Below are positions 1 to 23,374 of a DNA stretch of 23,374 nucleotides, in pieces (the first letter of the stretch is position 1; each line of letters starts with the position of its first letter). The DNA comes from Promethearchaeota archaeon (GTDB lineage: Archaea > Asgardarchaeota > Lokiarchaeia > Sigyniarchaeales > SOKP01). Position numbers and translations under genes: made by a program. The stretch is from assembly GCA_048938445.1 (NCBI GenBank), contig JBHLME010000068.1, forward strand, positions 1 through 23,374, given 5' to 3'. The notes beneath the pieces are model-generated. The model ran no database searches, was not told the origin of the DNA, and saw only the letters and a list, made by a program, of their open reading frames with translations.

Positions 1-320
1 TTCCCATTTCTCTTTTTCTTGTTGAATTTTTTCTAAATAATCTTTATCAAACAATTGTAAATCACACTAATTTGCTTAATTAGATTAAATATTATTTATC
101 TAATTTAAAGAAATTAGGACAGCTAAAAAACTTTGATAATGGTTAACCGAATATTGAACAATTATCCTGTAAGTTATAAATTTAGAGGAAATAATGAGAC
201 TTAAGGCTCTAATAAATTTGTGAATTCATATAATATTGTTTTAATTATGGAAAATTTATTAAAATAATTAAAAATTGATTGAATTAAAATACAATAATTA
301 TCAATTATTTCTTTTGTTAT

Positions 321-749
321 ATGAAAAAAATCACTTTTACAAAAGCACTAATAATGGTTCTTAAAAAATCATTATTAAAGAAATTTGCTTTATCATTCTC
401 AGAAATTCAAAAATTTCAACAATTTAGATATCTTTTAATAATTAAATCGTTTACCGATAAATCCATAAGAATTACATTATATCCCTTAAAAAATAAAGAT
501 GTAATAAAATTAAATATCCAAGATTCAGACATGTTTGAAGATATCTTCTACAAATTAACAGATTTTCTCAAAAATTATGAAATCATTCATAATTCAGGTC
601 TTATTGAATTTAACAATTATTTCATTTTCGAATGTTATTTAAAATTGGATTTAGAATCCCCCGAAATAAATCAAATAGAAAAATTTTTAGATAACATTAA
701 AAATTCTACCACACTTTTTAGCATTGAAAAAATTAAATTTAAAAGGTAA
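321..749 (+). CDS. Hypothetical protein (true start may be the ATG at 354)
   Basis: 142-aa ORF, co-oriented with and 21 nt upstream of the next ORF; no recognised motif. Confidence 0.55.
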   Translation: MKKITFTKALIMVLKKSLLKKFALSFSEIQKFQQFRYLLIIKSFTDKSIRITLYPLKNKDVIKLNIQDSDMFEDIFYKLTDFLKNYEIIHNSGLIEFNNYFIFECYLKLDLESPEINQIEKFLDNIKNSTTLFSIEKIKFKR

Positions 750-770
750 AAAAAGCATTAAGAGATATAT

Positions 771-1226
771 ATGAACCCTTGGAAGGTATACTTAAAATTT
801 TTTGATGAAACGGATATAGAGCAGGAACTCGAATTATTTGATGCAAAATCATATTTTGGAGGGTATTTAAAGTTAAAACGAAGCTATTTTGATGCTTTAG
901 TTAAAAATATAAAAATGACAAAAAAATACATTACTGGCAGGGCAATAGAAAAAGTTTTGGGCCCAGACAACGAAGATTGGACGTACAATCCTTGGATGCT
1001 CTTAATTATAAAAGATGATGTAAAAAATAAACCTTTTTGGTTTTTTATTAAGCGGGAGAAAGATTTATCTGGATTATTAGTAGCTATCGGACCAAAACCG
1101 TTTGAAGAATATAGCATGAAAGATCCCTCCGAAGCTCGGAACGAAATAAAACGTCTTATAAATTATATTGTTGCTTATTTGAATAAATTTAACTGTGTGA
1201 TTTTATTACCAAATTATTTACAATAA
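771..1226 (+). CDS. Hypothetical protein
   Basis: 151-aa ATG ORF with globular, protein-like composition; converges on pop5 with a 4-nt gap. Confidence 0.75.
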   Translation: MNPWKVYLKFFDETDIEQELELFDAKSYFGGYLKLKRSYFDALVKNIKMTKKYITGRAIEKVLGPDNEDWTYNPWMLLIIKDDVKNKPFWFFIKREKDLSGLLVAIGPKPFEEYSMKDPSEARNEIKRLINYIVAYLNKFNCVILLPNYLQ

Positions 1227-1230
1227 AAAT

Positions 1231-1572
1231 TCAATTATTCATTAAAATTTTATAGTTTTTCTTTTTTATTGATTGTATTGTTCCAGACGTTTTTAATGGA
1301 GATAAAATCACTCTATTACCGTTGATTTCAGAAATAAGAGTCAAAGCGGTAATTATTGATTCCTTTGTTTTATGAGAACATCTAATTATTCCATATCTTC
1401 TTTCCAAGTTGAATTCTACTAACCATAATCCAATTTTATTAGCTTCTTTCATCCCAAAATACCTCCAGATTGATGACCAAATCGATTTAAGTAGCTCTTC
1501 CTTGCTAAAGGTGAACTCTGTTTCTATTATTATTTTAAATAAAATATATCTCTGTCGTTCCTTAGATTTCAT
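1231..1572 (-). CDS. rnp2: Ribonuclease P protein subunit Pop5/Rpp14
   Basis: N-terminal RQRYILF, YFG, GIIRC and C-terminal TSGTI motifs of Pop5/Rpp14; lies directly after Rpp30. Confidence 0.92.
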   Translation of the reverse strand: MKSKERQRYILFKIIIETEFTFSKEELLKSIWSSIWRYFGMKEANKIGLWLVEFNLERRYGIIRCSHKTKESIITALTLISEINGNRVILSPLKTSGTIQSIKKKNYKILMNN

Positions 1573-1618
1573 ATTTCACTTCTTTTTTTTAGTTATTAAT
1601 CTTTTTTTTTTTACCTTT

Positions 1619-2290
1619 TTAGTGCTTTTTTACTCTTTCTAGTAGCGCTCTAGGGCATCCTTGAAAAGCTTGTTTTGATTCTTTAATAGGTAATTCTAGT
1701 AGGGAATGGCAAATGCTGATCAACCCTCGTGGATGCCTAAAATCATATAATTCTGAAAAGTTACCGCTAATAATATATTTTACATTAGTCTTCCTTGTCA
1801 TGTGTAAATAGCGGTATAATGATCTGAAATTTTTTGATTGAACTTGCATATTTTTTTTCATAATTGGTGCTAAAGAAAATTCAATAAAAGAATTGTTTTG
1901 TTTTACTAAAGATAACACTCCTATAGTAAGAGTTTTTAAAATATTTTGCTCTGAGAATGAAATAAGATCCACTCTCGAATCTCTGGCAGCATGTATTTGT
2001 ACATCTTTATTTATAGATTCAACACATAAGATATCTTCAAAATTGTGATATTTTTTTATTTTATTTTTAAAATTATTAAGGTTTTCTTCTTTTATGGTAA
2101 TCCTGAAATATATATTAATTGGAGAAAGCTTTTTTATTGTGTCTTTTAAATCAAGTGGTATTTTTTGAATTTCATTATTAGGTTCCAAAATTAAATTCCT
2201 AATACCTAAACTTTCAATCCATTTTATTTTTTCTTTTATTTCATCAAGATCCTCGAAATTTACTTTTAATCTTGATTCAAAATATGACAA
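1619..2290 (-). CDS. rnp3: Ribonuclease P protein subunit Rpp30
   Basis: AARDSRVDLIS, IEFSL, IISGN..LYDFRHPR motifs; size and position next to pop5; TTG start after a GAGAGGG-like RBS. Confidence 0.9.
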   Translation of the reverse strand: MSYFESRLKVNFEDLDEIKEKIKWIESLGIRNLILEPNNEIQKIPLDLKDTIKKLSPINIYFRITIKEENLNNFKNKIKKYHNFEDILCVESINKDVQIHAARDSRVDLISFSEQNILKTLTIGVLSLVKQNNSFIEFSLAPIMKKNMQVQSKNFRSLYRYLHMTRKTNVKYIISGNFSELYDFRHPRGLISICHSLLELPIKESKQAFQGCPRALLERVKKH

Positions 2291-2380
2291 AAAAAAATCC
2301 CTCTCTAAATACGCTAATTTTATTCAATTACATTAAAATAAGATAAATATAATAAAAAAATTTTATTAATAATACATACT

Positions 2381-3661
2381 GTGGTTAAAAAAAGAAAACT
2401 CTCGGAAATAAGAAAAAAACTATCAAACAATACGGCTATTGTCATATCGGTTCAAGAATTAATTAACCGAATCAACGATGGTGAAAAAGTTCAGTTTGAA
2501 GATGTAGATGTCATTACTACAGCTACTAAGGGATTAATGAGTGGTATAGCAGGTATTTTCTCTTTTCGACTAACTCCCCCTAAAACTATAAGAAAATTTA
2601 CAGAAATTACACTAAATGGAATTACTGGTTTTCCAGGGCCTTGTCCGAATGAATTTTTGGGCATCATTGACTTAATTATCTATGGAACAGGGCATAGTAC
2701 CACTATAGATGAATATTCTGGCGGAAAGCTTTTTAGGGAGTTAGTAGAAGGAAAAACTATAGATGTTGTAGCAAAATCCGTTGAAGGAAAGATTTTAAGA
2801 AAAGAACTTACATTGCATGATATGCAATTTGCGAGACTAATGGGTACAAGACAAGCAATAAAAAATTATAATGCAATGATTAATCCTACTGCTGAAAGAG
2901 TTAATACAATCTTTTCTGCACTTCCTTTTGAACCAAATAATTGCCAAATTACATTTTCTGGATGTGGTGCTTTAAATCCATTTCAAAATGATCCTACTTT
3001 TGAAACCTTTGGTATTGGTATGCCCGTCCTAGTAAATGGAAATATAGGGCATCTTATTGGTCCTGGAACTCGAAATTATATTTTAAAGCCTAATATGATG
3101 ACAATAGCGGATTTTCAAGGAATGAAACCTGAATATATGGGTTCCTTTAAAACTTCATATGGACCAGAGCCTATTTGCTCAATAGCAGTTCCGATTCCAA
3201 TATTAAACGATAATATTTTTAATAACATAATTAAATCGGATTTTGAAATTCCATTAACTATATTAAACTTAGTGGGTCGTGAGAAACTTGGTGAAATAAC
3301 TTATGGTGATGTATGGGATGATAATTATGTTGTCAAATTTAATCCCTCTAAATGTGAAAAATGTACTGAATGTAAAATCGAAATTCATTGTCCAACATCT
3401 TGCTTTACTATAAATAATGGAATTGATAAGAGCAGATGTTTTAATTGTGGAATGTGTGTTATTGAATGTTCAGAAGATGCTTTTGAATGTGATTTAAAAT
3501 CAATAAATTGTAATGGAAAAGAAGTACCCATAGTATTGAGGCAATCTGATAGATTTGGCGCTATTAAATTAGCAAATGAATTAAAAACAATGATTTTAAA
3601 AGGAGAATTTGTCCTTGAAAAACCTACAGGAAAATTAGAATTTGCTAAAAATGTAAAGTGA
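2381..3661 (+). CDS. DUF39 (MJ0100/MA1821 homocysteine-synthesis-like) domain with C-terminal 2[4Fe-4S] ferredoxin; methanogenesis marker 16 metalloprotein-like
   Basis: DVDVITTAT, GPCPNE, FSGCGALNP.QNDP, YGPEP..SIAVPIP motifs; CEKCTEC..HCPTSC and CFNCGMCVIEC ferredoxin motifs; final RQSDR. Confidence 0.85.
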   Translation: MVKKRKLSEIRKKLSNNTAIVISVQELINRINDGEKVQFEDVDVITTATKGLMSGIAGIFSFRLTPPKTIRKFTEITLNGITGFPGPCPNEFLGIIDLIIYGTGHSTTIDEYSGGKLFRELVEGKTIDVVAKSVEGKILRKELTLHDMQFARLMGTRQAIKNYNAMINPTAERVNTIFSALPFEPNNCQITFSGCGALNPFQNDPTFETFGIGMPVLVNGNIGHLIGPGTRNYILKPNMMTIADFQGMKPEYMGSFKTSYGPEPICSIAVPIPILNDNIFNNIIKSDFEIPLTILNLVGREKLGEITYGDVWDDNYVVKFNPSKCEKCTECKIEIHCPTSCFTINNGIDKSRCFNCGMCVIECSEDAFECDLKSINCNGKEVPIVLRQSDRFGAIKLANELKTMILKGEFVLEKPTGKLEFAKNVK

Positions 3662-3664
3662 TTA

Positions 3665-4249
3665 TTACTTTCCCCTACCTTTATTTGCTCTAATACTTGG
3701 ACGAGTTTTTTCAGATCCCCACCCTTTTTTGTGTAAACCTCTTGCTCGTTTTCCTGCAGAAGTTAATCCACGTGTAACCCTTTTTTTATGATGAGCTTCA
3801 CAAATCCAATTAATTTTTGGATCTGATTTGATAACTGGATGATTAGGATCGACTAATATGACTTCATAATACCAATTTTTACCATCTGAATAGATCTTAT
3901 AACTATTTAAGACTTGCATGTTTGGATATTTTCTTTGAGCACGTTCTTCAGCAACCCATTGTAAATTTTTTCCAGTCGTGTATTTTGAAACACCCATTGC
4001 TCTTGGTTTTCTTCCCTTTTTTGGTCTAACCTTATGTGCTCCCCCTTTTCTAATTCTTGCTCTAACAATAATGTATCCCTGTTTTGCTTTATATCCTAAT
4101 GTTCGAGCACGATGAAGTTTTGTGGGTTTTTCTACTCGTTCAATAGACTGGCCTTTTCGATATTCAATTCCTCGGTACCAATGGGGAGTTTGATACCCTT
4201 TTTCATGCTCTTCGAATGTATCCTTTACGTATTTATATCCAGACTTCAT
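3665..4249 (-). CDS. rpl15e: 50S ribosomal protein L15e (start reassigned to ATG at 4249)
   Basis: RARTLGYKAKQG, AEERAQRKYPNMQVLNSY, YEVILVDP.HP.IKSD, RGLTSAGK, KTRPS motifs. Confidence 0.97.
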   Translation of the reverse strand: MKSGYKYVKDTFEEHEKGYQTPHWYRGIEYRKGQSIERVEKPTKLHRARTLGYKAKQGYIIVRARIRKGGAHKVRPKKGRKPRAMGVSKYTTGKNLQWVAEERAQRKYPNMQVLNSYKIYSDGKNWYYEVILVDPNHPVIKSDPKINWICEAHHKKRVTRGLTSAGKRARGLHKKGWGSEKTRPSIRANKGRGK

Positions 4250-4405
4250 TTTAATTTCCAATTATCAGATGATATATTGAAATATATTCCATAATTTTAT
4301 AATTTTACTGTTTTAATGAAAATTAAAATTTAGTTATAATAAAACTAAATAAAATTAATAACAATTTCCATTAAATTTTGGATAAAATAATATGTAAGTT
4401 CATGA

Positions 4406-5326
4406 TTATTTCTTTAAATAATCCGAAATTTTTTCTGCAATGCCTATAGCTGCTGATGTCTGAGTTTCCTCTGTTGAGCTTCCTATGTGAGGAGTAAGGA
4501 TCAAATTTTCATCTATACTATATAATTCTTCATTTTTAAGAGGTTCTTCTCTGAAAACATCTAAAGCTGCTCCTGCGATTTTTTTATTCTTTAAAGCATT
4601 TATTAGAGCCTTTTCATCAATTAATTTACCTCGACCAGTATTAATAATCACAGTATTCTCATTCATTAATTTTATCTTATCCTCATTAATAAGATTTTCA
4701 GTGAGTTTATTAGCTGGCACGTGTAATGAGATAAAATGAACATTTTTTATTAAATCCTCTATAGAGGGATATACGGTATATCCTAAATTTCTTGCCTTCT
4801 CTTTTAATTCTGGAAGAATTTCAAAGATACCAACTTCCATTTCAAACGCCGCACATCTTTTAGCAACAGCTTGACCAATATTTCCGAATCCAATTAACCC
4901 TAATTTCTTACCCTTTAAAGTATTACCGGTATAATCATTTTTACACCATTTCCCTTCATGCATCGTTTTATCCGCTTTTGTAATATATCTCGCATGACTC
5001 AACATAAATCCTACTGTCAATTCTGCAACTGAAACAGAAGGGGCTTCAGGCGTGTTTAAAACTTTAATTTTTAACTCATCTGCTTTCTGTAAATCTATAT
5101 TATCCAATCCGACGCCTGCTCTTCCAATTACTTTTAAATTTTTAGCATTTTCTAAGATTTTTGCTGTTAATTTTGTACGTGATCGAATTACTATAGCATC
5201 ATAATCTTTTATCTTCTCAGCTAAATCCTCTGGAGTGATGGTAAAGTTTTTATCAACCTCAAATCCATTTTCTTGAAAAATCTTTATACCCTCTTCATCA
5301 AGTTTATCTGAAATCAATATTTTCAT
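4406..5326 (-). CDS. serA: D-3-phosphoglycerate dehydrogenase / D-2-hydroxyacid dehydrogenase, short form without ACT domain
   Basis: RAGVGLDNID, GFGNIG Rossmann motif, NTGRG, DVF.EEP, TPHIGS catalytic residues; 306 aa. Substrate specificity is inferred. Confidence 0.85.
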   Translation of the reverse strand: MKILISDKLDEEGIKIFQENGFEVDKNFTITPEDLAEKIKDYDAIVIRSRTKLTAKILENAKNLKVIGRAGVGLDNIDLQKADELKIKVLNTPEAPSVSVAELTVGFMLSHARYITKADKTMHEGKWCKNDYTGNTLKGKKLGLIGFGNIGQAVAKRCAAFEMEVGIFEILPELKEKARNLGYTVYPSIEDLIKNVHFISLHVPANKLTENLINEDKIKLMNENTVIINTGRGKLIDEKALINALKNKKIAGAALDVFREEPLKNEELYSIDENLILTPHIGSSTEETQTSAAIGIAEKISDYLKK

Positions 5327-5393
5327 CTAAAATATCAACCATTAATTTTATTATTGTAAGTTTTTATAATAATCATAATTATAAAAGATTTAT

Positions 5394-5885
5394 TTGTGGA
5401 CGGAATTAAAGATTTTGAACGATAATCAAAATAAAGAAGATAATAAATCCTCTAAACCTATAAAAATAGATTATAAAGATGGTTTAAATGTAAAATATAA
5501 TAAAGAAGATTTAATGAAATATTATCCACACTTAATGGCGGAAATTGAAAATAAAGATAATGAAATGAATATTGACCCAATATCTGCTGATATCACACAA
5601 AATGAAAATTTTGAGCCAATTAAAGAAGAAAAACAACAAATACCAAAGGAATTGATAAATCCTGGTGCAATTGATTTTATTAGGAGATGTAGGAATGAAG
5701 AAGAAACCTTTGAGATCCTTGATTATTTATTAAAAAGAAATGAAATCACCCAGGAACAATATGACGATTTTAAAATAAGAATAAATCAAGAAGATGGATT
5801 AAAAGCGCTAATAGAAGAATGTGGTGGCTTTAAAAAACCGGGTTATTATGAAAAAAAATATTATAAAAAAAATATTAATGGTTAA
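5394..5885 (+). CDS. DUF2095-family protein
   Basis: YPHLMAEI, P.AIDFIRRC.NEEE..EILDYLLKRNEIT and K.PGYY motifs typical of archaeal DUF2095; start uncertain. Confidence 0.75.
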   Translation: MWTELKILNDNQNKEDNKSSKPIKIDYKDGLNVKYNKEDLMKYYPHLMAEIENKDNEMNIDPISADITQNENFEPIKEEKQQIPKELINPGAIDFIRRCRNEEETFEILDYLLKRNEITQEQYDDFKIRINQEDGLKALIEECGGFKKPGYYEKKYYKKNING

Positions 5886-6170
5886 TAATTAAAAACAATT
5901 AACTATTTAATAAGTTAAAAATCTAAGACATTTAAAAACATACTATTTGGTAAGTTTGATTTTTCTTGAATAGATAGAATTAAAGTTTTATCTTCTATCA
6001 TATCTATATCTTGCTTAAAGAATTCTAAATGCAGACATATAATTTTAATAAAAACTGAGTTCTAAAAAATCTTTTTTTTAAAAAAATTTTAATTGGACTA
6101 ATATTATTAGGAAATCCATAATTAAACTCTGTCCCAATTTTTATATATATCTTGAAGGATTATTATATAT

Positions 6171-6698
6171 ATGGAAAAATTAATCGAAGTATTAAATAAA
6201 TTAGGATTACTGGAAACTTCCGACGAAAGTAAACTTATTAATATGAAAGAATTTAAGAATCGATTATTCTATCAAAAATTAATCTTTTTATTTAATGAAA
6301 AAACAAATGAATTAAAATATTCTTTTAATTGGTATAAAAGAGGACCTTACTCTCCTGATTTAACGAAAGATTTGTATTCTATTGATGAACTACTAAAACA
6401 AAAAAAAAAATTTATAGATTTGGTAATTAAAGAAAATATTGATAATAATACGATGGACAAAGCTATTGAGTATATTCAACAGTTAAAATCTTCATTTAAA
6501 GAAAAATTTAATAGAGAATGGACTTCTATAGATTTAGAAATTTTAGCTTCATTAGAATATATTAATAAATACACCTATTCAAATTGTAGAGATTCGAAAG
6601 ATAATACAATCAAAGAATTTAAGGAAAGAAAACCTAAATTGAATAATGAACCAATTAGTGATTATTGGGATCTACTAGAATCATTAGATACTATCTAA
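6171..6698 (+). CDS. YwgA-like / Panacea (DUF4065, SocA)-like protein
   Basis: RLFYQKLIFL, YSFNWYKRGPYSPDL and LEILASLEYI motifs, shared with YwgA/DUF4065 and the DarG C-terminal domain. Confidence 0.75.
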   Translation: MEKLIEVLNKLGLLETSDESKLINMKEFKNRLFYQKLIFLFNEKTNELKYSFNWYKRGPYSPDLTKDLYSIDELLKQKKKFIDLVIKENIDNNTMDKAIEYIQQLKSSFKEKFNREWTSIDLEILASLEYINKYTYSNCRDSKDNTIKEFKERKPKLNNEPISDYWDLLESLDTI

Positions 6699-6732
6699 TT
6701 CTAATTTTTTATAATTAAGAGAGGCAATAATT

Positions 6733-8271
6733 ATGGATCTACCATATGTTAAGGAGATTTTTGATCCAATATATAGTTTTATAAAACTTACTAAAGAAGA
6801 GATTAATGTTATAGATAATTTAATCTTTCAAAGATTGCATAACATCAATCAATTAGGAACATTACATTTGGTATTTCCAACGGCTAGAAATACTAGATTT
6901 TCTCATTCATTAGGAGTTTTGGCAGTAACACAAAAAATTATTGATAATCTTAAATTTTTACCAAGATCTGGAACGAAAGATATAAAAAAATTCAATCTAG
7001 AGCCTAATGAACAAAGGTTAATTAGAGCTGCAGCGCTTATGCATGATATTGGACACCTTCCATTTTCACATTGCACTGAAAATGTAATTAAAGAATATAT
7101 ATTAAAAAAATATTCACATCTAAAAATACAAGGAAAATTTCATGAATGGTTAGGAGGTGAAATAATTAAAAAAACTAATATATATAATCCAATTGAAATT
7201 TATAAAAGAGATATTATTATAACAGACCATCGGGAAAATATTAGTCAAATTATCAATGGTAGTTCAAAATTTACTTTATTTAATCAAATTCTTAATTCTG
7301 AACTTGATGCAGATAGAATAGATTATCTTGGTCGTGATTCTTATTCAACGGGAGTCTCATTTGGTTTAATAGATATGGATCAAATTCTAAGAAAAATGTT
7401 TGTAGAACAGAGGAGAGCAACTGGAACTAAAGGATCTGATAATATTATTGTATATTCAACACATGTAATAAATGCAATAGATAATTATTATTTTGCACGA
7501 ATGTTTATGTATAATTCAGTTTATTTTCATAAAGTTTCACGATATTTTGATTTTTTATTAAAAAAATCATATGAAATAATTATTAATTCTGATAATTTAA
7601 ATGAGATTAAATCTAATTTACTTTTAAAACCAGATATCTTCTTAGAACCAATACTAGAGGATAAGGAATTGGATGAAAAAGAAATTCAGGAATTTTATGT
7701 TTTATGGCATCAATTCGATGACCATTATGTATGGAATTGTATGCGTGATTGTTGGCATCAATTAAAGAAAAAAGATAATAATGATTTAAGTGAAGAACTT
7801 GTCCTCCTAAAAAATTATTTTGATTTATTATTTCAAAGAAAGAAATCTGAACTTGTTTGGGAAGAAAATAGGCTAAAAAACATTATTAGTAATAATAATA
7901 GTGATACAAAATTAGATAATCTCTTGGAGCGTATATTCTCTCAGCTAGAAGATTGGATAAAAAATGAATTACAAAAGGATTATGAATTTCCTCTAATTTC
8001 TTTAAATCATAAAGTCGATGCGCCATTAAGCAATATTGAAATTGATGATCCTGAAAATTTAGATGATTATGAAGGGGAATCCATTCTATTCCACGATCCT
8101 ATGACAGATAAATTTCACTATTTATACAATGTTCAAAGTTCTATAAACTTTCAAATAAATAAATCAGAATTTAAAATTTTTCGAGTTTATTCTACTAAAG
8201 AAGGGTATAGAAATGAATTACATGAGAAAATTGACAAAAAATTTAAAGAATTGACTGATTTTTATATATAA
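6733..8271 (+). CDS. HD-domain phosphohydrolase, SAMHD1/YwfO (COG1078)-like putative dNTP triphosphohydrolase
   Basis: IFDPIY, FQRLHNINQLG, RFSHSLG, LMHDIGHLPFSH, HE, DADRIDYLGRD, MYNSVYFHK motifs; GAGG RBS at ~6721. Confidence 0.92.
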   Translation: MDLPYVKEIFDPIYSFIKLTKEEINVIDNLIFQRLHNINQLGTLHLVFPTARNTRFSHSLGVLAVTQKIIDNLKFLPRSGTKDIKKFNLEPNEQRLIRAAALMHDIGHLPFSHCTENVIKEYILKKYSHLKIQGKFHEWLGGEIIKKTNIYNPIEIYKRDIIITDHRENISQIINGSSKFTLFNQILNSELDADRIDYLGRDSYSTGVSFGLIDMDQILRKMFVEQRRATGTKGSDNIIVYSTHVINAIDNYYFARMFMYNSVYFHKVSRYFDFLLKKSYEIIINSDNLNEIKSNLLLKPDIFLEPILEDKELDEKEIQEFYVLWHQFDDHYVWNCMRDCWHQLKKKDNNDLSEELVLLKNYFDLLFQRKKSELVWEENRLKNIISNNNSDTKLDNLLERIFSQLEDWIKNELQKDYEFPLISLNHKVDAPLSNIEIDDPENLDDYEGESILFHDPMTDKFHYLYNVQSSINFQINKSEFKIFRVYSTKEGYRNELHEKIDKKFKELTDFYI

Positions 8272-8586
8272 TTTTTTTTTTTATATAATATCAAACAATA
8301 ATATCATAAATAATATTCAATTTTTCTAACTCTTTACTGAGTATAATTTAAGAGAATCCTTTTTAAAAAAATAACATCAAAAACATTATTATTAACAATT
8401 TAGTAAGACTCTTTATTTATTATCAAAAAATTGATTTTACTTAGGATCCCATTCCTTTAAATGAAGATAAAATTGCCATGAAAACCTATCAAATATATCC
8501 ATTTCATCCATTTCATATAAAAACAGAATTGAAATTATCCTTTATTTTTAGGTTTACTTTAAGAACTTTTTATTTTATAAATTTAT

Positions 8587-8805
8587 ATGGTCAATAAAAA
8601 AGGTATGATATTTGTATTATATATTGGAATTTTAATTGGATTTATTGGAATATTTATAATATTTTCTGATAATATTTTATTGATCCTTGAAAGTTTTCAT
8701 AATTTTACTAATTCTTTGGAAGTTTTAATTATAATAATAATTCGTATTATTATCTTATCTTTAATATCCTACGTAATGTTTTATAAAATGTTAAAACCAG
8801 AATAA
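8587..8805 (+). CDS. Small two-TM membrane protein, possibly a truncated fragment of a larger membrane protein
   Basis: 72 aa with two strongly hydrophobic segments; stops soon after TM2. Confidence 0.5.
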   Translation: MVNKKGMIFVLYIGILIGFIGIFIIFSDNILLILESFHNFTNSLEVLIIIIIRIIILSLISYVMFYKMLKPE

Positions 8806-8934
8806 TGCAAATGCGAAAATAGTTATGGGGATTCACAAGATAAGAAAACGTTCAATAGAGCAAAAATTTAAAATAAAAAACCTAAACACTAATATTTTAT
8901 TGATGATGTATATATCATTAAGACTAATAATTAT

Positions 8935-9036
8935 AATCTGAATTTGGTAGAAATATGATGAGCTCAATGACAAGACGAGTTAATTGCTCTTAACTATGAT
9001 AATGTTGCCCCAGACTGATTTCTTCAAATTCAGATT
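8935..9036 (+). ncRNA. Box C/D 2'-O-methylation guide sRNA; D guide predicted to target the 23S rRNA P-loop G (E. coli G2251)
   Basis: C box ATGATGA 8955-8961; D' ACGA 8975-8978; internal stem GTTAA/TTAAC; C' ATGATAA 8996-9002; D guide TGTTGCCCCAGA 9003-9014; D box CTGA 9015-9018; terminal inverted repeat AATCTGAATTTG(GT)AGAAA / TTTCT(T)CAAATTCAGATT. Confidence 0.85.
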
Positions 9037-9074
9037 TATAGTATTACAGATAATTCATATTTAATGTGTTCTAC

Positions 9075-10436
9075 TCAAATATAATCGTGATGGTTGTATT
9101 GAGGAATATCAAATAATTTAATACCCGTCATTTTTTCAAATTTTTTAATAATATAATTTTGGATTTTTACAGGATTTTTCATTTTGGGATCAACACTATA
9201 AGGAAATATAATTAAAAAGATATTATGCTCATTACATAAACTTCTCTTTAAATTATCTCTTCTTTTTTGATCTAAAAATTCACAATGTTTTTTATGATAT
9301 TGGTTAGGAAATTCATAGTGTTGTTTACCATTATACTCCAAAGCTAACTTGATCCATTTTTTGTTAATTTTAAACTTAGCAAAACCATCAAAATGCATCA
9401 TCCCTTTATAATCATTAATAATATTTCTAATCATTGTTGTTGGAAATTTTTTTTTAAAAATTTTTTCAAAATAAAATTTACAAATTCGCTGATATTTTCC
9501 CTGGGAACATTCTGGGCACCAACTTTTCAGTTGAATGCTTGAGGCTTGAGTTAACCAGGGATTATGCTCTTCTTTACCACACCACCATTTTAATTTACAT
9601 TTACTAGGAGAATTGAATTGAATTAATTTTTCAAATTCATCTTGAGTAGTTAAAAGCTTTCCAGGAATATTATTTTTTTCTTGACCTCTTATTCTTGCTA
9701 ATTTTACATAGTCATCGTAAGTATGTGGGGCATTTCCCGCACAACTAGGACACCAACCCCCCTGTTGTATACTTCTTTCGGTCGTGTTCCAAGGATCATG
9801 TTCTTCCTTGCTACACCACCATAATAATTTAATATCGCTAGGTTTTCGCTTTGCTGAGAGGATTTTAAATTCTTCTTTAGTTGTTATTAGCTTTCCAGGA
9901 ATCCCTGTTTTTTCTAATCCTCTTATTCTTGCTAATTCTACAAGTTCTTTATATTGAAGTGGATATTTTCCTGCACAATATGGGCACCAATGTCCTTCTT
10001 TTATATTTTTTGCTGTCGATGGCCAAGGTTTATGGTCTTTCTTACCACACCACCATAAAAATTTAATAATGCTAGGCTTTTGATTTGAAGATCTATTATT
10101 AAATTCCTTTTGGGTGGAATTGAGCATCCCAAATATTCCAACCTTATCAATACCAACTTTTTTTGCTAATTCAACCAAATCTTTATATAATAATTTTCCT
10201 GCACAATATTTACACCAGAATTCTTGCTGTATATTTGTTGGCCTAGCAAACCACGGATCATGATCTTCTTTACCACACCACCATAAAAGTTTAGTTAAAC
10301 TAATAGGATGGTCCTTACTAAGTCTTTCAAATTCTTCTTGAGTTGTTAAAAGTTTTCCTGGAATTCCTGATTTTTTTAATCCAACCTTTATAGCTAAATC
10401 TTGAATTATTTTAAATGATAATTTTTGCCTTACCAT
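9075..10436 (-). CDS. Protein with four Zn-ribbon repeats and a C-terminal Vsr/DUF559-like PD-(D/E)xK endonuclease domain (start reassigned to ATG 10436)
   Basis: Four WWC-x4-H-xPW...WCxxC units; HFDGF...LALEYNGKQHY...QKRRD.LK..LC nuclease motif. ATG 10436 removes the overlap with the upstream ORF. Confidence 0.8.
   Translation of the reverse strand: MVRQKLSFKIIQDLAIKVGLKKSGIPGKLLTTQEEFERLSKDHPISLTKLLWWCGKEDHDPWFARPTNIQQEFWCKYCAGKLLYKDLVELAKKVGIDKVGIFGMLNSTQKEFNNRSSNQKPSIIKFLWWCGKKDHKPWPSTAKNIKEGHWCPYCAGKYPLQYKELVELARIRGLEKTGIPGKLITTKEEFKILSAKRKPSDIKLLWWCSKEEHDPWNTTERSIQQGGWCPSCAGNAPHTYDDYVKLARIRGQEKNNIPGKLLTTQDEFEKLIQFNSPSKCKLKWWCGKEEHNPWLTQASSIQLKSWCPECSQGKYQRICKFYFEKIFKKKFPTTMIRNIINDYKGMMHFDGFAKFKINKKWIKLALEYNGKQHYEFPNQYHKKHCEFLDQKRRDNLKRSLCNEHNIFLIIFPYSVDPKMKNPVKIQNYIIKKFEKMTGIKLFDIPQYNHHDYI
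9500..10420 (-). repeat. Four intragenic tandem repeats of 228-234 nt (76-78 aa)
   Basis: WW codons at 10278-10283, 10050-10055, 9816-9821, 9582-9587; identical 19-mer CCTCTTATTCTTGCTAATT at 9685-9703 and 9919-9937; boundaries approximate. Confidence 0.9.
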
Positions 10437-10449
10437 ATTTCTTAATCTT

Positions 10450-10749
10450 TTATATTGGTACTTCTTTTCCTGATCTAGTTTGAAGAAATTTGTTTCCTTT
10501 TGAATCAAAATAAATGAAATTCGCTTTTATAGCAACATCTTTATTACTAGTAAAAAACTCCGCATAGTCATCTCCTATTCCGCTCTCAGGATCCAGCTTA
10601 ATTCCTAACTTTTTCCAATTACGCATTTTTTCTGCTAAAAATTGATAAGTTTTAATGAAATCGTCGATATTTGTAGCATCTGATGTTATCCACTTATTTC
10701 TTATCGTACAAATATATATTTCTTTTTCAATCCCGTTTTTTTTGACCAT
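10450..10749 (-). CDS. Small hypothetical protein (~99 aa; start reassigned to ATG 10749)
   Basis: AAGGGGAATAAA-ATG RBS context; RNKWITSDA..IDD and GIGDDYA look like conserved motifs; ends 13 nt before the nuclease ATG. Confidence 0.7.
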   Translation of the reverse strand: MVKKNGIEKEIYICTIRNKWITSDATNIDDFIKTYQFLAEKMRNWKKLGIKLDPESGIGDDYAEFFTSNKDVAIKANFIYFDSKGNKFLQTRSGKEVPI

Positions 10750-11035
10750 TTTATTCCCCTTTTTTTTATAAATATTATTGATTATTTTCAATTTCACTAC
10801 TTTTTTTCTATATATCTTTTTAAATATCGTTAAATTTATATTGGCATTTGTATATAAAGGAAAAAAGGATTTTTATGAAATATGCTACTTATGATTCTTT
10901 CCTTGCATTAAAATATTGGTATTGATAAAAATTAATTAAGAAAATATTACATAATGAATAAAAGATGAATTAAAATTGCTTATAGAGATCTTCTCACATT
11001 TTAAATTTAATTAAAGAATTTGGAGTAGTAGATCT

Positions 11036-12310
11036 TTAATTTGATTTAATAAAATTTGATAGAATGTTAAATTCGTTTTTTTTTATATATTTAGACCAAC
11101 TTTTATAATCTTTTAGTTTCCAGTTTTTTGCTTCTTGAAGTGGAGGGATTTTACATGGAATTGGTTCCATCCTACAATATAAACAATCTCCTTTACATTT
11201 TACGGGTTTAAACTCATTATTCGTACTTTTCCGGGTATATATAGGTATATTTATTCCCTCACAGTTATCAGAAGTCATAAATTGATGGTCATTATTCAAG
11301 CTTTCATAATAAAATAAACCATTTTTCTGTATAATCTCAAATTCCATGCATGTCGACATTGTAACCCCTATTTCTTGACAATAATTTTTAATTTGCTTCA
11401 ATATTTTTTTTCTATAAGAAATATTAGCATGTAAGTCTGATGTTATTTTTTCATTATATAATTTAAAATATTTATTTTCAATCTCATTTCCCTTAATATT
11501 AATTAAATTAGTTAAAATTTTATCTTTAATAAAGATAGGAATATCTAAAATGCTTGTTCCTATATGGTTTGCACCTGCTTCTACAGCAGCATTAATCACT
11601 TCTTTGATGTCATTGAAATTATCATTAACATATGGAATTATTGGATCAATTCTACATACAACATGAATATTAGAATTAGCTAGCCGTTCTATGTTCTTTA
11701 ATAATTGATTAGTGCTAGCTCCTTTTCCAAAGATCAATTCTTTCTTTAATTCGTCATCTAAAGTTAGAATAGAGACTTGTCCAAAACTATGGTGATATTT
11801 ATGCTCAGCCATAAGTTTAATGGCCTCATTAGATATAACTCCTTTTGTTATTACTTCAATGGGTAAATTGAATTTTAGGAATACTTTCATTATTTTTTCT
11901 GTTAAATGATATTCATTATTAACGGGTTGAAATGGGTCAGTAGTAGGTGAAATATATCCACATGATGCACATAAAAGACTATTTATTTGTTGATCGATAA
12001 GTTTATCAAAATCTTTAAAAACAGTGATTATTCCTTCCTTTCTAAATAATTCAAAATAACCCCATAGAGCATGCGCATAACAAAAGGAACAATCCCAACT
12101 ACATCCATTATAAGGATTAATCAAGAACCTTTCAGAAATACACGCTCTATTACCTTGATCGTTTGCAGAGTTCCACCATCCATGAATTTTCTTTTTAGAA
12201 TTTATTAAAATATGAGGTACTGGTTTTTCAATAACTTCGGGAAACTTGTATTTACCCCCAATTTTTAACTCTATAACTTTTTTTTTTGAAACGGGATTCA
12301 AATTTCCCAC
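11036..12310 (-). CDS. Radical SAM protein, spore photoproduct lyase-like (COG1533) family
   Basis: INPYNGCSWDCSFCYA (CX3CX2C), TDPFQP, ITKG, RIDPIIPYVND motifs; GTG start after GAAAG. Confidence 0.88.
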   Translation of the reverse strand: MGNLNPVSKKKVIELKIGGKYKFPEVIEKPVPHILINSKKKIHGWWNSANDQGNRACISERFLINPYNGCSWDCSFCYAHALWGYFELFRKEGIITVFKDFDKLIDQQINSLLCASCGYISPTTDPFQPVNNEYHLTEKIMKVFLKFNLPIEVITKGVISNEAIKLMAEHKYHHSFGQVSILTLDDELKKELIFGKGASTNQLLKNIERLANSNIHVVCRIDPIIPYVNDNFNDIKEVINAAVEAGANHIGTSILDIPIFIKDKILTNLINIKGNEIENKYFKLYNEKITSDLHANISYRKKILKQIKNYCQEIGVTMSTCMEFEIIQKNGLFYYESLNNDHQFMTSDNCEGINIPIYTRKSTNNEFKPVKCKGDCLYCRMEPIPCKIPPLQEAKNWKLKDYKSWSKYIKKNEFNILSNFIKSN

Positions 12311-12740
12311 CTTTCTTTAATTAGTTTTTATTATTATTTGTTTCTATGTAAGGCTTCTTATTGAGAAATTAATAATGTAAGGCAGTTATGATTTTGTGAT
12401 TTGTGGTTAAATCCCCGAAAATTTTAGCATAAATATATGGAATTACTCCTAAAAAATATTTATTTTTGAATTCTCCTATGCAATAACTTGATTTTGCCTT
12501 TAAACACTTTATGTATTTAATATGGCTTTATTCTTCAATTTTTCCTATTAGTGAATAGTTCTCTTTTCAATTTATATTGTTCTGAATATTTAAGCACGAC
12601 GTTATGTTGGGGTAATTTAAAGATATAATAGAACCACAAATTTAAAGGTAATTTAGAAGATTATCTAAAATGGAAGATTAAAGGATAAAAGGAAGGGAAA
12701 AATTTCATTATATTTTCTTTTTATAGTTCGTTTTGATGTT

Positions 12741-13295
12741 TTAACGATTAAGGTGCCTATTTAATTCAAGATATAATAATTCAATAGCAGTATTTAGGAA
12801 GATTTGGGCATATATACTTGTATTAAATACTTCTTGCCAATTAACTTGACCAGAATTAATATCTACTAGTTTCTGATATTGTTTTGGTTGTAAATTGGCA
12901 CTTAAATTAGAGATATATTGATTATACTCATTTAAATAGTGTGAGAGTTGCATTAAGATTTCTTCATTAACTTCAATACGAGTTATATAAATTGGAATTA
13001 TTTTTCTATTTCTTTTGAATGTTCCTTTAATTATATTACCATTATCATAGATCATTTCTAAGATATAATCTTGATTTTTAAGTTCAAACATTTTCTCATT
13101 TATATCAGATTGATCCATCACATTATTTAGTCGATTTAATAAATCAATTATTAAATCTGTTTGTTCTCTACTGAATTGCATATTTAAACTCATAAAAAGT
13201 ACAATGTATGATATGAATTTATAACCAAAGAGTCGAGAAAAATTGTGAATTTTGAAAATATTAATAGTATATTCCCTTTTTTCTGTCTTATTCAT
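12741..13295 (-). CDS. Hypothetical protein (start may be ATG 13193)
   Basis: Open frame downstream of, and overlapping by 8 nt, the methyltransferase; N/Q-rich and helical; no recognised motif. Confidence 0.6.
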   Translation of the reverse strand: MNKTEKREYTINIFKIHNFSRLFGYKFISYIVLFMSLNMQFSREQTDLIIDLLNRLNNVMDQSDINEKMFELKNQDYILEMIYDNGNIIKGTFKRNRKIIPIYITRIEVNEEILMQLSHYLNEYNQYISNLSANLQPKQYQKLVDINSGQVNWQEVFNTSIYAQIFLNTAIELLYLELNRHLNR

Positions 13296-14664
13296 TTAGA
13301 AAATAGGGGATTTTCTCAAAACTACTTGGTTCTATAGGGGGGTCATTTCCTCCGTACTTAAATCCAAGTTCAGCGTAATTTTTTATTATGGGAGGATCTA
13401 CTCTAGTATTTTTTTTTACAAAAGGCCCATCAAATTTTGCATTTCTAATAATAACTATATCACCTTCTTCAAAATTAAAATCTGTACCGCTATAATTAGC
13501 AATTTTAAATTTACAACCTCCATTACAGAAATAGTAATCAGTATAACTCCGGTTTGTAAAAAGTCCATAAATATCTATATTCTCTCTTCCATTTCTATCT
13601 AAAATTTTCTGTCTCTTATATCTATTCATATAAGTTAATGAAATATTTCTCTGATATAAGTCAATTGTGTTCTGAATAAGATTACTGTAATTTCTTGAAT
13701 TGATATCTTGGGAACTTAATACCAAATAACAGAAACTATTTCTTTCTTCAGGATTTATTTGAAAAGTACATAAATCACCGCAAGGATTAAAAAATGGAAA
13801 GTCTCTCTTTTGTGGTGTTCCATAATTTCTGTTTGCGTTTAGACAAGGCGCATTTCTTATAAGATTTACTTCGGATTTAAAATCAATTTCAAGATATTTA
13901 TATAAATGAGGGGATGGTGCTTCTAATAGGATAATGATTCCATTTTCCTTTAAATATGTAGAAATTAGATTAAATAAATTAATCAGTTTATCTTTATCGG
14001 GATTATTTTCATTTATAATAAAAGATAAGATTATAACATTATATTTTTCATCCCCTAAAATTGTTTTTAAACTCCCCTTCAGATCTTTAAAATTGATAAA
14101 ACGTGGCTCCAAGGTTTCTTTTAAATTAATCCTTTTACTTAAGGCTGGATTTATGGTTTGGATAATATTAAAGAGCTCCTTGATGAATTTAAGAAAATTC
14201 TCTTCTCTTTCAATCAAATTAACCTCATAATTAAAGTTGAATATCCCAAATTGGTTAATATTTTCAAAGTATTCAATAAAAGCATTAAACATCGTCCCTG
14301 GACCCGTTCCTATATCTAAAATTCTAATAGTTTCATTATTCCAACTTTTTAAAATTTCATAGAAATTTGTATATTTTAATAAATGGTTTAGAATAAAATG
14401 CATCCGAGGGAAATATATCTCTAAATAACTATTAATATAAGCAATATATTGCTTTTGATCAGAGTATAATGGCTTTATAGGGACTCCTTTTTTTAATAAG
14501 TCAAAATCTTTACTTAATTTTGATTTCCCATCTTCTATATCTTTATCTGATAAACCTGAAGAATTTGTTTCTTTTAATATCGTATATCTTATATAATCAG
14601 GGAGTTTTACATCCTTAGGGGGACGCAAATTCTCTAATATCTCTTGTTTCATATATCTATCCAA
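13288..14664 (-). CDS. Class I SAM-dependent methyltransferase, Rsm22/METTL17-like, with Cys cluster and probable C-terminal OB fold
   Basis: AYINSYLEIYFPR, ILDIGTGPGT motif I, ILSFIINE, GIIILLEAP, APC...PCGDLCTF...FCYLVL. Confidence 0.72.
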   Translation of the reverse strand: MDRYMKQEILENLRPPKDVKLPDYIRYTILKETNSSGLSDKDIEDGKSKLSKDFDLLKKGVPIKPLYSDQKQYIAYINSYLEIYFPRMHFILNHLLKYTNFYEILKSWNNETIRILDIGTGPGTMFNAFIEYFENINQFGIFNFNYEVNLIEREENFLKFIKELFNIIQTINPALSKRINLKETLEPRFINFKDLKGSLKTILGDEKYNVIILSFIINENNPDKDKLINLFNLISTYLKENGIIILLEAPSPHLYKYLEIDFKSEVNLIRNAPCLNANRNYGTPQKRDFPFFNPCGDLCTFQINPEERNSFCYLVLSSQDINSRNYSNLIQNTIDLYQRNISLTYMNRYKRQKILDRNGRENIDIYGLFTNRSYTDYYFCNGGCKFKIANYSGTDFNFEEGDIVIIRNAKFDGPFVKKNTRVDPPIIKNYAELGFKYGGNDPPIEPSSFEKIPYFLNE

Positions 14665-14920
14665 TTTAAATCAACTCTAATTTAATTAATCTTATTATTT
14701 CTCTAAAAAAACTTATAGTATGCCAAACCTTGGATGATTTGATTTTTATTGATGATTTAATTCGTATTTTTAATGTTTTTGGGAGTATGATATATAATCT
14801 ATTCTACTTTAAAAGAAAAGAGTTAAATATATAAATTTAATGTTAGAGTTTTAATAGCGATAAGTGTTTCAAAACACCTAAATTAAATTTTTAAATAAAA
14901 TATAATTTTATTCAACAAAA

Positions 14921-14944
14921 GTGAATTTTAATGATAAAATTCAC
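14921..14944. promoter_or_regulatory. Perfect 10-bp inverted repeat (operator or terminator hairpin)
   Basis: GTGAATTTTA-ATGA-TAAAATTCAC between the wHTH gene end and the methyltransferase start. Confidence 0.4.
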
Positions 14945-15012
14945 CTTTCTATATAGGTTCTTTAAAAATCTTCATTTTATTAAAAAACTGTAATCCCAAT
15001 CTGAAATATAAA

Positions 15013-15285
15013 TTAACTTTTTTTATTATTATCGAGATGTTCTCTTAAATATTTTTTAAAATTTTTCCCTTTTTCTGCGATATAGTACTCTTGATTATTT
15101 TTTTCTATTAAGTTTAAGTCAAGTAAAACAGGAATTCTACCCCTAATACAAGCAATCGGAAGTCCGGAAAATAATTTTATAGTTTCAATATCTTTTGCTC
15201 CCCTATCAATAGCTAATAAGATGTCTATTCCCATGTTTCCTAATAAGTAATTTAAATCTTCTAAAGAATCTTTTTTACTTGACAT
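15013..15285 (-). CDS. Small winged-helix DNA-binding protein
   Basis: ILLAI..G, helix-turn-helix, then LLDLNLIEK...YYIAEKGK wing signature. Confidence 0.75.
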   Translation of the reverse strand: MSSKKDSLEDLNYLLGNMGIDILLAIDRGAKDIETIKLFSGLPIACIRGRIPVLLDLNLIEKNNQEYYIAEKGKNFKKYLREHLDNNKKS

Positions 15286-15340
15286 TTTTTTATTTTTTTT
15301 AAAATTGTTTTAAAACTTTAAAGATCTTATAAAAATTGAG

Positions 15341-16702
15341 TCATTTCTTTTTTTTCTCTTTTGTATTATCCTCTAGATCTTCAAAACCATTCTTTATAGG
15401 TTTATTCTCTTTTAATTGTTGTTTTTTAGGACTAGAAGATAATTCCTCTAAAAAAGATTGAACTCTAGTTTCCTTGGGTGTTTGTACTACTTTCTCCCCT
15501 AAACCCTTAAAAATTTCAGCCATTTCTTCTCTTAGTTGTTGTCTTTCTATTTTTTCTAATTCTTCAATGCTTGGAGTATATTTATCTGCAATAACTGGTG
15601 CCGCTTCCTTGCCTTTTAATAATTTTCTTAAATATTCCGGAAAATCTGTCATTATCTGAAAATTTGTTTTTAAAACAATACAGGTTTCACCATTTAATTG
15701 TATCTCATCAATAAAATTATACCTTTCTAAATATTCAATTGTTCTTATAAGAGAATTTAGATTTCTTTTAGGAACAATTTCACCTAATTTACTTTTAGGA
15801 ATCCATCCATTTCTTAATTTTGATAAGATATTATATTTTTTTGGATCAGAAATAACTTGAAAGATGAGATATGAATCATCAATTAGATCTTTTTTATTCT
15901 TTTTTTCATGTTCATTAAAAAAATCTAATATTCTTGGTAATAAAAATTCATTTAACTTGTTCTCATCATCCCAATTTTCAATTACACTTACGGGAGGAAT
16001 TCTTTCAGCACTCACTTCTCTTAATAAGAGAATATACGTAGTCCAACCTATTTTATTTTTAAAAATAAACTGCTTATCAACTAAAATATCAATCATATCA
16101 TCAAAATTTTTATGAACAAAAGAATTATGGAACCATTCTGATAATCCTTCCAATGTACTTGGCCCTTCTGAAAGTTTTTGTAAAGTTAAGAAAATGTGAT
16201 TCTCACTTAATAATGAAGCAATAACCTCCTCTTCGCTCTTTTCACGTGTATCTTCTTGAACGGTTCTGTATAAGTCTTTTATTAAAACTTTCATGAGTTT
16301 ATCATTTTGTATGATCTCCTTACTATGTTCTTCGTAATTATTGAGATCATTGATATAATATGCAGCATAAATCTCTTCATTTGCTTGTAACATGCTAGCA
16401 AAATCGGCTAACAAATTACTCACTTTCTGTTCAACCTCAAGGCTAGTTTGTTGGTCAAATATAACTGATGCCATTAACATTTCTTTATTTCCACGTGCCC
16501 AATCTGAAGGAATTTCAAAATAATAATTCATTGAATAAAGATTTTCGAAAGAATGGGTAAAAAAACCTTCATTGAAAGTTTGATCCATTATATTTGCAAT
16601 TCTCACGGATAAAACATCATCCAAAACGGATTCTGGATATGCATATGCGTTAATTGGCCCAATTTTTCTATGAAAATATGATAATGATACAATTAATTTC
16701 AA
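15341..16702 (-). CDS. uDENN/longin-domain (FLCN/SMCR8/NPR2-like) protein with probable C-terminal winged-helix modules and a charged tail
   Basis: N-terminal SYFHRKIGP and NYYFEIPSDWARG..EML.ASVI resemble the folliculin uDENN F...GP and D..ARG motifs; LVDKQFI and LERYNFI are wHTH-like segments. Confidence 0.65.
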   Translation of the reverse strand: MKLIVSLSYFHRKIGPINAYAYPESVLDDVLSVRIANIMDQTFNEGFFTHSFENLYSMNYYFEIPSDWARGNKEMLMASVIFDQQTSLEVEQKVSNLLADFASMLQANEEIYAAYYINDLNNYEEHSKEIIQNDKLMKVLIKDLYRTVQEDTREKSEEEVIASLLSENHIFLTLQKLSEGPSTLEGLSEWFHNSFVHKNFDDMIDILVDKQFIFKNKIGWTTYILLLREVSAERIPPVSVIENWDDENKLNEFLLPRILDFFNEHEKKNKKDLIDDSYLIFQVISDPKKYNILSKLRNGWIPKSKLGEIVPKRNLNSLIRTIEYLERYNFIDEIQLNGETCIVLKTNFQIMTDFPEYLRKLLKGKEAAPVIADKYTPSIEELEKIERQQLREEMAEIFKGLGEKVVQTPKETRVQSFLEELSSSPKKQQLKENKPIKNGFEDLEDNTKEKKKK

Positions 16703-16838
16703 TTAATAAGTCTCCATTCTTGCTGATTCAAATAATATACTTTATTTTACTTTTATCATCCTAACTTAAGTTAATGTTAAAAATTATATATTCTTCTAAT
16801 TAAATAAATTTATCTTTACATGAGTTCTATTTGAGATA

Positions 16839-17579
16839 ATGTGTCCAATAAAATTAGTTGGATTTGACTTGGATGATTGCCTTTTTGATTCAACGGGATT
16901 ATCTGAGAGAGCAAGAATTAAAGGAATTAAAGCTATGATTAATTTAGGTCTTGATATTAATCCACAAGAAGCTATTGATACTATTCAAGAAATTGTTAAA
17001 GAATATGGCTCAAATTTCGAGATGCATTATGATTATTTTATTCGAAGATTAAACCATCGAAAAAATAGCATGAATATCTCATATACCAATCAATATAAAT
17101 ATATTGCCGCAGCAATTATTGCCTATCATCAAGAAAAAATTGATTCTATTAACCTTTATGATGATGTTGAGGATTGCTTAAAGAAGTTAAACTCAATGAG
17201 AATACAATCAATCATTATTAGTGATGGTTCTCCTGTTAAACAAAATGAAAAAATTTTACGATTAGGTTTAGATAAATTAATTGATTCTGTGTTCATTTCT
17301 GATCAAATAGGTATTAAAAAACCTAATAAAAAATTATTTGAATATTGCCTAAATACATTAGAAGTAAAAAGTTCTGAAGCCATTTATATTGGAGATAGGA
17401 TTGATATGGATATAATTCCAGCTAAAATGTGTGGTATACACGCGATATATATTCATCGGGGAGGAAAATATGATTTTTATAATTCTCATGAAAAAATTCC
17501 TCAAGAGAATAAACCAGATTACGAAATATCTTCATTAAAGGAAATCTTTAAAATTATTGAAAAAATTAATAGTCAATAA
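16839..17579 (+). CDS. HAD-superfamily hydrolase (TIGR02253-like, subfamily IA)
   Basis: FDLDDCL motif I, ISDG, KKP, YIGDRIDMDI motifs. Confidence 0.92.
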   Translation: MCPIKLVGFDLDDCLFDSTGLSERARIKGIKAMINLGLDINPQEAIDTIQEIVKEYGSNFEMHYDYFIRRLNHRKNSMNISYTNQYKYIAAAIIAYHQEKIDSINLYDDVEDCLKKLNSMRIQSIIISDGSPVKQNEKILRLGLDKLIDSVFISDQIGIKKPNKKLFEYCLNTLEVKSSEAIYIGDRIDMDIIPAKMCGIHAIYIHRGGKYDFYNSHEKIPQENKPDYEISSLKEIFKIIEKINSQ

Positions 17580-17597
17580 ATTCTACTATTTGAATTA

Positions 17598-18407
17598 ATG
17601 AAAGTCGTTTGTATTCAACCGCAATTGATGCAAGATAGAGAAAAAGGTTACTCTGAAATCCGCTCTATTTTTAAAACAGTTTTCAAATCTCACGAAAATT
17701 GTGATATTGCGTGTTTGCCAGAGAGATGGATTCCTTTTTTTAAAGATTTGAACAAAAATTTCCAGTTAGAACGTGGCGAGGATTATTCATTTGTTCAAGA
17801 GCTCGCAAAAGAATTCCAAATTAATATTATCTCTGGAGCAATATGGGAAAAAAGAAAAGATATGAAAAAACCGTTTATAACAAGTTATTTTTTTAATCAG
17901 AAAGGAGAAGAAATTGGCCGGCAAGATAAAATACATTTATACGCAACAGAAAAAAGAATGTTTGAACCCGGAAAATTATTGAATTTATTTAAATTAAATA
18001 ATTATTATTTTTCAATATTAATTTGTTTTGATATGGCATTCTATGAAACTCCAAGATTAGCCGCAGAAAATGGTGCGGATGTATTATTTTCTCCAACTCA
18101 AATAAGAGCCGATGGAATGAAAAATTGGGCAATATACTTGCAAGCTAGGGCCCTTGAAAACCGAATTCCTGTTGTAGCTTGCAATACATTTGGAAAAATA
18201 CTCGATAGGAATTTCCAAGGTAATAGTAAGATTATTTCTTTCGTTAAAGGATTTAATTCTCCATCAAAATTAAAAGTTGTAGAGGGACCAAAAAATTCTA
18301 GTGGATTTATTTATGACGATTTAGATTTGAACTTTCCTAAAAAAATAAGAAAAACCAGATTAAAAGAGAAAATTAATACTAAAACCATTAATATTAAGAA
18401 ATTTTAG
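17598..18407 (+). CDS. Carbon-nitrogen hydrolase (nitrilase superfamily)
   Basis: Glu-Lys-Cys triad in LPE, QDKIHL and ICFD; ARALEN motif. Confidence 0.92.
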   Translation: MKVVCIQPQLMQDREKGYSEIRSIFKTVFKSHENCDIACLPERWIPFFKDLNKNFQLERGEDYSFVQELAKEFQINIISGAIWEKRKDMKKPFITSYFFNQKGEEIGRQDKIHLYATEKRMFEPGKLLNLFKLNNYYFSILICFDMAFYETPRLAAENGADVLFSPTQIRADGMKNWAIYLQARALENRIPVVACNTFGKILDRNFQGNSKIISFVKGFNSPSKLKVVEGPKNSSGFIYDDLDLNFPKKIRKTRLKEKINTKTINIKKF

Positions 18408-18540
18408 TTAAAATTATTAAATTTTAAGTTTCAATTTCGCGTAGCGTTCCTTTATTTATTAAAAAAAAATTTTTTATTTTACTTTTAGTCACGTCACTCC
18501 GTGGGATTTAAATACTCCTCTATGGATAAACTATAAACAC

Positions 18541-19746
18541 ATGAATAAAATCAAAATGATTGTTAAAAATAACCTTCGTTATGTTGGTCCTCGAGCAATT
18601 TTTGATCCAAATTTTATTCCTCCGGAATTATTATTCCGTAAAAAGGAAGAACATTCTCTCTTTTCGATATTAAATGATTCAATTTCAGATGATTTTAGTA
18701 TAAATATACTTTATCAAGGTATCCAGGGTATAGGAAAGAAAGCAATTATTCAAAAAGTTTTAAAAGATTTACTCATTCAGAATAGAAATTACTCTAATGT
18801 AAAGATAGTTAACATTGAATGTAGAGAAAAAACCTTACACGAATTGATTATTTACTTATTAGCTGAAATTAAAAAATTATTGAGATTAGATCTAAAAATA
18901 GAAACTATAATTAATTTAGGAGTTTCCCGTTTATGGAGTATTTTTAAACTAGCCTGCAAAAAATTTAATGGACCACTTTTTTTACTATTCAATAATATTG
19001 AAAATTTAAAACCCGGAATTTTTAATAAATTCATATCATTGTCAAAGGAATCTAATATTTCTCTCATTTCGACGGTCAATAAAGTTCTTAGAGCCTCAAC
19101 TCTCGAGCTTTTATCTGATTTTGATATAAAAAAGAAACCCAAAATATTTTCATATAAAGAGCTACATTCAATTTTACAACATAGGGCGTCCCTTACATTT
19201 CCACATGAAATTGATAAAGAACTTATTGATTTCATGACAGATCTAACTTGTGAACACTATGCCCCTGTTCCTGGGAAAGGCATAGAACTTTTCCGTGATA
19301 TATATCCCGTCCTTAAAGATAATAGAACTATTGAACAATCAGAGATGCTAGAAATCTGTCACACTCAATTTGATACCTTTAGGATTTCTGATGACTTTTC
19401 AATGCTTACATACTTCTCTGAAGAAGATCTCCTTACAACTCTCTTTTTAGATAACCTATCAAATTATTTTCTAAAAAATTCAAAATACTATATTAAAATG
19501 AAGAATTTAAAGGATATATACGAAATTTCTTGTGAAAATTTAGAATATGAAAAAAATCTAGAAGAATTTAATGAGATAGTTAATAAAATTAACAATTTAG
19601 GAATATTAAACGTATCTAGAAAAAATAATAACCTATCGAAAAAAAGCTTATATAATCAGGATGTATTAAAATGTGATCTTTTTTTCATGGTTATTAATCC
19701 ATACCAATTAAAATCCATTGTTGATGTCTTATTTGGCAAATTATGA
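18541..19746 (+). CDS. cdc6: Orc1/Cdc6-family protein with degenerate Walker motifs
   Basis: FDPNFIPPELLFRKKE N-terminus, GIQGIGKK, VNIEC, F.YKEL.SILQHRA; C-terminal wHTH (YE..C, LGIL). Confidence 0.8.
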   Translation: MNKIKMIVKNNLRYVGPRAIFDPNFIPPELLFRKKEEHSLFSILNDSISDDFSINILYQGIQGIGKKAIIQKVLKDLLIQNRNYSNVKIVNIECREKTLHELIIYLLAEIKKLLRLDLKIETIINLGVSRLWSIFKLACKKFNGPLFLLFNNIENLKPGIFNKFISLSKESNISLISTVNKVLRASTLELLSDFDIKKKPKIFSYKELHSILQHRASLTFPHEIDKELIDFMTDLTCEHYAPVPGKGIELFRDIYPVLKDNRTIEQSEMLEICHTQFDTFRISDDFSMLTYFSEEDLLTTLFLDNLSNYFLKNSKYYIKMKNLKDIYEISCENLEYEKNLEEFNEIVNKINNLGILNVSRKNNNLSKKSLYNQDVLKCDLFFMVINPYQLKSIVDVLFGKL

Positions 19747-19877
19747 ACAGAATATGGAAGTTATGTATACCATCATTATCGAAAAAAAGGAATTTTATAA
19801 AAATTAGCTAAAACTTTTTTTACTTTTTTTCTATATTTTTAATAACAAAGATAAAGTGTTGATAGAAGGAGAATATA

Positions 19878-22800
19878 TTGACTTGGATTAATAAAATCTC
19901 CATGACAGGTTTTAAATCTTTTGGAGATCGAACGGTAACTATTAAATTATCAAGTGGATTCACGTGTATAGTAGGTCCAAATGGGGCCGGAAAATCAAAT
20001 ATCATTGACGCATTATGTTTTTGCTTAGGTCGGCTAAGTAAAAAAACTATGAGAGCAAAAAGTTTAGAAGATTTAATATTTGCAGGTTCAAAAGGAAAAA
20101 ATCCCTCAAATAGAGCAGCTGTAACTATCTTTTTCGATAATACTGAAAAAATATTTCCAGGGGAAGGTGACAATTTTTCCATTACTCGTACTATTAAACG
20201 TGGTGGGGGCGGAGGGTATAAAATGAATGGAGTTAAAGCAACCAGGCAACAAATACTAAATGCTTTAGCTGCAGCTAATATCGATCCTGAAGGAAGCAAT
20301 CAATTCGTCTTACAAGGTAAGATTGTAGAACTTACCCACATGAATTCGGAAGACAGAAGGAGATTTATTGAAGAACTCATAGGCCTACAAAAATATGACG
20401 ATATGAAAAATTCTACGTTAAAAGAATTGGAAAAAGCAGAAAGAGATTTGGGACAGTTTGAAGCCATTTTTAAGGAGGTCTCAGCACAATTACAAAAAGT
20501 TGAAAAAGAAAAAAATGACGCTTTAGCATGGAAAGAATTGGAAGAGAAAATTAATCTTTATAATGCTCAATTAATTGCTTTAAAAATCTCTAAACTGAGA
20601 AAAGAAGAAGATGAATTGGACGGTAAAATCGAAGAATCTCAAAAGATTATTGAAGAATTGGAAGAAAAAATAACCAGACAAGAAGATGTCTTAAAACAAG
20701 AATCCCTTGTAATGGAAAACATTCAAAGAACTATTTCTGAAAAAGAAAGTGAGAGAGAAGAGATTAAAGAAAATATCACGCAATTTAAAACTCAATTATC
20801 ATCTAATAAAACTACTTTAAATCTCTCAAAAAAATCAATAGAAAAATTAACTCTAGATAGAGAGAATTTAAAAAGCCAGCAAATTCAACTCGAAGAAGGA
20901 AAAACTCTTGATTCATTGATAGAAGATGCAATGAAAGAGAATTCTGAAATAGAAAATAATATCGAAGAGAAAAAATTAGAGATTGAAAAAAGCCAAGAAA
21001 CCCAAGCGGAATTGGATAAAAAAATTAAAGAAAATGAAAAAGAAAAATCAAATTTTAAGGGCGAAATTTCAAAGATAAAACAAAATATCTCTTCTAATAA
21101 GGCCCAAATTAAAGTTTTAAAAGAAAATATAACTAAAAATCAAGCTAAAAAAGAAAAATTACAGGAAGAATTAAATAGACTAAAAGGAGATGCTGAAGGA
21201 ATCGATGAGGCAATAGAAGCAACTAAAAAAATCGAAAATGAAATCCGGAATAACATTGAAAATTTAAATAAGAAGGTTACTGAAGAAAACCAGAAGCAAC
21301 AAGATTTAGAAAATAAAATTAAGAATCTCCAAGATGATAAAAATGCACTCAATTCTAAATTATCTGATTTTCATTCATCATTATCTTCTGTAAACACGGA
21401 AATTAAAATGAATAATGATAATATAGCTAATTTGAATGAAAAAAAATCATCAATAGAACAAAAAATTAAAGCTCTCAGCAAGGGAAAAGATACTGAAGAA
21501 GCTTTAAAAAGCATGCTAAAAGAAAGAGATGGAATATATAAGAGTCTCAATGAATTAAAGAAAAAAGCAAAAGAAGAGGATTCATCATTTCGAAAAAATG
21601 AAAAAGATTTAGAATTGCTGGAAATGAAATATAATTCGTTTCAATCAGAAATTAATGATAATAAAGGAAAGATCAATAACATCAATACCGAATCGAAAAT
21701 ATTCAGCAAGGAACTCACGGGACTCGAACGTGAAAAGCGCGATTTAGAAATGAAAGTTGAGACAACAAGCAAGAACTTAGCAAAAAGTGATTCTGATATT
21801 GAAAATTTAACTATTAAAAAAGATAATATCACGGGAAGAATAGAAGAATTAACTGAAGAAAAAAATGCTTTATTAAAAAGAATTGAAAGTTCTGAAGAAG
21901 ATTATGATAGAAATAAAGATGATATTTCTGGCGTTCTTCAGATATTAAACATGCTTACCCAAAACATAAGTATATCCGTTGATTCCATCAAAGGTGATAT
22001 ACAACTCTCAAATGCAGAATCCATCGAAATGTCCGCTCAAAACTTTAGGGATTTCATAAAAGACATCCTTGAAATAATGAAGGCGCTTGAAGGTGTTGAA
22101 TATGAAGAAGAAAAAACGGAAGAAAGTTCCCTGATGTTAAATTCCATTATTCAAACCTTATCCATTTTTACTGAGAATGCTGATGATACGATTGAACAAC
22201 TCATTGAAAAAGTTAAACTTACTTCTGATGTGGCAATCCAAGATTCCACTTCAAAATTCGATTCATTTGTCCAAGATCTCATGGATATCCTCCAAACTGT
22301 GCCAATATCGCTAAAAAAATTGACACTTTCCAAGAGCCAGGAATTATATAAACAACTGGAAGAAATTTCTGAAAATATTTCTTCCCAGAATGATGATTTG
22401 ACGGATACAGAGAAAAAATTAACCGAACTCAACATTAAGAAATCTCATGACTCGGAAACTCTTTCAGAAAATAATAGACGGATTGAGGGAATTAGTAAAA
22501 GAATCCAAGAATTATCCTCTAGAATTGGAAAATCGGAAGAAGAAGTTAATACACGGAATAAAACCATAAGCGAGAAAGAAAAAGACGTGGAATCAATCGA
22601 AAATGAAATGCAAACTCTCAAAAAATTAAAGGAAGAATATTGGGAAAAGATTTCCGACATCCAAGCAAGTATCGATAATAAGCAAAAAGAAGTAGATGAA
22701 TTTCAAAAAAAACTACAAGAATTACAAGGCATCCAAACATTATTTGAAAGGATTGAAGAAATAGAAACGAACATTTCTGACCTCAATAATGTCATAGAAG

Positions 22801-23374
22801 ACAAGAAAAAGGTCACTCTAGACTTAGATAACCAGATTAATAACGTTCAAAAAGAACAAGATGCCTTGCAGGAACAAATTGATAAATTTGTTGTAGAAAA
22901 AAATAAATTTTGGGAAATAACTGAGAATTTACGCAAGGAAAAAGAAGAAGAAAATAAAAAACTGGAAGATGTCATTGACCGCTTGAGAGGGCTTGAGAAT
23001 GTCATGAGGATCATCACGTCTATTGATGATTTAACTAAAGAAAATTCCGAAGCAACCTTAAGTATTGATGCGAGTCAGAATGAAATCGAAAATTTAAATG
23101 CTCAAGTTGATGATGTCCAAAAGAAAGTTGATGAGATACAACAAGTAGTTGATTCGTTCAATGATGATAAATCGAAAGAAATAGAAGTTCAAAAAGCTGC
23201 CCAAAAGAGTTTAAATAAATTGAATAAGGACCTACAAAATTCTCAGGGCAAGTTAAATGAATTAAATAAGAATAAAGACCGGGAGCTTCAAATCATTCGG
23301 TTGGGTGAAGACATTAAAGACACGGAAAAACAAGTTGAAACCATCGTCGAAGAAATACAAAAAATTGAAGAGGA
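19878..23374 (+). CDS. smc: SMC-family ATPase, 5' part (at least 1165 codons, runs off the window; absent from the ORF track)
   Basis: GAAGGAG RBS then TTG; MTWINKISMTGFKSFG, Walker A GPNGAGKSNIIDA, R-loop KTMRAKSLEDLIF, Q-loop FVLQGKI, RRRFIEELIG, then continuous coiled coil with no stop in manual translation. Confidence 0.93.
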   Translation, partial: MTWINKISMTGFKSFGDRTVTIKLSSGFTCIVGPNGAGKSNIIDALCFCLGRLSKKTMRAKSLEDLIFAGSKGKNPSNRAAVTIFFDNTEKIFPGEGDNFSITRTIKRGGGGGYKMNGVKATRQQILNALAAANIDPEGSNQFVLQGKIVELTHMNSEDRRRFIEELIGLQKYDDMKNSTLKELEKAERDLGQFEAIFKEVSAQLQKVEKEKNDALAWKELEEKINLYNAQLIALKISKLRKEEDELDGKIEESQKIIEELEEKITRQEDVLKQESLVMENIQRTISEKESEREEIKENITQFKTQLSSNKTTLNLSKKSIEKLTLDRENLKSQQIQLEEGKTLDSLIEDAMKENSEIENNIEEKKLEIEKSQETQAELDKKIKENEKEKSNFKGEISKIKQNISSNKAQIKVLKENITKNQAKKEKLQEELNRLKGDAEGIDEAIEATKKIENEIRNNIENLNKKVTEENQKQQDLENKIKNLQDDKNALNSKLSDFHSSLSSVNTEIKMNNDNIANLNEKKSSIEQKIKALSKGKDTEEALKSMLKERDGIYKSLNELKKKAKEEDSSFRKNEKDLELLEMKYNSFQSEINDNKGKINNINTESKIFSKELTGLEREKRDLEMKVETTSKNLAKSDSDIENLTIKKDNITGRIEELTEEKNALLKRIESSEEDYDRNKDDISGVLQILNMLTQNISISVDSIKGDIQLSNAESIEMSAQNFRDFIKDILEIMKALEGVEYEEEKTEESSLMLNSIIQTLSIFTENADDTIEQLIEKVKLTSDVAIQDSTSKFDSFVQDLMDILQTVPISLKKLTLSKSQELYKQLEEISENISSQNDDLTDTEKKLTELNIKKSHDSETLSENNRRIEGISKRIQELSSRIGKSEEEVNTRNKTISEKEKDVESIENEMQTLKKLKEEYWEKISDIQASIDNKQKEVDEFQKKLQELQGIQTLFERIEEIETNISDLNNVIEDKKKVTLDLDNQINNVQKEQDALQEQIDKFVVEKNKFWEITENLRKEKEEENKKLEDVIDRLRGLENVMRIITSIDDLTKENSEATLSIDASQNEIENLNAQVDDVQKKVDEIQQVVDSFNDDKSKEIEVQKAAQKSLNKLNKDLQNSQGKLNELNKNKDRELQIIRLGEDIKDTEKQVETIVEEIQKIEE
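20700..21800 (+). repeat. ~97-98-aa periodic modules in the SMC N-terminal arm
   Basis: LSSNK (20796), ISSNK (21087), LSSVN (21381), INNIN (21672), spaced 291/294/291 nt; Gly breaks EEGKT, LKGDA, SKGKD; boundaries approximate. Confidence 0.65.
22560..23374 (+). repeat. 90-aa periodic modules in the SMC C-terminal arm
   Basis: YWEK/FWEI (W codons 22641, 22911) and VQKEQDALQEQIDKF/VQKKVDEIQQVVDSF (22845, 23115), both exactly 270 nt apart. Confidence 0.65.

Follow-up and report, generated by a model that had tools for sequence, protein, structure and literature searches.

Positions 8935-9036 on the + strand of the window, meaning the whole stretch of 23,374 nucleotides that was analysed, almost certainly contain a real gene for a box C/D guide RNA. 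Its D guide very probably directs 2'-O-methylation of the 23S rRNA P-loop nucleotide equivalent to E. coli G2251, as judged from comparison with related genomes, and its D' guide may contact helix 89; taken as a whole, this reading has a probability of roughly 0.8. The core of the box C/D sRNA spans 8948-9025, and an extended stem reaches 8935-9036. The element is a new, unannotated sRNA family of a well-known kind, directed at a site that has already been predicted to be RNA-guided in other archaea.

The RNA possesses the features that place it among the archaeal C/D sRNAs, namely boxes C and D, a terminal stem forming a k-turn and internal C' and D' boxes. Box C (ATGATGA, 8955-8961) is followed by a 13-nt spacer that constitutes the D' guide (8962-8974), the 3' part of which, TGACAA at 8968-8973, is its conserved core. 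Box D' (ACGA, 8975-8978) is degenerate with the exception of its GA, and between it and box C' (ATGATAA, 8996-9002) lies an internal hairpin composed of GTTAA (8979-8983), the loop TTGCTC and TTAAC (8990-8994). The D guide proper is the 12-nt stretch TGTTGCCCCAGA at 9003-9014, which is complementary to the 23S P-loop and ends at box D (CTGA, 9015-9018). The boxes, spacers, hairpin and guide had all been pointed out in the sequence-only reading and all are present on the + strand. Spacers of archaeal C/D sRNAs usually have about 12 nt; here the C'-D spacer measures 12 nt, and the C-D' spacer of 13 nt compares with 11-17 nt in relatives. An inner terminal stem (8949-8953 with 9019-9023) provides the canonical stem of the C/D k-turn, and an outer terminal stem (8935-8947 with 9024-9036), which is deduced from the fold and has a similar counterpart in the copy of a genome of the same genus (G005), is probably part of the precursor only. 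The predicted fold of the element has an energy of -24.2 kcal/mol (z = -2.64). A 3-nt TAT bulge and then GA precede both box C and box C', and since each GA is thus preceded by the bulge and a Watson-Crick stem, the C/D and C'/D' motifs are both able to form k-turns. Both had been described as canonical; the C'/D' pair, being made of ACGA and AUGAUAA, is canonical in its tandem G.A pairs only.

The element rises above chance by virtue of its conservation and covariation in related genomes. A BLASTN search of 61 related genomes revealed clear homologues in 10 other genomes of the family to which this genome belongs (f1, whose sister families are f2 and f3). The expectation that the boxes would be conserved in relatives is borne out by the alignment of the resulting 11 copies, in which boxes C and D (11 of 11), the ATGA of box C' (A62, T63, G64 and A65 of the alignment) and the GA of box D' (G43 and A44) are invariant. 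The D' guide likewise has an invariant TGACAA, and the D guide an invariant CCC/A. The flanking sequences vary from copy to copy yet remain complementary. For the 10 proposed pairs, six in the terminal stem and four in the hairpin, 93.6% of cells in the 11 sequences are paired, compared with only 35-63% when the partner is moved by one to three columns; eight of the 10 pairs have changes on both sides, and the covariation score was reached by none of 500 shuffles. The same structure is found in 55 copies (53 distinct), where an alignment of the 53 sequences fitted to the covariance model has 93.3% of cells paired against 27-44% when slid. All six terminal-stem pairs change on both sides, with 90.9% of cells paired among 11 sequences and 90.6% among 53, and the four pairs of the internal hairpin are paired in 97.5-97.7% of cells, with compensatory exchanges of GC for AU and UA for CG. 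The TGCTC letters of the hairpin loop (window 8984-8989) are nearly invariant in f1 although the stem around them covaries.

A covariance model built from the 11 homologues (R1) gives one match, and no more than one, in each of 115 of the 135 family genomes, representing all 13 of its genera, with E values from 6e-20 to 2e-6. In a sample of the class, matches are found in 107 of 126 genomes of f1, in eight of 13 of f2 and in the single genome of f3, those of the two sister families (nine of 14 genomes) being weaker, and families f4-f7 have no match (0 of 10). The copy in this window scores 80.9 bits, which is the middle of the family range, and it is the sole copy in a genome that is 96.5% complete. 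Four of the five other genomes of the genus yield no match to the sRNA. True loss was considered for these four and rejected: the first is interrupted at this place by a gap of 100 N, the contig of the second stops within the neighbour gene, and the other two yield no neighbour gene either.

The assembly of this genome (256 contigs) has no match to 23S rRNA, and only the last bases of the 16S rRNA are assembled, at a contig end; pairing of the guide was therefore tested on the 23S rRNA of relatives. Behind the 3' end of the 16S in this genome (G000) lies an intron-like tRNA region, without a 23S, and a relative that looks complete (G012) carries its 16S (176242-177736) and 23S (248908-252060) unlinked, about 71 kb apart on contig C27. 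Numbering was fixed on E. coli K-12 rrlH (2904 nt), in which the P-loop CTGGGGCGG starts at C2248 and the four G are 2250-2253. The P-loop of the family is GGCTGGGGCGGCT in all four f1 sequences, and positions 2-11 of the D guide of this genome pair with it over 10 contiguous pairs including two G-U. The sequence-only reading had proposed a pairing of 11 nt with two G-U wobbles; the wobbles are retained and the length is shortened, as an 11th pair requires A2258, a base confined to f3 and a single doubtful fragment from the same genus. That 23S fragment (L011, G005:C72:1-3000) was rejected as a target reference, being only 68-70% identical to the family 23S when family members share 80-84% identity among themselves, and represents either contamination or a highly divergent rRNA gene that bears an intron. 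It follows an ORF with a LAGLIDADG-like motif.

Counted upstream from box D, the fifth base is C9010, which faces the equivalent of E. coli G2251 in the relatives' 23S rRNA. The earlier assignment of this N+5 position to the second G of the P-loop is upheld on relatives' 23S in 52 of 55 copies, 51 of which have 8-10 contiguous pairs; the copy in G031 has its N+5 on G2251 with only five. An extra A before box D shifts N+5 to G2250 in two copies of genus g9 (L014 in G013 and L021 in G035), and the partly masked copy in G117 has a degenerate guide. Where guide and 23S come from the same genome, the P-loop is paired in eight of eight cases. In the commonest form of the guide, TGTCG stands in place of the TGTTG of this genome; the target is the same, and a G-U becomes a G-C pair. 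In f2 the stem of helix 80 carries G2248 and C2256 instead of C2248 and G2256, and position 2 of all eight f2 guides is C, as compared with G or A in f1; to go by these sequences, the guide follows P-loop stem base 2248 in the sister family. This co-change of guide and target, together with the homologues and the compensatory stems, lends support to the functional reading that was first made from the window. The nucleotide itself pairs with C75 of P-site tRNA.

An alternative that carries some weight, while being unlikely, is that the RNA is a real and conserved C/D sRNA for which the P-loop is not the working target, so that the D guide would serve another RNA or act as an assembly chaperone without methylation, and Gm2251 would be lacking or be the product of a protein enzyme. 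By itself the guide match is not significant, and a site equivalent to E. coli 2442-2453 pairs with this guide over nine contiguous bases. Furthermore, double-guide C/D sRNAs are proposed as rRNA folding chaperones in the available text of PMC4644070, and haloarchaea are without a methyl at the G2251 position according to PMC2584109, so that the modification is not obligatory in archaea. However, the 2442-2453 site has a mismatch at position 3 and is lost with the commoner TGTCG form, whereas the P-loop is paired in every genome-matched case and the guide tracks the change at 2248. A tRNA target was not found either: among 39 predicted tRNAs there is nothing comparable for either guide, the best runs being eight pairs that do not cover N+5. 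At least 20 of these 39 ARAGORN tRNAs form a tRNA gene array on contig C215 of this genome, at about 6.4-13.7 kb. RlmB, the bacterial methyltransferase for this site, is a protein-only enzyme of the SpoU/TrmH fold, and no RlmB-type enzyme was found in the genome, in which the RlmB model (TIGR00186) reaches 36.9 bits against a cut-off of 160 and the sole SpoU-family protein is of the TrmJ type (175.3 bits against a cut-off of 167.15).

The machinery that methylation of G2251 by the D guide would require is encoded in this genome. The genes for Nop5 and fibrillarin are located side by side on one contig (fibrillarin 262.2 bits, Nop 204.8 bits), and there are two genes of the L7Ae family (77.7 and 48 bits). 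It is proposed that L7Ae would bind both the C/D k-turn and the C'/D' k-turn, the latter closed by the internal hairpin, upon which Nop5 and fibrillarin would assemble on the RNA. The 12-nt D guide would then base-pair with nascent 23S rRNA at the P-loop (E. coli 2248-2257), and the 2'-OH of G2251, opposite the fifth base of the guide, would be methylated by fibrillarin.

The D' guide, for which the sequence-only reading gave no target, is less readily assigned. Through its core TGACAA it can pair with TTGTCA/G, located at E. coli 2457-2462 in the 5' strand of helix 89, which adjoins the peptidyl-transferase ring, and in six of eight genome-matched pairs N+5 falls on U2460 with 6-8 contiguous pairs. 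The target in f3 is GTCGTCG (C2458, G2462) and the guide CGACGAC, so that two compensating changes preserve the same register with seven Watson-Crick pairs. The position of box D' is ambiguous in several genera, and in genus g4 the D' pairing is 12/12 only if the box is read four bases before the GA that adjoins the hairpin. On this complementarity helix 89 is the likely D' partner for the family, a reading that is favoured with modest confidence, and function of the D' guide in this genome is doubtful, its pairing with the family 23S at helix 89, a variable stem, being limited to six contiguous pairs. A second D' site, in a variable hairpin at about 1606-1662 of the relatives' 23S, was rejected, as the f3 match lies two bases off the f1/f2 register and the site is also missing in G009. 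G2251 (helix 80) and U2460 (helix 89) are 209 nt apart and both belong to the peptidyl-transferase centre; pairing of the core UGACAA with 2457-2462 may either methylate U2460 or only hold this part of the centre during folding.

The genomic setting of the sRNA in this window differs from that in relatives. In 43 of 64 related loci (among L046-L075 and L120-L133, for example L052, 964-1479), some genomes being counted twice, a DUF2095 gene precedes the sRNA on the same strand, the sRNA begins -38 to +162 nt, mostly 10-40, behind its stop codon, and a convergent gene without a recognised family comes after the sRNA; the stop codon sometimes touches box C. This arrangement suggests that in relatives the sRNA is most likely released from the DUF2095 transcript at its 3' end, and the tight linkage hints that DUF2095, to which no function is assigned, may be connected with ribosome biogenesis. 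In one genus and in f3 the sRNA has the opposite orientation between these two neighbour genes, and the f2 loci are without both. Within the genus, G005 keeps the tight DUF2095-sRNA arrangement. Here, the DUF2095 gene (5394-5885, + strand; Pfam PF09868, E = 4e-12) is located about 3 kb upstream and the counterpart of the convergent neighbour (15341-16702, - strand; no Pfam family) about 6 kb downstream, and the intervening genes (5886-8934 and 9037-15340) are absent from this position in relatives. This flanking block encodes an HD-domain protein (6733-8271), a DUF4379 treble-clef zinc-finger protein (9075-10508), a radical SAM protein (11036-12310), a methyltransferase-like protein (13288-14664) and several ORFs without a family, and it may represent an inserted island. 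The immediate neighbours in the window are not beside the sRNA in 63 related loci, so that synteny, which the sequence-only reading had suggested looking for, exists only at the larger scale of DUF2095 and the convergent gene.

Another alternative is that the copy in this window is a relic, moved off the DUF2095 transcript by insertions and now unexpressed or decaying. The gap of about 3 kb to DUF2095, to be compared with the -38 to +162 nt of related loci, and the limitation of D' pairing to six bases would be in keeping with this, as would the promoter analyses, since a scan for bacterial-type promoters and terminators identified no promoter and inspection by eye of the 70 nt upstream in 21 copies revealed no fixed promoter element. 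Decay is nonetheless very improbable for an RNA whose four boxes, two stems and D guide are intact, whose score is mid-range for the family and which is the only copy in a nearly complete genome; moreover, the upstream gap holds three other ORFs on the + strand, so that read-through transcription is possible. In this genome, insertions have separated the sRNA from DUF2095.

Two shuffling controls define how far the short motifs can be relied upon. Of 100 shuffled versions of the window, 72 contain the pattern TGATGA-N45-70-CTGA one or more times, and 161 of 1000 shuffled guides give a run of at least 10 pairs against the 16S and 23S rRNA of a relative (4.6 kb) when runs may include up to two G-U and must cover position 5, so neither the boxes alone nor the guide/rRNA match alone goes beyond chance. 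The claim that the element was unannotated agrees with Rfam, of which no family matches at gathering thresholds anywhere in the window. At E <= 10, 10 of the 13 matches listed fall on the span and strand of the element, and all 10 are C/D-box families, sR35 and an out-of-register snR67 among them; their scores are 13.5-20.4 bits, for thresholds of 35-60. The idea that short AT-rich box motifs came together by chance between genes, which the frequency of the pattern in shuffles and the missing Rfam family would allow, is already refuted by the sequences of relatives, with single-copy homologues in 115 of 135 family genomes, invariant boxes and guides and compensatory changes in two stems, and retains practically no probability.

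The likeness of the RNA to eukaryotic snoRNAs lies in its target. Human SNORD31 is presumably a guide for the same P-loop site, and yeast snR67 shares with the RNA described here that it is a box C/D guide for the same universally conserved nucleotide. As had been stated in the sequence-only reading, snR67 acts at this site, guiding 25S Gm2619 (equivalent to E. coli Gm2251), and it also guides Um2724, according to PMC11121408. This second target corresponds to about E. coli 2355 (our arithmetic, from the offset of about 369 between Gm2619 and Gm2251), whereas the D' guide of the Asgard RNA fits U2460 of helix 89. In E. coli, likewise in line with the sequence-only reading, Gm2251 is made by RlmB (PMC11542601); the predicted product is the same and RlmB is a bacterial stand-alone 23S methyltransferase.

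Closer relatives in kind are found among archaea. Dennis et al. 2015 describe 489 C/D sRNAs in seven archaea analysed by RNA-seq, and modification of the G2251 equivalent is predicted in the available text to be RNA-guided in three of the seven (PMC4644070). These RNAs, compared here by description and not by sRNA sequence, are of the same class, use the same machinery (L7Ae, Nop5 and fibrillarin), have two guides and are directed at the same target nucleotide; going by that text, the archaea concerned are not Asgard. The chaperone dual-guide sRNAs proposed in the same source bind with their guides to rRNA sites that are distant in sequence and close in structure, which would also hold for the Asgard RNA, whose D and D' guides are predicted to address helix 80 and helix 89, a pair of sites absent from Table 3 of dual guides in PMC4644070. 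H. marismortui Gm1950 was rejected as a precedent for guidance at G2251: Table 1 of PMC11542601 equates it with Gm2251 and assigns it to an sRNA, but PMC2584109 places it in helix 69, at E. coli 1909. A search for a catalogue of Asgard C/D sRNAs found none in the literature collection covered, and a review of archaeal C/D sRNAs (PMC7994747) mentions neither Asgard nor Lokiarchaea.

P-loop guides of another form exist elsewhere in the phylum. A strict pattern search of 400 of its genomes, for which a reversed control pattern gave one match, found the family in its own order and, in other Asgard families, compact C/D sRNAs of 56-59 nt that have a perfect P-loop guide, N+5 on G2251 and unrelated D' guides (L104, G239:C605:310-365; L105, G240:C289:3683-3738; and G314:C8:49574-49632). 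The pattern occurs in both genomes of f17 and in three genomes of f31, among which only G314 has a perfect P-loop guide; a match in f28 was rejected as it does not resemble a P-loop guide. In single-C-box matches, the stretch from TGATGA to CTGA spans 54-57 nt in the compact f2 form and 61-73 nt in the f1 form, which is thus enlarged; f1 has long terminal stems, D' spacers that vary from 12 to 17 nt and a hairpin of 4-5 bp separating D' from C'.

The weight that the sequence-only reading had given to this RNA for the ancestry of eukaryotic snoRNAs is overstated. The site is already predicted to be guided in the three archaea mentioned above (PMC4644070, available text), and neither eukaryotic model is matched, the snR67 model (RF01177) giving at 8992-9061 an out-of-register match of 15.6 bits, for a threshold of 55, and the SNORD31 model being absent among the Rfam matches at E <= 10 in the window. 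Since an invariant target forces likeness upon its guides, descent and convergence with snR67/SNORD31 are inseparable, and shared descent is possible on these sequences. A more far-reaching proposal, which is distinctly unlikely, is that a single lineage of P-loop guides leads from Asgard archaea to snR67/SNORD31 with the f1 form as an intermediate, and that DUF2095 is a ribosome-biogenesis factor. If this were true, the traits of f1 marking the intermediate would be the C'/D' k-turn with its conserved hairpin, the relaxed spacers, the long terminal stem and the processing from an mRNA 3' end.

With this RNA, genomes whose C/D sRNAs stay unannotated gain a well-supported non-coding gene, and the co-variation of guide and target provides a clean example of how a target can be assigned without transcript data. 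As it is single-copy and conserved across the order, it offers a concrete target for RiboMeth-seq or cryo-EM of the ribosomes of cultured relatives. Because other archaea are already predicted to guide G2251, this RNA alone does not settle the ancestry of snoRNAs; what it indicates is that the universally conserved methylation of the P-loop in Loki-type Asgard archaea is probably RNA-guided, as in eukaryotes, rather than carried out by a protein of the bacterial RlmB type.
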